From the sequence record SRR31156797_336: a stretch of 64,000 bases of DNA; one strand, written 5' to 3'. A program made the translations under genes and the position numbers. Shown here in pieces: positions 1 to 64,000 of this stretch. Numbering within the stretch: position 1 is the first letter of the stretch; every line of letters begins with the position of its first letter. A model generated the notes under the pieces. That model had not been told where the DNA came from. It did no database searches and worked only from the letters and a program-made list of their open reading frames with translations.

Positions 1-25
1 GGGGGTTCGAGTCCCTTCATCCGCA
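1..25 (+). tRNA. 3' part of a tRNA, probably tRNA-Leu (truncated by window start)
   Basis: T-arm GGGGG-TTCGAGT-CCCTT, acceptor strand CATCCGC and discriminator A, implying a GCGGATG 5' end typical of tRNA-Leu; anticodon not visible; CCA not encoded. Confidence 0.8.
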
Positions 26-26
26 C

Positions 27-57
27 AAAAAGGATCAACATTTGTTGATCCTTTTTT
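27..57 (+). terminator. Intrinsic terminator after tRNA
   Basis: AAAAAGGATCAACA-TT-TGTTGATCCTTTTTT inverted repeat with U tract. Confidence 0.85.
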
Positions 58-157
58 ATTTGCTAATCTGTCCAAGCAAATAGGTTGTCCGTACAATATA
101 TTTTGAATTTAGTGCAAGTCTTCTCAACTTAGTTTATCTAAAATTTAAAATTGAATC

Positions 158-1051
158 ATGCGAAAACTACTATTTCTTCTTACGTTTTGTATCTCCTTAA
201 ACGGATTTTCTCAATTACCACAAGTATCAAGTGGATCTATCATCAGATTGGAACAGTTTGAATCAAAGTATGTTGAAAATAGGAATGTGGATGTTTGGTT
301 ACCCGAATCTTATTCGAAAGATAAAAAATATGCTGTTTTGTACATGCATGATGGACAAATGCTATTTGATGCCAATACCACATGGAACAAGCAGGAGTGG
401 ATGGTAGATGAAGTGATTTCACGCTTAATTAAGGATGGTATAATAAAGGAATGCATAGTAGTAGCACCCTGGAATGCGGGTCAATATCGTCACAGCGATT
501 ATTTTCCTGAAAAGGCAGCGAATTTCCTTCCTGATGAACTCAAAACTCAACTTAAAAAGGGTTTGATGGGGGATTTTAGGGCAGATGAGTATTTACTGTT
601 TTTAACCAAAGAACTCAAACCTTTTATTGATCGTAACTATTCAACATTATCAGATCAGACCAACACATATATTGCAGGTTCTAGCATGGGTGGTTTGATT
701 TCCATATATGCCATTTGTGAATATCCAAATGTATTTTCAGGAGCAGCTTGTATATCCACCCATTGGCCAGGAGATACCAAAATTGTCAGTGACCTGATAC
801 CTGAAGCATTTTACTTCTATCTAAACGAAAATCTACCAATATCAAAAGATCATCGAATCTATTTCGATTATGGAACCGAAACGCTCGATAGTTTGTATAA
901 ACCTCTTCAATTAAAGGTCGATGCAATAATGAAAAAGAATGGATTTGACAAATCGAATTGGATAACCATAGAATTCGAAGGTGAAAATCATTCTGAAGTT
1001 TCCTGGAGTAAGAGATTACACATTCCAATCACATTCTTACTGAATAAATAG
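158..1051 (+). CDS. Secreted alpha/beta-hydrolase (putative esterase family)
   Basis: Signal peptide; VLYMHDGQ and GSSMGG nucleophile motifs; C-terminal HSE. Confidence 0.85.
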   Translation: MRKLLFLLTFCISLNGFSQLPQVSSGSIIRLEQFESKYVENRNVDVWLPESYSKDKKYAVLYMHDGQMLFDANTTWNKQEWMVDEVISRLIKDGIIKECIVVAPWNAGQYRHSDYFPEKAANFLPDELKTQLKKGLMGDFRADEYLLFLTKELKPFIDRNYSTLSDQTNTYIAGSSMGGLISIYAICEYPNVFSGAACISTHWPGDTKIVSDLIPEAFYFYLNENLPISKDHRIYFDYGTETLDSLYKPLQLKVDAIMKKNGFDKSNWITIEFEGENHSEVSWSKRLHIPITFLLNK

Positions 1052-1160
1052 ATTAGCTTGTAGTAACAGGAAGTAAGATTTAATTAGAGGCATTATCAAT
1101 GCTTGTGGCTTCAGCAGAATTCTTTGTATCTTAAATGATAAGAATTTAAAAGTTATTCAA

Positions 1161-2111
1161 ATGAATGATACTCAAACTCTGGATGAAATTTTAAATATTG
1201 AGCACCCAATTTTGGTAGCTCCAATGTTTTTGATATCTAATACAGAGATGGTGATTGCTGCATTAAATTCTGGCTGTACAGCTGCATTTCCTGCACTAAA
1301 TTATAGAACGGATAAAGAGTTGCGAAATGCGATTAATGACATTAAAAATGCCTCTGATAAACCTTTTGGAGTGAATCTAATAGTAAATAGAAGCAATCCC
1401 AAGTACAAATCACAATTGAAGACTTTACTACAGCTGAATGTTGATTATATAATTACTTCTCTGGGAAGTCCCAAAGAAGTGATCGATTTATGCCAACCAC
1501 TCGGAATTAAAGTGTTTTGTGATGTAACAGACTTAAGATATGCAAAAAAGGTCGAAGAATTGGGAGCGGATGCTTTAATTGCAGTTAATTCAGGCGCAGG
1601 TGGACATTGCGGGCAGTTAAGTGCTAGTGAATTAATTAAGCAATTAAAGGAAAATACAAAATTGCCGATAATTTCAGCTGGCGGAATCAGCAACTCAAAA
1701 GAAATTAGAGAAGTTATGGACTGGGGAGCTGCTGGAGTCTCGGTAGGAACCATTTTTATAGCATGTAAAGAATCGAGGATTGCAAAGGAATACAAAGCTG
1801 CCATGATTCAATATGGTAGCAAGGACATTGTTAAAACCAGCAAATTAACAGGAAGTCCATTGACAGTAATAAATACGCCATACGTTCAAAAAATTGGTAC
1901 AAAGATGACCCTTTTAGAATGGCTGGTGAATAATAGTAGATTATTTAAAAGATATGCTAAAATGATATTAGCCTGGAAAGGGATGAATAAAGTAAAAAAA
2001 GCTGCTTTTAAGGCTGGATATCAGAATGTATGGTGTGCAGGACCAAGCATTGAATCCGTTCATCAAATTCGATATACCTCTGAAATAATAAATGATTTGA
2101 TTCGCCAGTAA
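1161..2111 (+). CDS. Nitronate monooxygenase / FabK-like flavin oxidoreductase
   Basis: APMF, PFGVNLI, AGGH, ISAGGI and VSVGT motifs of the NMO family. Confidence 0.85.
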   Translation: MNDTQTLDEILNIEHPILVAPMFLISNTEMVIAALNSGCTAAFPALNYRTDKELRNAINDIKNASDKPFGVNLIVNRSNPKYKSQLKTLLQLNVDYIITSLGSPKEVIDLCQPLGIKVFCDVTDLRYAKKVEELGADALIAVNSGAGGHCGQLSASELIKQLKENTKLPIISAGGISNSKEIREVMDWGAAGVSVGTIFIACKESRIAKEYKAAMIQYGSKDIVKTSKLTGSPLTVINTPYVQKIGTKMTLLEWLVNNSRLFKRYAKMILAWKGMNKVKKAAFKAGYQNVWCAGPSIESVHQIRYTSEIINDLIRQ

Positions 2112-2615
2112 TTACCGGATAGCAATTTCAAAGCCTTCGCTATTCATCCAATTTTGTTCCAATGCAGTATCTGCAATTTTTTGTAGTCGTGAGTCAAACT
2201 CGTTTCTGATACCATTTTCATGGATATAAGTTATAGCCTCATTAAAAGATTTAAGCATGCTCTTGTAAAAAGCTTCCTGCTTTACATATTTTTCTAAAGA
2301 GTAGGTTTGGGCAATTTCAATATGATAAAGCATTACTTCGGCAATTAAGGAAGCTTCCACACCCAATCTTTTAAAGTGACGAATGTAATTTTGAGCCACA
2401 GATCTACGCATTTTTGCCTTTCTGCGATTAACCGGAAAGTACTCTTTCGAAATTTTAAATTTACATTCCTCCATCAACTTATTCTCATTTGGATTAAATG
2501 CAAAATCATAAAACTCCTTTACATCTTTAAAACGTGCATACAAATCGACAATTTGTTCTTGAAGTTGTCTTTTATTTAATTCCTGTAGGTATAATTTAAG
2601 ATCTCTTTTGCTCAT
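2112..2615 (-). CDS. Conserved Bacteroidota hypothetical protein (DUF6155-like)
   Basis: 167-aa ORF; N-terminus MSKRDLK..L..L.K.QL..QI.DLY resembles this family; assignment from memory. Confidence 0.6.
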   Translation of the reverse strand: MSKRDLKLYLQELNKRQLQEQIVDLYARFKDVKEFYDFAFNPNENKLMEECKFKISKEYFPVNRRKAKMRRSVAQNYIRHFKRLGVEASLIAEVMLYHIEIAQTYSLEKYVKQEAFYKSMLKSFNEAITYIHENGIRNEFDSRLQKIADTALEQNWMNSEGFEIAIR

Positions 2616-3312
2616 AAGTAGTGAATTATTTTACAAAGTTAAAACACAAAATTGATTTAACCTTGATATAGATTATAAGTTATGCAATAATATGGACTAA
2701 CCAGTTGTATGAGTTGAGTTTTATCTTTAATTCAAAAAAGCATGGGGTATTCTATGCAATTCGTTTGAAATCAACTATTTGTTTAATTTTAATTAACGGG
2801 AATAGCACTTTTATAACTGCCTATGTAATCAATATGAATGTTTGTCATTAATTTTAGTCGTTATGTGTAAATTACATAAGAATTGAGCAAATAGTTCATT
2901 AGCTTTAATTGTGTAAAAAAATATGACTCACAAATAAGTTATGTTTTTAATTATACGGAAACCCAAATACTCTCTTATTAGCGGATAAACTTCCGTTTAT
3001 GCCTGGATATTAATAATTAATACATTCCCAATATCGTGAAACTAAATATTGGTTCAAAAAGAAATCAGAAAAAGATATTTACTAACATTAGTTTGTATGA
3101 TATGCTTTTTGATTTGAATTTTGTAGTTAGCCAAATTTTGGTTCTAAGTTTCTGTCAAATTCTTCTAGATAGAAGCGTAAAATTCGATATGAAAATTCAA
3201 TTAGAATAAAAACTTTATGTAATTAAGATAAAGAATTAGGTGAAACCGAACAACCACAATTATCCAATAATATTCTTTATCAAAATATTCACTTTTACCT
3301 AAAATTTCAATT

Positions 3313-4950
3313 ATGAAAAAAATCATGTTTATGTTTTTAGCTGTGGTATTAACCGCAGGTATAACTTTAGCTCAGCAAAATAATTCGAATGTGGAGCAAA
3401 GTGGAACTCAAAACGATGCTGCAGTTGAGCAAGTTGGCTTATGGAATATGAGTGATGTAGAACAGATTGGAGATGACAATACTGCTGAAGTTACTCAAAA
3501 TGGTATTCTCAATTACTCAGAAATCTTCCAATTAGGAGTTGGAAATATTGCAGTTGTAAATCAGGATATCTCTAATACATCCTATGTTACACAATTTTTT
3601 ACTTTTAATAATATTGCAATGGTTGATCAGTTGGGATTGAACTACTCAGAAATCAATCAGGTCTTTGGAGAAGACAATATTGCTATGGTTACTCAGGAAG
3701 GAATGAACTACTCTTTAATCAATCAATTTTTTAGTATTTGGGTTGAGGCTTATGTGGAGCAGTACGGTTATTTCAATGAGTCATATGTAAACCAAATGAG
3801 TGTTTGGGATATTGCAAATGTTCTACAAGTTGGAAATTGGAATCAGGCTTACGTTGAGCAAACCAATAATTTTTGGTCAGAGGCTTTAATCAACCAGTTT
3901 GGTGATGACAACTGGGCAAAAGTTGATCAAATGGGTGGTATGGTTGATTTTGGTGGTATTCTTCAGTTTGGCGAATACAATGCAGCAAGAGTCAAGCAGT
4001 ATTACGGTTACGCGAACTGGGCCGGAGTTATTCAGGATGGATACTGGAATTTGGCTGACGTTTATCAAGGTGGTGGATCATTCAATAGCTCTTTTGTTGA
4101 GCAAACAGGATATGACAACTGGGCTTTCACAACTCAAATGTATGGTGAAGGTAATGATATCGAAATTGAGCAGTATTATGATGTAAATACCGCATATGCA
4201 ACACAGTTTGGTGGAGAAGCAAATACAGCTTACATTGGACAATTAGGTCTTTGGAATTGGGCAAAAACTTACCAGGAAGATGGTAATGACAATTATGCAG
4301 GCATTGCACAAACAGGAGTTGCAAATGAAGCACTTATCAGACAATTTAGAGGTGATAATAACTGGGCTGGTTTAGTTCAGGTTGGTGATTATAATATCGC
4401 TGAAGCACTTCAGATTGATGGAATGTATAATGTAGCTTATTCAGAGCAAGACGGTAATAACAATGCTGTTGGTATGGTTCAGGTAGATGGCGCTAACAAT
4501 TGGACAACAGTTTACCAAACTGGAGATGACAATTGGTCGTATTCAGAGCAAATTGATGGAAGAGAAAATGAAATTTTTGTAAATCAAAATGGTGTTGGAA
4601 ATATGGCTGAAACGTACCAGTTTGGTGGTGGCGGAACTTTAGCTTTAGTTGACCAATATGGTGAAGGTAATTACTCAGGTATTCAGCAAGAAAATGTTGT
4701 TGCATCAGTAGCCGACGTTGTACAAGATGGTAATTTTAATGAATCTGTTGTTATGCAGTTTGATGGTGAATACAATACAGCTACAGTAACTCAGTATGGA
4801 GATTACAATTATTCAGGAATACTTCAGGATGGTTCAAACAATACAGCAACAGTTTATCAGGAAGGATTAATGGAAAGTAGTTTGGTTCTTCAGTATGGTA
4901 ATGGCAATACTGCAACAGTAACTCAATCTGATGTACCAATTATTCCATAA
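3313..4950 (+). CDS. Secreted curlin-repeat protein (CsgA/CsgB-like amyloid subunit)
   Basis: Sec signal peptide followed by ~520 aa of tandem N-x-A/S-x-V/I-x-Q-x-G half-repeats of 11-12 aa. Confidence 0.85.
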   Translation: MKKIMFMFLAVVLTAGITLAQQNNSNVEQSGTQNDAAVEQVGLWNMSDVEQIGDDNTAEVTQNGILNYSEIFQLGVGNIAVVNQDISNTSYVTQFFTFNNIAMVDQLGLNYSEINQVFGEDNIAMVTQEGMNYSLINQFFSIWVEAYVEQYGYFNESYVNQMSVWDIANVLQVGNWNQAYVEQTNNFWSEALINQFGDDNWAKVDQMGGMVDFGGILQFGEYNAARVKQYYGYANWAGVIQDGYWNLADVYQGGGSFNSSFVEQTGYDNWAFTTQMYGEGNDIEIEQYYDVNTAYATQFGGEANTAYIGQLGLWNWAKTYQEDGNDNYAGIAQTGVANEALIRQFRGDNNWAGLVQVGDYNIAEALQIDGMYNVAYSEQDGNNNAVGMVQVDGANNWTTVYQTGDDNWSYSEQIDGRENEIFVNQNGVGNMAETYQFGGGGTLALVDQYGEGNYSGIQQENVVASVADVVQDGNFNESVVMQFDGEYNTATVTQYGDYNYSGILQDGSNNTATVYQEGLMESSLVLQYGNGNTATVTQSDVPIIP

Positions 4951-5063
4951 TATAACTAATAAAGAAAAATAGAATGTTACATTCTTATTTTCTGCAAATT
5001 TTCAAGGATTTCGATATTTGTGTGGTTGTAAATTTCGAAATTGAATTTTAGTTTTAAATAGTG

Positions 5064-5097
5064 ATAAGGAACGCTTAAAAGCGTTCCTTATTTTTTT
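5064..5097 (+). terminator. Intrinsic terminator after the curlin gene
   Basis: ATAAGGAACGCTT-AA-AAGCGTTCCTTAT followed by a T run. Confidence 0.85.
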
Positions 5098-5180
5098 GAA
5101 CCGATAAAGTACAATGTCGAGTTAATTATCGATTCTTACACTTAACTGCCTATGTTTAGTGTTAACTTACTGCTAGGGAA

Positions 5181-6602
5181 TTATTTTTCAAGAAATTGAT
5201 GGATGGAAAGAGCTGTTTTTCTTCCGCTATCTATCGCTCTAACAACTAAACTTGCTCCCGATGTTGCATCACCTGAACAGAATATTTTGGCGTTAGAAGT
5301 TTGTCCATTACTATTTGTTTTGATATTTCCTTTAGGATCTAAATCTAATCCCAATTCTTTTACCAAACCTTCATGAACTGGATGAACAAATCCCATTGCA
5401 AGTAGTACCAAATCAGCTTCAATGATTTCTTCAGAACCTGGTATTTCTGTCATTATAAATTGTCCATTTTTATCTCTTGACCATTCAATTTGACAAACTG
5501 CCAAACCTTTTAATTCTCCGTTTTCTCCTTTAAACTCTTTAGAGCTGATAGCCCATCTTCTTTTACATCCTTCTAAATGAGAACTTGAAGTTCTTAATGT
5601 ATCAGGCCAATATGGCCAAGGATTGTTTTCTTTTCTCTCTTCAGGAGGTTTTGGTAAAAGTTCAATTTGTAGAACAGATTTGGCTTTCTGACGAACAGAT
5701 GTTCCAACGCAGTCGGAACCAGTATCGCCTCCGCCAATAACAACGACATTTTTTCCTTTTGCTGAGATTCTTTCCTCTTTAGAAAATTCATCGCCACGAA
5801 CTACTTTATTTTGTTGCTTTAGGAAATCCATAGCATAGTGTACACCTTCCAATTCACGTCCTTTAATTAGTAAATCACGTGGTTTCATGGCACCTATGGC
5901 TAAACAAATTGCGTCGTACTCTTTTTCTAAATCAGCAAATGAAACTTCAACTCCAACGTCTTGATTGGTTTTGAACTCAATACCTTCTTCAACGAATAAT
6001 TCTAATCGGCGATCAATAACATGCTTGTCTAGTTTAAAATCTGGAATACCATATCGAAGTAATCCTCCAATTGCATCATCTTTTTCGTAAACTGTTACCG
6101 AGTGACCCGCTTTATTTAAAAGATCAGCAACCGATAATCCAGCAGGACCAGAACCGATTACAGCAACTTTTTTGCCAGTTCTCTTTTTAGGAGTCTGCGC
6201 TTTAATATAGCCATATTCGAATGCCTTTTCAATAATAGAAGCTTCGTTTTCCCGAATAGTTACCGGGGCGTTATGCAATGCCAGTACACAAGATTTCTCA
6301 CATGGTGCTGGACATACTCTACCAGTAAACTCAGGAAAACTGTTTGTTGAATGCAATATTGAGCTAGCTTCCTCCCAATTTTCGCGATATACAGCATCCT
6401 GCCATTCTGGAATTTTACTCGAAGTAGGGCAAGCCCAATGGCAAAATGGTATTCCACAATCCATACATCTTGATGCCTGATCAATTCTATCTTCAAGGTT
6501 AAGTGTTTGTTCAACCTCGCCAAAATCTCCAATTCTATCTCGTACCGGGCGATAGCCGGCTTCTTTTCTTTTTATTTCTAAAAAACCTTTCGGATTTCCC
6601 AT
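5181..6602 (-). CDS. gltD: Glutamate synthase small subunit
   Basis: RCMDCGIPFC and GRVCPAPCE Fe-S motifs; GSGPAG; GGGDTGSDC; downstream of gltB. Confidence 0.97.
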   Translation of the reverse strand: MGNPKGFLEIKRKEAGYRPVRDRIGDFGEVEQTLNLEDRIDQASRCMDCGIPFCHWACPTSSKIPEWQDAVYRENWEEASSILHSTNSFPEFTGRVCPAPCEKSCVLALHNAPVTIRENEASIIEKAFEYGYIKAQTPKKRTGKKVAVIGSGPAGLSVADLLNKAGHSVTVYEKDDAIGGLLRYGIPDFKLDKHVIDRRLELFVEEGIEFKTNQDVGVEVSFADLEKEYDAICLAIGAMKPRDLLIKGRELEGVHYAMDFLKQQNKVVRGDEFSKEERISAKGKNVVVIGGGDTGSDCVGTSVRQKAKSVLQIELLPKPPEERKENNPWPYWPDTLRTSSSHLEGCKRRWAISSKEFKGENGELKGLAVCQIEWSRDKNGQFIMTEIPGSEEIIEADLVLLAMGFVHPVHEGLVKELGLDLDPKGNIKTNSNGQTSNAKIFCSGDATSGASLVVRAIDSGRKTALSIHQFLEK

Positions 6603-6687
6603 AATTGTTCAATTTACAGTTGTCAGTCAACAATTATCAATTAGCAAAATATCATTGCTAACCGATAATTGGGAACTGTTTATTGAT

Positions 6688-9600
6688 TTATTCGTGTACC
6701 TGTGTTTGAGCCTGCGCCTTCTTCAATTTGCGATGAATTTTTCTCAGCTTCTTCTCTTCCAATACCTTCTTGTATTCATAAGGAATAACCTTCACAAAAT
6801 GTGGCAGATATTCTTCCCAATGGGTTAGTATTTTTGAGGCTACACTACTTTGAGTTAACATCAGATGTTGATGAATCATTTCTTGCAATTCATGGATATC
6901 TTGAAGATTCTCTACCGGTTCAAGTGCTACAAGACTCTGGTTGCAGAAATAATCCAGTCGTCCTTCCATATTAAGAACATAGGCGATACCACCACTCATA
7001 CCAGCGGCAAAGTTTCTTCCTGTAGGTCCAAGAATCACTACACGTCCACCGGTCATGTATTCACATCCGTGATCACCAACTCCTTCCACAATAGCTTTAG
7101 CACCCGAGTTTCTTACGCAGAATCTTTCTCCTGCCATTCCTCTGAAGTATACCTCTCCACTAGTTGCACCATATAGGGCAGTATTACCAATTATGATTTG
7201 ATGCTCAGGCTTGAATTTGCTCTTAACAGGAGGATTTACAATGATTTTTCCTCCGGACAAACCTTTACCGATATAATCGTTAGAGTCACCCTCTAACTTG
7301 AAAGTAATTCCTTTTTCAAGGAAGGCGCCAAAACTTTGTCCTGCAGATCCTCGGAATCTACAGTGAATGGTATCTTCATCAAGTACTCGTTTAGGCTTTA
7401 ACGCAGCTACTTTTCCTGATAACATAGCACCAGTGGTACGATCTGTATTGGTGATTTTTTTATCAATCCAAACTTTCTCGCCATCATGAAGTGCTTTTTC
7501 TGCCTGTTTTATCAAATCATGATCCAATACTTCTCCAATTGATTTGATTGTAGCATTAACTCCATTTAATTCATGACCTTCTGTTTCAGGTAAATGGAAC
7601 AAATTCTGAACATCAATGGTATCAGCTTTCCATTTCTTGATATCCCTTCTTTTTACCAATAGATCAGATCGCCCAACCAAATCGTCAAACTTACGAATAC
7701 CGAGTTCTGCCATTATTTCACGACAATCTTCCGCAAGGAAAGTAAAGAAGTTGACCAACCATTCCGAGCGCCCCAAGAATTTCTCTCTTAATTCTTTATT
7801 TTGAGTAGCAATCCCAACAGGACAGGTGTTTAAGTGACATTTACGCATCATCACACAACCCAATACAACTAATGCACTTGTCGCAAATCCGAACTCTTCA
7901 GCACCAAGCAATGCCATCGAAACAATATCTCGACCAGTTTTTAACTGTCCATCGGTTTGAAGTTTAACTCTACCTCTTAAGTCGTTTAAGACAAGAGTCT
8001 GTTGTGCTTCAGCTAATCCAAGTTCCACAGGTAAACCTGTATTCTTAATAGAACTTAAAGGACTTGCTCCAGTTCCACCTTCAGCACCACTAATTACGAT
8101 TAAATCAGCATTAGCTTTAGCTACACCTGCAGCTACAGTTCCAACACCATTTTCCGATACCAATTTTACACTCACACACGCCGTTGGATTTACATTTTTC
8201 AAATCGTAAATCAGCTGAGCCAAATCCTCAATAGAGTAAATATCATGATGTGGAGGAGGAGAGATCAGTGTAATTCCAGGAGTTGAGTTTCTCAACTTGG
8301 CAATGATCTTATCTACTTTAAAGCCTGGCAGCTGACCACCCTCACCAGGTTTAGCACCTTGAGCAACTTTAATTTGTAACTCATCTGCATTTACCAAATA
8401 TTCAGTATTTACACCAAAACGACCTGAGGCAATTTGTTTGATAGAACTTCTCGCACTCGAATAAAAACGCTTAGAATTTTCACCACCTTCGCCAGTATTA
8501 CTTCTGCCACCAATTTTATTCATGGCAATAGCCAATGCCTCGTGAGCTTCTTTCGAAATAGATCCATATGACATTGCACCAGTACAGAAACGTTTCATGA
8601 TATTTTCAACAGATTCCACCTCACTAATATCGATCGGATTTTTCTTGAAATCAAAATAACCTCTTAAGAAATTGGGCTCTCTGGTTTCTTTATCTACAAT
8701 TGCCGAATACTCTTTAAATTTCGCGTAATTATTTGTTCTTGTAGACCATTGCAACAAGCCAATAGATTGAGGATTCCAACTGTGTGGTTCACCATTTTTA
8801 CGATAGTGAATACTTCCATTGCTATTTAGTAAATCTTGATTCTCGAAAGGATCTTTTTCTGAAAATGCTTTTGTGTGATGACACAATATTTCCTCAGAAA
8901 TCTCCTTTAAACCAACTCCGTCAATACGAGAACTAGTACCAGTAAAGTATTTGTCAACAACTCCTTTGCTTACACCTAATGCCTCGTATATTTGAGCTCC
9001 CAAATAACTTCCAATGGTTGAAATACCCATTTTAGACATTACTTTAAGCAATCCCTTATCAACCGCTTTAATGTAATTTTTACGAGCAGTTTTGTACTCT
9101 AAACTCAATCTGCCATCCTTTACAAGTCTATCAATTATAGCATAACTCATATAAGGATTAATAACACTGGCACCGTAGGCAATTAGCAAGGCAAAATGGT
9201 TTACTTCACGAGCTTCAGCAGTTTCAACCACCAAACCAATTTGCATTCTTTTTCTTTTCTTTATCAGATGATGATGAACAGCAGCTGTTGCTAGCAGAAC
9301 AGGAATTGGAGCCATTGATTTGCTCACATTTCTATCTGTTAATATGATATAGTTTTTATTGTCATCAACAGCTTTTTCTGCCAATTGGCATAAAGAGTCC
9401 AGAGCATCTTCCAAGCCTTTTCCATTTTCCGAAGCCTTAAAAAGAATGTCGAGACTAGTATGTCGAAACTCTTCGTGTCTAAGTTTTTTGATTTTTCCAA
9501 GATCAGTATTGGTAATCAATGGACTTTTGAAACGAATTAACTTACAATGTTGAGGAGTCTCATCCAATAAATTCTTTTGAACTGCTCCAATGTAATTCGT

Positions 9601-11214
9601 TAAATCCATTACCAAATTCTCACGAATAGAATCAATTGGTGGATTGGTTACCTGTGCAAACAATTGTCTGAAATAATCGAACAACAATTGAGGCTTAGGC
9701 GATAAAGCAGGAATAGGAGAATCATTTCCCATTGACCCCACAGGTTCTTGTCCTGCAGACGCCATTGGCAAAATAATTCTTTCGAAATCTTCCTTCGAGT
9801 ATCCAAATGTTGCTTTACAAACTTCGAATTGATCACCAATATCCGATGGAACGCGTTTCTCAACAGGAATGGCTTTAAGATCTAAACGATTCTCTTTTAG
9901 CCAATTTTGATACGGGTTTCTGTAAGTCAATTGTGATTTTACTTCCTGATCAGGGATTATAATTCCCAATTGAGTATCCACCAAAAGCAACTTTCCAGGC
10001 TTTAATCTGCCTTTTTCTTTTATTTCCTCTGCTTTGAATTGTTGAATTCCCACTTCAGAACCCATCACAATCATATCATCCTGAGTGATAACATATCGGG
10101 AAGGGCGTAATCCGTTTCTATCCAAAGTTCCACCAATATAACGACCATCAGAAAATACCAATGATGCAGGTCCATCCCAAGGTTCCATAAAGGTTGAATG
10201 ATACTCATAGAAAGCTTTTAAACTATCTGGAATCGGGTTCTTCTCATTCCAAGATTCCGGTACCATCATACTTAAGGCATGAGGTAAACTTCTTCCGGTT
10301 AAAAATAGGAATTCCAAAACGTTATCGAATGATGCAGAGTCACTTTTATTGGGTTCTACTACAGGGAATAATTTCTTGATATCCTCACCATACATTTCAG
10401 ATTTAAGCAACGATTCACGAGCTTGCATCCACAAACGATTTCCTTTAATTGTATTGATTTCCCCATTGTGAGCTACGATTCGGAATGGTTGCGCTAAATC
10501 CCACGAAGGGAATGTGTTGGTACTAAAGCGAGAGTGAACCATAGCAATTGCCGATTCCATACGAGAGTCTTGTAAATCTCCATAGTATGGTCCTAATTGA
10601 TCACTGGCAAACATCCCTTTGTATACAAGTACTTTTGAAGAAAGACTAGGAATGTAGAACATCCCTTTCTCCTTCATTTTTGTAGCACGAACATAACTTT
10701 CGGCTTGTTTTCTTGCTAAATACAAGCGTCTCTCTAAATCATCCTGCTCGTAGTTTCCTCCAACAAAAATTTGTTTGATTACAGGTTCCGATTGTCTTGC
10801 AATTTCTCCAATTGCATTTGTGTCTGTCGGCACATCTCGTAATTGAAGAAATTCCAATCCCTCTTCTTCCAAAATCTGGATGAGAACTTCAATACAAAAT
10901 TTTTCTTCGATTTCGTCTTGCGGTAGAAATAACAAACCAGTTCCATATTTACCAGCTAATGGCAAATTTAAACCAATTTTTTTGTAGTAGGAATGAGGTA
11001 CTTGCATTAAAATACCGGCACCATCTCCACTTACATTATCGGCACCTCGCGCTCCTCTGTGTTCCATATTCGCTAGAACTTCAAGACCGCGAGTAATAAT
11101 TTCGTACGATTTTTTTCCTTTGATATTGGCTACAAAGCCAATTCCACAATTGTCATGTTCATTCTTAGGGTCGTACAGACCCTGCTGGCTTGGTCTTAGG
11201 TTTCGCATAGGCAT
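6688..11214 (-). CDS. gltB: Glutamate synthase large subunit
   Basis: EHDNCGIGF N-terminus, HSRFSTNT, AMSYGSIS, QGAKPGEGGQLPG, CVMMRKCHLNTC. Confidence 0.98.
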   Translation of the reverse strand: MPMRNLRPSQQGLYDPKNEHDNCGIGFVANIKGKKSYEIITRGLEVLANMEHRGARGADNVSGDGAGILMQVPHSYYKKIGLNLPLAGKYGTGLLFLPQDEIEEKFCIEVLIQILEEEGLEFLQLRDVPTDTNAIGEIARQSEPVIKQIFVGGNYEQDDLERRLYLARKQAESYVRATKMKEKGMFYIPSLSSKVLVYKGMFASDQLGPYYGDLQDSRMESAIAMVHSRFSTNTFPSWDLAQPFRIVAHNGEINTIKGNRLWMQARESLLKSEMYGEDIKKLFPVVEPNKSDSASFDNVLEFLFLTGRSLPHALSMMVPESWNEKNPIPDSLKAFYEYHSTFMEPWDGPASLVFSDGRYIGGTLDRNGLRPSRYVITQDDMIVMGSEVGIQQFKAEEIKEKGRLKPGKLLLVDTQLGIIIPDQEVKSQLTYRNPYQNWLKENRLDLKAIPVEKRVPSDIGDQFEVCKATFGYSKEDFERIILPMASAGQEPVGSMGNDSPIPALSPKPQLLFDYFRQLFAQVTNPPIDSIRENLVMDLTNYIGAVQKNLLDETPQHCKLIRFKSPLITNTDLGKIKKLRHEEFRHTSLDILFKASENGKGLEDALDSLCQLAEKAVDDNKNYIILTDRNVSKSMAPIPVLLATAAVHHHLIKKRKRMQIGLVVETAEAREVNHFALLIAYGASVINPYMSYAIIDRLVKDGRLSLEYKTARKNYIKAVDKGLLKVMSKMGISTIGSYLGAQIYEALGVSKGVVDKYFTGTSSRIDGVGLKEISEEILCHHTKAFSEKDPFENQDLLNSNGSIHYRKNGEPHSWNPQSIGLLQWSTRTNNYAKFKEYSAIVDKETREPNFLRGYFDFKKNPIDISEVESVENIMKRFCTGAMSYGSISKEAHEALAIAMNKIGGRSNTGEGGENSKRFYSSARSSIKQIASGRFGVNTEYLVNADELQIKVAQGAKPGEGGQLPGFKVDKIIAKLRNSTPGITLISPPPHHDIYSIEDLAQLIYDLKNVNPTACVSVKLVSENGVGTVAAGVAKANADLIVISGAEGGTGASPLSSIKNTGLPVELGLAEAQQTLVLNDLRGRVKLQTDGQLKTGRDIVSMALLGAEEFGFATSALVVLGCVMMRKCHLNTCPVGIATQNKELREKFLGRSEWLVNFFTFLAEDCREIMAELGIRKFDDLVGRSDLLVKRRDIKKWKADTIDVQNLFHLPETEGHELNGVNATIKSIGEVLDHDLIKQAEKALHDGEKVWIDKKITNTDRTTGAMLSGKVAALKPKRVLDEDTIHCRFRGSAGQSFGAFLEKGITFKLEGDSNDYIGKGLSGGKIIVNPPVKSKFKPEHQIIIGNTALYGATSGEVYFRGMAGERFCVRNSGAKAIVEGVGDHGCEYMTGGRVVILGPTGRNFAAGMSGGIAYVLNMEGRLDYFCNQSLVALEPVENLQDIHELQEMIHQHLMLTQSSVASKILTHWEEYLPHFVKVIPYEYKKVLEEKKLRKIHRKLKKAQAQTQVHE

Positions 11215-11394
11215 ATATTAAGTGCGAAGCCAGGTTGTGATTTTTTCTTTATACGAAGGAATTAATTCAAAGCTATTAATGAGTCCCCAACTCGATAGCT
11301 TTTAGTAACGACACAATGAATCCGATTGTCGTAATCCTTGAAAGAAACATTAAAAAAGAGGTGATGATTTCTCCGTTTTTCTAATCCGTTGTCA

Positions 11395-11402
11395 CAAATA
11401 TA
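11395..11402 (-). promoter_or_regulatory. Bacteroidota -7 promoter element for gltBD
   Basis: TATATTTG on the minus strand (TAnnTTTG consensus), ~180 nt upstream of gltB. Confidence 0.55.
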
Positions 11403-11624
11403 AATCAAAATAAACTTGAAAAACAAGTATTATTGTTTAATATGATTACGGAAACGATTGTAATTGATGATTTTTATCATGTTTTTTCACGCAAAGGTTT
11501 TCGTGATAATCAGTAGTTTAAGAATAATACTTCTATTAAGGTGAAATTATTAATGAAAAATATTACGCTTGAGATATGTTTAATTTAAAACAATATCATA
11601 CAAAAATAATATTCCTGAAGGATA

Positions 11625-11897
11625 TTATTTCGTTTCAATTACTGGCTGAACTCTAAGAAATTTTAATAGTAGTTTTTCAATCCAGCGTGGTAGATATTTA
11701 CCTATTTTAGTAATGAATTGCTTACCTAAAATATAGAGTGAAGAATAAAAAAACACCTTATTCAATACGTACACTGCTACGGTGAAAAATACAACTTTAT
11801 TTGTACCGGAAAGAATAAATGGTAAAGAGAGGGTAAGAACGAAAGTAATAACAGCTAATCCAAACAACACAAATCCAACAACTTTTTTCAACTCCAT
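11625..11897 (-). CDS. Small membrane protein, two predicted TM helices
   Basis: 90-aa ORF with two hydrophobic segments and a basic C-terminus. Confidence 0.65.
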   Translation of the reverse strand: MELKKVVGFVLFGLAVITFVLTLSLPFILSGTNKVVFFTVAVYVLNKVFFYSSLYILGKQFITKIGKYLPRWIEKLLLKFLRVQPVIETK

Positions 11898-12242
11898 AAT
11901 TATTTTGATTCTTTAAATTTTAACATTTAAATCAATTCTACGGCACAATTTATAAATGGTTATTAAAAAATCGACATTTAAAGTGTTAAAAATCATTAAC
12001 TAAAAGGATGTTGTCAACATAAATAAGACAAATGCATCTTAATTAATCGAGTGTACATGCAATTGAAGTATATCAACTAAGAATATTGTAGTTCGTTATA
12101 AAAATATCATTTTTCAAAGAAGAGCTATCTTATTGGATAGGGTGAAGTTAATAACTAATAGTTTTTTGTAATGCAAAGGTTTTAAATCAAGGGGTAAATA
12201 AAAAACTTAAAATTTAATTAGGATTTTAAGAATAAATGACCT

Positions 12243-12250
12243 TATCTTTG
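12243..12250 (+). promoter_or_regulatory. Bacteroidota -7 promoter element of the arg operon leader
   Basis: TATCTTTG, 25 nt upstream of the first leader ATG. Confidence 0.7.
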
Positions 12251-12274
12251 TTGTCAACAAATCAGAAAAGAAGC

Positions 12275-12328
12275 ATGGAAAATTTAATTATCATTCGACG
12301 ACGCAAAAACGGATCTTTATTTTTATAA
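12275..12328 (+). CDS. Arg leader peptide 1 (MENLIIIRRRKNGSLFL)
   Basis: Read by hand; CGA CGA CGC at codons 8-10; followed by a terminator. Confidence 0.75.
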   Translation: MENLIIIRRRKNGSLFL

Positions 12329-12360
12329 AATAAGGGCAAGCGTTGGTATGATATTTCCCA

Positions 12361-12388
12361 AGCTTTCCAAATCGGAAAGTTTTTTTTT
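12361..12388 (+). terminator. Attenuator terminator 1
   Basis: AGCTTTCC-AAATC-GGAAAGTT plus T run; left arm can pair instead with GGGCAAGCGTTGG (12334-12346). Confidence 0.8.
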
Positions 12389-12413
12389 GAATTTGATTTT
12401 TATAAAACAGAAC

Positions 12414-12503
12414 ATGATGATCTTATTACACAACATTCGACGACGAAGATGTAGCGCACCAAAAGGGAAAGCGGATCAGGTCGTATTGTCGTGTAATCAA
12501 TGA
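12414..12503 (+). CDS. Arg leader peptide 2 (MMILLHNIRRRRCSAPKGKADQVVLSCNQ)
   Basis: Read by hand; CGA CGA CGA AGA at codons 9-12; followed by a terminator. Confidence 0.75.
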   Translation: MMILLHNIRRRRCSAPKGKADQVVLSCNQ

Positions 12504-12518
12504 TTAATAACAATATTT

Positions 12519-12554
12519 AAAAGGCTTATCGTTTTCCCGATAAGCCTTTTTTTT
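12519..12554 (+). terminator. Attenuator terminator 2
   Basis: AAAAGGCTTATCG-TTTTCC-CGATAAGCCTTTT plus T run; alternative pairing with 12465-12482. Confidence 0.85.
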
Positions 12555-12577
12555 GAACTAAAAATTTAAACTGCAAG

Positions 12578-12733
12578 ATGCACAGTAATATCCATACAGA
12601 AAGCAGACGCCATTTGCGAAGTAACTGTTACCCAGGAGGGACGGATGAGCTTGCTATATCTTGTAACGAGATATTATCAATAGTATTTAAGCTTACCGTT
12701 CCTACGGTGGGCTTTTTTTGTGTCAAAAATTAA
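12578..12733 (+). CDS. Arg leader peptide 3 (MHSNIHTESRRHLRSNC..., 51 aa)
   Basis: Read by hand; AGA CGC CAT TTG CGA at codons 10-14; frame runs through terminator 3. Confidence 0.6.
   Translation: MHSNIHTESRRHLRSNCYPGGTDELAISCNEILSIVFKLTVPTVGFFCVKN
12689..12719 (+). terminator. Attenuator terminator 3
   Basis: AAGCTTACCGT-TCCT-ACGGTGGGCTT plus T run; alternative pairing with AGGGACGGATGAGCTT (12637-12652). Confidence 0.85.
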
Positions 12734-12747
12734 AAAAAATAAATGCC

Positions 12748-12888
12748 ATGGATTTAAACAACTCCTTAGACTTTAGGCGACGCTGGTGCCAAAGATTAAA
12801 CAACAGCAATTTAAAAGAGAACTTCTTTGTAGATATAAATAACAAATGGTTATGCCTTACAGGTGTAGCACTTTTTTGGGAAACCTAG
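12748..12888 (+). CDS. Arg leader peptide 4 (MDLNNSLDFRRRWCQR..., 46 aa)
   Basis: Read by hand; AGG CGA CGC at codons 10-12; stop 11 nt before the likely argA start. Confidence 0.6.
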   Translation: MDLNNSLDFRRRWCQRLNNSNLKENFFVDINNKWLCLTGVALFWET

Positions 12889-12899
12889 AGTTAAACAAC

Positions 12900-13493
12900 A
12901 TGATAGATACATCAATGGAAATTGAGCAAAAAATAAGTGTCATTGTAGCAGGTCTTAGGCATATTGATAATGCTTGGGAAATTTGCGAAATGATTGAAGT
13001 TGCCGCAAAAATACGCGGGACAGGAATTGCCAAGAGAAATCCTTTGTACATCGTACAAAAAATACAGGAAGGAAAAGCCATAATCGCATTCGACGATAAT
13101 AAGGTAATTGGTTTTTGTTATGTAGAAACTTGGGAACACGGCAAATATGTAGCCAATTCAGGTCTAATTGTTGATCCTGAATACAGAGCAGTTGGGCTTG
13201 CCAAGCTAATTAAAGCAGAAGCATTTAAATTATCTCGAAAGCGGTATCCACATGCTAAAATCTTCGGACTAACCACCAGTCTTCCTGTCATGAAAATCAA
13301 TTCAGAATTGGGTTACAGACCTGTGACTTTCTCGGAACTAACAAGAGATGAGTCATTTTGGAAGGGATGTAGCAGTTGTGTGAACTATGATATACTGCAA
13401 AGAACAGATCGTAAAATGTGTCTTTGTACAGGTATGTTATTTGATCCAAGCAAAAATAGCACACCCAATTCAAGCGAAGGAGAAAACAAGTAA
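12900..13493 (+). CDS. argA: GNAT-family amino-acid N-acyltransferase (Bacteroidota ArgA-type)
   Basis: RGTGIAKR, VANSGLIV, FGLTT and FWKGC..C motifs; first gene of the arg operon; start moved from 12846 to ATG 12900 (12915 also possible). Confidence 0.8.
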   Translation: MIDTSMEIEQKISVIVAGLRHIDNAWEICEMIEVAAKIRGTGIAKRNPLYIVQKIQEGKAIIAFDDNKVIGFCYVETWEHGKYVANSGLIVDPEYRAVGLAKLIKAEAFKLSRKRYPHAKIFGLTTSLPVMKINSELGYRPVTFSELTRDESFWKGCSSCVNYDILQRTDRKMCLCTGMLFDPSKNSTPNSSEGENK

Positions 13494-13525
13494 GCAATTC
13501 AATCAATAAGCAAAAAATAAACACA

Positions 13526-14725
13526 ATGACAATCAATAAGAAAAAAGTAGTATTAGCATATAGCGGAGGATTAGATACAACATATTGTGCACTTTACCTG
13601 TCTAAGGAGTTGAACATGGATGTGTACACCGCACTGGGAAATACCGGAGGTTTTAGTAAGGACGAACTTACAGATATTGAGAACAGAACAAAACAACTGG
13701 GAGTAATCGAGCATGTATCGCTTGATGTAACAGAGGAATACTACGACAAATGCATTAAGTACATGATAATGGGGAATGTATTAAAAAACAATACTTATCC
13801 TTTATCTGTAAGTTCAGAAAGGGCTTTTCAAGCTATGGCAATAGCACAATACGCACATTCCATTGATGCAGATTATATCGCTCACGGAAGTACCGGAGCA
13901 GGCAATGATCAAATTAGATTCGATTTGATTTTTAAGATTATGGCACCAAATGCCGAGATTATTACTCCTACCAGAGATCTAGAATTAAGCAGAGAAACTG
14001 AAATAAACTACCTGAAAGAGCATGGTATTAATGCGAACTTTGAGAAAATGAAGTATTCGATTAATGCAGGTATTTGGGGTACAAGTATTGGTGGGAAAGA
14101 AACTTTAAGTTCCAATTTGCCATTGCCGGAAGAAGCTTATCCGAAGCAAGTTGTCAAAACTGAACCAGAGAAGCTAAGCATTGAATTTAAAGAAGGTGAG
14201 TTAGTTGCAGTTAATGGTGAAAGTGTAGCACATCCATTGGAAGCAATACAGAAAATTGAAGAAGCAGGAGCAGCTTTTGGTATTGGCAGAGACATGCACA
14301 TTGGAGACACAATTATAGGCACAAAAGGAAGAGTAGCATTTGAAGCTGCAGCTCCATTAATGATTATTCAAGCTCATCAAACTTTGGAAAAGCATACACT
14401 TACCAAGTGGCAAATGCACTGGAAAGAGCAAATTGCCAATTTCTACGGCATGTTGTTACACGAAGCTCAATATTTAGAACCGGTAATGAGAAATATGGAG
14501 ACTTTCCTTGAGGACACCCAGAAAAATGTAAACGGAACTGTTACAATTAAAATGTTTCCAAAGTATTTCCAGGTTGAAGGAATAGAATCTCCTAACGACT
14601 TAATGTCTGATCTGTTCGGACAATACGGCGAAAGCAACGAAGGTTGGACCGCTGATGATGTGAAAGGATTCACAAATATTTTAGCGAACTCATTAAAAAT
14701 CTATCACACCATAAACCAAAAATAA
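13526..14725 (+). CDS. argG: Argininosuccinate synthase
   Basis: LAYSGGLDT, HGSTGAGNDQIRF. Confidence 0.97.
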   Translation: MTINKKKVVLAYSGGLDTTYCALYLSKELNMDVYTALGNTGGFSKDELTDIENRTKQLGVIEHVSLDVTEEYYDKCIKYMIMGNVLKNNTYPLSVSSERAFQAMAIAQYAHSIDADYIAHGSTGAGNDQIRFDLIFKIMAPNAEIITPTRDLELSRETEINYLKEHGINANFEKMKYSINAGIWGTSIGGKETLSSNLPLPEEAYPKQVVKTEPEKLSIEFKEGELVAVNGESVAHPLEAIQKIEEAGAAFGIGRDMHIGDTIIGTKGRVAFEAAAPLMIIQAHQTLEKHTLTKWQMHWKEQIANFYGMLLHEAQYLEPVMRNMETFLEDTQKNVNGTVTIKMFPKYFQVEGIESPNDLMSDLFGQYGESNEGWTADDVKGFTNILANSLKIYHTINQK

Positions 14726-14726
14726 G

Positions 14727-15692
14727 ATGGTAAAAGTTGGAATTATAGGTGGTGCAGGATATACTGCAGGTGAATTGTTGCGGATTTTAATTTGGCATCC
14801 AAAAGTAGAGTTTGCTTTCATCCAAAGTACGAGTCACGCCAATCATCCCATCACGGATGTTCACAGAGATTTATTGGGTGATACCGATTTGGTTTTTGGG
14901 ACTGCGGATTATACCAAAGTTGATGTCATTTTTATCTGTTCGGGACATGGTAAAACCAAGTTGTTTCTAGAAAAGAACAACATATCATCTACTATTAAAA
15001 TAGTAGATTTAAGTACGGATTTCAGACCACAAAGCAATACAGAAGACTTTATTTATGGGTTGCCTGAGTTGAATAGGGATCAAATAAGGAATGCAGATAG
15101 AATTGCCAATCCGGGTTGTTTTGCGACTTGTATCGAGCTTGCGATACTTCCGTTAGCAGCAGAAAACAAATTGAAAGATGAAATTCACGTAAATGCAATT
15201 ACAGGATCAACCGGAGCAGGTCAAAATCCAACTGCCACTTCTCATTTTAGTTGGAAGAATAATAATGTTGCGGTGTACAAAGCTTTTAATCATCAGCATT
15301 TAGCTGAGATTACTGAAACAGTTTTGCAATTGCAAGTCAATTATAAAGAAGCAATCAACTTTATTCCCGTCCGCGGAAATTTTAGCAGAGGAATAATGGC
15401 TACCATGTATACCCTTTGTGACTGGACTTTAGAAGAAGCGAATCAGAAGTATGCTGAATTTTATACCAATCATCCCTTTGTGAGCATTTCTAAAGTCTTA
15501 CCAGATGTAAAACAAGTTGTAAACACAAACAAATGTGTTTTGTATCTTGAAAAACATGGAAACAAATTGATGGTGATATCTGTGATTGATAATTTATTAA
15601 AAGGTGCTTCGGGACAAGCGGTTCAAAATATGAATTTAATGTTCGGATTAGCTGAGAACACCGGTTTGGGATTAAAACCTGTCGGATTTTAA
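14727..15692 (+). CDS. argC: N-acetyl-gamma-glutamyl-phosphate reductase
   Basis: GGAGYTAGEL, IANPGCFAT, DNLLKGASGQAVQN. Confidence 0.97.
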   Translation: MVKVGIIGGAGYTAGELLRILIWHPKVEFAFIQSTSHANHPITDVHRDLLGDTDLVFGTADYTKVDVIFICSGHGKTKLFLEKNNISSTIKIVDLSTDFRPQSNTEDFIYGLPELNRDQIRNADRIANPGCFATCIELAILPLAAENKLKDEIHVNAITGSTGAGQNPTATSHFSWKNNNVAVYKAFNHQHLAEITETVLQLQVNYKEAINFIPVRGNFSRGIMATMYTLCDWTLEEANQKYAEFYTNHPFVSISKVLPDVKQVVNTNKCVLYLEKHGNKLMVISVIDNLLKGASGQAVQNMNLMFGLAENTGLGLKPVGF

Positions 15693-15703
15693 AAGAGAAT
15701 ACA

Positions 15704-16831
15704 ATGAAATTATTTGACGTATATAATTGTTACGATATAAATCTTGTAAACGGAAAAGGAGCTAAACTTTCCGATGACAAGGGTAATCAATATTTAGATT
15801 TTTATGGAGGGCACGGTGTAATATCTATAGGACATAGTCATCCGCATTACATGTTTCGAATAGAACACCAACTGCATTGCTTAGGGTTTTATTCTAATGC
15901 AGTTAAGAATGATTTGCAAGAAAAGTTAGCATGTAAATTGGGGAAAGTTAGTGCTTACGATCATTACAATCTATTTTTGTGTAATTCAGGAGCAGAAGCA
16001 AACGAAAATGCCTTAAAAATTGCCTCATTCCATAATAAGAAATCGAAAGTAGTATCCATAAAAGGAGCATTTCATGGAAGAACCGGTGGAGCACTAGCTA
16101 TTACTGATAATCCTAAATTATCCTCGCCTTATAATAAAGAACACGAGGTGGTGTTTATTGAAATGAACGATTCCAATACACTTGAGAATGAGTTGAAAAA
16201 TGGAGATGTTTCAGCCGTAATAATTGAAGGAATTCAAGGTGTTAACGGAGTATTTGAACCTAACTCAGAATTTTTAAAGAACGCAAAAGCAGCCTGTGAA
16301 AAGAACAATGCGCTTTTGATTTTAGATGAAATTCAATCAGGTTTTGGTAGAAGCGGAAAGTTCTTCGCTCATCAATATGCCGATGTACAACCGGATATCA
16401 TTACCACAGCCAAAGGAATGGGGAATGGTTTTCCAATTGCGGGAGTATTAATATCTCCTGAAATTGAAGCCTGGAAAGGAATGTTGGGAACTACATTTGG
16501 TGGAAATCATTTGGCATGTGCGGCAGCTACGGCTGTTTTAGAAACTATCGAAGAAGAAAATTTAATTGAGAATGCGGAACAAATGGGAGAGTATTTGATC
16601 TCAGCATTAAAAGATAATAAGGCAATAAAAGCAATAAGGGGGAAAGGTTTAATGATTGGTATCGATATGGAGAACATGTCGGAAATCAGAACAAAATTAT
16701 TGAAGGAATTCGGAATATTTACCGGTTCATCAGGAAGTAATACACTTCGCTTGTTACCACCACTTTCTATCACAAAGAAGGAGGCTGACCAATTCATTAA
16801 AGCATTTAATAAACTAACCCAAATTGTTTAA
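15704..16831 (+). CDS. argD: Acetylornithine aminotransferase
   Basis: NSGAEANE, FHGRT, DEIQSGFGR, AKGMGNG; arg operon context. Confidence 0.93.
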   Translation: MKLFDVYNCYDINLVNGKGAKLSDDKGNQYLDFYGGHGVISIGHSHPHYMFRIEHQLHCLGFYSNAVKNDLQEKLACKLGKVSAYDHYNLFLCNSGAEANENALKIASFHNKKSKVVSIKGAFHGRTGGALAITDNPKLSSPYNKEHEVVFIEMNDSNTLENELKNGDVSAVIIEGIQGVNGVFEPNSEFLKNAKAACEKNNALLILDEIQSGFGRSGKFFAHQYADVQPDIITTAKGMGNGFPIAGVLISPEIEAWKGMLGTTFGGNHLACAAATAVLETIEEENLIENAEQMGEYLISALKDNKAIKAIRGKGLMIGIDMENMSEIRTKLLKEFGIFTGSSGSNTLRLLPPLSITKKEADQFIKAFNKLTQIV

Positions 16832-16833
16832 AT

Positions 16834-17613
16834 ATGAGCGAACTGACAGTAGTAAAAATAGGTGGTAATGTAATTGATGATCCAGAAAAGTTGAATGAGT
16901 TTTTAGATGCTTTTTCAAATATTGGTGGTAAGGTTGTCTTGGTTCACGGAGGCGGAAAACTGGCATCCGACCTTTCTGGGGAATTGGGTGTGAAAACACA
17001 AATGGTAAATGGTAGAAGAATTACCGATGCTGAGAACTTGAAACTGGTAACTATGGTATATGCCGGATTGGTCAATAAGAATATCGTTGCCTCCTTGCAA
17101 GCCAGAGATGTTAATGCTTTAGGAATGTGTGGTGCCGATCAGAATTTGATACTTGCCGAGAAAAGAAATCATCCAAGTATTGATTTTGGTTTTGTGGGAG
17201 ATATCACGAAAGTAAATACACTGGCACTCTGCAAGCAGATTGAATGCAATTCTGTTTTGGTAATTGCTCCGATCACACATGATGGAGAAGGACAATTACT
17301 CAATACAAATGCAGATACTATTGCCACCGAAGTTGCTTCTTCCCTTAGTCGTTTTTACAATGTGAAATTGATCTACAGTTTTGAAAAACTTGGGGTCTTA
17401 CTAGATGCTGAAGATGATAGTAGCGTAATGCCGGTTTTATCATCAGAGGTATGCGGACAAATGGTGAAAGAGGGAAGTATTACCACCGGAATGATGCCAA
17501 AAACGGAGAATGCATTCTATGCACTTTCACAGGGTGTTGAAGAAGTGGTGATTGGTAATTTAGTTTCTATAGTGAATTGTCAATCCTCGGGAACGCAGGT
17601 TGTTAAATCATAA
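16834..17613 (+). CDS. argB: Acetylglutamate kinase
   Basis: VVKIGG, VHGGG, GRRITD, NTNAD, GMMPK. Confidence 0.95.
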   Translation: MSELTVVKIGGNVIDDPEKLNEFLDAFSNIGGKVVLVHGGGKLASDLSGELGVKTQMVNGRRITDAENLKLVTMVYAGLVNKNIVASLQARDVNALGMCGADQNLILAEKRNHPSIDFGFVGDITKVNTLALCKQIECNSVLVIAPITHDGEGQLLNTNADTIATEVASSLSRFYNVKLIYSFEKLGVLLDAEDDSSVMPVLSSEVCGQMVKEGSITTGMMPKTENAFYALSQGVEEVVIGNLVSIVNCQSSGTQVVKS

Positions 17614-17622
17614 TTGAGAAGG

Positions 17623-18687
17623 ATGAATTTTGAAAAATATACTACTATAGCTCTAAATATACTAAAAGAATTGATATCTATTCAATCTTATAGTAAAGAA
17701 GAGAATCAAGTAGCTGATTTGATGGAGAAGAAACTAAGTGAATTAGGCTACTCTGTTAATAGAAAAGGAAATAATGTTTGGGTTTTTAATAAGGATTTTA
17801 AAGAAGGTAAGCCTGTTTTACTGATGAATTCTCATTTAGATACAGTAAAGCCAAACGAAAAATGGACGAAAGAACCATTTACACCAGAAATATCTGAGGA
17901 TAAATTGTATGGTTTGGGAAGTAATGATGCCGGAGGTTGTTTGGTGTCTTTATTTGCTACATTTCTTGCCTTGGAAGAGACAGAACAAGATTTCAACAGA
18001 GTTTTTTGTGCATCTGCTGAAGAGGAGATCTCTGGTAAGAATGGATTTGAACTGGTGCAGCAGGAGATAGGTAGAATCGACGTTGGAATAGTAGGAGAAC
18101 CAACTCTTATGGAGATGGCTATTGCGGAGAAAGGTCTAATGGTTTTGGATTGTGAAGCAAAAGGAATTCCGGGGCATGCGGCCCGTAACGAAGGTTTAAA
18201 TGCCATTAATGTTGCCATGAAGGATATTGAATGGTTACATTCTTATGAATTCGAAAAGGAATCGGATATGCTGGGACCGGTGAAAATGACCGTAACTCAG
18301 GTAAATGCAGGGAAACAACACAATGTGATTCCATCATCCTGTAAGTTTGTGGTAGATGTAAGAACCAATGAGCATTATACCAACACAAAAGCATTTTCAA
18401 TTATTCAGAAACATTTGAAAAGTGATGCTATTGCCAGATCGTTTAGAATGAATTCATCGGGAATACCATTGGAACATCCATTAGTTCAGAATGGAATAAG
18501 CTTGAATATGAGCCATTATGGTTCACCAACAACATCCGATCAGGCGATAATGAAAGGTTTTCCTACACTTAAACTTGGACCAGGAGATTCGGCACGTTCA
18601 CACACAGCTGATGAGTTCATCTATGTGAAAGAAATTGGAGATGGCATCGAAAAATATTATAACTTGTTGAATGGACTAATTTTATAA
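17623..18687 (+). CDS. argE: M20 family acylornithine/acylcitrulline deacylase
   Basis: NSHLDTV, GSNDAGG, EEE, VGEPT, SHTADE; arg operon context; ATG 17623 preferred over TTG 17614. Confidence 0.88.
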   Translation: MNFEKYTTIALNILKELISIQSYSKEENQVADLMEKKLSELGYSVNRKGNNVWVFNKDFKEGKPVLLMNSHLDTVKPNEKWTKEPFTPEISEDKLYGLGSNDAGGCLVSLFATFLALEETEQDFNRVFCASAEEEISGKNGFELVQQEIGRIDVGIVGEPTLMEMAIAEKGLMVLDCEAKGIPGHAARNEGLNAINVAMKDIEWLHSYEFEKESDMLGPVKMTVTQVNAGKQHNVIPSSCKFVVDVRTNEHYTNTKAFSIIQKHLKSDAIARSFRMNSSGIPLEHPLVQNGISLNMSHYGSPTTSDQAIMKGFPTLKLGPGDSARSHTADEFIYVKEIGDGIEKYYNLLNGLIL

Positions 18688-18833
18688 ATTAATAATTAGT
18701 AGTTGTGAATTATTTATGAGGATATAAATGATTCATAACTTGCAGCTTGAGGCTGATAGCTGATGGATTTAAAATTAAGAGATAAGCAATATCAACACAC
18801 TAATTTGAGAAATACATACCTAAAACACAAAAT

Positions 18834-20171
18834 ATGAAACTTTGGGACAAAGGCATAAAAGTCGATAAGAAAATTGAACAATTTACAGTTGGAAAAGATC
18901 GTGAATTAGACCTTCAATTGGCAGCTTTCGACATTTTAGGCACATTGGCACATATTGAAATGCTAGAATCAATTGATTTGCTTAAAAAAGATGAATTAAA
19001 GCAAATACAGGAAGAATTGCGCAAGATTTATTCAACGATTAAAAATGAAGCTTTTGTAATTGAAGATGGAGTGGAGGATGTTCATTCGCAAATAGAAGTT
19101 TTATTGACTGAGGAGTTGGGTGATGTAGGTAAGAAAATACACAGTGGACGATCAAGAAACGATCAGGTTTTACTTGATCTGAAATTATTTACCAGAAACA
19201 AGCTGGAAGAAATTGTTCGCGAGGCAAGATTACTGTTCGATGAATTGATTTCTAAAAGTAATCAATACAAAAAGGTATTGATGCCAGGATATACGCATTT
19301 ACAGGTTGCAATGCCTTCTTCATTCGGACTTTGGTTTGGTTCTTATGCCGAAAGTTTAACCGATGACCTAATGGTTTTGCAATCCGCTTACAAGGTGGTG
19401 AATCAGAATCCACTAGGATCTGGAGCAGGTTATGGTTCTTCTTTCCCTTTAAATCGTCAAATGACTACAGATTTACTAGGATTTAGAGATTTAAGCTACA
19501 ATGTGGTGTATGCACAAATGGGACGTGGTAAAATGGAATTTACCGTTTTGTCTGCACTGGCAAATATGGCAATGACCATTGGTAAACTGGCTATGGATGC
19601 CTGTTTGTACAACAGTCAGAACTTTAACTTTCTAAGTTTCCCTGATGAGCTAACAACAGGAAGCAGTATCATGCCTCACAAGAAGAATCCAGATGTGTTC
19701 GAAATGATTCGTGCAAATGCCAATGCCTTGCAGATGCTTCCTGCTCAAATTCAGGCGGTAACCTCAAATTTGCCATCAGGATATCACCGAGATTACCAAT
19801 TGACCAAGGAATTCTTTATGCCTGCCTTCGATAAGATGTTGGCTTGTATCGAAATGACAAGAATAATGCTTTCAGAAGTGAAAATCAATAAAGATATCCT
19901 TAACGATGACAGATATCAATATTTGTTTACCGTTGAAGAGGTTAATAGATTGGTATTAAAAGGAACTCCTTTTCGTGATGCTTACAAAGAAGTGGGGCAA
20001 ATTGTAGAAAAAGGTGAATTTAAATACAACGGCAAACTAAAATATGTACACGAAGGAAGTATTGGGAATTTGTGTAACGATAAAATCGTAAATAAGATGA
20101 ATGAAATATTTGTTGGTTTTAACTTTAACAGAACCAAAGAGGCTTATATGAACCTATTAAATAGAATATAG
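18834..20171 (+). CDS. argH: Argininosuccinate lyase
   Basis: HSGRSRNDQ, MPGYTHLQ, GSSIMPHKKNPD. Confidence 0.97.
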   Translation: MKLWDKGIKVDKKIEQFTVGKDRELDLQLAAFDILGTLAHIEMLESIDLLKKDELKQIQEELRKIYSTIKNEAFVIEDGVEDVHSQIEVLLTEELGDVGKKIHSGRSRNDQVLLDLKLFTRNKLEEIVREARLLFDELISKSNQYKKVLMPGYTHLQVAMPSSFGLWFGSYAESLTDDLMVLQSAYKVVNQNPLGSGAGYGSSFPLNRQMTTDLLGFRDLSYNVVYAQMGRGKMEFTVLSALANMAMTIGKLAMDACLYNSQNFNFLSFPDELTTGSSIMPHKKNPDVFEMIRANANALQMLPAQIQAVTSNLPSGYHRDYQLTKEFFMPAFDKMLACIEMTRIMLSEVKINKDILNDDRYQYLFTVEEVNRLVLKGTPFRDAYKEVGQIVEKGEFKYNGKLKYVHEGSIGNLCNDKIVNKMNEIFVGFNFNRTKEAYMNLLNRI

Positions 20172-20227
20172 CAGGTATTTCACTTAACTATTAATTAGAA
20201 TTTTTATAACCATTTTATAGTACTTTT

Positions 20228-21325
20228 ATGTCACAACAGACAAAAGCAAAATTGATTTTACAGGATGGTTCCGAATTTATCGGAACATCCTTTGGTCACC
20301 AGGAATCTATTGCTGGTGAAATGGTGTTTAACACTGCAATGACCGGATATCCTGAAAGTCTTACAGATCCATCCTACAAAGGACAAATACTGGTAAGTAC
20401 TTTCCCACTAATTGGTAACTACGGTGTTCCGGGAACACTTCAGAAAGACGAGTTGTTCCGCTTTTATGAATCTGAAAAGATTCAGGTCTCTGCTTTTATT
20501 GTATCGGATTACACCGAAGAATTCAGTCACTGGAATGCGAGTCTAAGTCTTGGAGACTGGATGAAACAGCACAAGATTCCGGGTCTTTATGGTATTGATA
20601 CACGAGCCTTAACCAAGAAACTTCGAGAACAAGGAAGCATGCTTGCTAAGATTGTGTTTGAAGAACAGGATGTAGCTTTGATAGATCCTAACCTTGAAAA
20701 TTTAGTTGCCAAGGTAAGCACCTCAGAAAAGAAGGTGTATGGAGAAGGAAAGCACAAAGTACTCCTTTTAGATTGCGGCGTAAAGAACAATATCATTCGA
20801 TGTTTACTAAAGCGTGATACTACGGTAATACGTGTGCCTCACGATTACGATTTCTCACAGGAAGAATACGATGGGTTGTTCATATCTAACGGACCGGGAG
20901 ATCCAAAGCAGAATACTACTGCGATAGCAAATCTTAAAAATGCTTTCAATCAGGATACTCCAATCATGGGGATTTGCCTGGGAACACAATTGATGGCTTT
21001 AGCCGCCGGGGCAGATACTTACAAGCTAAAATACGGTCACAGATCTCACAATCAGCCTGTAGTTTTAAAGGGAACCAAGCGATGTTTCATTACCTCTCAA
21101 AACCATGGTTATGCAATTAATAATGATACTCTACCAAAGGAATGGGAGCCATTATTTATCAATGCCAATGATGATACTTGCGAAGGAATAAAGCACGTTT
21201 CCAAGCCTTTCTTTGCCTCTCAGTTTCATCCTGAGGCATCAAGTGGACCAACTGATACGGAGTTCCTTTTCGATGATTTCATTAAAATGATGGAAGAGTT
21301 CAAGTTAAAAAAGGAAAAAGTATAA
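20228..21325 (+). CDS. carA: Carbamoyl-phosphate synthase small subunit
   Basis: FNTAMTGY, SNGPGDP, GICLG, QFHPEA. Confidence 0.97.
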   Translation: MSQQTKAKLILQDGSEFIGTSFGHQESIAGEMVFNTAMTGYPESLTDPSYKGQILVSTFPLIGNYGVPGTLQKDELFRFYESEKIQVSAFIVSDYTEEFSHWNASLSLGDWMKQHKIPGLYGIDTRALTKKLREQGSMLAKIVFEEQDVALIDPNLENLVAKVSTSEKKVYGEGKHKVLLLDCGVKNNIIRCLLKRDTTVIRVPHDYDFSQEEYDGLFISNGPGDPKQNTTAIANLKNAFNQDTPIMGICLGTQLMALAAGADTYKLKYGHRSHNQPVVLKGTKRCFITSQNHGYAINNDTLPKEWEPLFINANDDTCEGIKHVSKPFFASQFHPEASSGPTDTEFLFDDFIKMMEEFKLKKEKV

Positions 21326-21377
21326 GGTAATTGATGAATTACCACCTGCTTTAGCTGGTGGATTAAAGAAGACAAAA

Positions 21378-24300
21378 ATGAAAAAAGACAACATAAAGAA
21401 AGTACTCGTATTAGGCTCAGGAGCACTTAAGATTGGTGAAGCTGGTGAATTTGATTATTCCGGATCTCAGGCATTAAAAGCCATGAAAGAAGAAGGCATT
21501 CAAACTGTATTGATCAATCCCAATATCGCCACCGTACAAACTTCCAAGGGAGTTGCCGATCAAATCTATTTTTTGCCGGTTACTCCCTTTTTTGTGGAAG
21601 AAGTCATCTTAAAAGAAAAACCAGATGGTATTCTGCTTGCATTTGGTGGGCAAACTGCTCTTAATTGTGGTATAGAGCTTTTCGAAAATGGAATTCTTGA
21701 AAAGTACAACCTTCAGGTTTTAGGTACTCCTATCGAGACCATTATTAAAACCGAAGACCGTGAGATATTTGCCAACGAGCTTCGCAAGATTGATGTTAAA
21801 ACCCCACAATCATATGCCGTAGGATCTATTGATGGAGCTGTAGATGCTGCTGAGAAATTAGGTTTCCCAATCATCATACGTGCTGCCTTTACGCTTGGAG
21901 GACAAGGTTCAGGTTTCTGTTCCAATATGGAGGAGCTAAAAGCTTTAGCAGAGAATGCTTTATCTTACTCTAGTCAAATTTTGGTAGAAGAATCACTAAA
22001 AGGATGGAAAGAGGTAGAGTACGAAGTGGTTCGTGATGCTTATGACAACTGTATTACTGTTTGTAATATGGAGAATTTCGATCCTTTGGGAATCCATACA
22101 GGAGAGAGTATCGTAATTGCACCATCGCAAACGCTAACCAATTCAGAATATCACAAGCTAAGATCCTTGGCGATCAAGATCATACGTCACATGGGAGTTG
22201 TGGGAGAGTGTAACGTACAGTACGCTTTAGATCCTAACTCGGAAGATTACCGTGTAATTGAGGTGAATGCACGTTTGTCACGTTCATCAGCCCTGGCATC
22301 GAAAGCAACGGGTTATCCATTGGCTTTTGTTGCAGCTAAATTGGGCTTGGGATATGCATTGCATGAACTGAAAAATACCGTAACTCAAACTACAACGGCT
22401 TGTTTCGAACCAGCTCTTGACTATGTGGTATGTAAGATTCCTCGTTGGGATTTGAACAAGTTCGAAGGAGTTACTAAGGAGATTGGCTCAAGCATGAAGT
22501 CTGTTGGAGAGGTTATGGCAATTGGTCGAAACTTCGAGGAAGCTGTTCAGAAAGGATTGCGTATGATTGGTCAAGGAATGCATGGTTTTGTGGGGAATGT
22601 ACATTCTAAGTTCGAGGATGTAGATTACGAGTTGACTCACCCTACCGATATGCGTATTTTTTCTATCGCGCAAGCATTTGAACAAGGCTATTCTATCGAT
22701 AAGATTCACGATCTGACTAAGATTGACAAGTGGTTCCTAAGCAAACTGGAACACATTACAAAGATTAAGTGGGATCTACAGAAAAATAAGAATTTACAGC
22801 AATTACCTAAAGAATTGCTTAAGGCTGCTAAAGTATATGGTTTCTCCGATTTTCAGATTGCTCGTTTCGTGTTAAAGCCCGAAGCTACCAATATGGAAGA
22901 TGAGCTTTTACAGGTACGTAAGCTTCGTAAGGAGTACGGTATTGTTCCTGTAGTGAAGCAAATTGATACACTCGCTGCGGAGTATCCGGCACAAACCAAT
23001 TACATTTATCTTACCTATAGTGGCGATGAAAACGACATCACTTACGTGGATGACAATCAATCGGTAATCGTTTTGGGATCGGGAGCGTATCGTATTGGTT
23101 CATCGGTAGAATTCGACTGGTGTAGCGTAAATGCATTAAATGCAGTAAATAAAGAAGGATTGCGATCGGTAATGATCAACTACAATCCGGAAACGGTAAG
23201 TACCGATTACGATGTGTGTGACCGATTGTATTTCGACGAGCTTTCTTTTGAAAGAGTATTGGATATCATCGATTTAGAATCACCACGAGGTGTAATTGTA
23301 TCGGTAGGAGGACAGATTCCACAAAACTTATCCATGCGTTTGCATAAGGCAGATGTAAAGGTATTGGGAACTTCTCCTGAATCAATCGACAGAGCAGAGA
23401 ATCGTCAGACTTTCTCAGCCATGCTGGATGAGTTGAAAGTAGATCAACCTCGTTGGAATGAGCTAACCAGTAAGGAAGCCATCAACGACTTTATAGCAGA
23501 GGTTGGATTCCCTGTTTTGATACGTCCAAGTTATGTATTATCGGGAGCAGCTATGAATGTGGTATCAAACCCTGATGAATTGGGACATTTCTTGGACTTA
23601 GCTGCCCAGGTATCAAAGCAATACCCTGTAGTAGTAAGTGAGTTTATACAGGAAGCAAAGGAGATTGAGTTCGATGGAGTTGCTAAGAATGGTGAAATTG
23701 TAATTGATGCCATATCGGAGCACGTAGAGTTTGCCGGAGTGCACTCGGGTGATGCTACGCTGGTATTTCCTCCTCAGAAGCTGTATTTTGAAACCATACG
23801 CCGTATTCGTAAGATAGCTGGTAAAATTGCAAAATCGCTCGACATTACCGGACCATTCAACATGCAGTTGCTGGCAAAAGACAACGACATTAAGGTAATT
23901 GAGTGTAATCTTCGTGCTAGTCGTAGTTTCCCATTCGTTTCGAAAGTAATGGACTTTAATTTCGTGGAAACAGCTACACAGGCTATGCTCGATGTCAACA
24001 TTCCTAACAATCGACCATCCATGTTCGAGTTGGAGCATATTGGTGTAAAAGCCTCTCAATTCTCCTTCTCAAGACTGTCAAAAGCCGATCCTGTATTGGG
24101 TGTAGACATGTCCTCAACAGGTGAAGTGGGCTGTTTGGGCGCCGATTACTACGATGCCATATTAAAAGCTATGATATCAGTTGGTTATCGCATACCGAAG
24201 AAAGCTGTACTAATTAGTAGTGGTCCTATTCGCTCGAAGATTGAGCTTTTAAAGAGTTCAAAGATGCTGGAAGAGCGTGGCTACAAGCTTTACGGAACAA

Positions 24301-24620
24301 GAGGTACTGCAAAATTCCTTGAGGAGAATGGTGTGAAGATAGAAAGTGTAGGTTGGCCTGATGAAGATACCGAGAAAAATGCAGTAAGCCTGATTCGTAA
24401 CCGTGAGGTTGATTTCGTGGTAAACATTCCGAAAAACTTAAGCAAAACGGAATTAAATAACGATTATCAAATCAGAAGAACCGCAATTGACCTAAACGTA
24501 CCATTGGTAACCAATGCACGTTTGGCATCTGCCTTTATCTATTCATTTTGCAAAAAATCACAATCTGATTTAGCAATTGATAGCTTTAGCGATTACGTGG
24601 AGCAAAAGCAGGAGTGGTAG
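21378..24620 (+). CDS. carB: Carbamoyl-phosphate synthase large subunit
   Basis: GEFDYSGSQA, two ATP-grasp halves, C-terminal MGS domain. Confidence 0.98.
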   Translation: MKKDNIKKVLVLGSGALKIGEAGEFDYSGSQALKAMKEEGIQTVLINPNIATVQTSKGVADQIYFLPVTPFFVEEVILKEKPDGILLAFGGQTALNCGIELFENGILEKYNLQVLGTPIETIIKTEDREIFANELRKIDVKTPQSYAVGSIDGAVDAAEKLGFPIIIRAAFTLGGQGSGFCSNMEELKALAENALSYSSQILVEESLKGWKEVEYEVVRDAYDNCITVCNMENFDPLGIHTGESIVIAPSQTLTNSEYHKLRSLAIKIIRHMGVVGECNVQYALDPNSEDYRVIEVNARLSRSSALASKATGYPLAFVAAKLGLGYALHELKNTVTQTTTACFEPALDYVVCKIPRWDLNKFEGVTKEIGSSMKSVGEVMAIGRNFEEAVQKGLRMIGQGMHGFVGNVHSKFEDVDYELTHPTDMRIFSIAQAFEQGYSIDKIHDLTKIDKWFLSKLEHITKIKWDLQKNKNLQQLPKELLKAAKVYGFSDFQIARFVLKPEATNMEDELLQVRKLRKEYGIVPVVKQIDTLAAEYPAQTNYIYLTYSGDENDITYVDDNQSVIVLGSGAYRIGSSVEFDWCSVNALNAVNKEGLRSVMINYNPETVSTDYDVCDRLYFDELSFERVLDIIDLESPRGVIVSVGGQIPQNLSMRLHKADVKVLGTSPESIDRAENRQTFSAMLDELKVDQPRWNELTSKEAINDFIAEVGFPVLIRPSYVLSGAAMNVVSNPDELGHFLDLAAQVSKQYPVVVSEFIQEAKEIEFDGVAKNGEIVIDAISEHVEFAGVHSGDATLVFPPQKLYFETIRRIRKIAGKIAKSLDITGPFNMQLLAKDNDIKVIECNLRASRSFPFVSKVMDFNFVETATQAMLDVNIPNNRPSMFELEHIGVKASQFSFSRLSKADPVLGVDMSSTGEVGCLGADYYDAILKAMISVGYRIPKKAVLISSGPIRSKIELLKSSKMLEERGYKLYGTRGTAKFLEENGVKIESVGWPDEDTEKNAVSLIRNREVDFVVNIPKNLSKTELNNDYQIRRTAIDLNVPLVTNARLASAFIYSFCKKSQSDLAIDSFSDYVEQKQEW

Positions 24621-24645
24621 AAGACAACAAGTGTATATAAATAGT

Positions 24646-24681
24646 AAACCTGTCAGGATTTAAAATCCTGACAGGTTTTTT
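24646..24681 (+). terminator. Palindromic terminator / REP-like hairpin after carB
   Basis: AAACCTGTCAGGATT-TAA-AATCCTGACAGGTTT plus T run. Confidence 0.8.
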
Positions 24682-24999
24682 GTTTGAGCAACCTAAAAAC
24701 ATCATAGAACTGTCAGCTTTTATCTATCAAAACAGAAGCAAACGCGGTCAAATCCAAGGAAACCAAAAGATTCAAATGAACCCACAATTTAGAAGAGAAA
24801 TGTTCCTAGTGTATGATCAAGTGTTTTCCTCCCTTATAGCCAAACCTTTTCCTCGTTAGTGGGAAAACTAAAATCACGTACTAGGGAAAGCTTCGGGAGC
24901 GAGTGAGGGAAGGAGTGGGGAGTACACTGGAAAAAGGTTGGGGAGCAATAAAGGAAAATTTAGAGCAAAATAAAAGCCGGAACATCCGGCTTTAGTAAT

Positions 25000-25695
25000 T
25001 TATTGTACTGTTAGTGTTTTGGCATAAGAGCCAATGCTTAACTTCTTATTGTTTTTGTGAATGCTTCTAACTTGAAGTTTGTAATTGCCTGCTACCAAAG
25101 TGGCAGGTATTTGAAAAATTTGGGTAGAATCCGTATTGGTCACGTAAACCGTAACTCTGTGTTCCGTTCCATCATCAGCAATAAAGAAAATTCCTTGTGT
25201 AGTATCTGCTTCTTCAGATTTTAAGCGCTTCCCTTTTAGTTCACCAATTCCACCAGGAGATGCAATGTCGATCTCTTCAGTATTTGTGTGATCGGTAAAG
25301 CTGTAAATATCTACAAGTGCAGATTTAGGTTCAATTTTATGAAGCTTTGTTTCTTCAGCTGCCTTTTTTAAGAGAACCCCAGGAGTTGAATTAAAGCGAA
25401 GTTTGTGTCGGTTCACATCGAAACTATCGTTAAAATCATCAAAAACTCCGGTGATACTTGGTGAAATATTTATCAATGGAGTATTAATGGCATAGCCTTT
25501 TTCCAAACTTTCGGTTACCACCGTTTCAAGACGTTTGAAAATACTTTCTGCCTCGTAAGGAGTTATTCCTGTACCTTCTTTACAACATTCATTTATCAGA
25601 TCTTCTCGATTTAAAACCCGAATTGGAGATGGCTTAGCAATACAATCATTCGGATCTTCAGTCAACATGTTTAAATTTAAATAGTATTCAATCAT
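25000..25695 (-). CDS. HU-like DNA-binding domain plus DUF4469-type Ig-like domain protein
   Basis: N-terminal L..N.LT.DP.D..A and GYAINTPL..SPSITGVF; C-terminal G.RLK..D..QGIFF, IP..L..G.Y.L.V. Confidence 0.7.
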   Translation of the reverse strand: MIEYYLNLNMLTEDPNDCIAKPSPIRVLNREDLINECCKEGTGITPYEAESIFKRLETVVTESLEKGYAINTPLINISPSITGVFDDFNDSFDVNRHKLRFNSTPGVLLKKAAEETKLHKIEPKSALVDIYSFTDHTNTEEIDIASPGGIGELKGKRLKSEEADTTQGIFFIADDGTEHRVTVYVTNTDSTQIFQIPATLVAGNYKLQVRSIHKNNKKLSIGSYAKTLTVQ

Positions 25696-26278
25696 TATTT
25701 TAATTGTTAAAAGGTTAATATTAAAACTCTTATCACTATTAAATTTAGGATATAATTATTTGTCAGAAAAGTTAAAAGATATTAATATGTTAATAATAGA
25801 TTTTTCTTCCCATGTTTAGATAACTCACATGTGTAGTATTTATAGGTAAAGTAGCTGGTAAGGATAATATCTTTAGTAGATCGTTATTTATAATGAAAGT
25901 TTTGAATTGTAAGAAAACGAAAAATATATTTTATAATTAATTATAAATTTCTTAATAAGAATTCCATCTAGGTAGGATAAGTTACCTGTTAAGTATGTTA
26001 ATATGTCTATTAATACACACTTACAATTTTTTCAATGTTTTTATTCAATATTTATATTGTTTCATTATAAAAACAATACCGATCACGAAACTTGTGTTTT
26101 TGTATGACAAATAATAAACGATAAAAAAACTTATTTTGAGGGTTACCTTTTTCAGTTTTCAGGAATAAAGGGTTGTAATAAATAAATCTACTCTATCAAT
26201 TTACCGTGTGTTTTGACTCAGCACTCAGATGATGATTTGTTTATTGATTAATTACTATAAACTAAATTTATTTTACTT

Positions 26279-29227
26279 ATGAAAAAGAATCTTTACTTTT
26301 TAAAAGTATGGGTTATGGCTATTGCCATACTCACAAGCATTGGCGCTTCTGCTCAGAAGCGAGAACACATTAAAATCAATCCGAACGATCGTTTCGATAA
26401 AAATGAGATGAGTTTGCGATCTTCCTCAGGGAGTGAGTATCACATTGATTTTAACTTAAACTCTTACGATCTCATCTGGATTGCATCCGAAAATGCTTAT
26501 AAAGTGGAAGCAAATGCGATGGGAGACATCCTTGAAAAAGGAAATCCCGCACTTCCTCGCTTTGCTCAATCTATTATGATTCCGGCAATAGCCGACATGA
26601 AGGTAGAAGTGGTGTCTTCGGAATTTATCGAAATTGACGATATCAAAGTAGTTTCCTCAAAGGGAAATCTTACTCGTGATATCGATCCTAAATCCATTCC
26701 ATATACGTATGGCGAGGCTTATCAGCAAGATGCTTTTTACCCTTCTGGATTGGCAACCATGAACGACCCTTATATTTTAAGAAGTGTTCGTGGTCAGGCT
26801 CTTGTAGTGAATCCAATTGCTTACAATCCGGTTCAGAAAAAGTTGAGAATCTATACTCACATTGAGTTGAAAGTAAGCGATAGTGGTAAAATGTCTATCA
26901 AGAATGTAATGTCAGGCACAAAGTCTTCTGTGGCAGATAATGGATTCGAAAAAGTGTATCAATCTCATTTTCTAAACTATGCACCATCGAATACAAAATA
27001 TACAGCCTTAAACGATGAGCCAGGCAACATGTTGATCATCTGCTACGACGATTATATGGATGAAATGGCGGATTACGTTGCATGGAAAAAGCAAAAGGGT
27101 ATTCGTGTTGAGATGGTAGCCTACAGTTCTATTGGTAGTGCCGCTGCTATTAAAACCTATGTAAGTAATTACTACAGCAATAATGGATTAACTTACTTGT
27201 TGTTGGTTGGAGATGCTCCACAGGTTCCTACATCATCAACAAGCGCAGGCGATTCGGATAACAACTATGGCTTCATTGTAGGAAACGACCACTACATCGA
27301 TATTTTTGTCGGACGTTTTTCAGCACAGACCGGAGCTCAAGTTACCACTCAGGTAGAAAGGACCATTCATTACGAAAGAGATGTTACCGTATCAGATACA
27401 TGGTTGGCTTCTGGGGTTGGTATCGCTTCAAACGAAGGATCGAATCCATCTGATGAGCAACACATGAGCGCCATTGAAGGAAAATTGGAAGGTTATGGAT
27501 ACAATATTACTCCTTGTAATCAGGATGGCGGATCGGCAGCACAATTGACCAACTTATTGAATGCAGGTAAAGGAATTATCAACTATGTTGGACACGGATC
27601 CAATACCGGCTTTGCAAGTATGGTTTATACCAGTACTAACGTAAATAACTTAAGCAACAACAATAAGCTCCCTTTTATATTCGATGTTGCTTGTGTAAAT
27701 GGTAATTTTAAAAATATAACTTGTTTTGCTGAAGCATGGTTACGTGCTACAAATAATGGAGAACCAACAGGAGCAATGGCTATTTGTGCTTCAACCATTA
27801 ATCAATCGTGGGTTCCTCCAATGATTGCTCAAACGGAAATGAATGACATTCTAATTGAGAGTTACGCCAACAATATCAGAAGAACCTTTGCCGGTATCGC
27901 CCTTAACGGGATGTTCGAAATGGTAGATGTTTACGGATCAGGTGGTGAAAACATGCTGGATACATGGACTGTGTTTGGTGACCCTTCACTGCAAATCAGA
28001 ACTAAAACTCCAAGTGCATTGCAGGTGAATCATGCAGGAACTGTGGCGCCAGGATCTAATAGTTTTAACATTACCAGTATTACTAATGATGCCTGGGTAT
28101 CAATGACCTTAAATGGTGAAATTATTGGAACTGCCAAGACAAGTAATGGAGCAGCAAGTATTAGTTTTAGTCCACTTCCTTCGAACGGAACAATTAAATT
28201 GACTGTAACAGGTTACAACAAAATTCCTTATGTGGCCGATATTAGTATAAGCGGTAGTGGAGGAGATGATGTAGTTGCAAGCTTTACTTCAGATAAAACC
28301 AGCATTAATGAAGGTGAGAGCATTAGCTTTACAGATCTATCATCAAACAATCCAACATCATGGAACTGGTCATTTACAGGAGGTTCTCCATCGGTGAGCA
28401 ACGATCAAAATCCAAGTGTTGTCTATAACTCAGAAGGTACTTATGCTGTGTCCTTAACTGTTGCCAATAGCAGTAGTTCCGATACCAAGACGATTACGAA
28501 TATGATCTCTGTAAGTCCGGTTATTGTGCAGGATTACTGCGAAGCTACAACGAATGGATGTGGTTCATACGAATACATTTCGAATGTGAGCTTTGGAAAC
28601 ATTAATAACAGCACAACTTGTGATGGATACTCTAACAATACTTCTCAGGTTGCAAATGTAGATCAGGGAGAAACTTATAATATCACTGTCAGCATCGGTC
28701 GTCCTGATTCACGTAATCATGTAACCGCCTGGTTCGATTGGAATAGAGATGGAGAATTTACCGGATCCAATGAAGAATATGTTTTGAATTACAATTATGG
28801 AAGTAGTCTTGGAACTGCAATAGGTTCAATTCAGGTTCCTTCAACAGCAAGTTTAGGTTCTACCCGAATGAGAGTGCGTGTTACGTACAATTCAACACCA
28901 GAGCCTTGCGGCAACTCAAGCTATGGAGAAATTGAAGATTATGCGATTCAGGTAGGAGATGGAAGTAGTTCAAGAGACAGAAATATTTTAGATAATGCTA
29001 CAGTTACTATTTATCCTAATCCTGCAGTAGATCATTTTAAGATTGACCAAACTGGTATTTCTGGTGAAATGAAGGTGAAAATCATCAATTTAACTGGAAA
29101 GGTAGTTGGAACATATCTTACTGATGGATCAAAAGAGATGGATATAAGTAAGCTTGCCAGTGGAATCTATATCGTACAGATAAACCAGGAAGATAAAAGC
29201 TGGACAAAGAAATTAGTAGTGAAGTAA
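26279..29227 (+). CDS. C25 family (gingipain R-like) cysteine peptidase with PKD, GEVED and T9SS C-terminal domains
   Basis: Signal peptide, propeptide, GHGS and VACVNG catalytic motifs, PKD (SWNWSF..G), GEIEDY, IYPNP...GIYIVQI...KKLVVK CTD. Confidence 0.92.
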   Translation: MKKNLYFLKVWVMAIAILTSIGASAQKREHIKINPNDRFDKNEMSLRSSSGSEYHIDFNLNSYDLIWIASENAYKVEANAMGDILEKGNPALPRFAQSIMIPAIADMKVEVVSSEFIEIDDIKVVSSKGNLTRDIDPKSIPYTYGEAYQQDAFYPSGLATMNDPYILRSVRGQALVVNPIAYNPVQKKLRIYTHIELKVSDSGKMSIKNVMSGTKSSVADNGFEKVYQSHFLNYAPSNTKYTALNDEPGNMLIICYDDYMDEMADYVAWKKQKGIRVEMVAYSSIGSAAAIKTYVSNYYSNNGLTYLLLVGDAPQVPTSSTSAGDSDNNYGFIVGNDHYIDIFVGRFSAQTGAQVTTQVERTIHYERDVTVSDTWLASGVGIASNEGSNPSDEQHMSAIEGKLEGYGYNITPCNQDGGSAAQLTNLLNAGKGIINYVGHGSNTGFASMVYTSTNVNNLSNNNKLPFIFDVACVNGNFKNITCFAEAWLRATNNGEPTGAMAICASTINQSWVPPMIAQTEMNDILIESYANNIRRTFAGIALNGMFEMVDVYGSGGENMLDTWTVFGDPSLQIRTKTPSALQVNHAGTVAPGSNSFNITSITNDAWVSMTLNGEIIGTAKTSNGAASISFSPLPSNGTIKLTVTGYNKIPYVADISISGSGGDDVVASFTSDKTSINEGESISFTDLSSNNPTSWNWSFTGGSPSVSNDQNPSVVYNSEGTYAVSLTVANSSSSDTKTITNMISVSPVIVQDYCEATTNGCGSYEYISNVSFGNINNSTTCDGYSNNTSQVANVDQGETYNITVSIGRPDSRNHVTAWFDWNRDGEFTGSNEEYVLNYNYGSSLGTAIGSIQVPSTASLGSTRMRVRVTYNSTPEPCGNSSYGEIEDYAIQVGDGSSSRDRNILDNATVTIYPNPAVDHFKIDQTGISGEMKVKIINLTGKVVGTYLTDGSKEMDISKLASGIYIVQINQEDKSWTKKLVVK

Positions 29228-29501
29228 TTTGTTGATATACTTTGCTTTCCTGGGACTGTTATTCCCCTAATACAGTCCCAAAACTTACTAAATTGGTGCA
29301 TGAGTCACACCAATTCAGTTGATCGGATTTGATTTGGTCATTGATAATAAGTAGTAGTTTTTAATTATCGAACCGGAAGAACAATTTAATTTGGGCTTCC
29401 GGTTCTTTCTTTGACCTATTTTATCTTAATAGAAATGCTAGATTTAATTGCTTTTACTTACTTTCACCATTCATTTATCAAACTTATATTATATAACTAC
29501 A

Positions 29502-29906
29502 ATGAATCAATACATATATACATTAAAACTTAAGGTACGCGATTATGAATGTGATTTGCAGGGCGTTGTAAATAATTCTGTGTATCAAAACTATTTAGAG
29601 CATGCACGTCATGAGTTTTTAGAGTCGATAGGAAGCAATTTTAAACAATTGCACGAAGAAGGAGTAGACGCTATGGTTTCACGTATCGAAATTGATTACA
29701 AAACCTCCTTAACCAGTGGTGACGAATTTGAAATTCGCTTGTATCTGAAAAGAGAAGGTGTGAAGTTGATATTTCATGAAGACATTTACCGCGTGTCAGA
29801 TAATAAGCTTTGTGCCAAAGGCAAGGTATTTACCATTTGTCTGGTTAACGGTCGTTTGTCTAAGGGAGAAGTATTCGATGAGCTTTTTAGCGAGTATTTA
29901 AAGTAG
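29502..29906 (+). CDS. Acyl-CoA thioesterase (YbgC/4HBT family)
   Basis: VRDYECDLQGVVNNSVYQNYLEHAR hot-dog motif; ATG 29502 preferred. Confidence 0.88.
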   Translation: MNQYIYTLKLKVRDYECDLQGVVNNSVYQNYLEHARHEFLESIGSNFKQLHEEGVDAMVSRIEIDYKTSLTSGDEFEIRLYLKREGVKLIFHEDIYRVSDNKLCAKGKVFTICLVNGRLSKGEVFDELFSEYLK

Positions 29907-29910
29907 AACA

Positions 29911-30534
29911 TTATAATTTCCGCATCAGGCAAAAAATTGCTTGATGTGGGATTGGTTTGCCAGGTAATTCTATCTGTTTTAATTCAATGATTGTAAAATG
30001 CTTTTCCATCAATTCTTTAATTTCTGATATTGAAGAGAAATACAAGCGAGTACCAATTGGTGTAGTTCTGTATTTTCCCTTAGCACCAAAATTTACATCC
30101 TCTTCGGAAAAACAGATCGAAAGATAATAAGCACCATTTTTCAGCTGACGATTCACATTTTGGAGATATAAATCTCTCTGCTCCGGATAAATATGATGTA
30201 GTACTTCATAATCGAAGGCAAAATCAACTTCTAGTTTCGGAAATTTCAATTCTCCACACAAATCCCGATTAAAGAAATCTCCTTTTAAGTGATTTGACTC
30301 AAACAGTGCCTTTGCATGTTTTATGGCTATTTCTGAAGAATCTATTCCTGTAATTTGATAGCCTTTTTTGGAATAATAGGCTGAATAGTGACCCAATCCA
30401 CAACCTAAATCAAGAATATGACAGGGAATAACAGTGTAATTCTCAATGCAATCTGATAATAATGAAGGAGGAATTGTTCTGTTCCAGGGAATTTTATCGA
30501 GAGGAATACCTTTGTATATATCATCCAATTTCAT
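29911..30534 (-). CDS. Class I SAM-dependent methyltransferase (TPMT-like)
   Basis: IPW, LDLGCGLG, TGIDSS, LHHI; start MKLDD at 30534 preferred. Confidence 0.85.
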   Translation of the reverse strand: MKLDDIYKGIPLDKIPWNRTIPPSLLSDCIENYTVIPCHILDLGCGLGHYSAYYSKKGYQITGIDSSEIAIKHAKALFESNHLKGDFFNRDLCGELKFPKLEVDFAFDYEVLHHIYPEQRDLYLQNVNRQLKNGAYYLSICFSEEDVNFGAKGKYRTTPIGTRLYFSSISEIKELMEKHFTIIELKQIELPGKPIPHQAIFCLMRKL

Positions 30535-30582
30535 AGATTCTAAGGAACAAAAAAAGGATGCTATGCACAAACTATCAGGCAT

Positions 30583-30681
30583 AAAAAAAGGATCGAACTC
30601 CTTCGATCCTTTCTAACACTACGTGTTAACCTTAATCTCAATCTATGATAAAACTACTCTGTTCTTTTTTTGTTTTGATTA
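30583..30681 (-). ncRNA. Candidate sRNA A
   Basis: Minus-strand TACCTTTG promoter (30687-30694), ~100 nt with no substantial ORF, ending in hairpin AAAGGATCGAA-N4-TTCGATCCTTT plus U run. Confidence 0.5.
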
Positions 30682-30752
30682 CATATCAAAGGTAAGGTAT
30701 ACTGCGGTTAACAGCTGCAAAGGAAAGTTAAAAAAGATTAAATAGTAGAAAC

Positions 30753-30900
30753 AAAAAATGGCTGGTTTATACCAGCCATTTTTTCTAACCATTAACCAAC
30801 TAACTAAAAAACTCATTTTATGAAAATCCCCTAATTTCCAAAGACCTCTTCATTGATAATCTTGCGATTACACTAATAAGAGATACATTTGAGTCTTAAT
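30753..30900 (-). ncRNA. Candidate sRNA B
   Basis: Minus-strand TACTTTTG promoter (30907-30914), ~150 nt ending in hairpin AAAAAATGGCTGGT-N4-ACCAGCCATTTTTT. Confidence 0.5.
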
Positions 30901-31161
30901 CGGGCGCAAAAGTAGAACAAATTTGTATAATCACAACAGCAAGTATGAATTAAACTGTGTTTTAAACATTATTTAACTTTCGCAAATTCTCACATATATT
31001 CATTTGATATTTGATAAAATATTTTGATTTCTTTTAATTCTTTCTCTATATTGCAGTTAGAAAGCCATCCATGTTATTAATTACCACCCTTTTTTAGGAT
31101 ACCACAGAATTCACGCAACCATCTTGTGTGTATTTGTATGTACAATTCTAAAAATCTGCAT

Positions 31162-32388
31162 ATGTTCGATTTAGACAAATGGCAAGAGATTTTCGAAACC
31201 ATTCGAAAAAACAAACTGCGAACAATTCTTACCGGATTTAGTGTTTCCTGGGGAATATTCATGCTTATTATCTTATTAGGTTCAGGCAATGGATTACAAA
31301 ATGGTGTTTTGGATCAATTTAAACGCGATGCTGTAAACAGCTTATGGATTTACAGTGGAAGAACTAGTTTAGCATTTAATGGAATGCAGCCTGGGCGTAG
31401 AATTCAATTTACAAATGAAGATTACGATCGTACTAAGGATTCGGGTATGGATGTAGATAAAATCAGTTCCCGTTTTTCCATTTGGAGGAATAATTTACTC
31501 TCCTATAAATCCGAATTTGTGAATTACAATATCATTGCGGTTCATCCTGATACCGAAACTTTGGAAAATACTACAACCATAAAAGGTCGGTTTTTAAATG
31601 AAGTAGATGTGAAAAAGTTTAGGAAAGTAGTTTCTATCAGTACCATAGTCGAGGAGGCTTTATTTAAGAAGGAAGAGCCCGTGGGTAAGTATATTAAAAT
31701 TAACGGAATTCCTTTTCAGGTGATAGGAACCTTCACAGACCATTCCGAGCGCGATTTGCAAAGAGTTTATGTACCTGTATCTACTGCTCAAAGAGTATTT
31801 AATGGTGCCAATCGAATTTCAAATATGTCCTTTACAACAAACACTCACGATATTGAGGCTCTAAAACAGATGGAGGATCACATTAGAAGTAGTTTTGCCT
31901 CTCGCCACAAATTTGATCCAACAGATAAAAGAGCAATGTGGATTAACAACAATATGGAAGGATATCAACGTACAATGGCGCTCTTTGCAGGGATTAGGAT
32001 ATTTGTCTGGATAATTGGAGCATTCACAATTATTGCAGGTATTGTAGGTGTTAGCAATATAATGATAATTGTTGTACGCGAACGAACCAGAGAAATTGGA
32101 ATACGAAAGGCTTTGGGTGCATCACCAAATTCAATAGTTGGTCTCGTTTTATTAGAATCCGTTTTGATTACTTCTGTTGCTGGATACATTGGTTTGGTAT
32201 TAGGCGTAATCCTTTTAGAAGTGCTGGCTCCACATACACAAATTGAGTTTTTCATGAATCCATCAGTTGATTTAAGTGTTGGGATTCAAGCTACTATGGT
32301 ACTAGTTTTTGCAGGTCTAATTGCAGGTTTCTTTCCGGCTTGGAAAGCGGCAAATGTAAAACCAATTGAGGCATTAGCCGACGAATAA
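31162..32388 (+). CDS. ABC transporter permease (MacB/FtsX family)
   Basis: KNKLRTILT N-terminus; GVSNIM..VRERTREIGIRKALGA; start MFDLD preferred. Confidence 0.92.
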   Translation: MFDLDKWQEIFETIRKNKLRTILTGFSVSWGIFMLIILLGSGNGLQNGVLDQFKRDAVNSLWIYSGRTSLAFNGMQPGRRIQFTNEDYDRTKDSGMDVDKISSRFSIWRNNLLSYKSEFVNYNIIAVHPDTETLENTTTIKGRFLNEVDVKKFRKVVSISTIVEEALFKKEEPVGKYIKINGIPFQVIGTFTDHSERDLQRVYVPVSTAQRVFNGANRISNMSFTTNTHDIEALKQMEDHIRSSFASRHKFDPTDKRAMWINNNMEGYQRTMALFAGIRIFVWIIGAFTIIAGIVGVSNIMIIVVRERTREIGIRKALGASPNSIVGLVLLESVLITSVAGYIGLVLGVILLEVLAPHTQIEFFMNPSVDLSVGIQATMVLVFAGLIAGFFPAWKAANVKPIEALADE

Positions 32389-32438
32389 TCTCAATAAATT
32401 ACAATCGATTTTATAATAGCAATTATACCTTATAATAT

Positions 32439-33704
32439 ATGTTTGATAGAGATAGATGGACCGAAATTTATATGGCGCTAAGAGCCAATAAACTAAGAAC
32501 TTTTTTGACAGCATTTGGTGTTTTCTGGGGGATTTTCATGCTCATTATCATGCTTGGTTCTGGTCAGGGACTCGAAAATGGAGTTTATCATGGCATGGGA
32601 GATTTTGCGACGAATTCGGTATTTGTTTGGGCGCAACCAACCAGTAAACCCTACAAAGGTTACAAACAAGGCAGAAGATACAATTTCACCAATCAGGATA
32701 CTAAAGCCATATTGGATAATATACCTGAGATAGCTCTTTTGGCTCCAAGAATTCAGGCGCGTGGAGGAGATGGTGACAACAATGTAATTCATAAACTAAA
32801 AACCGGAGCATTTAATATTCTGGGTGATGTACCCGAGGTGAATAAAATTGATCCTGTAACCATTACAGCTGGTCGCTTTCTCAATCAGGTTGATATGAAT
32901 GAAAAGCGTAAAATTGCGATCTTAGGGAAAAGAGTGATAGAAGTACTTTTTGAAGAGGATGAAGACCCAATAGGAACATATATTAAAATTAATGGTGTAT
33001 TCTTTCAGGTGGTAGGTACATTTAAATCAATGCATAACCAAGGTTGGGGCGATTGGCAGAATCAATGCATTTTTATTCCTTTTACAACATTGCAAAAGAC
33101 TTATAATTATGGAAATAGAGTTGGACACTATTCAATAACCTCAAAAAAAGAATATACGGCTACTTATGTAGAAGAAAAAGTGAAAGCTCTGCTGAAGCGA
33201 AGACATAAAATTCACCCCGATGATCAACGAGCAATTGGGAGTAATAATGTGGAGAAAGAGTTCATTCAAATCAATAACTTATTTATTGGCATCGCCGGAT
33301 TAATTTGGATTGTAGGAACAGGTACTTTGTTGGCAGGAATTATAGGGGTAAGCAACATCATGCTTTTTATCGTAAAAAAACGAACAAAAGAGATTGGTAT
33401 TCAAAGGGCATTAGGAGCATCTCCATCCGTAATTATTAGCTCTATTTTAACTGAATCGGTTGTATTAACCGCCATTGCCGGATGGTTCGGTTTGGTATTC
33501 GGAGTTTTACTTTTAGAAGTAATCAGTAAGGCGATACAAAATGGAGGTGGTGACGAAAGTATGTTTTCCAATCCAGAAGTTGATTTTAACGTAGCGTTAA
33601 TAGCATTGTTTATTTTAATAATAGCTGGACTTTTTGCTGGAGTCATTCCTGCAAAAAGAGCTATGGAAGTTAGACCAATTGAGGCAATTCGTGATGATGG
33701 ATAG
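32439..33704 (+). CDS. ABC transporter permease (MacB/FtsX family), paralog of upstream gene
   Basis: NKLRTFLT; GVSNIM..VKKRTKEIGIQRALGA. Confidence 0.92.
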   Translation: MFDRDRWTEIYMALRANKLRTFLTAFGVFWGIFMLIIMLGSGQGLENGVYHGMGDFATNSVFVWAQPTSKPYKGYKQGRRYNFTNQDTKAILDNIPEIALLAPRIQARGGDGDNNVIHKLKTGAFNILGDVPEVNKIDPVTITAGRFLNQVDMNEKRKIAILGKRVIEVLFEEDEDPIGTYIKINGVFFQVVGTFKSMHNQGWGDWQNQCIFIPFTTLQKTYNYGNRVGHYSITSKKEYTATYVEEKVKALLKRRHKIHPDDQRAIGSNNVEKEFIQINNLFIGIAGLIWIVGTGTLLAGIIGVSNIMLFIVKKRTKEIGIQRALGASPSVIISSILTESVVLTAIAGWFGLVFGVLLLEVISKAIQNGGGDESMFSNPEVDFNVALIALFILIIAGLFAGVIPAKRAMEVRPIEAIRDDG

Positions 33705-33806
33705 ATTAATGCTATACTCCAGTTTTTAAATAATTGACAATGAGAAAGTTTTTGTTTTGTTAAAGATAAAATTGTATTTTACTATAAATTTCTAACCCAT
33801 CTTTTT

Positions 33807-34478
33807 ATGAAACGTTTATTGTATCTTTTTCTAATTGCAATGTTATGTGTGAGTAACCTATTTTCACAAAATAGAGAAATAACAGGTCGTATAGTAGTTT
33901 TTGAGACCATTCCGGTAGTAAATGCAAAGATTACACTTAAAAGCTCTGAAAAAATAGTAACAACAAATGAAATGGGAGATTTTACTCTTAATTGCAATTC
34001 AAAAGATAAATTACTCATTGTTGCCGAAGGATTTCAAAGCAAAAAAATAAAAATTAATGATAAAAAGACTTCACCAATTCTAGTTAATCTTGAATTGTCA
34101 AAAAATTCAGAAGCATCGCAAATTGCAGTTTATAAAGGTCATATCTTGAAAATTGAAGAATTCGATAAATTAGTCGAGAAGTATTCTAAAGATAATGGTT
34201 ACGGAAGATATAGTACAGTATTGGAAATTATTAAATGTGAATTTCCAACTTTACAATATGTTAACGGAGAAATAATTATGAGAGGGATTAAATCCATAAC
34301 AGGAAATAATGCTGCGAAAATTTCTGTAGATGGAGTAATTATGGGTGGAAGTATTCTAGAATCATTAACTCCTAATGATATTGTAAGTATTAGGCTGTTA
34401 CAGGGAAGTCAGGCTGCTATACATGGTATAAGGGGAGCAAACGGAGTTGTTGAGATTAAGACCAAACAAGGAAGCTAA
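33807..34478 (+). CDS. CarboxypepD_reg-like plus TonB-dependent-receptor plug domain protein, no barrel
   Basis: Signal peptide; TTNEMGDF; C-terminal VDGV..L.P.DI.SI.LL.GS.AAI.G.RGANGV..I.TK plug motif. Confidence 0.75.
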   Translation: MKRLLYLFLIAMLCVSNLFSQNREITGRIVVFETIPVVNAKITLKSSEKIVTTNEMGDFTLNCNSKDKLLIVAEGFQSKKIKINDKKTSPILVNLELSKNSEASQIAVYKGHILKIEEFDKLVEKYSKDNGYGRYSTVLEIIKCEFPTLQYVNGEIIMRGIKSITGNNAAKISVDGVIMGGSILESLTPNDIVSIRLLQGSQAAIHGIRGANGVVEIKTKQGS

Positions 34479-34500
34479 AAATCAACTTAAAATATTAATA

Positions 34501-34528
34501 AAGGCTGATTCAATTCTGAATCAGCCTT
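34501..34528. terminator. Hairpin between convergent genes
   Basis: AAGGCTGATTCA-ATTC-TGAATCAGCCTT. Confidence 0.7.
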
Positions 34529-34534
34529 TATGTT

Positions 34535-35443
34535 TTAAAATAACTCTTCAATAGAAAGATATCTTTCTCCAGTATCATAGTTAAAGGTAAGAACAGTTGC
34601 TCCATTCTCAATTTCGCTCAACTTCTTATCAACAGCAGCTAATGAAGCTCCAGTAGAAATACCTGCCAAAACACCTTCGTTTACAGCTAATTCTTTCACT
34701 TTTGCAAAAGCATTGTCTTTGCTAACACTTATTGCGCCATCCAATATTTTAACATTTAGATTTTCTGGAATAAATCCCGCACCAATTCCCTGAAGTGGGT
34801 GAGGACCAGGTTCTCCTCCGCCAATAACTGGAGATGCCTCCGGCTCTACTGCAAATACCTTAAGGTTTGGGAATTTCTTTTTTAAGATTTCTGCAACACC
34901 GGTTATGTGACCTCCAGTCCCAACACCGGTAATTAAATAGTCAATACCATCAGGGAAATCATCGATAATTTCTTTAGCAGTTGTTGTTCGGTGTATGTCA
35001 ACATTGGCTTCATTATCAAATTGTGAAGGCATCCATGAATTTCGTGTATTAGCAATCAATTCTTCAGCTTTCTCGATTGCACCTTTCATCCCTTTTTCAC
35101 GAGGAGTTAAAACAAATTCAGCGCCATAAGCCGCCATTAAGCTTCTTCTTTCCACCGACATGGAGTCAGGCATTACCAAAATTAATTTGTATCCTTTTAC
35201 GGCTGCAACCATCGCTAAACCAACACCAGTATTTCCAGATGTAGGTTCAATAATAACTGAATCTTTCCCAAGTAGACCATCTTTCTCGGCTTTTTCGATC
35301 ATTGACAATGCAATTCTATCTTTAATACTACCTGCTGGGTTGGCGCGTTCCAATTTCATCCAGACATTTGCATTCCCAAAAATTTTATTGAGCTTAACTA
35401 CTGGAGTATTTCCGACTCCCTCCAAAATATTATTTAATTTCAT
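34535..35443 (-). CDS. cysK: Cysteine synthase A
   Basis: [31 protein letters not shown]. Confidence 0.96.
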
Positions 35444-35454
35444 ACGACTAATTT

Positions 35455-36294
35455 TTATATTTGAAAATTTATGATTTTACTTTCATCAAGGTTAGTTCTC
35501 ACCTTGGTTTCGTGTTTGTGATATACAATACTATTGGATTCAATACTAGACGTAAGCCATACGTTTCCTCCAATAATACTATTTCTACCAATTACTGTAT
35601 CCCCACCTAATATGGTGGCACTGGAATATATTATTACATTGTCCTCAACGGTAGGATGCCTTTTCTTGTTAGCAAGACTTTTTTTCACCTGTAAAGCTCC
35701 TAATGTAACTCCTTGATATATTTTGACATTGTTTTTAATTATGGCAGTTTCTCCAATTACAACACCTGTTCCATGGTCAATAAAGAAAGATTCTCCAATT
35801 GTTGCACCTGGGTGAATATCAATCCCGGTTTTTGTATGAGAATACTCACTCATTAGTCGTGGAATTATCGGTACAGACAAATGATAAAGAACATTACTTA
35901 ATCGGTACACCATAATTGCAAAAAATCCTGGGTAAGCAATTATCACTTCTCCCAATCGATCTGCTGCAGGATCAAACTTCTGAATTGCCTCGGCATCTTT
36001 TAGTAAAGCCTTGTAAACGAAGGGCAATTGCTTCATAAAGTCATGAGTGACTTTTTCTAAAGGAGCGTTCAATTCACTTTTTACAGGCAATAAAAGAAGC
36101 TTTAAACTTGATTCTAATTGATACAAAAGAGATTCTTGATCGCAGCTACTTTTTGATCTTCTGGCACTTATTGGAAATAATGTATTCATTGATTCCTCAA
36201 CGAATTTTTGAGCCAAATCCCGGGAAGGCATATCGTAGTCTGAATTCTTTCTGGAAGCTTGTAATTCTTCCATTACTTTACTTAGGTAACCCAT
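35455..36294 (-). CDS. cysE: Serine O-acetyltransferase (EpsC-type)
   Basis: [30 protein letters not shown]; start MGYLS at 36294 preferred. Confidence 0.93.
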
Positions 36295-36391
36295 TGTTAA
36301 TTTTGATTTAAAAAGTGTGAATACACCAAATAATAAGGAATACATGTTGTTTCCCAAATAGCTAGTAATATTAGTAAGATGAAGTATCTAT

Positions 36392-36550
36392 CTAACAGCA
36401 ACAACAATAGCAACAACAGACTTGGTTGTTATTGTTTTTTGATATTTGGGAATAATATGAAAAGTGCGATTGATTCGATTGCACAGCAAGATCAGCCAAA
36501 GAGTTTTGGCTATAATTTGAAATTGTTGTATGCAATATATTTCTTTTCAT
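36392..36550 (-). CDS. Poly-cysteine leader peptide (52 aa, ends ...NNNNQVCCCYCCCC)
   Basis: Read by hand; 7 of the last 8 codons are Cys; lies between a promoter element and cysE. Confidence 0.8.
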   Translation of the reverse strand: MKRNILHTTISNYSQNSLADLAVQSNQSHFSYYSQISKNNNNQVCCCYCCCC

Positions 36551-36567
36551 TGTGAAGTTTCTAAAAG

Positions 36568-36575
36568 CAAACTTA
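36568..36575 (-). promoter_or_regulatory. Bacteroidota -7 promoter element of leader-cysE-cysK
   Basis: TAAGTTTG on the minus strand, 17 nt upstream of the leader ATG. Confidence 0.7.
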
Positions 36576-36714
36576 TGAAAAAAAACTTAAACAAGACATC
36601 ATTGTCTTATATTTTCTGTTAATTAATTGTTATTTGATAAGGAGAGAATAATTTATACTAAAACATGAAATTCGTTAATTTTATTTATATTCAAATTACA
36701 AAAGCATTAATAAT

Positions 36715-36924
36715 ATGAGTATTTCAAAGTATATATGTCCAAAATGTGGAAATAAACAGTTTGAAACAGACGAATTTAGAGCAACCGGTGGTCGTTTTGC
36801 CAAAATATTCGATGTTCAAAATAAAAAATTTACTACCGTAACTTGTACAAGGTGTTCCTATACCGAGCTTTATAAGGCCAGCACAAGTCAATTGGGCAAT
36901 ATATTCGATTTTTTTACCAATTAA
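36715..36924 (+). CDS. Small zinc-ribbon protein
   Basis: CPKC and C..C pairs, YTELY motif. Confidence 0.8.
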   Translation: MSISKYICPKCGNKQFETDEFRATGGRFAKIFDVQNKKFTTVTCTRCSYTELYKASTSQLGNIFDFFTN

Positions 36925-36935
36925 TACTGTACTAG

Positions 36936-37409
36936 ATGATCAAGAAACAATTACTTTTTGTCTGCTTAGGAAATATCTGTCGATCACCTAGTGCTGAAGC
37001 TGTTATGAATGGATTTTTAAGAGTTCATATGCTTGATGATGAATTTGAATGCGATTCTGCTGGAACAGGAGGCTGGCATGCTGGAGAAAAAGCAGATAGC
37101 AGAATGAGGAATCACGCCGCACGTCGGGATTACGATTTAACCAGTATTGCTCGCCAGTTTAATCCAAAAACAGATTTTGATCAATTCGATTTTATTATTG
37201 GAATGGATCAGCAAAATGTAGCCGATATAAAAGGAATGGCTCGTAATGAATCAGATCTGGATAAAATTAAATCGATGACTGACTATTGCTCGAGATATAC
37301 ACATTACGATTCAGTTCCAGATCCATATTATGGTGGATCAGATGGATTTGAATTGGTTTTAGATATTTTAGAGGACGCATGTGAAGGATTGCTTAAAGAA
37401 TTAAATTAA
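36936..37409 (+). CDS. Low-molecular-weight protein-tyrosine-phosphatase family
   Basis: VCLGNICRS P-loop, DSAGT, VPDPYYG. Confidence 0.95.
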   Translation: MIKKQLLFVCLGNICRSPSAEAVMNGFLRVHMLDDEFECDSAGTGGWHAGEKADSRMRNHAARRDYDLTSIARQFNPKTDFDQFDFIIGMDQQNVADIKGMARNESDLDKIKSMTDYCSRYTHYDSVPDPYYGGSDGFELVLDILEDACEGLLKELN

Positions 37410-38278
37410 TGAAAGCAGCAGGAGTTGTAAATAAAATAGAAGATTGGGCGGGGAAGAAGATTGTCAATTACAAGTCTGTTACTGGCGGGTCCATTGCTAA
37501 AACCGACCAGATTGAATTTGAGGACGGTCGATCTTGTTTTCTAAAAACAGGATCAGAATTGTCTGATGCTTTTCAGAAGGAGGCTAATGGTCTTAAAGAG
37601 CTTGCAAAAACAAATTGCATACGTGTGCCGGAAGTACTCTTGGTTGATGAAAATTTCCTGCTTCTTGAGTTCATAGAACAAGGAAGAAAAGATCAGAAAT
37701 TCTTTATTCAATTTGGGGAACAATTGGCGGATCTGCATTCACGAACCGCTTTTAAATTTGGATTTAAAGAAGATAATTATATTGGATCAACTCATCAGCT
37801 TAATATCGCGAAAGATACCGAAGCTGAAAACTGGATAGATTTTTATTACAATAAACGTTTGTTATACCAATACAAGCTAGCCGAACAAAAAGGCTTAGCG
37901 GGTAATGAACTGAAAAATGGTTTTCTTATCCTGGAAAATAGAATTGAAGAGATACTGGAAGGGAGTGAAGAAAAACCAACTCTGATTCATGGTGATTTGT
38001 GGAATGGCAATTATCTGTGCGATGTAAATTCCAATCCTGTTTTAATTGACCCTGCGGTTTATTATGGACATAGAGAAGCCGAATTGGCAATGACGAAGCT
38101 TTTTGGAGGATTTGATGATATCTTCTACGATACGTATTCAAAACACAAGCCATTGCCGCAAGGTTACGATTACAGAGAGAATATTTACATGTTATATCAT
38201 GTATTAAACCATCTTAATTTATTCGGAAATTCATATTACGGACAAGCTGTTAGGCTAGTTTGGTACTATTTGCATTAA
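37409..38278 (+). CDS. Fructosamine/ribulosamine 3-kinase family
   Basis: DNYIG, LIHGDLWNG, IDPAVYYGHREAELAMTKLFGGF. Confidence 0.93.
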   Translation: MKAAGVVNKIEDWAGKKIVNYKSVTGGSIAKTDQIEFEDGRSCFLKTGSELSDAFQKEANGLKELAKTNCIRVPEVLLVDENFLLLEFIEQGRKDQKFFIQFGEQLADLHSRTAFKFGFKEDNYIGSTHQLNIAKDTEAENWIDFYYNKRLLYQYKLAEQKGLAGNELKNGFLILENRIEEILEGSEEKPTLIHGDLWNGNYLCDVNSNPVLIDPAVYYGHREAELAMTKLFGGFDDIFYDTYSKHKPLPQGYDYRENIYMLYHVLNHLNLFGNSYYGQAVRLVWYYLH

Positions 38279-39576
38279 TCAAATAGGACTTTAATTAAAT
38301 CTATTTCTCCACCATAAAAGTGAATGTAAGAAGCTATGGTATTCTTCTTTTTAAAGATATGTGTATCGAGTTTTTTACCTCTTGCAGAATAAACTTCACC
38401 AATACTCAAATTCTCCTCAGTATCTTTAAGGTTTGAATAATGAAATTCATGCCCGAAAAGGTCAACTCCATTAAGATTAATCTTTCGATATCCTAAATGA
38501 AGTTTCATATTTTCCATTGATGCAGATTGCTTTAAAAAGCCAATCATAGGATATTTATTAGACTCTTTATCCACAATAGAATCGCTCAAATACATCATAC
38601 CACCACATTCGGCTAATACCTTACCGCCATTTTCGCAATAGTTTAAAATTTGCGATTTCAACACCGTATTTTCACTTAATTCCTTTAGATAAAGTTCCGG
38701 ATATCCACCAGCAAAATATAGTAGATCAGCTTCAGGCAATTTCTGATCCCGAATAGGTGAGAAATATTCTATAGTACCGATTTTTTCAAGAACCTTAAGA
38801 TTTTCATGATAAGTGAAATTGAAAGCTTCATCCTTTGCAACTGCAATTCTTAAATTACCCTTTACGCAAGAAATTTTGTTATGCTTAGGCACATTTTTTC
38901 TACTGGTAATTTCAAGTAATCGATTAATGTTTACGGTATCCGCAATGTGTGATGCAATCTGTTCAATTTTATCTTCGTATTTGTCCGCAGATGAGATTTG
39001 AAGCCCTAAATGACGTGATGGTAGACTAATCTCTTCATTTTTTTTTACGTACCCTAAAGCTTCAACACCAACATCTTCGCAGGCATCTTTTAGAAATTGA
39101 TAATGGGATTCTCCCGATACAAAATTAAAAATTACACCAGCAAGATTTATTCCCTTGTAAAAGTTTTTAAATCCATATAGTAAAGGAGCAACCGAGTAAG
39201 CGGTAGCTTTTGCATTAACCACAAGAATTACAGGTACATTTAGCAGTTCAGCAATTTCAGCAGAGCTTCCCTGCATTTTTTTTGCACCATCAAATAAGCC
39301 CATTACGCCTTCTACAACAGAAACATCTTTATTATGAGCATATTTTTGATACAATTCTCGAACATGCTCTTCGCTACTCATGAATGTATCCAGGTTGATA
39401 GATACATTACCTGAAGCCCACTCATGATGTTTAGTATCTAAGTAATCAGGTCCACATTTAAAGGCTTGCACATTTAAACCATTGTTTTTGAAGATTCTCA
39501 GTAATCCTTGCGTAACTGTAGTTTTCCCGCTATTACTCGAAGGAGCAGCAATCAAAAATTGAGGTATAGTAGTCAT
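38275..39576 (-). CDS. cbiA: Cobyrinate a,c-diamide synthase
   Basis: SGKTT, FKCGPDYLD, EGVMGLFDG, GGYPE, AECGG, GHEFHYS. Confidence 0.93.
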   Translation of the reverse strand: MTTIPQFLIAAPSSNSGKTTVTQGLLRIFKNNGLNVQAFKCGPDYLDTKHHEWASGNVSINLDTFMSSEEHVRELYQKYAHNKDVSVVEGVMGLFDGAKKMQGSSAEIAELLNVPVILVVNAKATAYSVAPLLYGFKNFYKGINLAGVIFNFVSGESHYQFLKDACEDVGVEALGYVKKNEEISLPSRHLGLQISSADKYEDKIEQIASHIADTVNINRLLEITSRKNVPKHNKISCVKGNLRIAVAKDEAFNFTYHENLKVLEKIGTIEYFSPIRDQKLPEADLLYFAGGYPELYLKELSENTVLKSQILNYCENGGKVLAECGGMMYLSDSIVDKESNKYPMIGFLKQSASMENMKLHLGYRKINLNGVDLFGHEFHYSNLKDTEENLSIGEVYSARGKKLDTHIFKKKNTIASYIHFYGGEIDLIKVLFD

Positions 39577-39668
39577 AGAAATTAAAATAATAAGGAGGCA
39601 AAAATAGAATTAAATTTTAAAGTATACTTCATCAAATTTAATTCATTATACATTCAGAAATGATAATT

Positions 39669-40379
39669 TTAGGGAATGAAAAAATCTTCAGCGATACTCT
39701 CCAACACTTTATAATTGATTAAATGTCCTTTTTTATTTGATTCCTCCATTCTAACCAAACCTACATTAATGGCATACCATTCTACAATCTTGGTTTTCGA
39801 TTTGGAAATTCCCGAATAAGATATTTTATCCGTAGAAATACGGTAACATTTAAACTTTCCTGCAGGTGTTTCAATACTTTCCTGACCATCTACTTTTCGA
39901 TTTATGAGTAATACATTCATCGACATTAAAATAGATCCAGTTCCTCTTAAAATACTAGCTTGACAAATAGCTTCTGGTAGCATTTGCCCGACAATAGGTT
40001 TTAAAGGTAATAGTACACTATCAGCTTTAATTTTAATTACCATTTTTTGGTAAGAATCTAATTTAATCGGATCCAAATACCGTTCGGCTCCCATAAAAAA
40101 GTTAGAATCTTTACTTGTAAAGTGAAAATATTGGTAAAATGTATTTTGCTTTATTGTAGTAATCTCGGACTCAATATTGTACTTTATATTTCCAAATTTA
40201 TCTTTCGATTTCCCTGACAATTGCCAAATTTCAGTAAAAGTTTTTCTGTTTTTATGATCGTAATTGACATATTTGGCTTTAAAATTTCTTTTTGAAGGAA
40301 CATACGAATAATCTCGCTGACAGATGCCAGAGAAACATGATATTAGAATTAAGAATAAAGTAGAGTAGATTATTTTCAT
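39669..40379 (-). CDS. Secreted hypothetical protein (DUF3108-like C-terminus)
   Basis: Signal peptide; E.I.TPAG.F.CY and WYA..VGLVR motifs. Confidence 0.6.
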   Translation of the reverse strand: MKIIYSTLFLILISCFSGICQRDYSYVPSKRNFKAKYVNYDHKNRKTFTEIWQLSGKSKDKFGNIKYNIESEITTIKQNTFYQYFHFTSKDSNFFMGAERYLDPIKLDSYQKMVIKIKADSVLLPLKPIVGQMLPEAICQASILRGTGSILMSMNVLLINRKVDGQESIETPAGKFKCYRISTDKISYSGISKSKTKIVEWYAINVGLVRMEESNKKGHLINYKVLESIAEDFFIP

Positions 40380-40584
40380 TCAATTATGCTTACGATATAA
40401 AATTGTATTAGAATATAAATTTACATAAAATATAAGAAGCATAAAATTATCTCATCCCTTATTTTATCGAGCACACAAGTGATTCTAAATAAGCCAATGG
40501 AAGTTTAATTATTATTAAAATTCTCTATATTCGTACCAACAACCTTATTATCAGCCTGCATGTTTAATGAATTAATTAAAGAGT

Positions 40585-41097
40585 ATGAGAAGAAGAATTA
40601 TTGCAGGTTTACTTCTAATGTCATCATTGTATTTTGCCTCTTGCAGTAGCAATAGCGACGATTTGATAGAAGATAACATTAACATTGATGAAAATCCAAT
40701 AAGTGAAAATGAACTGCTTAGATTGGTGAATGAAGTTAGAGCTTCTGGCACAACCTGCGGTGAAACTTATTATCCTCCCGTGGGAGAATTAAGTTGGAAT
40801 ACCAAATTAGAACAAGCCGGATTAAATCACAGTCAGGATATGATAGACAATGATTTTTTTGAGCATCAATCATCCGATGGAAAAAGCCTAACAGATAGAT
40901 TAAATGAAGTTGGATACAATTACAGTTATGCTGGTGAGAATATAGCCTTTGGATACACCACCGAAAACGCAGTTATAAATGGATGGCTAAGTAGTCAAGG
41001 GCATTGCGCCAATATCATGAATCCTAATTTTACAGAAATGGGTGTTGGTAGAATAGGTAACTATTGGACTCAAGATTTTGGAAAACCAAAACAATAG
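40585..41097 (+). CDS. CAP (SCP) domain lipoprotein
   Basis: Lipobox FASC; HSQDM, GENIA, WLSSQGHCANI. Confidence 0.9.
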   Translation: MRRRIIAGLLLMSSLYFASCSSNSDDLIEDNINIDENPISENELLRLVNEVRASGTTCGETYYPPVGELSWNTKLEQAGLNHSQDMIDNDFFEHQSSDGKSLTDRLNEVGYNYSYAGENIAFGYTTENAVINGWLSSQGHCANIMNPNFTEMGVGRIGNYWTQDFGKPKQ

Positions 41098-41205
41098 GGT
41101 ATAAAAAAACCACCTCAAGCGTTAATCGAGGTGGTTTTAATCTGTTTGTTTGAAAAGCTTTAAGTTTGTCTGTTAAAACTTAAATTAATTTTATTTCGAA
41201 GCGAA

Positions 41206-41649
41206 TTATTCCGACACTACTTCAAATTCGATCTCTACTTTAACTTCTTTGTGAAGTTTTACAGTAGCGGTATATTTACCGATCTCTTTTACAGCGTCTT
41301 TAATAGAAATCACTTTTCTGTCAATTTCGAATCCTTGAGCAGTTAATGCTTCAGCAATTTGAATGTTGTTAACAGAACCGAAAATTTTACCAGTAGTACT
41401 AGTTTTAGCACCTAAGCTAATAGTAACACCTTCTAATTTCTTAGCAATTTCTAATGCTTCGTTTTTGATTTTCTCCTGCTTATGAGCACTTTGTCTCATG
41501 TTCTCAGCATGCATTTTCTTAGCTGACTCTGTAGCTAAAATTGCAATACCATTAGGAATCAAATAATTTCTTCCGTAACCATTCTTAACAGTTACGATAT
41601 CGTTCTTATATCCTAAAGTATGGATATCTTGTTTTAAGATTACTTCCAT
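41206..41649 (-). CDS. rplI: 50S ribosomal protein L9
   Basis: VKNGYGRNYLIP, GKIFGSV. Confidence 0.98.
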   Translation of the reverse strand: MEVILKQDIHTLGYKNDIVTVKNGYGRNYLIPNGIAILATESAKKMHAENMRQSAHKQEKIKNEALEIAKKLEGVTISLGAKTSTTGKIFGSVNNIQIAEALTAQGFEIDRKVISIKDAVKEIGKYTATVKLHKEVKVEIEFEVVSE

Positions 41650-41672
41650 TTCGTTTCCTCCTTCTTTAAAGA

Positions 41673-41942
41673 TTATTTCATCATGTCAGTTACATATGGT
41701 AGCAATGCAATGTGACGAGCACGTTTAACTGCAGTAGCAACCTTTCTCTGGTATTTTAAAGAAGTACCTGTGATACGACGAGGCAAGATCTTTCCTTGTT
41801 CGTTCAAGAATTTCTTTAAGAATTCAGGATCTTTGTAATCGATGTACTTAATCTTGTTTTTCTTGAAACGACAGTATTTTTTCTTTTTGATCTCAACTGA
41901 AGGTGGGGTCAAATATCTGATTTCTGATTGATTCTGTGCCAT
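41673..41942 (-). CDS. rpsR: 30S ribosomal protein S18
   Basis: [22 protein letters not shown]. Confidence 0.98.
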
Positions 41943-41945
41943 GAC

Positions 41946-42296
41946 TTATTTCTCCTCTTTAGTTTCTTTAAGGTTTCCTTTTCTTTTAATTGAGTACTCA
42001 AAAGCGTATTTATCAAGCTTGAAAGTTAAGAAACGGATGACTTTCTCATCACGTCTGTAGTTCAATTCCAATTTCTCGATTAATTCGCCCGGAGCATCAA
42101 ATTGAAGCAATTGGTAAAAACCAGTGCTTTTCTTTTGAATTGGATAAGCCAACTTGCGCAGTCCCCAGTTCTCCTCATTTACGATCTTACCGCCGTTAGT
42201 TGTGATAAGAGTCTTGAATTTTTCTACCGCCTCCTTTACCTGAGCCTCAGATAAAACGGGAGTTACAATGAAAACGGTTTCATAATGATTCAACAT
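41946..42296 (-). CDS. rpsF: 30S ribosomal protein S6
   Basis: [16 protein letters not shown]. Confidence 0.98.
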
Positions 42297-42586
42297 AACT
42301 TAAATAATTTAATTTAATACTTAATAATTAAGTGTTTTTTATTGAGCCGCAAAATTAACTATTCTTTTTTGATTATTCAAGAATAGTAGATGTTTATTCA
42401 GCTACAAGGCGCAAAAGTAACAAATAGAATCAAGAAAAACAGGATCATTTAAAAGTATTATTTACGAAATATGCTATTTAGATGTAATTAGTAATTATTT
42501 GTTCTCAATCTGTATTCCTTGCTACACTTGGCAAGCCTCCTAATTTTTTGTAACTTATTACTAAAGGTTAAACTAAACACAGGCTT

Positions 42587-43711
42587 ATGAAGGACAGGAT
42601 GATAACATTAGCGACATATAGTTACTCTAGAGCCCAATTGCTTAAAACTCGTCTGGAATCAGAAGGAGTTGAGTGCTATTTGAAGAATTTGAATTTAATA
42701 CAGTCCGCCATTGGTGGTGGCGTAAAAGTTCGAATTAAAGAAGAAGATCTAAATCGAGCTCTTAAAATCATTGAAGAACTCGATTTGAGTTATGCTCAGG
42801 AAGATTTGGATAAAAATTTTCCTCAAAGGAATTTAGATGTAAATAGAATTTTAGTTCCAGTAGATTTCTCTGATTTCTCACCAAAACTTTGTGATTCTGC
42901 CGTAGGAATTGCAAAAAAATTTAATGCGGATATCTTACTATTTCACACTTATTTTGCATCCGCAATCGAATCTGTTCCATTTTCAGATAGTTATACCTAC
43001 AATTCAACTGTTGTAGAGGTACTTTCGGAAGTGGAAAAGAATGCCAAAGCACGCATTAAAGAACTCTACTACGATATTCGTAATCGACTGGAATTAGAAA
43101 AAATTGATGGAATTGAAGTTGATTATGCATTAAGCGGAGGAACAGCATCTTCTGAAATATTAACTCAGTGTGAGAAATATCAACCTGATTTAATGATAAT
43201 GGGAAGTAGGGGAGAAACAGCTGGAACTACAAATTTACTTGGCAGTGTGGTGTCAAATGTATTGGAAGAAACAAATGTACCAGTGCTAATCTTATCAGAT
43301 CAGGGAGAACAAATCGATTTAGATCAGATTGATAATATCATGTATGCAACGGATTTTGATAAGGCGGATTTTAGAGCAATTGCTAATCTAAAATACATTA
43401 CAAAGCCTTATAATATGAAAATTCATTGTGTACACTTCGAAGAGAAGGAAATTGAAGATCCTATTGAAGAACATCGCATGCAAATCTTAAGAAAGTATTT
43501 AAAGAGAGCATTAGGAGAATCTGAGGTGAGTTGCAGAATTATTCACGAGAATGATAAAATGGAAGGCATTGAGAAATACACTCACGATCATGACATTGGA
43601 ATGATTGCAATATTAGCAAGAAAACACAATTTATTACAACGACTATTCTTTGGACAAATGTCAAGAAAACTTTTTATTAAAACACACATGCCTATTTTGG
43701 TATTTCATTAA
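42587..43711 (+). CDS. Universal stress protein, two USP domains plus N-terminal DUF2007-like domain
   Basis: ILVPVDFS, DLMIMGSRG, GSV, IMYATDF; N-terminal A.LLKTRLESEGVEC. Confidence 0.88.
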   Translation: MKDRMITLATYSYSRAQLLKTRLESEGVECYLKNLNLIQSAIGGGVKVRIKEEDLNRALKIIEELDLSYAQEDLDKNFPQRNLDVNRILVPVDFSDFSPKLCDSAVGIAKKFNADILLFHTYFASAIESVPFSDSYTYNSTVVEVLSEVEKNAKARIKELYYDIRNRLELEKIDGIEVDYALSGGTASSEILTQCEKYQPDLMIMGSRGETAGTTNLLGSVVSNVLEETNVPVLILSDQGEQIDLDQIDNIMYATDFDKADFRAIANLKYITKPYNMKIHCVHFEEKEIEDPIEEHRMQILRKYLKRALGESEVSCRIIHENDKMEGIEKYTHDHDIGMIAILARKHNLLQRLFFGQMSRKLFIKTHMPILVFH

Positions 43712-43728
43712 TCCATTTATAGGTAATA

Positions 43729-43761
43729 ATAAAAAAGACGCAAAATTGCGTCTTTTTTATT
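43729..43761. terminator. Bidirectional terminator between usp and mtaB
   Basis: ATAAAAAAGACGCAA-N-TTGCGTCTTTTTTAT. Confidence 0.75.
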
Positions 43762-45043
43762 ATATAATATTACCATATAAAACAGGATCATCATCATCGG
43801 AAATACTAGTTATTTTCACTTTATAGAACTGATTTTTCTCAATGTTTTTACCTGTAAATTTCACAGGAATATAGTTTTCACCGTATCCTCTAGCTTGATT
43901 CTCATCTGTTTTTTCAACCAAAACCACTTGTTCCTTACCTATAAACGATTTTCGATAATCTATCTTCACATCTTCTGCAATGCCTCTTAAAATTTCACTT
44001 CTCGATGTCTTGATTCTTTCATCCACCTGGTCGGGCATTCTTTCAGCTCGGGTACCTTTTCGAATTGAATATTTAAAGGCATGAACATGTCCAAATTTCA
44101 ATTCCTTAATAAGATTACACGTAGCATTAAAATCATCTTCTGTTTCATTCGGAAATCCAATAATTACATCTGTTGTAATATTAAAGTTGGGATTTTGAGT
44201 CCTGATTTTCTGAACAATTTCCTTAAAACGCTTAGCAGTATACATTCTTCTCATTTGCAATAGTACCGACTCTGAACCGCTTTGCAAACAAAGATGTAAA
44301 TGAGGAGTCATTTTAGGATGATTCAATAAACTAAGAAACTTATCTCCAAAACCATCAGGTTCAATAGATGAGATACGAAGACGAAAATTTCCTTCTAATT
44401 CCAAAATTTGCTCTACCAAATCATCGAAATTCTTACCTTCATAATCATATCTGCCAATATTTACACCGGTCAATACTACTTCTTTTGCTCCATTCTCAAT
44501 CACTAATTTTATATTATTAAGAACATCCTGTATAGGTCTGCTAACCGCACGACCTCTAACCGATGGAATAATGCAAAAAGTACAGAAATTGTCACAACCA
44601 TCCTGAATTTTTATCATACTACGGGTATGAAAACCTTTATCGGTTGATCCGTATGAAAACAAATCTGTATTTAATTTCGATGGGTGAATAATTTCACCTT
44701 TATAGTGCGCATCAACAAGTGAGAAAACTGACGTTTTTTGATCATTTTCAACCACGTAATTGATTTCAGACTTTCCCTCGAGTTCCTCCTTAGCATTGTT
44801 AGCCATACAACCGGTTACAACCAAAACCGAATCCGGATTTCGTCTATTGGCTTGACTAATAAAATTACGTGATTTATGATCACTTTGATGAGTCACAGTA
44901 CATGAATTAATTACATATACATCCGCTTCCTTATCGAATGAAACCGATTCGTAACCATTTTTCTGAAACTGAGAAGCCAACGCATCCGTTTCGTATTGAT
45001 TTAATCGACAACCAAGTGTCTTAAATGCTACTTTTTTCTTCAC
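43760..45043 (-). CDS. mtaB: tRNA t6A37 methylthiotransferase
   Basis: TLGCRLNQYE, NSCTVT, KIQDGCDNFCTFC, LTGVN, LCLQSG; GTG start. Confidence 0.9.
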   Translation of the reverse strand: MKKKVAFKTLGCRLNQYETDALASQFQKNGYESVSFDKEADVYVINSCTVTHQSDHKSRNFISQANRRNPDSVLVVTGCMANNAKEELEGKSEINYVVENDQKTSVFSLVDAHYKGEIIHPSKLNTDLFSYGSTDKGFHTRSMIKIQDGCDNFCTFCIIPSVRGRAVSRPIQDVLNNIKLVIENGAKEVVLTGVNIGRYDYEGKNFDDLVEQILELEGNFRLRISSIEPDGFGDKFLSLLNHPKMTPHLHLCLQSGSESVLLQMRRMYTAKRFKEIVQKIRTQNPNFNITTDVIIGFPNETEDDFNATCNLIKELKFGHVHAFKYSIRKGTRAERMPDQVDERIKTSRSEILRGIAEDVKIDYRKSFIGKEQVVLVEKTDENQARGYGENYIPVKFTGKNIEKNQFYKVKITSISDDDDPVLYGNII

Positions 45044-45044
45044 T

Positions 45045-46388
45045 TTACGCTACCTCTTCTTTTATCCTAATAAGTGCTCCTTCAACAGAAAAATCGGCTG
45101 CAGAAGTAATTTTAATATCAACAAATTTACCAATTAGGCTTTCGTCATTCGACAAAAATCTCACATTGATTTTCCCTTCAGTTAACGCCATTAAATACCC
45201 TTCATGGCGAGCTTTTCCTTTAACCAAAATTCGATAAATTTTACCAACCATCTCCTCATTATAGTTACGGGAATGTAGCTTTAAATCTTCAGTAAGCTGA
45301 TGATGTCTTTGCTTTTTAATATCTAAACCGACATCATCAAACCATCTGTGACTTAGCGCTCCAGGACGAGGTGAATACATAGCAATATATGCCATATTGT
45401 ATTTGAATTCCTCCATTGCTTTCCTGGTGTTTTCGAACTGTTCATCGTTTTCACCAGTAAAACCAACAATTATATCAGTAAATAAAGTTGCCTCTGGTAT
45501 CAATCTTTTTATTGTATGAACAATCTGTCGGTACTTTTCCATACCGTGCTTACGATTCATGTGAATCAGAACCTTATCGTCGCCAGACTGTATTGGCAGG
45601 TGAATTTGCTTTGCCAAACATTTGTACTGCGCCATCACCTCAATAACTTCATCCGTCATATCACGAGGGTGGGGTGAGGTAAAATAAATCCAAAATTCTT
45701 TTTTTAATTGTTCTCCCAAGTGACCAATTCTTCTCAACAGTTCAGGAAAATCAACCTCTTCTCCTTTTTTATCTAGTCCGTATGAGTTGACATTTTGTCC
45801 AAGAAGCGTGATAGATTTAAACCCTTTATTTACTAGGTTTTCTATTTCCTGAAGTATTTCCTCCGATGGACGAGATACTTCTCGACCTCTGGTATAAGGA
45901 ACTGCACAAAAAGAACAAAACTTATCACAACCATTTTGGATAGGCACATAGGCTTCAAAATCAGATGTGTAGTTTGGTTTTACATTCCAGAATTCAGATA
46001 TGTTTTCGTTCTGAGAATCAAATCCTTGTTGCAATCCAACAGGAGTAGCTATACCATATTGCTGAATCATTTCAGGCAATTTAGGCAAGTCTTTCATTTG
46101 GAATAAAATATCAAATAATTTAAGAAATTTTTCCAAATCGGAAGGTAAAACACAGCCTGAAACAAAAGTCACCAAATTGCGTTTATTCTTCCACTTGTTC
46201 CATTTATGAATTTTGGAATAAACCTTATCAATAGCCTTTTGTCGAACCGAACAGGCTAGAATGCCAATAAGATTGGCGTCTTCTTCTTTCTCCGTCCATT
46301 GATAACCCATGCCTTCAATAATAGATCTAACTCTTTCACCATCTGAGGCATTCATCTGGCAGCCTAATGCAACTAAATGATATTTCAT
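45045..46388 (-). CDS. miaB: MiaB-like radical SAM methylthiotransferase
   Basis: GCQMN, GCDKFCSFC, LLGQNVNSYG, TSPHP, TDIIVGF, TRAM-like C-terminus. Confidence 0.75.
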   Translation of the reverse strand: MKYHLVALGCQMNASDGERVRSIIEGMGYQWTEKEEDANLIGILACSVRQKAIDKVYSKIHKWNKWKNKRNLVTFVSGCVLPSDLEKFLKLFDILFQMKDLPKLPEMIQQYGIATPVGLQQGFDSQNENISEFWNVKPNYTSDFEAYVPIQNGCDKFCSFCAVPYTRGREVSRPSEEILQEIENLVNKGFKSITLLGQNVNSYGLDKKGEEVDFPELLRRIGHLGEQLKKEFWIYFTSPHPRDMTDEVIEVMAQYKCLAKQIHLPIQSGDDKVLIHMNRKHGMEKYRQIVHTIKRLIPEATLFTDIIVGFTGENDEQFENTRKAMEEFKYNMAYIAMYSPRPGALSHRWFDDVGLDIKKQRHHQLTEDLKLHSRNYNEEMVGKIYRILVKGKARHEGYLMALTEGKINVRFLSNDESLIGKFVDIKITSAADFSVEGALIRIKEEVA

Positions 46389-46401
46389 AATACAATTTCA
46401 A

Positions 46402-47046
46402 TTAAAAGTAGACCTCTGTATGTACTGGACCTAGCGTGATTCCCTGTTTTTCAAGGATATCATAAGCCTCGTAAATCATGTGGCAATTGCCACATAAGTA
46501 ACAAATTGTATCCGATGAAACCGGATTTTGTTTCAGATATTCAGTAACTCTTCCATGAAAATTACCTGACTCTTCTCGCGAAGTACATAAAACATAATTT
46601 CCATTTTTATATTCATCACGTTCATAAGCTTCATTTTCCTTTCTAACACCATGAAGAACAGTATAATTCAATTCCGGATGTGTTACAATAAAACTATGAA
46701 TAGGAGATATACCTGTTCCGGTTGCAATAAATAGAAATTTCTTAGTTTCCAATTCACTTTCTTGCAAAGAAAAATGTCCAAACGGACCATCAACATCCAG
46801 GTAATCGCCAGGTTTACATCTCTTCAGTTTTTTAGATACTAAACCTTCATCAACTTCTTTAATCAAAACTTCAAGATATTTATCATTCTCCGAACTGTAT
46901 ATTGAATACTCTCTTCGATCGATACTTCCTGTAAATCCTAATGTGATGTACTGACCTGTTGTAAATGTAAAATCATTTTTTTCCATCTGAATGATATATG
47001 TAGATGGAGTTAAATTTCGTACTTCTGTAACTTTATGTGATCTCAT
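46402..47046 (-). CDS. Ferredoxin/flavodoxin-NADP+ reductase-like FAD oxidoreductase
   Basis: REYSI, GPFG, ATGTGISP, YLCGN, C-terminal EVYF. Confidence 0.85.
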   Translation of the reverse strand: MRSHKVTEVRNLTPSTYIIQMEKNDFTFTTGQYITLGFTGSIDRREYSIYSSENDKYLEVLIKEVDEGLVSKKLKRCKPGDYLDVDGPFGHFSLQESELETKKFLFIATGTGISPIHSFIVTHPELNYTVLHGVRKENEAYERDEYKNGNYVLCTSREESGNFHGRVTEYLKQNPVSSDTICYLCGNCHMIYEAYDILEKQGITLGPVHTEVYF

Positions 47047-47458
47047 TATTTTATAATCGATATTTAAATTCCAAATGTTTCTCCTTTAATAAGAGATTTC
47101 GCTATGTGGAATCAATTCAAATAAGCGAATACAAAAAAATACAAAATTCAGGGAAGTAACAAGAATTATAGGACCTTTATATCTGTAAATGTCATCATTT
47201 TATTAAAAACGAAGCAGAAGTAGCAAAAATGATCACTTTTCATCTAAATCACCATGAATTTACACGACTCAAAACAGATGCTTTATTGTTGATATTCTGA
47301 GAGTTTTAGGTAGTATTTGCCATTGTAAACCCTCTGAGAATTTAATATTTAATCGTCTTATGTATCTTAGTAAGGTATACTTTGTGGATTTAAGCTTAAA
47401 ATAGGATCAGAAAAATGTGAATTTAGTCACATCGATAAAATTGATATAATTTTAGAAA

Positions 47459-48136
47459 CTAATGAAATAGTTTACCGAAATCAACATTAGCATCTGAAGA
47501 TTTTTCAAAAACAGGAATTTCAATAATAGGACAGTCAAAATCAAATTTCTTTAAATAGTGATGAAATACATTTATAGAATCCTTTAAAATAAATTCACTC
47601 TTTGCAGGATAGTGATTGTAAATTAATCCATGAAGAGGAATGTTACGACTCTTCATTATTTCCAAACTCATTAAAGTGTGATTTATACTTCCCAATTTTG
47701 AAGAAGTAACTAAAATTACGGGATAACGTTTTTCTTCTAAAAAATCCAATAATGAATAATCTAATGATATAGGAACATGCAATCCTCCAACTCCCTCTAA
47801 TAAAACAATTTCAAATCTTTCTTCTAATGTTTTAGTTGAATTGTTTATTTGCTCAATATCTATCTTTTTATTTTGCATATTAGCAGCCAAATGAGGAGAT
47901 GCAGGATAGTCGAAAACAAATGGACAGGTAGTTAAATCTTTATCTTCTTCGAACAACTCAACGCCCATAATTTCACGATGCGTAAGTATATCTTCTGATA
48001 TTCCCTGACAACCTGTTTGTGCGAATTTTTGAGTAATAATTTTACGATTATCCTGATGTAAATATTTAGCTATTAAGCCAGTAGCATAAGACTTTCCGGC
48101 ATCTGTATCGATTCCTGAAATAAAATAGGTTGTCAT
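47459..48136 (-). CDS. bioD: Dethiobiotin synthase
   Basis: GIDTDAGKS, SPHLAA, EGVGG, LGSINHT. Confidence 0.95.
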   Translation of the reverse strand: MTTYFISGIDTDAGKSYATGLIAKYLHQDNRKIITQKFAQTGCQGISEDILTHREIMGVELFEEDKDLTTCPFVFDYPASPHLAANMQNKKIDIEQINNSTKTLEERFEIVLLEGVGGLHVPISLDYSLLDFLEEKRYPVILVTSSKLGSINHTLMSLEIMKSRNIPLHGLIYNHYPAKSEFILKDSINVFHHYLKKFDFDCPIIEIPVFEKSSDANVDFGKLFH

Positions 48137-48142
48137 TTAAAT

Positions 48143-48904
48143 TTACTTTTTAGGTTTTGCAATAAAATAAATTGGCTGATAGGTGAGAGGTACTCCTAAT
48201 TCGGTACCAAACAGATCTTTATAGTCTTCTTCAAATCTGTTTAAGTCGCTTTTTGTCCATGCTTTTCCTGGAATACCATTTACCCCTGTTTGCTTCATGT
48301 GTTTTAAAACGCCCAATGGAGTGGGAAAATACCTGGTGATTGTTTCTCTATCACTCCAAATGATCTCGAATTTCTCACTTAATAAGCGTTCATGTTTGGC
48401 AAAAGAAAGATAATTTAATCCTTTTCCTACCACATCTCGAATTTCTCTATAGTTATCTGGTCCAAACGAACTGAAAACTAAAAATGAGTCGGGTTTTAGC
48501 GATTGGTGTGCTCGAGATAAAAAATCCTCTAGATTTGTAAACCACTGAAAGGTAGAGCTTGACACTATCATATCTAAAGAATTAGGTAAGCTTGTATTTT
48601 CAATATCTCCACCAATAAATTTTATATTTGAATTGATATTTTCAAGAACATCCGAATATTCTTTCACAATATCATTCGCAAAATATTGACTAGTTTCAAA
48701 GTTTCTGAAGAATTTCTCGGTCAGAACTCCTGGTCCACAACCCACTTCGAATACTTTCGAGAATTTCCCTTGAAAGTGCCTTTGCAATTCATTTATCAAC
48801 CTTGATGCAATTGCCTCTTGTACAATCGCATGCTTTCTGTAGGTTTCTATACTTTTTACAAATCCCTTTTGAACCTTATCTTTATTAATTTCCTGATGTT
48901 CCAC
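48143..48904 (-). CDS. bioC: Malonyl-ACP O-methyltransferase
   Basis: A.VQ, EVGCGPG, SSSTFQW, LKHMKQTGV, LTYQP. Confidence 0.92.
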   Translation of the reverse strand: MEHQEINKDKVQKGFVKSIETYRKHAIVQEAIASRLINELQRHFQGKFSKVFEVGCGPGVLTEKFFRNFETSQYFANDIVKEYSDVLENINSNIKFIGGDIENTSLPNSLDMIVSSSTFQWFTNLEDFLSRAHQSLKPDSFLVFSSFGPDNYREIRDVVGKGLNYLSFAKHERLLSEKFEIIWSDRETITRYFPTPLGVLKHMKQTGVNGIPGKAWTKSDLNRFEEDYKDLFGTELGVPLTYQPIYFIAKPKK

Positions 48905-49577
48905 TGCTTAAATCTTCAATTAATTCATCCCATGATTTCCATCTGTCAAAACAAAAATGTGCATAATCTCTTTCCTTAATTTTCAAGAAATCACTCCATG
49001 CATTCTTCTGATTATCAGATGTAAAGATCATATCGCCTTTTCCAATTAAGGCAAGATCAAAAACATTCCAATCTATAAAATGATTTTGAATAATGTTCTG
49101 TAATGTAATAAGTTCCTCTTTTTGTTCATCAAGTTTTCTTTGTGGCTTGTTGGCTTTGAACAAACTAAAAGCTGATCTGCCACCACACATTCTCATCCAA
49201 AATTTTTCCAGATTTCTATCATTCAATCCGTCAATAGTTCCTTGAAAAACAGAAGGAGGGATTCCTTTTAAATTATCAATAGGTGAGAGTGTTCCATTTA
49301 TTGCAATCTTTGAAGCAAATAAATCCTTGCATTGATTTAAAATCATATTGCTTATATAAACACCCAATGACCAGGCAACTAAATGAACTTCGACATAATT
49401 TTCAAACAAACGATTTACTTCCTTAGGCAATAAAATATCTCTATAATCATAACAGGTTAAGATATCATATTCATTAGTATTTAAGGTTTTTATGGGATTT
49501 TCATCGCACCCCCAACCATTCATGAAAAGGATACACTTTTCCTTATTATCCTTATGAATCCATTTAGTTCTCATCAC
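48885..49577 (-). CDS. bioG: Pimeloyl-ACP methyl ester esterase, BioG/DUF452 type
   Basis: GWG.D, YDY, VAWSLGV, AINGT; between bioF and bioC. Confidence 0.8.
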   Translation of the reverse strand: MMRTKWIHKDNKEKCILFMNGWGCDENPIKTLNTNEYDILTCYDYRDILLPKEVNRLFENYVEVHLVAWSLGVYISNMILNQCKDLFASKIAINGTLSPIDNLKGIPPSVFQGTIDGLNDRNLEKFWMRMCGGRSAFSLFKANKPQRKLDEQKEELITLQNIIQNHFIDWNVFDLALIGKGDMIFTSDNQKNAWSDFLKIKERDYAHFCFDRWKSWDELIEDLSSGTSGN

Positions 49578-50679
49578 AATACTCTTTAATTATGACAGGT
49601 AAATTCTTTATAGCCTCCCAATTCATATCCGCACAAAGCGATAATCGTAGTCTGGATGTACCTTCTGGAACAGCCGGAGGTCTTATAGGAAAGACTAGAA
49701 ACCCCTTCGTTTGGAGGTATTCAGCTAAATTTACACACTTTTGACTATCTCCTACAAGAACTGGAATAATATTGGAACTACCCGCTGTGGCTATATCAAA
49801 TTCAATTAATTTTTCACGAAATTGCTCTGATAATATATTAAGATGCTCTCTTTCAAGCTTCATTTTGACTATTGTTCTCAACATAATATGATTCCAGCTA
49901 ATAACAATAGGAGGTAGTGAAGTGGTAAATATTAAAGATCTCATTTTATTAATGAGATAATCTTTCAAAATTGAATCGCAAATAACATATGCACCAATTG
50001 AATTCATTGCCTTTCCAAAGGTTCCTACAAGTAGGTCAATATCGTTAATGCAATTTAATTCCTCAGTTAACCCAAGTCCTTTATTACCTCTAACTCCTAA
50101 AGCATGAGCTTCATCTATATATAGTAGGGAGTTGTAATTGTTTTTTATTTCAATCAGTTTTTCGATATCTGCTTGATCTCCATCCATACTAAAGATGGAT
50201 TCACTAACAATAAACACCTGATCGTAATCATTTCTCTTATTTTTTAAGATTTGAATCAAATGAGTGTAATCATTGTGCTTAAAACGTACATGATCAGCAC
50301 TGGATAAGCGAATTCCATCAATTATGCTTGCATGATTCAATTTATCGGATATAATTAAATCTCCTTTTCCAGCTAAAGCAGATAGAATTCCAATATTAGC
50401 ATGATATCCAGAGTTAAAGAAAAGAGAAGGTTTTCCATAGAGTTTCTCCAACTCATTTTCAAGCGCTTCATACTCGCAAAAGTTCCCTGTGAGTAGACGT
50501 GAAGATCCTGATCCAAATGCATTCCCTTTTGGACGAGGTATATTTTTTTTGCTAACCCCAAGGTAATCGTTTGATGATAAATTTACCTTATAATCATTCT
50601 GAGAAATCTTTTTAAGACTTCTCAAATTGCCAGATTCCTGCAATTTATCTAATTCCTGCTTGTATTTATTCAAATTCAT
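49564..50679 (-). CDS. bioF: 8-amino-7-oxononanoate synthase
   Basis: SSNDYLG, HASIIDG, SMDGD, DEAH, GTFGKA; start MNLNK at 50679 preferred. Confidence 0.95.
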   Translation of the reverse strand: MNLNKYKQELDKLQESGNLRSLKKISQNDYKVNLSSNDYLGVSKKNIPRPKGNAFGSGSSRLLTGNFCEYEALENELEKLYGKPSLFFNSGYHANIGILSALAGKGDLIISDKLNHASIIDGIRLSSADHVRFKHNDYTHLIQILKNKRNDYDQVFIVSESIFSMDGDQADIEKLIEIKNNYNSLLYIDEAHALGVRGNKGLGLTEELNCINDIDLLVGTFGKAMNSIGAYVICDSILKDYLINKMRSLIFTTSLPPIVISWNHIMLRTIVKMKLEREHLNILSEQFREKLIEFDIATAGSSNIIPVLVGDSQKCVNLAEYLQTKGFLVFPIRPPAVPEGTSRLRLSLCADMNWEAIKNLPVIIKEYCDEN

Positions 50680-50698
50680 TATTGTCACTAAAAAACTA

Positions 50699-51982
50699 TC
50701 ATTCAACAATATTTATAAGTGATTCACATAATAAAATTAAGTCTTCATCACTAATAATATAGGGAGGCATAAGGTAGATGAGTTTACCAAAAGGTCTTAC
50801 CCAAATGCCTTTATCTACAAACTTTCTTTGCAAATCAGCCATATTAACCGATTGCTTCATTTCAATAACTCCAATTGCCCCTAAAACCCGAACATCATTC
50901 ACTTTTTCACTCTCTGAAATGGTGGATAGCTTCTCTTTAAGGATGCTTTCTATGCGCTTGATATTCTCTTGCCAATTCGACCTTAAAAGCAGGGAAATAC
51001 TGGCTATTCCGAGTGAACATGCTAATGGATTACCCATGAAAGTAGGACCATGCATAAAGCATCCTGGAGAACTTCCGGATATTCCGTCACTTACTTTTTT
51101 TGTTGTAAGAGTAGCTGCAAAAGACATGTATCCTCCGGTAATAGCCTTGCCGACGACCATGATGTCGGGTTCGATGTCAGCATGTTCGCAGGCAAATAAT
51201 TTCCCTGTTCTGCCAAATCCTGTTGCAATCTCATCAAATATCAATAAAACATCATATTCGTTGCATATTGAGCGCAATTGATTTAGGTATCTCGGATGAT
51301 AAAAACGCATTCCTCCAGCACCTTGAACAATTGGTTCAAGAATTACAGCAGTTAATTCTTCATGATTCTTTTCAATCATTAATTTGATTGAATCAATAGA
51401 TTTCTCATCCCATTCCTCATGAAATTTGCAAGATGGAGAATCTGCAAATAAATTTATAGGTAAAACCCCTGTAAAAATATCATGCATTCCAGTAACAGGA
51501 TCACAAACCGACATGGCATTAAAAGTATCGCCATGGTATCCAGATTTTATCGATAAAAATTTATTCTTTTTGAAATCTCCTGTAGCAAATCTATACTGAA
51601 GAGCCATTTTCATAGCAACTTCAACCGCAACAGAGCCAGAATCAGAATAAAAAACTTTTTCTAAGCCTGTTGGAGTTATCTCAACCAATAATTTAGCTAA
51701 GTCGATAGCAGGTTGGTGAGTTAAGCCTCCAAACATCACATGTGACATTTTCTCTACTTGAGATTTTACCGCTTCGTTCAATTCAGGATGATTGTATCCA
51801 TGAATCGCACACCACCAGGAAGACATTCCATCAATCAATTCTCTTCCATCCTCTAGCTTTATTCTCACTCCGTTAGCCGATTCTACAGGATATACAGGCA
51901 AAGGATTATGCATAGAAGTGTAAGGATGCCAAATGTGCTCCTTATCAAATGCTAAATCCATTGATTTATTCATTATTGTCAT
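50699..51982 (-). CDS. bioA: DAPA aminotransferase
   Basis: [35 protein letters not shown]. Confidence 0.96.
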
Positions 51983-52170
51983 TCTATATTTATATTATCG
52001 AATTTCACCGTAAAGCTAGAATTTCTTACGCTAAAGACAGACTAATTCAACCTATTTTTAAAACATACATGCCTTCAGGGAAGGAAATGTTATCTGTTCG
52101 TTAATCTATAAAGCTTGAGGTATAATTTCATTTTTTTCTATTAATTTGTCAAAAATTATAAATTTATCAC

Positions 52171-52656
52171 ATGAAGACACTTAAAACAATCGTATTTACC
52201 GGAATTTTCGTAATGATCTGTATAAGTCTATCAGCTCAGAAAATTTACAGTCCAAAAGCTGATGCTGAAAAAGATATTGAAACGGCATTAGCAGAGGCAA
52301 AAAAGGATGGAAAACATGTACTTATTCAAGTAGGAGGAAACTGGTGCCCATGGTGTATTAAAATGCATAAATACCTTCATGCTGAAAAAGAGGTGAATGA
52401 GCTTTTAGAACAAAATTATGTATTTCTAGAAGTTAATTATAGCAAGGAAAATAAAAACTTGGAAGCGCTTAAAAGTTTAGGATATCCTCAAAGATTTGGA
52501 TTTCCTGTAATGGTAATTTTAAATTCAGCAGGAGAGAGATTGCATACCCAAAATACTGGAAATCTGGAAAAGGATAAAGGATATGATACTAAAAAAGTAA
52601 AGTCTTTTCTTTATAATTGGCGACCTGATGCTCTTAATCCTTCCCACTATAAATAA
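52171..52656 (+). CDS. Secreted thioredoxin-family protein
   Basis: Signal peptide; GGNWCPWC; GFP cis-Pro motif. Confidence 0.88.
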   Translation: MKTLKTIVFTGIFVMICISLSAQKIYSPKADAEKDIETALAEAKKDGKHVLIQVGGNWCPWCIKMHKYLHAEKEVNELLEQNYVFLEVNYSKENKNLEALKSLGYPQRFGFPVMVILNSAGERLHTQNTGNLEKDKGYDTKKVKSFLYNWRPDALNPSHYK

Positions 52657-52779
52657 AGGTTAATTATTGCTAATTTGGACTAAGAACTCCGATTTTATTT
52701 GAATAAAGAAATAAATATATTTTCTTTGTAACGAATTAATGGCAATAGCTAGAAAAATAAAATACTAAAAAAAGATATT

Positions 52780-53307
52780 ATGACTATTTCAAAAGATAAA
52801 ATGGTTTCAGTTATTTACGAATTGAAAACTGATCCAGCAGGCGAAATCATTGAAAAAGCAGTAAACGAAACTCCATTAACATACTTGTGTGGTGCAGGTC
52901 AAATGCTAGAGAAATTCGAAGCTAACTTAATGGGTTTAAAAGTAGGTGATACTTTTGATTTTAAATTGGAAACTGCAGAAGCTTATGGTGAAGCATCAGA
53001 GCAAGCTGTTATTGAACTTCCTAAGAATATTTTTGAAGTAAACGGTGAGTTTGACGCAGAAATGATCAAAGAAGGTAACGTTGTGCCAATGCAAGATAGT
53101 TCAGGACGTAGAATGAACGGTATTGTATTGGAAGTTGCTGATGCTACTGTAAAAATGGACTTTAACCACCCGTTAGCTGGAGATGATTTATTCTTCAAAG
53201 GTGAAGTTATTGAAGTTAGAGAAGCTACAGGTGAAGAAAAGCAAGCTGCTTATGCACCTCAAGGTGGATGCGATAGCGGAAGCTGTGGAAGCGGTTGTTC
53301 TTGCTAA
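52780..53307 (+). CDS. slyD: FKBP-type peptidyl-prolyl isomerase, SlyD-like
   Basis: EAYG, DFNHPLAG, Cys/Gly-rich tail GGCDSGSCGSGCSC. Confidence 0.88.
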   Translation: MTISKDKMVSVIYELKTDPAGEIIEKAVNETPLTYLCGAGQMLEKFEANLMGLKVGDTFDFKLETAEAYGEASEQAVIELPKNIFEVNGEFDAEMIKEGNVVPMQDSSGRRMNGIVLEVADATVKMDFNHPLAGDDLFFKGEVIEVREATGEEKQAAYAPQGGCDSGSCGSGCSC

Positions 53308-53402
53308 TCTCTTTCTTATAAAATATTTCAAACCCGAAAGCCAATGGTTTTCGGGTTTTGTTTTTTTATTTCATAAAAGTACCTTTAAGGCTCAATAAAA
53401 AA

Positions 53403-54710
53403 ATGAGAATTATGTGGAAACGATTACCTCTTTATGTGAAGATCCTAATTGGAATGGGATTGGGAATTATAGCTGGAATGCTAGCTGTTTATTTCGATCT
53501 AACAAAATTCACTAGTGACTGGATAAAACCATGGGGAGGGCTGTTTCTTAATCTGCTGAAACTCATAGCCGTTCCTTTGATATTTGTTTCGTTAGTAAAG
53601 GGAATATCAAGTCTTTCTAATATTTCTAAATTATCTAGAATTGGTATTAAAACCATTTCACTCTACGTAATATCTACAGTTATAGCAGTTAGTTTCGGAT
53701 TGCTTTTGGTAAATAATTTTGAGCCTGGGAATACCTTTCCACAGCATAAAAAAGTAGAACTACAAGAGCGCTTTGGCTCAACCATTAATCTTAAAAAGAG
53801 TCAGGCAGAGAATTTAAAAGAAGAATCTCCAATTCAGTTTATTGTTGACATAGTACCCGATAATTTCTTTAAAGCTGCAACAGATAACTCTAAGATGCTT
53901 CAAATCATATTCTTTGCAATATTGTTTGGCGTGGCAATGGTTATTTTGGAAGAGAAAAAAGTAAAAGTAGTTCGGGAATTCTTCGATGGTATTGACGCCA
54001 TAATTCTTAAAATTATTGATATTATCATGCTATTTGCGCCTTATGGTGTATTTGCACTTATTGCCGGATTAATTGTTGATTTTTCAGGAGATATTGACTT
54101 ATTTACTGCCTTGGGATATTATGCAATTACCGTTGTTGCAGGATTATTATTTATGATTTTCCTAATCTATCCACTGTTTTTAAGAATCTTTACACCAATC
54201 AAATACACCGATTTCTACAAATTTATTTCTCCTGCACAATTGTTGGCATTTTCTACAAGTTCGAGTGCTGCAACACTTCCCGTTACTATGGAATGCGTTG
54301 AAAATAAAATGGGAGTTTCCAATGAAGTTGCCAGCTTTGTATTGCCTGTTGGAGTAACCATTAATATGGATGGGACAAGTTGTTATCAGGCAATTGCAGC
54401 CGTTTTTATTGCTCAGGTATTTGGTGTGCCATTGGATATCTACGATCAATTAATTATTGTTGTAACGGCTACACTAGCCTCAATTGGGACTCCAGGAGTT
54501 CCAGGTGGTAGTATTGTGATGTTGATAATTGTTCTTACTTCAGTTGGTATTCCTATTGAAGGTTTAGCTTTGATATTAGGAATTGATAGACCTTTAGATA
54601 TGCTAAGAACGGTTGTAAATGTTACAGGTGATGCTACTGTATCAACAATAGTTGCTAAAACTGAAGGAAAATTAAACTACGCACCTAAAATAATTACAAA
54701 AAATATTTAA
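53403..54710 (+). CDS. Dicarboxylate/amino acid:cation symporter (DAACS)
   Basis: FSTSSSAATLP, TINMDG, GVPGG, DRPLDMLRTVVNVTGD. Confidence 0.93.
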   Translation: MRIMWKRLPLYVKILIGMGLGIIAGMLAVYFDLTKFTSDWIKPWGGLFLNLLKLIAVPLIFVSLVKGISSLSNISKLSRIGIKTISLYVISTVIAVSFGLLLVNNFEPGNTFPQHKKVELQERFGSTINLKKSQAENLKEESPIQFIVDIVPDNFFKAATDNSKMLQIIFFAILFGVAMVILEEKKVKVVREFFDGIDAIILKIIDIIMLFAPYGVFALIAGLIVDFSGDIDLFTALGYYAITVVAGLLFMIFLIYPLFLRIFTPIKYTDFYKFISPAQLLAFSTSSSAATLPVTMECVENKMGVSNEVASFVLPVGVTINMDGTSCYQAIAAVFIAQVFGVPLDIYDQLIIVVTATLASIGTPGVPGGSIVMLIIVLTSVGIPIEGLALILGIDRPLDMLRTVVNVTGDATVSTIVAKTEGKLNYAPKIITKNI

Positions 54711-54756
54711 GTCTACAAGTAGCATTAATAGTAGTGTTAAGCAATTTTAAATTAAT

Positions 54757-54791
54757 TTTGTCTAATCTTTTTCCATTTTACATGAACAAAA
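54757..54791 (+). promoter_or_regulatory. Shared regulatory element, copy 1 (upstream of fasciclin gene)
   Basis: 29/35 nt identical to 57748-57782. Confidence 0.65.
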
Positions 54792-54835
54792 ACAAATAGA
54801 GTTTGTTTCCTGATTGAACCATTAAAATTAATGAT

Positions 54836-56629
54836 ATGAATTTCAGGAATTACAAATTTAGTTTGGGATTATTTTTCCTTTTGCTTTCAACAGCAGTAAC
54901 TGTCTCATGTAATGATGATGACGATGATAATAATCCAGCACCGATGCCAATGGAAGAAAGCATTGTAGACATTGTACTCGGAAATAGCGATTTTTCAACT
55001 CTTGTAGAAGCTCTTACCAAAGCTGATTTGGTGGAGGTCTTAAATGGTAATGGTCCTTTTACAGTATTTGGTCCAACCAATGCAGCATTTCAAGAATTAT
55101 TTACAACACTTGGGGTAGATGGCATTGATGATTTAAGTGCTGAAGCTCTTACGCCAATTTTACTTTATCATGTTTTAGGATTTGAAGCCAAATCGGGTGA
55201 TCTTACAAATGGCTATGTGGAAACTCTTAGCAACTTTACTACTGGAGATTTTCCAATCAATTTATTAGTAAATATTGATGGTGGAGTAAGTTTAAATAAG
55301 GAAACCAACGTGTCAACCGCCGATGTTATGGCTTCAAATGGTGTGATTCATATTATTGATAAAGTACTACTGCCACCTGATGTTGTTGATATTGCTATTG
55401 CAAATACTTCCTTTACACATTTGGTAGAGGCTATTATTAAAGCAGATTTAGTAGATGCCTTAAAAGCTGATGGTCCTTTCACAATTTTTGCGCCAACGGA
55501 TGATGCTTTCGAATCCTTATTTACTGAGCTTGGAGTAAATGGAATTGCAGATCTTTCAGCTGAAGCATTAACACCTATCTTGACCTATCACGTTGTTTCA
55601 GGCAATGTTAGAGCCGCAGATGTGAGTACAGGTAGCGTGCCAACTTTAAACACTGAAGATGATCTGGATATAACTGCAGATGAATCGGGTGTCTCAATTA
55701 ATGGAAATACAAATGTTATTGCGACAGATGTTCAGGGATCTAACGGTGTTATTCACGTTATTGATAAGGTTTTACTTCCGAATCAAGAAGAAGAGTCAGA
55801 ATCAATTGCCGATATAGCTTCAGGGAATGAAGATTTTACTAGTCTTGTAGCTGCATTAAGCAAAGCTGATTTGGTTGAAACCTTAGGTGGAGAAGGTACT
55901 TTTACAGTATTTGCTCCAACAAACGAAGCATTTCAGGAGCTTTTCGATGCTCTGGGCGTATCAGGGATTGAAGAACTTTCAGCAAATGCCTTGACTCAAA
56001 TTCTACTTTATCATGTCTTATCATCCAAGGTGATGTCAGCAGATTTAGAAACAGGATATGCAGAAACATTAAGCACTAATAGCCCTGATCAAGATCAGGT
56101 TACTTTAAGAATTGATCTTGACGGAGGAGTGAAGCTGAATAAGGAAACCATGGTTACAACAGCCGATATTGAAGCCTTCAACGGTGTGATTCATATCATC
56201 GATAAAGTCCTGCTTCCAACAAATGTAGTAGATATTGCTATAGCTAATCCTTCATTCGAACATTTGGTAGCCGCAGTGGTAAAAGCCGACTTGGCGGGTA
56301 CTTTAAGCGGAGATGGACCTTTTACAATATTTGCTCCGACTGACGAAGCGTTTGAAACTTTATTCTCTGACCTGGGAGTTTCAGGAATTGATGAATTAAG
56401 CGCTGAAACACTTACTCCAATTTTATTATACCATGTTGTTTCAGGTAATGTTAGAGCCGAAGATGTGAGTACAGGAATGGTTCCAACTCTTAATGAATCA
56501 AATATGCTTGACATTGATGCAAGTTCAGGAGTTGTAATTAATGGCAACACAAATGTTATTGCCGCTAACGTGCAAGGAACCAATGGTGTAATTCACGCTA
56601 TAGATAAGGTACTATTACCTGCAGAATAA
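54836..56629 (+). CDS. Fasciclin (FAS1) x4 lipoprotein
   Basis: Lipobox TVSC; four FTVF/IF-A/G-PT..AF...NGVIH.IDKVLLP repeats. Confidence 0.93.
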   Translation: MNFRNYKFSLGLFFLLLSTAVTVSCNDDDDDNNPAPMPMEESIVDIVLGNSDFSTLVEALTKADLVEVLNGNGPFTVFGPTNAAFQELFTTLGVDGIDDLSAEALTPILLYHVLGFEAKSGDLTNGYVETLSNFTTGDFPINLLVNIDGGVSLNKETNVSTADVMASNGVIHIIDKVLLPPDVVDIAIANTSFTHLVEAIIKADLVDALKADGPFTIFAPTDDAFESLFTELGVNGIADLSAEALTPILTYHVVSGNVRAADVSTGSVPTLNTEDDLDITADESGVSINGNTNVIATDVQGSNGVIHVIDKVLLPNQEEESESIADIASGNEDFTSLVAALSKADLVETLGGEGTFTVFAPTNEAFQELFDALGVSGIEELSANALTQILLYHVLSSKVMSADLETGYAETLSTNSPDQDQVTLRIDLDGGVKLNKETMVTTADIEAFNGVIHIIDKVLLPTNVVDIAIANPSFEHLVAAVVKADLAGTLSGDGPFTIFAPTDEAFETLFSDLGVSGIDELSAETLTPILLYHVVSGNVRAEDVSTGMVPTLNESNMLDIDASSGVVINGNTNVIAANVQGTNGVIHAIDKVLLPAE

Positions 56630-56739
56630 AATAATCAATATAAAACTTGCAAACCAATGCGGGTTTTATATTTTTTTATAGATTTAATACATGTTTTACC
56701 CAGCTTAAATCCCTCTTAAGCCTTCTTAAATAAACGAAA

Positions 56740-57618
56740 ATGAGCAAATATTCTATAAAAGATCTTGAGAAAATTACTGGTGTTAAAGCACATACAATAA
56801 GAGTATGGGAGAGGAGGTACGCTATCATTCAGCCGGAAAGAACGGAAACAAATATTAGATATTACTCTGATAATGATCTAAAACGCTTGTTAAATATCGC
56901 CATGCTGAATGATGCTGGGATTAAAATATCTCACTTGGCTAAATTAACAAGTATAGATTTAGAAGCTAAAGTTATGGAGCTCTCTCGATCCAATAAGGTT
57001 GAAGCTTTCGCGATCGAAAAACTAACAATGGCAACCGTTAATTTTAACGAGGATTTATTTGAATCAATCCTTTCCAAAAGCCTTCTGGAACAAGGGATGG
57101 AAGATACCATAACGAAAGTATTATTTCCATTTTTCGAAAGGGTTGGAATTCTTTGGCAAGTAGGATCAATTAGTCCGGCTCAGGAGCATTTTATTTCAAA
57201 TTTAATACGTCAAAAATTATTTGCAGCTATTGATTCCTGTTCTGGTCAGAGAGTAGAAAATGCAAAAAAAATAATCTTCTATCTTAAAGAAGATGAGCTA
57301 CATGAAGTTAGTATTTTATTCTACAATTACATTGCACGCAGAAATGGATTAAGAACACTGTACTTGGGACAAGACTTGCCTTTTAAAGACTTAATAAGTG
57401 CAGTAGATGATTACCAGCCAAACTTAATTGTAACATCTTTTATTTCCCCAATAAACTCAGAAGCCTTAAATAAGTATTTAATGAACTTATCTCAATCATT
57501 GGATAAGGTAGAACTTAACGTTACAGGCTTGCAATTAAAGCAAGATGAAATTATTGTGCCTCAAAATATTACAATATTAGATTCACCCGATAAATTTAAG
57601 GAAGTGATCTCAAAATAA
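56740..57618 (+). CDS. MerR-family regulator with cobalamin-binding domains (CarH/LitR-like)
   Basis: HTIRVWERRY HTH; W-x9-EH motif (WQVGSISPAQEH); ELHE and YLGQDLP. Confidence 0.88.
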   Translation: MSKYSIKDLEKITGVKAHTIRVWERRYAIIQPERTETNIRYYSDNDLKRLLNIAMLNDAGIKISHLAKLTSIDLEAKVMELSRSNKVEAFAIEKLTMATVNFNEDLFESILSKSLLEQGMEDTITKVLFPFFERVGILWQVGSISPAQEHFISNLIRQKLFAAIDSCSGQRVENAKKIIFYLKEDELHEVSILFYNYIARRNGLRTLYLGQDLPFKDLISAVDDYQPNLIVTSFISPINSEALNKYLMNLSQSLDKVELNVTGLQLKQDEIIVPQNITILDSPDKFKEVISK

Positions 57619-57747
57619 AACGCTTCAGAGTCTTATTTTATTTCTGAAAGTAAAATCTCATACAAGCCAATACAATAGGCTATTATGAGATTTTCTTATT
57701 TAGAAAACATGCCTATTGACGATTCATGTCAATAGGCACTCTTGTAC

Positions 57748-57782
57748 TTTGTCTAATCTTTTTGTATTTTAGTTAGACAAAA
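57748..57782 (+). promoter_or_regulatory. Shared regulatory element, copy 2 (upstream of ECF sigma)
   Basis: Perfect inverted repeat TTTGTCTAA-N16-TTAGACAAA. Confidence 0.65.
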
Positions 57783-57798
57783 TAAAAGCAGATAGATC

Positions 57799-58296
57799 AT
57801 GACAACAATTGAATTTAAAAATCACATCGTAAGTCTTGAGGATCAATTAAGAATATATGCCTATCGATTAACAACTAATAGAGATGACGCATTAGATCTT
57901 TGCCAAGACACAGTATTAAAAGCCATTACATATCGCTCTAAATTCACGCATACTAATTTAAAAGCGTGGATGTTTACCATTATGAAGAACTTATTTATAA
58001 ATGCATATCGTAAAAATAAAAAACAAAGAGAATGGATTTCTCACGAAACCAATAGAAATATGGGTTTAATGAATGTAAGTTCTGATAATCCACATTCTAC
58101 TCATAATTACAACGATATTTTAAAAGAACTTAGCAAACTGGATGATCAGCTAAAAACACCTTTTAACTTGTTTCTAAGTGGATTTAAGTATCGTGAGATA
58201 GCAGAACAAACAGGATTGCCGATTGGAACTGTTAAAAGCCGTATTTTTCAGGGAAGAAAAGTGCTTAGCGAACGATTAAAAGATTTTGCTCATTAA
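57799..58296 (+). CDS. ECF-type RNA polymerase sigma factor
   Basis: DALDLCQDT, NLKAWMFTIMKN, Y.EIAE...LPIGTVKSRI. Confidence 0.93.
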   Translation: MTTIEFKNHIVSLEDQLRIYAYRLTTNRDDALDLCQDTVLKAITYRSKFTHTNLKAWMFTIMKNLFINAYRKNKKQREWISHETNRNMGLMNVSSDNPHSTHNYNDILKELSKLDDQLKTPFNLFLSGFKYREIAEQTGLPIGTVKSRIFQGRKVLSERLKDFAH

Positions 58297-58401
58297 AAAC
58301 AAACATATTTGTTTCGTGTGACTGAAAATTACTCACTGTTTATTACCTTTGCAATTAATTAAGGGAATAACTCCCGTGTTACTAAATAAAAAAATAAACA
58401 G

Positions 58402-58689
58402 ATGGCTAGTAGAAGACGCTTAAAAAAGGATATAGATTATCTTTGTTTCGAAGTTATTTCGGACTGCTACAATTACAATTATTTGCATCCTGCAAAGCAA
58501 GATCAGGTATTGGAAATCGTTAGAGATACAATCATTGCCAGAAACGGACTAATTGCCAGAGTTAATCATCCTGACGGAAAAGATAATTCTAAGTTAGTGA
58601 AAGCGCATTACAAAGCTATTTTCACTGATTTGCTTAAGAATGTTGACGAATCTTTTACTAGATTAAGCAGTTTAATCAAGGAAAAATAA
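58402..58689 (+). CDS. Conserved Bacteroidota hypothetical protein
   Basis: 95-aa ORF, MASRRRLKKDI N-terminus; TACCTTTG promoter-like element upstream. Confidence 0.7.
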   Translation: MASRRRLKKDIDYLCFEVISDCYNYNYLHPAKQDQVLEIVRDTIIARNGLIARVNHPDGKDNSKLVKAHYKAIFTDLLKNVDESFTRLSSLIKEK

Positions 58690-58739
58690 TTTTCTGGGAA
58701 AGATATTTTAATAGCTTTGCGATTAGCAAAGCTTTTTTT

Positions 58740-59459
58740 ATGCCCGAAAAAATAATAACACTACCAGATTTAGGAGAAATCAGTTTGCGTACTGATAAGA
58801 GATTCAGACGATTATCCATTCGAATGGCTCCCAATAAAGGAGTGTGGATCAATTTACCTCCTGGAGTATCGCAAAAGGAAGCTATTGAATTTGCAGTTTC
58901 AAACAAAGAGTGGATAATTAAAAATAAGAAGAAGAAAGAGGAAAAAGAAAGTCAAAAAACTGTTTTTAATTCCAATACCGAATTTCGGACCAGATACCAC
59001 CAGGTGCACATAACTCCGCAAAAAACCAACGAATATTCTGCCAGCTTGTCTGATGGTAAACTCAAAATTATATATCCGGAGCATATTAGAGTTGAGAGTG
59101 AAAATTTTCAGGAGTTTGTGCGACATTCAATTATTGAAACTTTAAGGAGGGAAGCCAAATACTATTTGCCCAAAAGAATTAAACATCTAGCTAAGCTTCA
59201 CAAATTCACTTATACTTCAGTTCAGGTGAAAAATACCAAAAGTCGATGGGGTTCATGTACTCATGACAATAAAATAAACCTTAGTTTGCATTTAATGCGA
59301 TTACCAGAGGAGCTTTCTGATATGGTGATATTACATGAGTTGTGCCATACGAAAATCAAAAATCATTCCGAACAGTTTTGGATTTTATTAGGTCAATATT
59401 GTACTGATTTGAATTCCAAACGAAAAGAAATTAAAAAATTCTCAACAAACATTATTTAA
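58740..59459 (+). CDS. YgjP/DUF45 (M48-like) metal-dependent hydrolase
   Basis: KSRWGSC, HELCH, NHS..FW. Confidence 0.88.
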   Translation: MPEKIITLPDLGEISLRTDKRFRRLSIRMAPNKGVWINLPPGVSQKEAIEFAVSNKEWIIKNKKKKEEKESQKTVFNSNTEFRTRYHQVHITPQKTNEYSASLSDGKLKIIYPEHIRVESENFQEFVRHSIIETLRREAKYYLPKRIKHLAKLHKFTYTSVQVKNTKSRWGSCTHDNKINLSLHLMRLPEELSDMVILHELCHTKIKNHSEQFWILLGQYCTDLNSKRKEIKKFSTNII

Positions 59460-59460
59460 T

Positions 59461-59814
59461 ATGAGTAAAGAAATCTATATCCTTATAGGAGTCTGCGTAT
59501 TTGCATTTCTTATTGGTGGTAAACTCAGGAAAAGTCTAAAGCCAAAGAATAAGCCAGTAAAAGGGAAGAAAAGCAAGCATAAAGTTCAGCAAAAAACAGT
59601 TTCTCCAGCGAAAAAAAAACTAAGAAAGGTATTTACCATTTTTATGCTGGCAATAGTTTTTGGACTTCTTATATTTATGATACCAGCATTAAGTAGAGAC
59701 TTGTTAACCAATGGTGGAGAATATAGTCAGAACTTAATATTGCGGATTTTAATTGTAGCATTTTCAATTTACATTCTATTTACCGGATTTATTAAAATTA
59801 GGAAGACAAAATAG
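59461..59814 (+). CDS. Small membrane protein
   Basis: Three hydrophobic segments separated by a Lys-rich linker. Confidence 0.65.
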   Translation: MSKEIYILIGVCVFAFLIGGKLRKSLKPKNKPVKGKKSKHKVQQKTVSPAKKKLRKVFTIFMLAIVFGLLIFMIPALSRDLLTNGGEYSQNLILRILIVAFSIYILFTGFIKIRKTK

Positions 59815-59853
59815 CGTCTAAATTTAGACGAGAAGAATTCCAAAATTGATCAT

Positions 59854-59897
59854 ATGGCGTAAAAGTTGCTAAAATAGTGGCTTTTACGCCATTTTTT
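59854..59897 (+). terminator. Intrinsic terminator
   Basis: ATGGCGTAAAAGTTGCTA-N-TAGTGGCTTTTACGCCAT plus T run. Confidence 0.75.
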
Positions 59898-59921
59898 CAT
59901 GCCTTAAAGTCTCTTAGAAGA

Positions 59922-60782
59922 TGATATTTGTAAATTGTCGAGATAAGGGACTTAAAATTTATAGTATTTAGGCGAATATATTTCCAAAAAGCAACATTCC
60001 AACAATAAACGAATTTACAAATCTAATTTCAAGATGTAAACTTTAAGATTATTCCGAATTTACATTAGTTATACGCGCCGAGCATACAAATGTAAATTAA
60101 ATTAACGCGCCGTTACATTTGTTTATCCCGAATCACTAATGTCAGAATTGACAATAGTTACAAGATTTTAATTGTTTAGTTACAGACTTAAAAGGTTTAT
60201 AATTGTCATCAACTTGAATATTTAGATCCACTAAGATCTGACAGCCTGCTAGTTAATGCTGATTAACGAACTAATGATTCAATCGAAAGTTTATAAATGT
60301 ATCATATTATATAATCCTAGTGACACAATTGTAACTTTACTGAATTTAAAACTCTTATATTCTGACTCTTACAGATCCTATTTGCAGTTATAATTTAGCA
60401 TGTATTAGTTATGAAATGCTAAATTTTATGCATAAATGTGAATTTTATAGGTGTTGCGTAATGTTAACGAGCATAATCACCCCATAACATCCTTATTATC
60501 AAGCTATATATCCCTACTAAGTGTTATCTTAGCAAATTTCTCTATATAAAGATAAATATTAGATCATATTGCCCATATAGGTTTAAATATATTGTAATCA
60601 ATACCTATCAGCCTATTTACAAGACTTACCTCCTGTGACATTTGTAACATGGCAGAATAGTTTAATGATGTATCTTTAATTACTTTCGTAAACCACATAA
60701 GTAAACTTCGAACTATTGTTCAATTTGCTTTTTGTAAATTAATTTCTAACTTTGTAACATTAAACGCAATTAACATCTGTAA
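59922..60782. repeat. Array of imperfect TTACA-N2-TGTAA palindromes
   Basis: About 12 copies with 1-2 mismatches found by eye. Confidence 0.55.
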
Positions 60783-60801
60783 CTACTTTAAAATTACGAC
60801 C

Positions 60802-61242
60802 ATGATTAAGAATCGCATTGTTCAACTAATAAGCAGCGAAAGCTTAACTTCCTCTAAATTTGCGGATAAAATTGGAGTGCAACGCTCCAGTATTTCCCAT
60901 ATTCTATCTGGAAGAAATAAGCCTAGCTTCGATTTCATTCAAAAAATCATACACTCCTTCCCTCATATTAGCGTAGATTGGATAATTACTGGTGATGGTG
61001 AGATGTATAAACAACAAGAATCTACCTCCTTATTCGACTCTCCTGATTTAAATGAGTATAAAGAAGAGACAAATCAGTCACAAGTTACTCAACCTCCTAA
61101 ACTTAAAAAAGAGCCTGTATCTAAGCCTAATACGGTATCTGAGCCGGTTTTAGAGATGAATGCCTTTGTTCCTGGTAAGCAAATAGAAAAGGTCGTTGTG
61201 TTTTATACTGATAAAACTTTTAGAGAATACAATCCCTCTTAA
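60802..61242 (+). CDS. XRE-family HTH regulator
   Basis: FADKIGVQRSSISHILSGRNKPS; C-terminal IEKVVVFYTDKTF; TAACTTTG promoter element at 60747-60754. Confidence 0.9.
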   Translation: MIKNRIVQLISSESLTSSKFADKIGVQRSSISHILSGRNKPSFDFIQKIIHSFPHISVDWIITGDGEMYKQQESTSLFDSPDLNEYKEETNQSQVTQPPKLKKEPVSKPNTVSEPVLEMNAFVPGKQIEKVVVFYTDKTFREYNPS

Positions 61243-61304
61243 GTTTTTTTTAAATTATCTTTGCCTGAATTTATTTTTAAATAGATAAAATATTTCTAGG
61301 CACC

Positions 61305-62069
61305 ATGAAAAAATTAGTACAGGACTTTGAGGTACTGCGCAAAGAAGAACTGAATGATGAGCATTTCGTGCTGGATGTAAAGGCTTTAGAGCCACTTCCT
61401 GAGATACATCCCGGACAATTTGTAAACGTCTTAGTTAAAAACTCTAGTACCACCTTTTTAAGAAGACCTTTATCCATACATTTTGTTGATTACGAGCAAA
61501 ATGTAATTAAACTCTACATCAAAAAGATTGGAGAAGGAACAAAAAAACTGGGAGAACTTGTAAAGGGTGACTCCCTAAACATCGTATTTCCCTTAGGAAA
61601 CCAATATTCCATTCCTGAAAATTCTAATACACTGCTTGTTGGTGGTGGATGTGGCGTCGCCCCTCTACTTTACCTGGCTAAACACCTTCATAAAGCAGGT
61701 AATAAGGTAACTACCATTCTTGGTGTTAGATCTGCTAAAGATGCCGTAGAATTGGATGCTTATAAAGCTTATGGCGATATATTAGTGACTACTGAAGATG
61801 GATCCTTTGGCGAAAAAGGCTATCCAACCCAGCATTCTGCTTTAGACAAAGAAACTTTCGATTACGTATTCACCTGTGGTCCAGAACCTATGATGAAGGC
61901 TGTTGCAACTTATGCAAAAAAGAAAGATATACCTTGTGAAGTATCGCTTGAGAACACTATGGCTTGCGGATTTGGAGCTTGTTTATGCTGTGTTACAGAG
62001 ACTACTACAGGAAATAAATGTACTTGTACCGAAGGACCGGTATTCAATATAAATGATCTGAAATGGTAA
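61305..62069 (+). CDS. pyrK: Dihydroorotate dehydrogenase electron transfer subunit
   Basis: [33 protein letters not shown]. Confidence 0.95.
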
Positions 62070-62977
62070 ATTTAGGAGTAAAACTTAAAGATTTAAGCTT
62101 AAAAAACCCTGTGATGACTGCTTCCGGAACCTTTGGTTTTGGTGAAGAATTCGAGGATTTTATCGATATAAACAGATTAGGCGGTATTTTAGTTAAAGGT
62201 ACTACCAGACATCACCGTGAAGGAAATCCTTATCCTAGAATGGCTGAAACGCCTTCAGGGATGCTTAATGCTGTTGGATTACAGAATAAAGGTGTAGAGA
62301 ATTTTTGCAAAGAAATATACCCTAGAATAAAGCATTACGATACGAATATTTTGGTAAATGTATCAGGTTCGGTAATAGAAGATTACGTGGAAACAGCTGC
62401 AATGATTAACGAATTAGAGCACATTCCTGCTATCGAATTAAATATCTCTTGTCCTAATGTAAAGGAAGGTGGTATGGCTTTCGGAACTAGCTGTGCATCG
62501 GCTGCTTCAGTGGTAAAAGAGGTTCGTAAGGTCTACAAAAAGCATCTTATGGTGAAATTATCTCCTAATGTAACTGATATTACAGAGATTGCTAAAGCTG
62601 TGGAAGCTGAAGGTGCCGATTCAGTGTCCTTAATAAACACTTTACTGGGAATGGCAATTAATGCAGAAACAAGAGAGCCTTTATTATCAACTATAACAGG
62701 TGGTTTATCAGGTCCTTGCGTGAAGCCAGTAGCTTTACGTATGGTGTGGCAGGTATTTAATGCAGTTAAGATTCCTATTGTTGGCTTAGGCGGTATAATG
62801 AATGCTAAGGATGCAATAGAGTTCTTATTGGCTGGAGCAACGGCAATTCAGTTAGGAACGGCAAATTTCATCGATCCACAGGTTACAGTTAAGGTGGTTG
62901 AAGGAATTGAGGAATATATGACAAGGCATAACATTCAAGATATCAATGAATTAATTGGAGGATTGAAATATCAGTAA
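62063..62977 (+). CDS. pyrD: Dihydroorotate dehydrogenase (family 1B)
   Basis: ASGTFG, NAVGLQN, NISCPN, KLSPN, GGLSG. Confidence 0.96.
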
Positions 62978-63125
62978 TTAAAAGGTACTTATTAAAGAAT
63001 TATTTCTCTAATTTAAATTTGATGAGTTTACATTTGTAATTACACTTGTAAACTCATTGTTTTTTATTACAGGTTTGATATCTTCTTGTTAGATACAAAT
63101 AATTAGTATACTATAGATATACAGT

Positions 63126-64000
63126 ATGTTACACGGACACGGAGACGACGGATACAAATATAAACAAGCTATTGTTGCCAATTTTAGCACAAATGTGTGG
63201 TATGGTGGACAATCAGAAGATCTAAAGAATCATTTAATTAGCAATTGGGATATAATTGATTCCTACCCCGAGGCATCAGCAGAAAGCTTAATTGATTTAA
63301 TAGCTAAAGATTTAAAGATTGAGCAAGAGATGCTTATTGCTACTAATGGTGCTACAGAAGCCTTCTATTTAATCGCTCAATGCTTTAAAAATCAGTCATC
63401 AACCATAGTAATTCCAACCTTTTCAGAATACGAAGATGCTTGTAGAGTTAACAGTCATGAGCTTTTCTTTACGAACTGGAGTGAATTAACTGCTACAACC
63501 AAATTCCACACACGATTAGTTTGGATCTGCAATCCTAACAACCCTACTGGATCTATTTTGGATCTTCTAAGCCTGGAATCTTTATTGAGTTTAAACCAAA
63601 ATTCAACTTTTATTATCGATGAAGCTTATATAGATTTTACCGATTGTATTTCATCTTCTATAGATTTGATCAAAAAACACAAAAATCTTGTCATTGTAAA
63701 ATCTCTCACCAAAAACTTCGCAATTCCCGGTCTGAGATTGGGATATTTGGTTTCGAACAAGGAAATGGTACAGGATATCGAATTCTACAAGCCTCCATGG
63801 ACGGTGAATTCACTAGCAATTGAGGCTGGAAAATACTTAATTGAGCACAAAAGTGAAATATTGCCACCTGTAAACTATTACAAATCAGCATCGAAAAAAT
63901 TACAGGAAAATTTGAGTAAAATTTCAGGATTGAAAATTCACGATTCAAAAACTTCCTATTTTTTGATCGAACTAGAAGAAATCAGCTCTTTTGAGTTAAA
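63126..64000 (+). CDS. cobD: Threonine-phosphate decarboxylase / class I-II PLP enzyme (partial, runs off window)
   Basis: Not in ORF track; read by hand: MLHGHGDD, NFSTNV, TNGATEAF, ICNPNNPTG, DEAY, KSLTKNFAIPGLRLGY. Confidence 0.85.
   Translation, partial: MLHGHGDDGYKYKQAIVANFSTNVWYGGQSEDLKNHLISNWDIIDSYPEASAESLIDLIAKDLKIEQEMLIATNGATEAFYLIAQCFKNQSSTIVIPTFSEYEDACRVNSHELFFTNWSELTATTKFHTRLVWICNPNNPTGSILDLLSLESLLSLNQNSTFIIDEAYIDFTDCISSSIDLIKKHKNLVIVKSLTKNFAIPGLRLGYLVSNKEMVQDIEFYKPPWTVNSLAIEAGKYLIEHKSEILPPVNYYKSASKKLQENLSKISGLKIHDSKTSYFLIELEEISSFEL

Follow-up and report, generated by a model that had tools for sequence, protein, structure and literature searches.

The arg-car operon in the analyzed window (the whole 64,000-nucleotide stretch of DNA from sequence record SRR31156797_336) is preceded by a leader of about 650 nt. 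In a partly supported model, this leader combines three stacked transcription attenuators with a fourth gate that is different and probably translational. Four short open reading frames (uORF1 to uORF4), each with a cluster of arginine codons within codons 8-16, lie between a promoter element at 12243-12250 and the first gene of the nine-gene operon, and these mini-genes most likely take over jointly from the usual ArgR repressor, sensing the supply of arginine as a stack. The comparison with related leaders supports all four as genuine units that are conserved and subject to selection. The features of the region, with antiterminators and terminators as predicted from folding, are as follows.

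12243-12250, + strand: -7 promoter element TAnnTTTG, Bacteroidota-type, the sole copy on the + strand in 11900-12900
12275-12328, + strand: uORF1, 17 codons, Arg codons 8-10 (CGA CGA CGC) at 12296-12304
12334-12368, + strand: unit 1 antiterminator, 12334-12346 pairing with 12358-12368 and overlapping the 5' arm of terminator 1
12360-12389, + strand: terminator 1, 9-bp stem (12360-12382) and U tract of 9
12417-12503, + strand: uORF2, 28 codons from a conserved ATG, Arg codons 9-12 (CGA CGA CGA AGA) at 12438-12449
12465-12538, + strand: unit 2 antiterminator, 12465-12474 with 12529-12538 and 12478-12482 with 12523-12527
12519-12554, + strand: terminator 2, 13-bp stem (12519-12550) and U tract of 8
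12578-12733, + strand: uORF3, Arg codons 10 and 11 (12605-12610) and 14 (12617-12619)
12637-12703, + strand: unit 3 antiterminator, 12637-12644 with 12696-12703 and 12646-12651 with 12690-12695
12689-12719, + strand: terminator 3, 11-bp stem (12689-12714) and U tract of 7
12748-12888, + strand: uORF4, 46 codons, Arg codons 10-12 (12775-12783) and 16 (12793-12795)
12838-12885, + strand: conserved C-terminal peptide of uORF4, codons 31-46
12849-12877, + strand: weak hairpin (12849-12869) and U tract inside uORF4, unconserved as a terminator
12886-12888, + strand: TAG stop of uORF4, 11 nt before the first gene
12900-24620, + strand: regulated operon, GNAT (argA-like), argG, argC, argD, argB, argE, argH, carA, carB
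24646-24678: operon-end terminator, 15 bp

An earlier, sequence-only reading of the window had placed one TAnnTTTG element before four consecutive Arg-clustered uORFs and had assigned a hairpin with a U tract to each of the first three; the four uORFs were recovered at the positions it gave, and the promoter element and the three hairpins were found as well. uORF2 has an extra ATG at 12414, the start conserved in relatives being the second ATG at 12417. TAnnTTTG precedes the uORF1 start by 28-33 nt in 17/17 related leaders, a second copy within the leader occurs in only two of the 17, and a single promoter appears to be common to all four units. Since the motif is not enriched across the window (83 found vs 90.7 expected), the weight of the promoter element rests on its conservation. 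A scan for sigma-70 promoters, a type irrelevant for Bacteroidota, returned 10 matches vs 11.8 expected and was set aside.

Four Arg-cluster uORFs in a 649-nt leader were never obtained in 5000 dinucleotide shuffles, of which 4432 contained none, 540 one, 27 two and a single one three, and the leader holds four terminator-like hairpins with U tracts vs 1.2 +/- 1.4 expected from shuffles. Codon choice within the clusters is distinctive: CGA accounts for 147 of the 257 Arg codons in the leader clusters and for 15% of Arg codons in the genes of the window, where AGA makes up 46%. Searching the leader against Rfam with E values up to 10 gave noise alone and no family at its gathering threshold, the best match being Bacteroid-trp (27.8 vs 49 bits threshold), with Phe_leader at 19.6 vs 55 and GibS at 31.4 vs 115. 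Paralogy among the units is weak; a 12-nt stretch at equal offset from the start is identical in units 1 and 2, and a local alignment of unit 2 with unit 3 has z = 5.0, a score not reached in 200 shuffles. A search of five clade genomes for extra copies of the leader found one full copy in each and otherwise short, weak matches. Among the RNA runs, coverage by X17 and X18 is limited to parts of the first gene and that by X16 to 12277-12446, where a 170-nt RNA-library contig crosses terminator 1; gaps in this coverage are uninformative. As a single contig of depth 3.4, possibly derived from DNA, it offers a weak hint of transcription past this terminator.

All four units, including their Arg clusters, are present in 17/17 distinct leaders of the Labilibaculum clade, whose first-gene GNAT proteins are 75-91% identical, and are missing from 15/15 loci of other genera of the same family. 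Across the span in which clusters, terminators and antiterminators persist, non-Arg codons and spacers vary freely. Among 169 loci with at least 600 nt upstream, at least three Arg-cluster uORFs were found in 17 loci of this clade only, while 93 of the remaining loci have no Arg-cluster uORF, 54 have one and five have two. In many other loci the uORFs end in an Arg run followed by Pro and a stop, which none of the four units described here does. A metagenome scan added one further clade member (L081), the other 79 loci being more distant.

ArgR was not found alongside the leader. Arg_repressor_C was found in 0/12 leader-bearing genomes vs 22/28 other genomes sampled from the family (one-sided Fisher test, p = 3.3e-6, with all leader-bearing genomes from a single clade), and in one leader-bearing genome (G002) both ArgR domains, the N-terminal one included, are absent. 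Because the leader-bearing genomes constitute one clade, the pattern probably reflects one event. The statement of the sequence-only reading that no argR lies beside the operon held for the 10 window ORFs scanned against Pfam (nine of 146-175 aa, one of 231 aa), none of which matched an ArgR family, and the genome-wide search that it had proposed, run here on the relatives, extends the pattern. By extrapolation from these relatives, the genome from which the window derives presumably lacks ArgR as well.

Units 1 to 3 show the terminator/antiterminator anatomy expected of ribosome-mediated attenuators, and they are best read as attenuators in series because each has a conserved antiterminator overlapping its terminator. 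The antiterminators were found by folding with the ribosome footprint masked. Because the helices come from the window itself and their pairs were afterwards scored in close relatives, the following values are biased in their favor: the 11 pairs of unit 1 are kept in 91.4% of cells over 16 distinct sequences (21-68% when slid), the 15 pairs of unit 2 in 86.2% (40-55% when slid), and the 14-bp helix of unit 3, which spans the entire 5' arm of terminator 3, in 93.3% (37-56% when slid). The covariation score was matched by 143/500 shuffles for unit 1, and was reached by 2/500 for unit 2 and 7/500 for unit 3. Covariation is sparse, with one or two pairs per helix changed on both sides; in terminator 2 one pair is maintained despite such changes (C-G, U-A, U-G), and terminator 3 is paired in 97.9% of cells. 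The unit 2 antiterminator overlaps both the 5' arm and the loop of terminator 2. The Arg codons themselves are also predicted to pair, in unit 1 within a helix kept in only 78.7% of cells and in unit 2 with a downstream strand (consensus columns 44-50 with 90-96) in 15-17 of the 17 leaders. The stop of uORF1 lies 6 nt before the antiterminator strand, and uORF2 is 28 codons long in 17/17 leaders. Outside the Arg run the uORF1 peptide is unconserved (8 synonymous vs 25 non-synonymous variants, resembling the off-frames), and uORF2 likewise retains little coding signal (30:57). Such a weak signal is expected for classical leaders, yet is no proof of translation.

The geometry of unit 3 is not the classical one, and the unit is a poor fit to the classical model, because its stop varies and a ribosome completing uORF3 would cover the 5' arm of the terminator. 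Six of the 17 leaders read through terminator 3, the rest ending at the terminator foot; in the window the frame continues through it. Codons 9-19 (12602-12634) encode an invariant 11-residue peptide. Its synonymous and non-synonymous variants number 8 and 0, vs 2:6 and 1:7 in the off-frames, and a Ser AGT/TCG switch is among the synonymous ones.

Unit 4 is of another kind. Aligned from start to stop, uORF4 has 46 codons in all 17 leaders, two of which (L164 and L172) use a shifted ATG, and it ends in TAG at 7-18 nt from the first gene in 17/17. Codons 31-46 hold 22 synonymous vs 5 non-synonymous variants, with 5:20 and 6:22 in the off-frames, so that the last 16 residues are under strong selection at the peptide level. 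The surplus of synonymous changes in frame, strong in the conserved blocks of uORF3 and uORF4, speaks for translation as well as for selection. Within the peptide-conserved blocks of uORF3 and uORF4, all four ACN and all four GCN codons are used at two positions. An N-terminal extension of the first gene from 12846 was rejected as the source of the uORF4 conservation, given in-frame stops before the start in relatives. The peptide itself is narrowly distributed: among 201 genomes of the order the one real match was the centre genome itself, the Atlas search found none, and a set of 5.8 billion proteins yielded four clusters, one of them named only "hypothetical protein". An RNA switch in which covering the Arg zone would unmask the start of the first gene was likewise rejected: the mean unpaired probability of the start was 0.56 vs 0.55 with the uORF4 Arg zone masked or not (17 sequences). 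This leaves the fourth gate without RNA-switch support, and its direction is a guess. Translation initiation in Bacteroidota proceeds without Shine-Dalgarno pairing. For Bacteroidetes leader genes, the distance from leader stop to gene start is reported to peak at 11-14 bp, which was read as reinitiation (PMC4833913).

The nature of unit 4 bears directly on the proposal of the sequence-only reading, an arginine attenuator stacked three to four deep. For units 1 to 3 the proposal was supported by the terminators and antiterminators described above, while for unit 4, which has no conserved terminator and a hairpin internal to its ORF, it was not. A series of four equivalent attenuators, each sensing charged Arg-tRNA and each with its own terminator, is accordingly unlikely. 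It would explain why the Arg cluster occupies the same codon range in every uORF, and it could draw on the hairpin and U tract of unit 4 in the window and on the 7/17 relatives in which a second short GC hairpin with a U tract of 6-7 (or U4-G-U) lies inside uORF4. However, location inside the ORF means that translation would erase both hairpin and U tract; the tract is unconserved, being broken in at least 8/17 leaders by synonymous Leu or Phe codon changes; the consensus fold reaches only -4.06 kcal/mol; and a search for an antiterminator of this hairpin found none. Unit 4 was rejected as an intrinsic terminator on these grounds.

The explanation that we favor, with moderate confidence, is a single leader transcript of about 650 nt with four arginine-responsive, ribosome-read gates in series that replace ArgR. 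Whereas the anatomy, conservation, coding selection and ArgR distribution are observed, we infer every dynamic step that follows, and likewise the multiplicative effect and the direction in which gate 4 acts. Gates 1 and 2 would operate as leader-peptide attenuators of the classical type. Under a shortage of Arg-tRNA, the ribosome would stall on the codon run, mostly CGA, the freed downstream strand would pair with the 5' arm of the terminator, and RNA polymerase would continue; when arginine is ample, the ribosome would reach the stop and prevent the antiterminator, allowing the terminator to form. Gate 3 would use the same terminator/antiterminator switch with a ribosome position that is independent of the stop codon; the invariant 11-residue peptide, encoded immediately 5' of the antiterminator strand, would park the ribosome on that strand. 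Gate 4 would act on translation rather than on termination: a ribosome ending uORF4 would rest on the TAG with the 16-residue tail in its tunnel and block initiation at the first gene, and a stall at the upstream Arg codons would leave that start free. It is a reasonable inference that read-through probabilities multiply along the series to give a steep switch, and the series as a whole would substitute for the ArgR that is absent from the clade.

A possible, though doubtful, alternative is that uORF3 and uORF4 encode metabolite-sensing arrest peptides, in which free arginine (or ornithine), retained in the exit tunnel by the nascent chain, stalls the ribosome and the Arg residues belong to the sensor, instead of or besides the sensing of tRNA charging. 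A stall in uORF3 over the antiterminator strand would then favor termination, and a stall at the TAG of uORF4 would block the start of the first gene. The variant counts of both blocks (8:0 in uORF3, 22:5 in uORF4) argue for selection on the peptide and not on the RNA alone, the conserved residues coincide exactly with those expected in the upper tunnel of a ribosome stalled at the proposed sites, and the stop codon is fixed in uORF4, while in uORF3 it would be irrelevant. Set against this, a constitutive pause would account for the same conservation, and relatives of uORF4 are few. TnaC is a tryptophan termination-arrest peptide and the fungal arginine attenuator peptide is an arrest peptide as well; in Bacteroidota, to our knowledge, almost no arrest peptides are known. 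Like SpeFL and TnaC, uORF3 and uORF4 are conserved at the peptide level in the residues nearest the peptidyl-transferase center. Their layout resembles that of SpeFL, described as an ornithine-sensing termination-arrest peptide with an N-proximal Arg pair in the sensor loop, a C-terminal effector of aromatic and hydrophobic residues, UAG as the stop codon and, at the 3' end of the ORF, a hairpin (10.1101/604074); uORF4 shares with it an unvarying stop codon and, further back, a pair or triple of Arg residues. In contrast to SpeFL and TnaC, there is no sequence similarity, the SpeFL recognition motif being absent, by inspection, from all 68 uORF peptides compared, the output here would be repression of a biosynthetic operon, and ligand dependence is putative.

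The weak paralogy among the units (the 12-nt identity of units 1 and 2, and z = 5.0 for units 2 and 3) would suit partly decayed tandem duplicates, of which one or two regulate and the others are neutral passengers or terminator "insulators". We consider this quite improbable, as four Arg clusters, three terminators and three antiterminators are kept in 17/17 leaders, a retention that spans lineages with first-gene identity down to 75%. Least credible is control of the terminators by an RNA-binding protein (TRAP- or PyrR-like) or by a metabolite-binding RNA, with the uORFs incidental. Units 2 and 3 do contain long stretches of almost unchanging nucleotides, which would be compatible with it; however, the variation within the invariant-peptide block is synonymous, no Rfam family reaches threshold, and the only thing that all four units have in common is their Arg codons.

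The leader shares elements with several known systems. Classical leader-peptide attenuators (trpL, hisL, leuL, thrL, pheL, ilvL and, in Bacteroidota, the Rfam family Bacteroid-trp) resemble units 1 to 3: a short leader ORF has a run of codons for the end product, an antiterminator and a terminator hairpin that exclude each other follow it, and a biosynthetic operon lies downstream. They differ in that here arginine would be sensed, three units follow one another where the classical systems have one, the peptide of unit 3 is conserved but its stop is not fixed, and no Rfam family is matched. Other Bacteroidota arg loci with Arg-codon leader ORFs have the same operon and first gene and use Arg as the regulatory codons, with one unit and rarely two, in contrast to the four units of differing sequence found in this one clade. 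Tandem riboswitches and T-boxes also place several complete termination switches for one signal in one leader, with up to three contiguous T-boxes reported as exceptional (PMC12452182); these are RNA-ligand or tRNA sensors in Bacillota, whereas here the translating ribosome would be the sensor. The long Salmonella mgtCBR leader carries tandem attenuators as well, with two leader ORFs that are each tied to their own stem-loops and are reported to answer different signals (PMC3641672), in contrast to four ORFs that all point to arginine. In S. aureus, rbfL is described as a uORF with Arg codons at which a stalled ribosome covers the start of the adjacent gene and represses it under Arg limitation (PMC13009471). 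As proposed here for uORF4, ribosome position at uORF Arg codons governs initiation of the adjacent gene; in uORF4, however, about 90-105 nt separate the Arg codons from the start downstream, and the effect is predicted to have the opposite sign.

Arginine biosynthesis is a textbook pathway under a repressor, ArgR, and not under attenuation. The author of the sequence-only reading knew of no stacked arginine attenuator, and our search of the openly accessible literature likewise found no paper on an Arg-codon leader attenuator of an arginine-biosynthesis operon. A Flavobacterium psychrophilum transcriptome study mentions leader-peptide attenuation upstream of amino-acid operons, which are named in its supplements only (PMC9723704). 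If the favored explanation is true, arginine joins the pathways controlled by attenuation, the leader represents the deepest series of leader-peptide switches that we found described, and it offers a natural system to ask what stacking confers, be it lower leak, a steeper response or the reading of different pools. Moreover, uORF3 and uORF4 are candidate new ribosome-arrest peptides in Bacteroidota. Should they prove to be arrest peptides that sense free arginine (or ornithine), bacteria would have a counterpart of the fungal arginine attenuator peptide, and SpeFL and TnaC would have relatives in a biosynthetic operon. Such sensors would share a leader with two classical Arg-tRNA-sensing attenuators, so that the operon would read both the charged-tRNA and the free amino-acid pools. 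An entire clade without detectable ArgR would govern arginine synthesis through three stacked attenuators and a fourth, translated gate.

The arg-car operon is preceded by a leader of about 650 nt, which lies downstream of the -7 promoter element and contains four upstream reading frames with clustered Arg codons (uORF1 to uORF4, in units 1 to 4). All four were recovered where the sequence-only reading had placed them, behind the single TAnnTTTG that it had reported.

12243-12250, + strand: TAnnTTTG, the -7 promoter element, sole copy on the + strand in the leader
12275-12328, + strand: uORF1, Arg at codons 8-10
12414-12503, + strand: uORF2, Arg at codons 9-12
12578-12733, + strand: uORF3, Arg at codons 10, 11 and 14
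12748-12888, + strand: uORF4, Arg at codons 10-12 and 16
12900-24620, + strand: arg-car operon, GNAT (argA-like), argG, argC, argD, argB, argE, argH, carA, carB
24646-24678: operon-end terminator, a perfectly palindromic hairpin of 15 bp that has a U tract on each strand, between carB and a convergent gene (25000-25695)

The window belongs to a Labilibaculum-like bacterium of the Bacteroidales, and the protein encoded by the first gene is 85-91% identical to its counterpart in Labilibaculum genomes. An ornithine/acyl-ornithine carbamoyltransferase gene (argF type) is absent among the nine genes of the operon; it must be located outside the operon, where it may be controlled separately. The 146-nt gap between argE and argH (18688-18833), searched for Arg uORFs and terminator-like sites, holds neither, and may harbor an internal promoter. 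The hairpin behind carB is likely a bidirectional terminator.

Comparison of first-gene upstream regions across related genomes, which had been proposed as a check, yielded 17 distinct leaders: the window, three MAGs (L001-L003), a metagenome contig with a first gene 75% identical (L081), and twelve loci (L161-L172) drawn from a 40-genome family sample (L004 is the same locus as L168). The Arg clusters of all four uORFs are kept in 17/17, the Arg codons of uORF4 in L171 being alternating and not consecutive. The frame of uORF2 spans 28 codons and that of uORF4, aligned from start to stop, 46 codons in every leader, with a shifted ATG of uORF4 in L164 and L172. The -7 element lies 28-33 nt ahead of uORF1 throughout, and two of the 17 have an extra copy inside the leader. 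In the deeper branch (L081, L171, L172) the spacer between terminator 3 and uORF4 is about 60 nt longer; in L171 only, it contains a second TAnnTTTG, a possible internal promoter that precedes the GNAT start by about 227 nt.

Such an arrangement is not readily produced by composition, as four Arg-cluster uORFs never arose when the leader was dinucleotide-shuffled 5000 times. Strong hairpins with U tracts follow each of uORFs 1-3, in agreement with the sequence-only reading, and their pairing is kept in relatives; a weak one lies within uORF4, making four terminator-like sites against 1.2 +/- 1.4 expected. CGA accounts for 147 of the 257 cluster Arg codons in the 17 leaders, whereas in the long genes of the window it supplies 15% and AGA 46% of Arg codons. 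No Rfam model was matched by the element. A weak hit to the Bacteroides sRNA GibS at 12377-12555 (31.4 bits, threshold 115, E = 0.04) was rejected as membership, because its score comes from a terminator and A/U-rich flank. A 170-nt contig from a marine sediment RNA library matches 12277-12446 with one difference and spans terminator 1, a hint, from a single contig of a library that may contain DNA, that the leader is transcribed in one piece.

Units were folded one by one, with the Arg codons covered by a ribosome footprint and the RNA truncated ahead of the terminator 3' arm. For each of units 1, 2 and 3 this yielded a helix sequestering the terminator 5' arm:

12334-12346 with 12358-12368, + strand: unit 1 antiterminator
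12465-12482 with 12523-12538, + strand: unit 2 antiterminator
12637-12651 with 12690-12703, + strand: unit 3 antiterminator

Across the 17 leaders, 91.4%, 86.2% and 93.3% of the cells of these helices are paired, respectively, compared with 21-68% after shifting the partner by 1-3 columns; these counts describe pairing potential only, because the structures came from the window itself and two-sided changes are few (1-2 pairs per helix). Covariation of the unit 1 antiterminator was no better than in shuffles (143/500). The antiterminators thus have conserved pairing potential and not strong covariation. The terminators are kept as well: number 3 has 97.9% of its cells paired, and numbers 1 and 2 were seen in consensus folds. 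In the consensus fold of unit 2 the Arg codons themselves pair with a downstream strand, in what would be the classical 1:2 helix, and the corresponding helix in unit 1 is paired in 78.7% of cells. In units 1 and 2 a ribosome that reaches the stop codon would be positioned to keep the antiterminator from forming without covering the terminator arm, and the peptide beyond the Arg run is not conserved (synonymous:non-synonymous variants 8:25 in uORF1 and 30:57 in uORF2, near the off-frames). In working principle units 1-3 would be leader-peptide attenuators, and units 1 and 2 look like textbook examples in form. The proposal of four equivalent attenuators in series is supported for units 1-3, whose terminators and antiterminators are kept in relatives, and fails for unit 4, which has no conserved terminator.

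The eleven residues specified by codons 9-19 of uORF3 (12602-12634) are identical across the 17 leaders, with eight synonymous variants, including a Ser AGT/TCG switch, and zero non-synonymous ones (off-frames 2:6 and 1:7). This invariant block ends two nucleotides 5' of the 5' strand of the antiterminator. The stop codon is variable: the frame crosses the terminator in 6/17 leaders, including the window (stop at 12731-12733), and in the others ends at the foot of the 5' arm. A near-identical strain in the DNA sequencing run X4 has two letters of the window's stop codon changed, so the tail looks unconstrained. The nascent peptide, rather than the stop codon, would place the ribosome over the antiterminator strand.

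Unit 4 was rejected as an attenuator of the same kind: its hairpin lies within the ORF, synonymous changes of Leu or Phe codons break the U tract in at least 8/17 leaders, and the consensus structure is weak (-4.06 kcal/mol). What is conserved is the peptide. Arg occupies codons 10, 11, 12 and 15 in 15-16 of 17 leaders, by varied codons, and the last 16 residues show 22 synonymous against 5 non-synonymous variants (off-frames 5:20 and 6:22), and the complete ACN and GCN codon sets are used at two positions. The stop is TAG in 17/17, at a conserved 7-18 nt from the first-gene ATG; stops of Bacteroidetes leader genes peak 11-14 bp ahead of the next start, which has been interpreted as reinitiation (PMC4833913). 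Covering the Arg zone left the predicted openness of the first-gene start unchanged (0.56 vs 0.55), so no RNA switch is seen and the ribosome's own position is taken as the means by which unit 4 would work. Lingering at the TAG while the conserved tail fills its tunnel, a ribosome would cover the first-gene start, and a stall at the Arg codons about 90 nt upstream would leave it free; we infer this direction of the effect. Seven of the 17 leaders (L001-L003, L167-L170) have a GC-rich 4-bp hairpin inside uORF4, at codons ~21-28 (alignment A6 columns ~84-106), with a U tract of 6-7 (or U4-G-U) behind it; the window and its nearest relatives lack this element.

A bolder possibility is that uORF3 and uORF4 are arrest peptides sensing free arginine or ornithine. 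The layout of uORF4 resembles that of SpeFL, which captures ornithine: both have two or three Arg residues far back from the peptidyl-transferase centre, a conserved aromatic and hydrophobic tail, a UAG stop and a hairpin at the 3' end of the ORF (10.1101/604074). By inspection, however, the SpeFL recognition motif is in none of the uORF peptides, and we regard direct sensing as unlikely. Other known systems share features with the leader. Riboswitches and T-boxes responding to the same signal are also stacked, three in a row being called exceptional (PMC12452182); the Salmonella mgtCBR leader has two leader ORFs, which are reported to respond to different signals (PMC3641672); and in S. aureus an Arg-codon uORF occludes the adjacent start, with a sign opposite to that predicted for unit 4 (PMC13009471). 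The sequence-only reading knew of no described example, and the literature searched, with subscription journals outside its coverage, likewise contained no description of an arginine-biosynthesis attenuator.

The four-unit leader has a narrow distribution. It is absent from all 15 family-sample loci with a first gene 55-61% identical. A census took in 169 loci across Bacteroidota and neighbouring phyla for which 600 nt or more of upstream sequence was available: the Labilibaculum clade, with its 17 loci, is the only group showing three or more Arg-cluster uORFs, and of the other loci 93 lack them, 54 have one and 5 have two. In many single-uORF loci, in Flavobacteriia and Cytophagia, the uORF closes with an Arg run, a Pro and the stop codon, 50-300 nt upstream of the GNAT gene (L010, L016, L033, L039, L042, L065, L076, L077, L080, L105, L106, L131, L143, L147 and others), and the Tenacibaculum-like loci L023, L055 and L069 have two Arg uORFs; both designs differ from the four units. 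Relatives of uORF4 outside the clade were not found in 201 genomes of the order, and a large protein set gave only four clusters. The leader occurs once per genome in the five clade genomes searched. Paralogy among units is weak (units 1 and 2 share 12 identical nt at matching offsets; local alignment z = 5.0 for units 2 and 3) and suggests growth by tandem duplication.

The genome-wide search for ArgR that had been called for was run on the relatives' genomes. Arg_repressor_C is found in 0/12 leader-bearing genomes versus 22/28 others of the family sample (Fisher one-sided p = 3.3e-6), but the 12 genomes form one clade, so the absence of ArgR with the leader probably reflects a single evolutionary event. 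Neither ArgR domain was detected in G002, a genome of the clade, and control genomes including Bacteroides thetaiotaomicron matched. On balance we lean towards a leader that comprises three attenuators in series and a fourth, different, translated gate, working as outlined here, in a clade without ArgR.

Follow-up and report, generated by a model that had tools for sequence, protein, structure and literature searches.

We found that the 52-codon upstream open reading frame (uORF) preceding cysE and cysK in a Marinifilum genome sequence probably encodes a cysteine-sensing leader peptide that controls the cysE-cysK operon. Leaders of this kind are known in Actinobacteria and Rhodobacterales, and the sequence comparisons suggest that the leader of the family Marinifilaceae is most likely a new form of them; responsiveness to cysteine would be expected of it by analogy. 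The window (the whole stretch of DNA analysed, 64,000 nucleotides of sequence record SRR31156797_336) derives from marine Bacteroidota and carries the leader on its minus strand, to which all coordinates below refer. We compared it with 18 close relatives (Marinifilum, Labilibaculum and Ancylomarina loci of the Marinifilaceae; CysE identity 76-99%), hereafter, together with the window, the 19 sequences; one of these loci, L001, is from the same species as the window. The first operon gene, cysE (35455..36294; 279 aa counted from the conserved ATG), encodes serine O-acetyltransferase and matched the profiles TIGR01172 (E 1.9e-47) and NF041874 (151.5 bits vs the 150-bit cut-off), and its N-terminus, including the ATG at 36294, was common to all 18 relatives. 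The open reading frame listing places the beginning of cysE further upstream, at a TTG (36357) that is unlikely to be the true start. The gene for cysteine synthase A, cysK (34535..35443; TIGR01139, 406 bits, cut-off 351 bits), follows 11 nt after cysE, directly succeeds it in 18/18 relatives, and is itself followed by an intrinsic terminator at the operon end (34498..34531; a 15-bp stem, then a T-rich tail).

The uORF (36392..36550; 52 codons plus TAG) encodes the peptide MKRNILHTTISNYSQNSLADLAVQSNQSHFSYYSQISKNNNNQVCCCYCCCC, which starts with MKRN and ends in NNNNQVCCCYCCCC, so that CCCYCCCC immediately precedes the stop. Its last codons read TGT TGT TGC TAT TGT TGT TGC TGT TAG, with a Cys tract of seven Cys codons and one Tyr codon (36395..36418) directly before the stop codon (36394-36392), and a spacer of exactly 97 nt (36391-36295) separates the uORF from the cysE ATG, just as the original prediction of a 52-aa poly-Cys uORF 97 nt before cysE had described. 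In-frame counterparts of 47-59 codons were present upstream of cysE-cysK in all 18 close relatives; their final 7-15 codons include 6-8 for Cys, the last Cys is 0-1 codon from the stop, and the spacer ranged from 89 to 104 nt across the relatives and the window. All gaps in the uORF alignment were multiples of three, the uORF ATG was invariant, and outside the Cys run the peptide was poorly conserved among relatives. Retention of the Cys run in frame, which the original prediction had proposed to check in relatives, thus held beside the stop codon in 18/18 Marinifilaceae. Because of this in-frame conservation, the uORF is likely to be translated.

We further examined the distribution of the leader and detected poly-Cys uORF candidates at only 2 of 61 more distant Bacteroidota cysE loci (L023 and L046), and none at L019, a Marinifilaceae MAG with 58% CysE identity. 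Judged from these loci, the poly-Cys leader is a feature of one family, Marinifilaceae, and not of Bacteroidota in general; since it is missing from L019 and nearly all other Bacteroidota examined, it is, on the same sequences, dispensable for cysE-cysK control across the phylum. The poly-Cys leader, originally proposed as a Bacteroidota attenuator, was accordingly conserved in the close Marinifilaceae relatives (18/18) and did not extend to the 61 other loci, with their two candidates. Stop-terminated frames with at least 4 Cys in their last 8 residues numbered 33 in six frames over 635,071 nt, of which 18 were cysE leaders and 15 lay elsewhere; the 64-kb window held just one other such frame, a weak one.

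A putative promoter lies close to the uORF. The sequence TAAGTTTG (36568..36575), noted earlier as a promoter element and indeed present at 36575-36568, matches TAnnTTTG, the consensus given for the Bacteroidota sigma-A -7 box at position -12 to -5 in the available text of PMC9723704. This motif occurs 25-27 nt before the uORF ATG in 18 of the 19 sequences, with TAAGTTTA instead in L002. With the -7 box at -12 to -5 and 17 nt between its end and the uORF ATG in the window, transcription would start at ~36563-36562 and leave a 5' UTR of ~12-13 nt, and the leader transcript is predicted not to be leaderless, unlike the mycobacterial polycysteine sORF attenuators. Most of the 19 sequences also share, within 75 nt ahead of the uORF, the motif TTAACAGAAA-N5-AGAC (36604..36622), which has one occurrence in the window vs 0.02 expected. 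AAGAC of this motif (36608-36604) and GTCTT (36597-36593) are the arms of an inverted repeat overlapping the -33 region. This motif is a possible transcription-factor operator. Reading the spacers of the aligned sequences for a second promoter revealed no TAnnTTTG.

The leader RNA contains conserved helices, some of which show covariation. Minimum-energy folding and inverted repeat I7 delineated a 5' domain (36457..36550) in which three helices build a long irregular hairpin: P-1, which pairs AUGAAAAG (36550-36543) with CUUUUCAU (36464-36457) and contains the uORF start codon, P0 (36536-36529 with 36485-36478), and P1 (36510-36505 with 36500-36495). Over the 19 sequences, 73%, 79% and 92% of cells were paired in P-1, P0 and P1, and two-sided changes were seen at 2, 5 and 4 pairs (11 in all), counts that lean towards structure, as RNAalifold on the whole 393-column alignment recovered P1 and H2 only and the other helices were defined from per-sequence pair probabilities before counting. 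The hairpin H2 (36400..36439) joins the Asn codons (AAC AAU AAC AAC) to the first Cys codons and corresponds to inverted repeat I2 (15 nt, 87% complementary), to a helix of the minimum-energy fold and to the RNAalifold consensus; the Asn:Cys codon complementarity noted from the sequence was therefore borne out, with the hairpin kept in 19/19 sequences even where its peptide segment differs (96.9% of cells paired, changes one-sided only). Jointly, P-1, P0, P1 and H2 were 84.6% paired vs 36-45% in slid controls, and 0/500 shuffles attained the observed pairing or covariation score of the four helices. Covariation in P1 alters peptide residues (Q/R, L/S, A/I/D), so that the RNA, not the peptide, is the conserved entity. 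The window leader also folded better than shuffles (z = -2.27; 4/200 shuffles as good).

Further towards cysE, an irregular hairpin, H3 (36361..36405), is predicted to pair the stop codon and the Cys codons just before it with the initial 30 nt of spacer; 75-84% of its cells were paired and 4 pairs showed two-sided changes in the 10 Marinifilum sequences. The leader 3' half as a whole was 81% paired in these sequences vs 33-54% in controls, and the register of the long-range closing helix was not conserved (64% of cells paired). The A element, UUAUUCCCAAAUA (36443..36455), is a conserved, single-stranded segment that in this species forms the 5' arm of a 10-bp inverted repeat; its core TTATTCCCAAA was identical in 12/19 sequences, its codons TAT TCC CAA were free of synonymous variation, and its predicted pairing partner varied between lineages. 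The segment 36326..36360 holds the 3' arm of the repeat (36360-36351), the weak hairpin H4 (GGGAA 36355-36351 paired to UUCC 36340-36337) and, at 36332-36326, another copy of UAUUUGG. The perfect 10-bp repeat (36351-36360 / 36443-36452) that had been said to bracket the Cys run is real, but it is shared only with L001 and lies within chance, since a perfect repeat of at least 10 bp arose in 57/300 first-order Markov simulations of the region.

An Rfam scan of 34000-38000 (E up to 10) gave no relevant match, the 9 listed matches being eukaryotic snoRNA/miRNA-type noise far below gathering scores. Similarly, a covariance model of the 5' domain and H2 (R1), run against the window and 80 loci (699,071 nt), matched only its 19 training sequences, with the next best match at E = 0.11, so the candidates L023 and L046 are not detectably the same RNA; for the L023 leader, folding did not improve on shuffles (z = 0.22). 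We also considered the 5' domain as a riboswitch-like element and rejected this role, as its loops lack sequence conservation.

We then looked for the element that could convert a stall into gene control. The terminator scan of the window detected no intrinsic terminator between the uORF and cysE, and the relaxed scan of the 19 leaders returned only the Asn:Cys hairpin with the U-rich Cys codons and a few weak 5-bp stems, nothing convincing, in agreement with the earlier statement that no hairpin-plus-U terminator is visible. The absence carries weight because three canonical plus-strand terminators (strong stems, then T7-T9) occur in the arg leaders of this window, where the same scan found them. 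H2 followed by the U-rich Cys codons was rejected as a terminator on logic, since polymerase has already passed it before the ribosome reads the Cys codons and it could not report cysteine. Equilibrium folding of the 19 sequences with the ribosome footprint masked at Cys1, Cys4 or the stop gave no consistent change in H4 probability or cysE start accessibility, and likewise no consistent change downstream of the uORF that would indicate mutually exclusive terminator/antiterminator pairing. The predicted unpaired fraction of the cysE start region was ~0.5-0.6 in 19/19 sequences, whether or not a stalled ribosome was modelled.

As the best explanation, we propose that the uORF leader peptide would inform the cysE-cysK operon of how much charged tRNA-Cys is available. 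A ribosome would have to load before the 5' hairpin closes, which would admit roughly one pioneer ribosome per transcript. With ample Cys-tRNA, this ribosome would reach the stop and depart, and the leader would refold to a closed form that sequesters the uORF AUG and the Cys tract and keeps expression low. In ribosome-free RNA, the Cys codons were always predicted to be paired, in H2 everywhere and also in H3 in Marinifilum. When Cys-tRNA is scarce, the ribosome would stall at the terminal Cys codons, hold H2 and H3 open, and raise expression.

For the output of this cysteine-sensing leader, we tentatively and weakly favour Rho-dependent termination, located in the spacer or near the beginning of cysE. 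A ribosome stalled on the uORF would block Rho in a tna-like manner by standing between the C-rich, G-poor uORF RNA, of which the conserved UUAUUCCCAAA element is part, and the polymerase. Consistent with this, C was about twice as frequent as G in the pre-Cys uORF of 19/19 sequences, and C exceeded G in the spacer of 18/19, compared with averages of 14.3 C and 15.1 G in the 100 nt upstream of 39 other window ORFs; the skew is modest, as C minus G was at least 6 upstream of 13% of these control ORFs. The single-stranded stretch around the A element measures ~19 nt in the window, where the element itself was predicted to be paired (10 bp) in every folded state, and most of the C-rich uORF was predicted to lie inside a hairpin and would be poor Rho loading material. 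The complete scheme, a terminator-less amino-acid attenuator peculiar to SD-less Bacteroidota in which the covarying ~95-nt hairpin gates the pioneer ribosome over its own AUG and the poly-Cys stall is a roadblock to Rho loaded on UUAUUCCCAAA, may be right and is, in our view, somewhat doubtful.

Translational attenuation of the mycobacterial style, in which the Cys tract or the closed domain lowers cysE initiation and a stall frees it, is unlikely on the present evidence. It has been shown for Ms5788A, where, according to the available text of bioRxiv 10.1101/834739, the Shine-Dalgarno region is paired with the poly-Cys tract and cysteine does not affect a transcriptional reporter. The AACAAUG context in which cysE starts is complementary to (UGU)n, and when 9-10 start regions were compared for pairing to the Cys tract in the M. 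flexuosum subgroup (L004, L005, L006, L008 and L015; -7.8 to -12.0 kcal/mol), that of cysE came first or second. Elsewhere, control start regions paired at least as well (21/46 in the window, 7/7 in L011, 8/8 in L014, 5/5 in L018); over the 19 sequences, the cysE start ranked first or second among controls in 5 and fell in their worse half in 9, which gives no consistent signal. Predicted cysE start accessibility, the same with and without a stalled ribosome in 19/19 sequences, also speaks against this reading, as does the description of Bacteroidota as lacking Shine-Dalgarno pairing in the available text of PMC9723704. Moreover, sequestration of the uORF AUG in P-1 opposes the repeated uORF translation that an equilibrium switch needs.

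Non-canonical intrinsic termination at the weak H4 (AGG...CCU, 50-75 nt before cysE) and its T-rich 3' flank, with pairing of the A element as the antiterminator, is improbable. H4 is conserved in position and 94% of its cells were paired in the 10 Marinifilum sequences, the window 10-bp repeat shares GGGAA with it, and the masked-ribosome fold of L004 swaps it for a pairing between the A element and the H4 3' side. On the other hand, its mismatched stems of 4-8 bp have no U-tract directly after them and failed the terminator criteria, the relaxed criteria being passed only by weak 5-bp stems, whereas the genome's real terminators have strong stems with T7-T9 after them. Its predicted probability was also alike in the free and stalled states, and in the window H4 was absent from every state (0.01-0.03). 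Stabilisation of the mRNA, by which a stalled ribosome or the leader fold would alter cysE-cysK mRNA decay, has a similarly small chance of being the output. Stalled ribosomes stabilise the mRNA of Bacillus erm leaders, and the combination of no terminator with no predicted switch leaves room for a decay-based output, but this reading would be pure inference, as the sequence holds no pointer to a nuclease site.

It is very improbable that the uORF encodes a functional small Cys-rich peptide (metal- or sulfur-binding, or a RiPP precursor) instead of a sensor. The ORF is conserved and its 6-8 clustered Cys could bind metal; against this, conservation of the peptide is poor outside the Cys run while the helices are kept through residue-altering changes, and searches of Pfam-style and NCBIfam families gave no family match. 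The neighbourhood consists of cysE, cysK and a small zinc-ribbon gene, with no modifying or export genes nearby. The uORF is also almost never called as a gene: among 5.8 billion proteins it had one match, an unnamed predicted protein 89% identical to it, and gene callers have missed it. A chance ORF in AT-rich intergenic DNA, with which only the 10-bp repeat, within chance at 57/300 simulations, would agree, is refuted by the in-frame conservation in 18/18 relatives, the conserved promoter box and the covarying helices.

Bacteroidota have unusual promoters, SD-independent initiation and an atypical Rho. Because the mycobacterial way masks a Shine-Dalgarno sequence, which Bacteroidota do not use, the poly-Cys leader may offer a clean natural system for studying how ribosome stalling becomes gene control in this phylum. 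If the Rho roadblock is true, it would be the first leader-peptide/Rho circuit described in Bacteroidota, and its mechanism would differ from the trp and the mycobacterial types alike. For annotation, the gain is an overlooked uORF and a probable correction of the cysE start. To our knowledge, cysteine-sensing leader peptides have been proven by experiment only in mycobacteria. Our searches of open-access papers and bioRxiv turned up no description of a Bacteroidota cysteine leader, and did not find cysE or cysK in the F. psychrophilum leader list (PMC9723704, supplement file 8).

The actinobacterial precedent that the original prediction invoked is in print (PMC1262725; bioRxiv 10.1101/834739). 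The available text of the latter describes cysteine-responsive attenuation by Ms5788A, proven experimentally in M. smegmatis, and the polycysteine sORF Rv2334A upstream of cysK1-cysE in M. tuberculosis. As far as that text describes them, the mycobacterial attenuators share with our leader a short ORF with a C-terminal Cys run at the stop upstream of cysteine or sulfur genes (for Rv2334A, the same two downstream genes), the lack of an intrinsic terminator, a Cys tract paired in free RNA and a spacer of ~97 nt. In contrast, our leader belongs to another phylum with no detectable sequence relationship, has a predicted 5' UTR of ~12 nt where the mycobacterial sORFs are leaderless, and is far more structured, its own AUG being part of a covarying hairpin of ~95 nt; its Cys tract is predicted to pair with the upstream Asn codons and the spacer start, not with the next-gene start, and no Shine-Dalgarno sequence is available for masking. 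Candidate cys leaders without terminators in Mycobacterium, Propionibacterium acnes and Bifidobacterium longum, for which tna-like Rho-dependent termination was proposed and tna cited as the analogy, appear in the available part of PMC1262725; they resemble ours in their Cys codon runs near the stop and lack of a conserved terminator hairpin, but that part reports no conserved RNA structure for these actinobacterial leaders, unlike the several covariation-supported helices found here. The uORFC-8-2 motif upstream of cysS in Rhodobacterales, a candidate ribosome-mediated attenuator in the available text of PMC8632094, likewise places Cys codons inside a stem, but has two tandem Cys codons at positions 14-15 where ours has 6-8 at the very end, controls a tRNA synthetase gene instead of a biosynthetic operon, and has a clear intrinsic terminator, U run included, at its end, where our leader has no terminator.

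The tryptophanase (tna) operon of E. coli offers a parallel to the proposed roadblock: both would combine a stall at the ORF end, a long untranslated spacer, no intrinsic terminator and denial of access to Rho. In E. coli, free tryptophan acting on the nascent peptide induces the stall at the tnaC stop codon, which a defined rut/boxA site adjoins, whereas here the proposed stall would arise from codon starvation and no rut/boxA-type site is defined. Within Bacteroidota, leader-peptide attenuators are reported upstream of ilvE and hisG of Flavobacterium psychrophilum (PMC9723704, supplement file 8). Like these, trpL, hisL and the arg leaders of the window, the cys leader places codons for the end product in a uORF directly after the promoter and before the operon; the trpL/hisL-type, ilvE/hisG and window arg leaders end in a strong hairpin and U-tract, which the cys leader does without, and it is 2-3 times longer than typical leader peptides, with its regulatory codons right at the stop.

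The leader ORF ending in Cys codons that the original prediction placed upstream of cysE-cysK is present as described on the minus strand (36550-36392, 52 codons, MKRNILHTTISNYSQNSLADLAVQSNQSHFSYYSQISKNNNNQVCCCYCCCC, stop TAG), with an untranslated spacer of 97 nt separating it from cysE. The cysE product (ATG 36294, end 35455, minus) matches TIGR01172 and passes NF041874, cysK (35443-34535, minus) scores above the TIGR01139 cut-off, and a strong terminator follows cysK (34531-34498, minus). Position 36294 is the likely cysE start because the encoded N-terminus is conserved from there. In the window species and its closest relative (L001) only, the cysE frame is open upstream to ATG 36344 and TTG 36357, and automatic annotation could over-extend the gene; this extension (36295-36357, minus) overlaps the 3' arm of a 10-bp inverted repeat. 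Opposite the leader, an antisense 58-aa ORF (MKYLSNSNNNSNN..., 36379-36555, plus) was rejected as a mirror artefact of the Cys and Asn codon runs.

A single CysE scan of GTDB representative genomes yielded 80 loci, comprising an uncultured Marinifilum sp. (L001, 99% CysE identity), loci with Marinifilum, Labilibaculum, Ancylomarina or Marinifilaceae titles (L002-L018, 76-89%), Bacteroidales-type MAGs (L019-L027, about 58-68%) and sequences almost all assigned by title to Flavobacteriaceae or its genera (L028-L080, about 48-66%). Going by its title, a 2025 paper reportedly proposes that Labilibaculum and Ancylomarina be absorbed into Marinifilum, so the 18 relatives L001-L018 may represent one broad genus. 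In each of the 18, an ORF that starts with ATG, runs for 47-59 codons and stops 89-104 nt short of cysE has 6-8 Cys codons among its last 7-15, with the final Cys 0-1 codon from the stop, and cysK follows cysE in every case. The uORF ATG is invariant in the alignment, all gaps inside the uORF are multiples of three, and the Cys run stays in frame in 18/18, which passes the refutation test set in the original prediction. Across 635,071 nt in six frames, 33 stop-terminated frames had at least four Cys in their last eight residues, of which 18 were cysE leaders (those of L023, L046 and 16 of the L001-L018 loci) and 15 lay elsewhere; from this background, ~0.2 such frames would be expected among ~53 loci. 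Outside the family, a comparable uORF occurred in two of 61 loci (L019-L080 minus the truncated L026). That of L023, a Bacteroidetes MAG (560-710, plus; 47 codons, ...FYCSCWRCCCSC then stop, with the C-terminus YCSCWRCCCSC), lies about 100 nt before cysE-cysK and looks like a true analogue, while that of L046, a Flavobacteriaceae MAG (3662-3736, plus; 24 codons, ...FSCICCC then stop), lies directly 3' of a TAACTTTG box and could be due to chance. Neither matched the covariance model built from the Marinifilaceae leaders, and the two may be independent inventions. No such uORF was found in the Marinifilaceae MAG L019, which carries cysE-cysK.

A long, irregular hairpin is predicted for the 5'-most ~95 nt of the uORF; its three helices are P-1 (AUGAAAAG 36550-36543 with CUUUUCAU 36464-36457), P0 (36536-36529 with 36485-36478) and P1 (36510-36505 with 36500-36495), all on the minus strand, with the uORF start codon paired within P-1. 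The proposed pairing between Asn and Cys codons was borne out as a fourth helix, H2, which joins the first Cys codons to the Asn codons. In the alignment of 19 sequences (the window plus L001-L018), these four helices had 84.6% paired cells, compared with 36-45% when partners were slid by 1-3 columns, and contained 11 pairs with two-sided changes; neither the pairing nor the covariation score was reached in any of 500 shuffles, although the helices were derived from the same 19 sequences and the counts are somewhat biased in their favour. P1 changes from GCCAAA/UUUGGC to UCGAA/UUCGA, UCCGAA/UUCGGA or CUCAA/UUGAG, and the encoded residues differ too; because pairing is kept while the residues change, selection acts on the RNA, not the peptide. 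H2 shows one-sided changes only, because its Cys side is fixed, and it is still present where the peptide reads TSNLN in place of NNNQV. Among 10 Marinifilum sequences, H3, which pairs the start of the spacer with the last Cys codons and stop, was 75-84% paired, and the small hairpin H4 was 94% paired. The window leader also folds better than its shuffles (z = -2.27). An 11-nt element, UUAUUCCCAAA (36455-36445), is identical in 12/19 sequences with no synonymous variation, and its predicted partner varies by lineage: in the window and L001 the partner lies 3' of the stop, in L010-L013 it falls within the Cys tract or at its end, and in the M. flexuosum group the 5' flank of the element is predicted to pair at a site beyond H4. 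The 10-bp repeat, singled out by the original prediction, is the form taken in one species by a closing helix that is loosely conserved (64% paired), and as a repeat it is within chance (57/300 simulations).

Upstream of the uORF lies a Bacteroidota -7 promoter box (TAAGTTTG, 36575-36568, minus) with a 17-nt spacer; TAnnTTTG recurs 25-27 nt before the uORF ATG in 18/19 sequences. Since PMC9723704 places the sigma-A -7 box TAnnTTTG at -12 to -5, transcription is predicted to start near 36563-36562, giving a 5' UTR of ~12 nt. A TTAACAGAAA-N5-AGAC motif (36622-36604, minus), which occurs once in the window, is kept ahead of the uORF in most of the 19 sequences, with its left half alone retained in Labilibaculum. 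The AAGAC of the motif and GTCTT (36597-36593), separated by N6, make up an inverted repeat, and this repeat (36593-36622, minus, with the motif) overlaps the leader promoter at its -33 region. This region may be a transcription factor operator, which would place a further level of regulation on cysE-cysK. Divergently, 36715-36924 (plus) encodes a 69-aa protein with two CxxC pairs and a weak, below-cut-off match to the ECs_2282 zinc-binding family (E 2.8e-5); the gene adjoins the leader in 13/80 loci, in Marinifilum and some Labilibaculum.

On this comparative evidence, the core interpretation as a cysteine leader peptide is well supported, and the uORF quite probably senses Cys-tRNA. As predicted, no intrinsic terminator was found in the leader. 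This absence is informative because a tandem arginine leader region in the same window (12236-12720, plus), probably the arg leader of the original prediction, has short ORFs with RRR (…IIIRRRKNGSLFL then stop, ending at 12328) and RRRR (MMILLHNIRRRRCSAPKG… then stop, ending at 12503), each followed by a strong hairpin with T8-T9 (12360-12382 and 12519-12550), and a third such terminator (12689-12714), all on the plus strand. This genome thus uses canonical terminators in attenuators. The region precedes ORFs at 12846-16831, in the order 215-aa ORF (no family match), argG, argC and an argD-type transaminase.

We folded the 19 leaders free or with a 29-nt ribosome footprint at Cys1, Cys4 or the stop. 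No terminator/antiterminator switch emerged, with no consistent change in H4 probability or the rest of the downstream region; weak termination at H4 is accordingly improbable, and an effect on mRNA stability seems just as remote. Translational control is somewhat less unlikely. When masking of the cysE start region by the Cys tract, as in mycobacteria, was modelled, the duplex between the two ranked first or second against other genes' start regions in 5/19 sequences, but fell in the worse half in 9/19, so that energies were not consistently better than controls, and accessibility of the cysE start was constant across states. Rho-dependent termination, blocked by a stalled ribosome, is weakly and tentatively favoured. 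The pre-Cys uORF has about twice as much C as G in 19/19 sequences and spacers have C > G in 18/19, compared with no skew over the 100 nt preceding 39 control ORFs; much of this C-skewed RNA is structured, however, which counts against a Rho-type signal. With the uORF AUG paired in P-1, loading may be limited to about one ribosome per transcript, which would suit a decision made during transcription better than a translational switch at equilibrium.

The leader matched no Rfam family, and a covariance model of its 5' domain and H2 recovered only its own 19 training sequences from 699 kb. Open-access papers and bioRxiv, the scope of our search, yielded no description of a cysteine leader in Bacteroidota; for Flavobacterium psychrophilum, supplement file 8 of PMC9723704 names ilvE and hisG as having leader-peptide attenuators and contains neither cysE nor cysK. 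Elsewhere, Rhodobacterales cysS is preceded by a leader that has two Cys codons and a terminator (PMC8632094), and for candidate terminator-less Cys-codon leaders of Mycobacterium, Propionibacterium acnes and Bifidobacterium longum a Rho-dependent mechanism was proposed (PMC1262725). In M. smegmatis, poly-Cys leaders were shown to act as cysteine-responsive translational attenuators, and in M. tuberculosis Rv2334A precedes cysK1-cysE (bioRxiv 10.1101/834739). The Shine-Dalgarno-masking output of such Actinobacterial leaders is unavailable to the Marinifilaceae leader, which, unlike them, is predicted not to be leaderless. The two share the same logic, but the Marinifilaceae leader is unrelated in sequence and much more structured.
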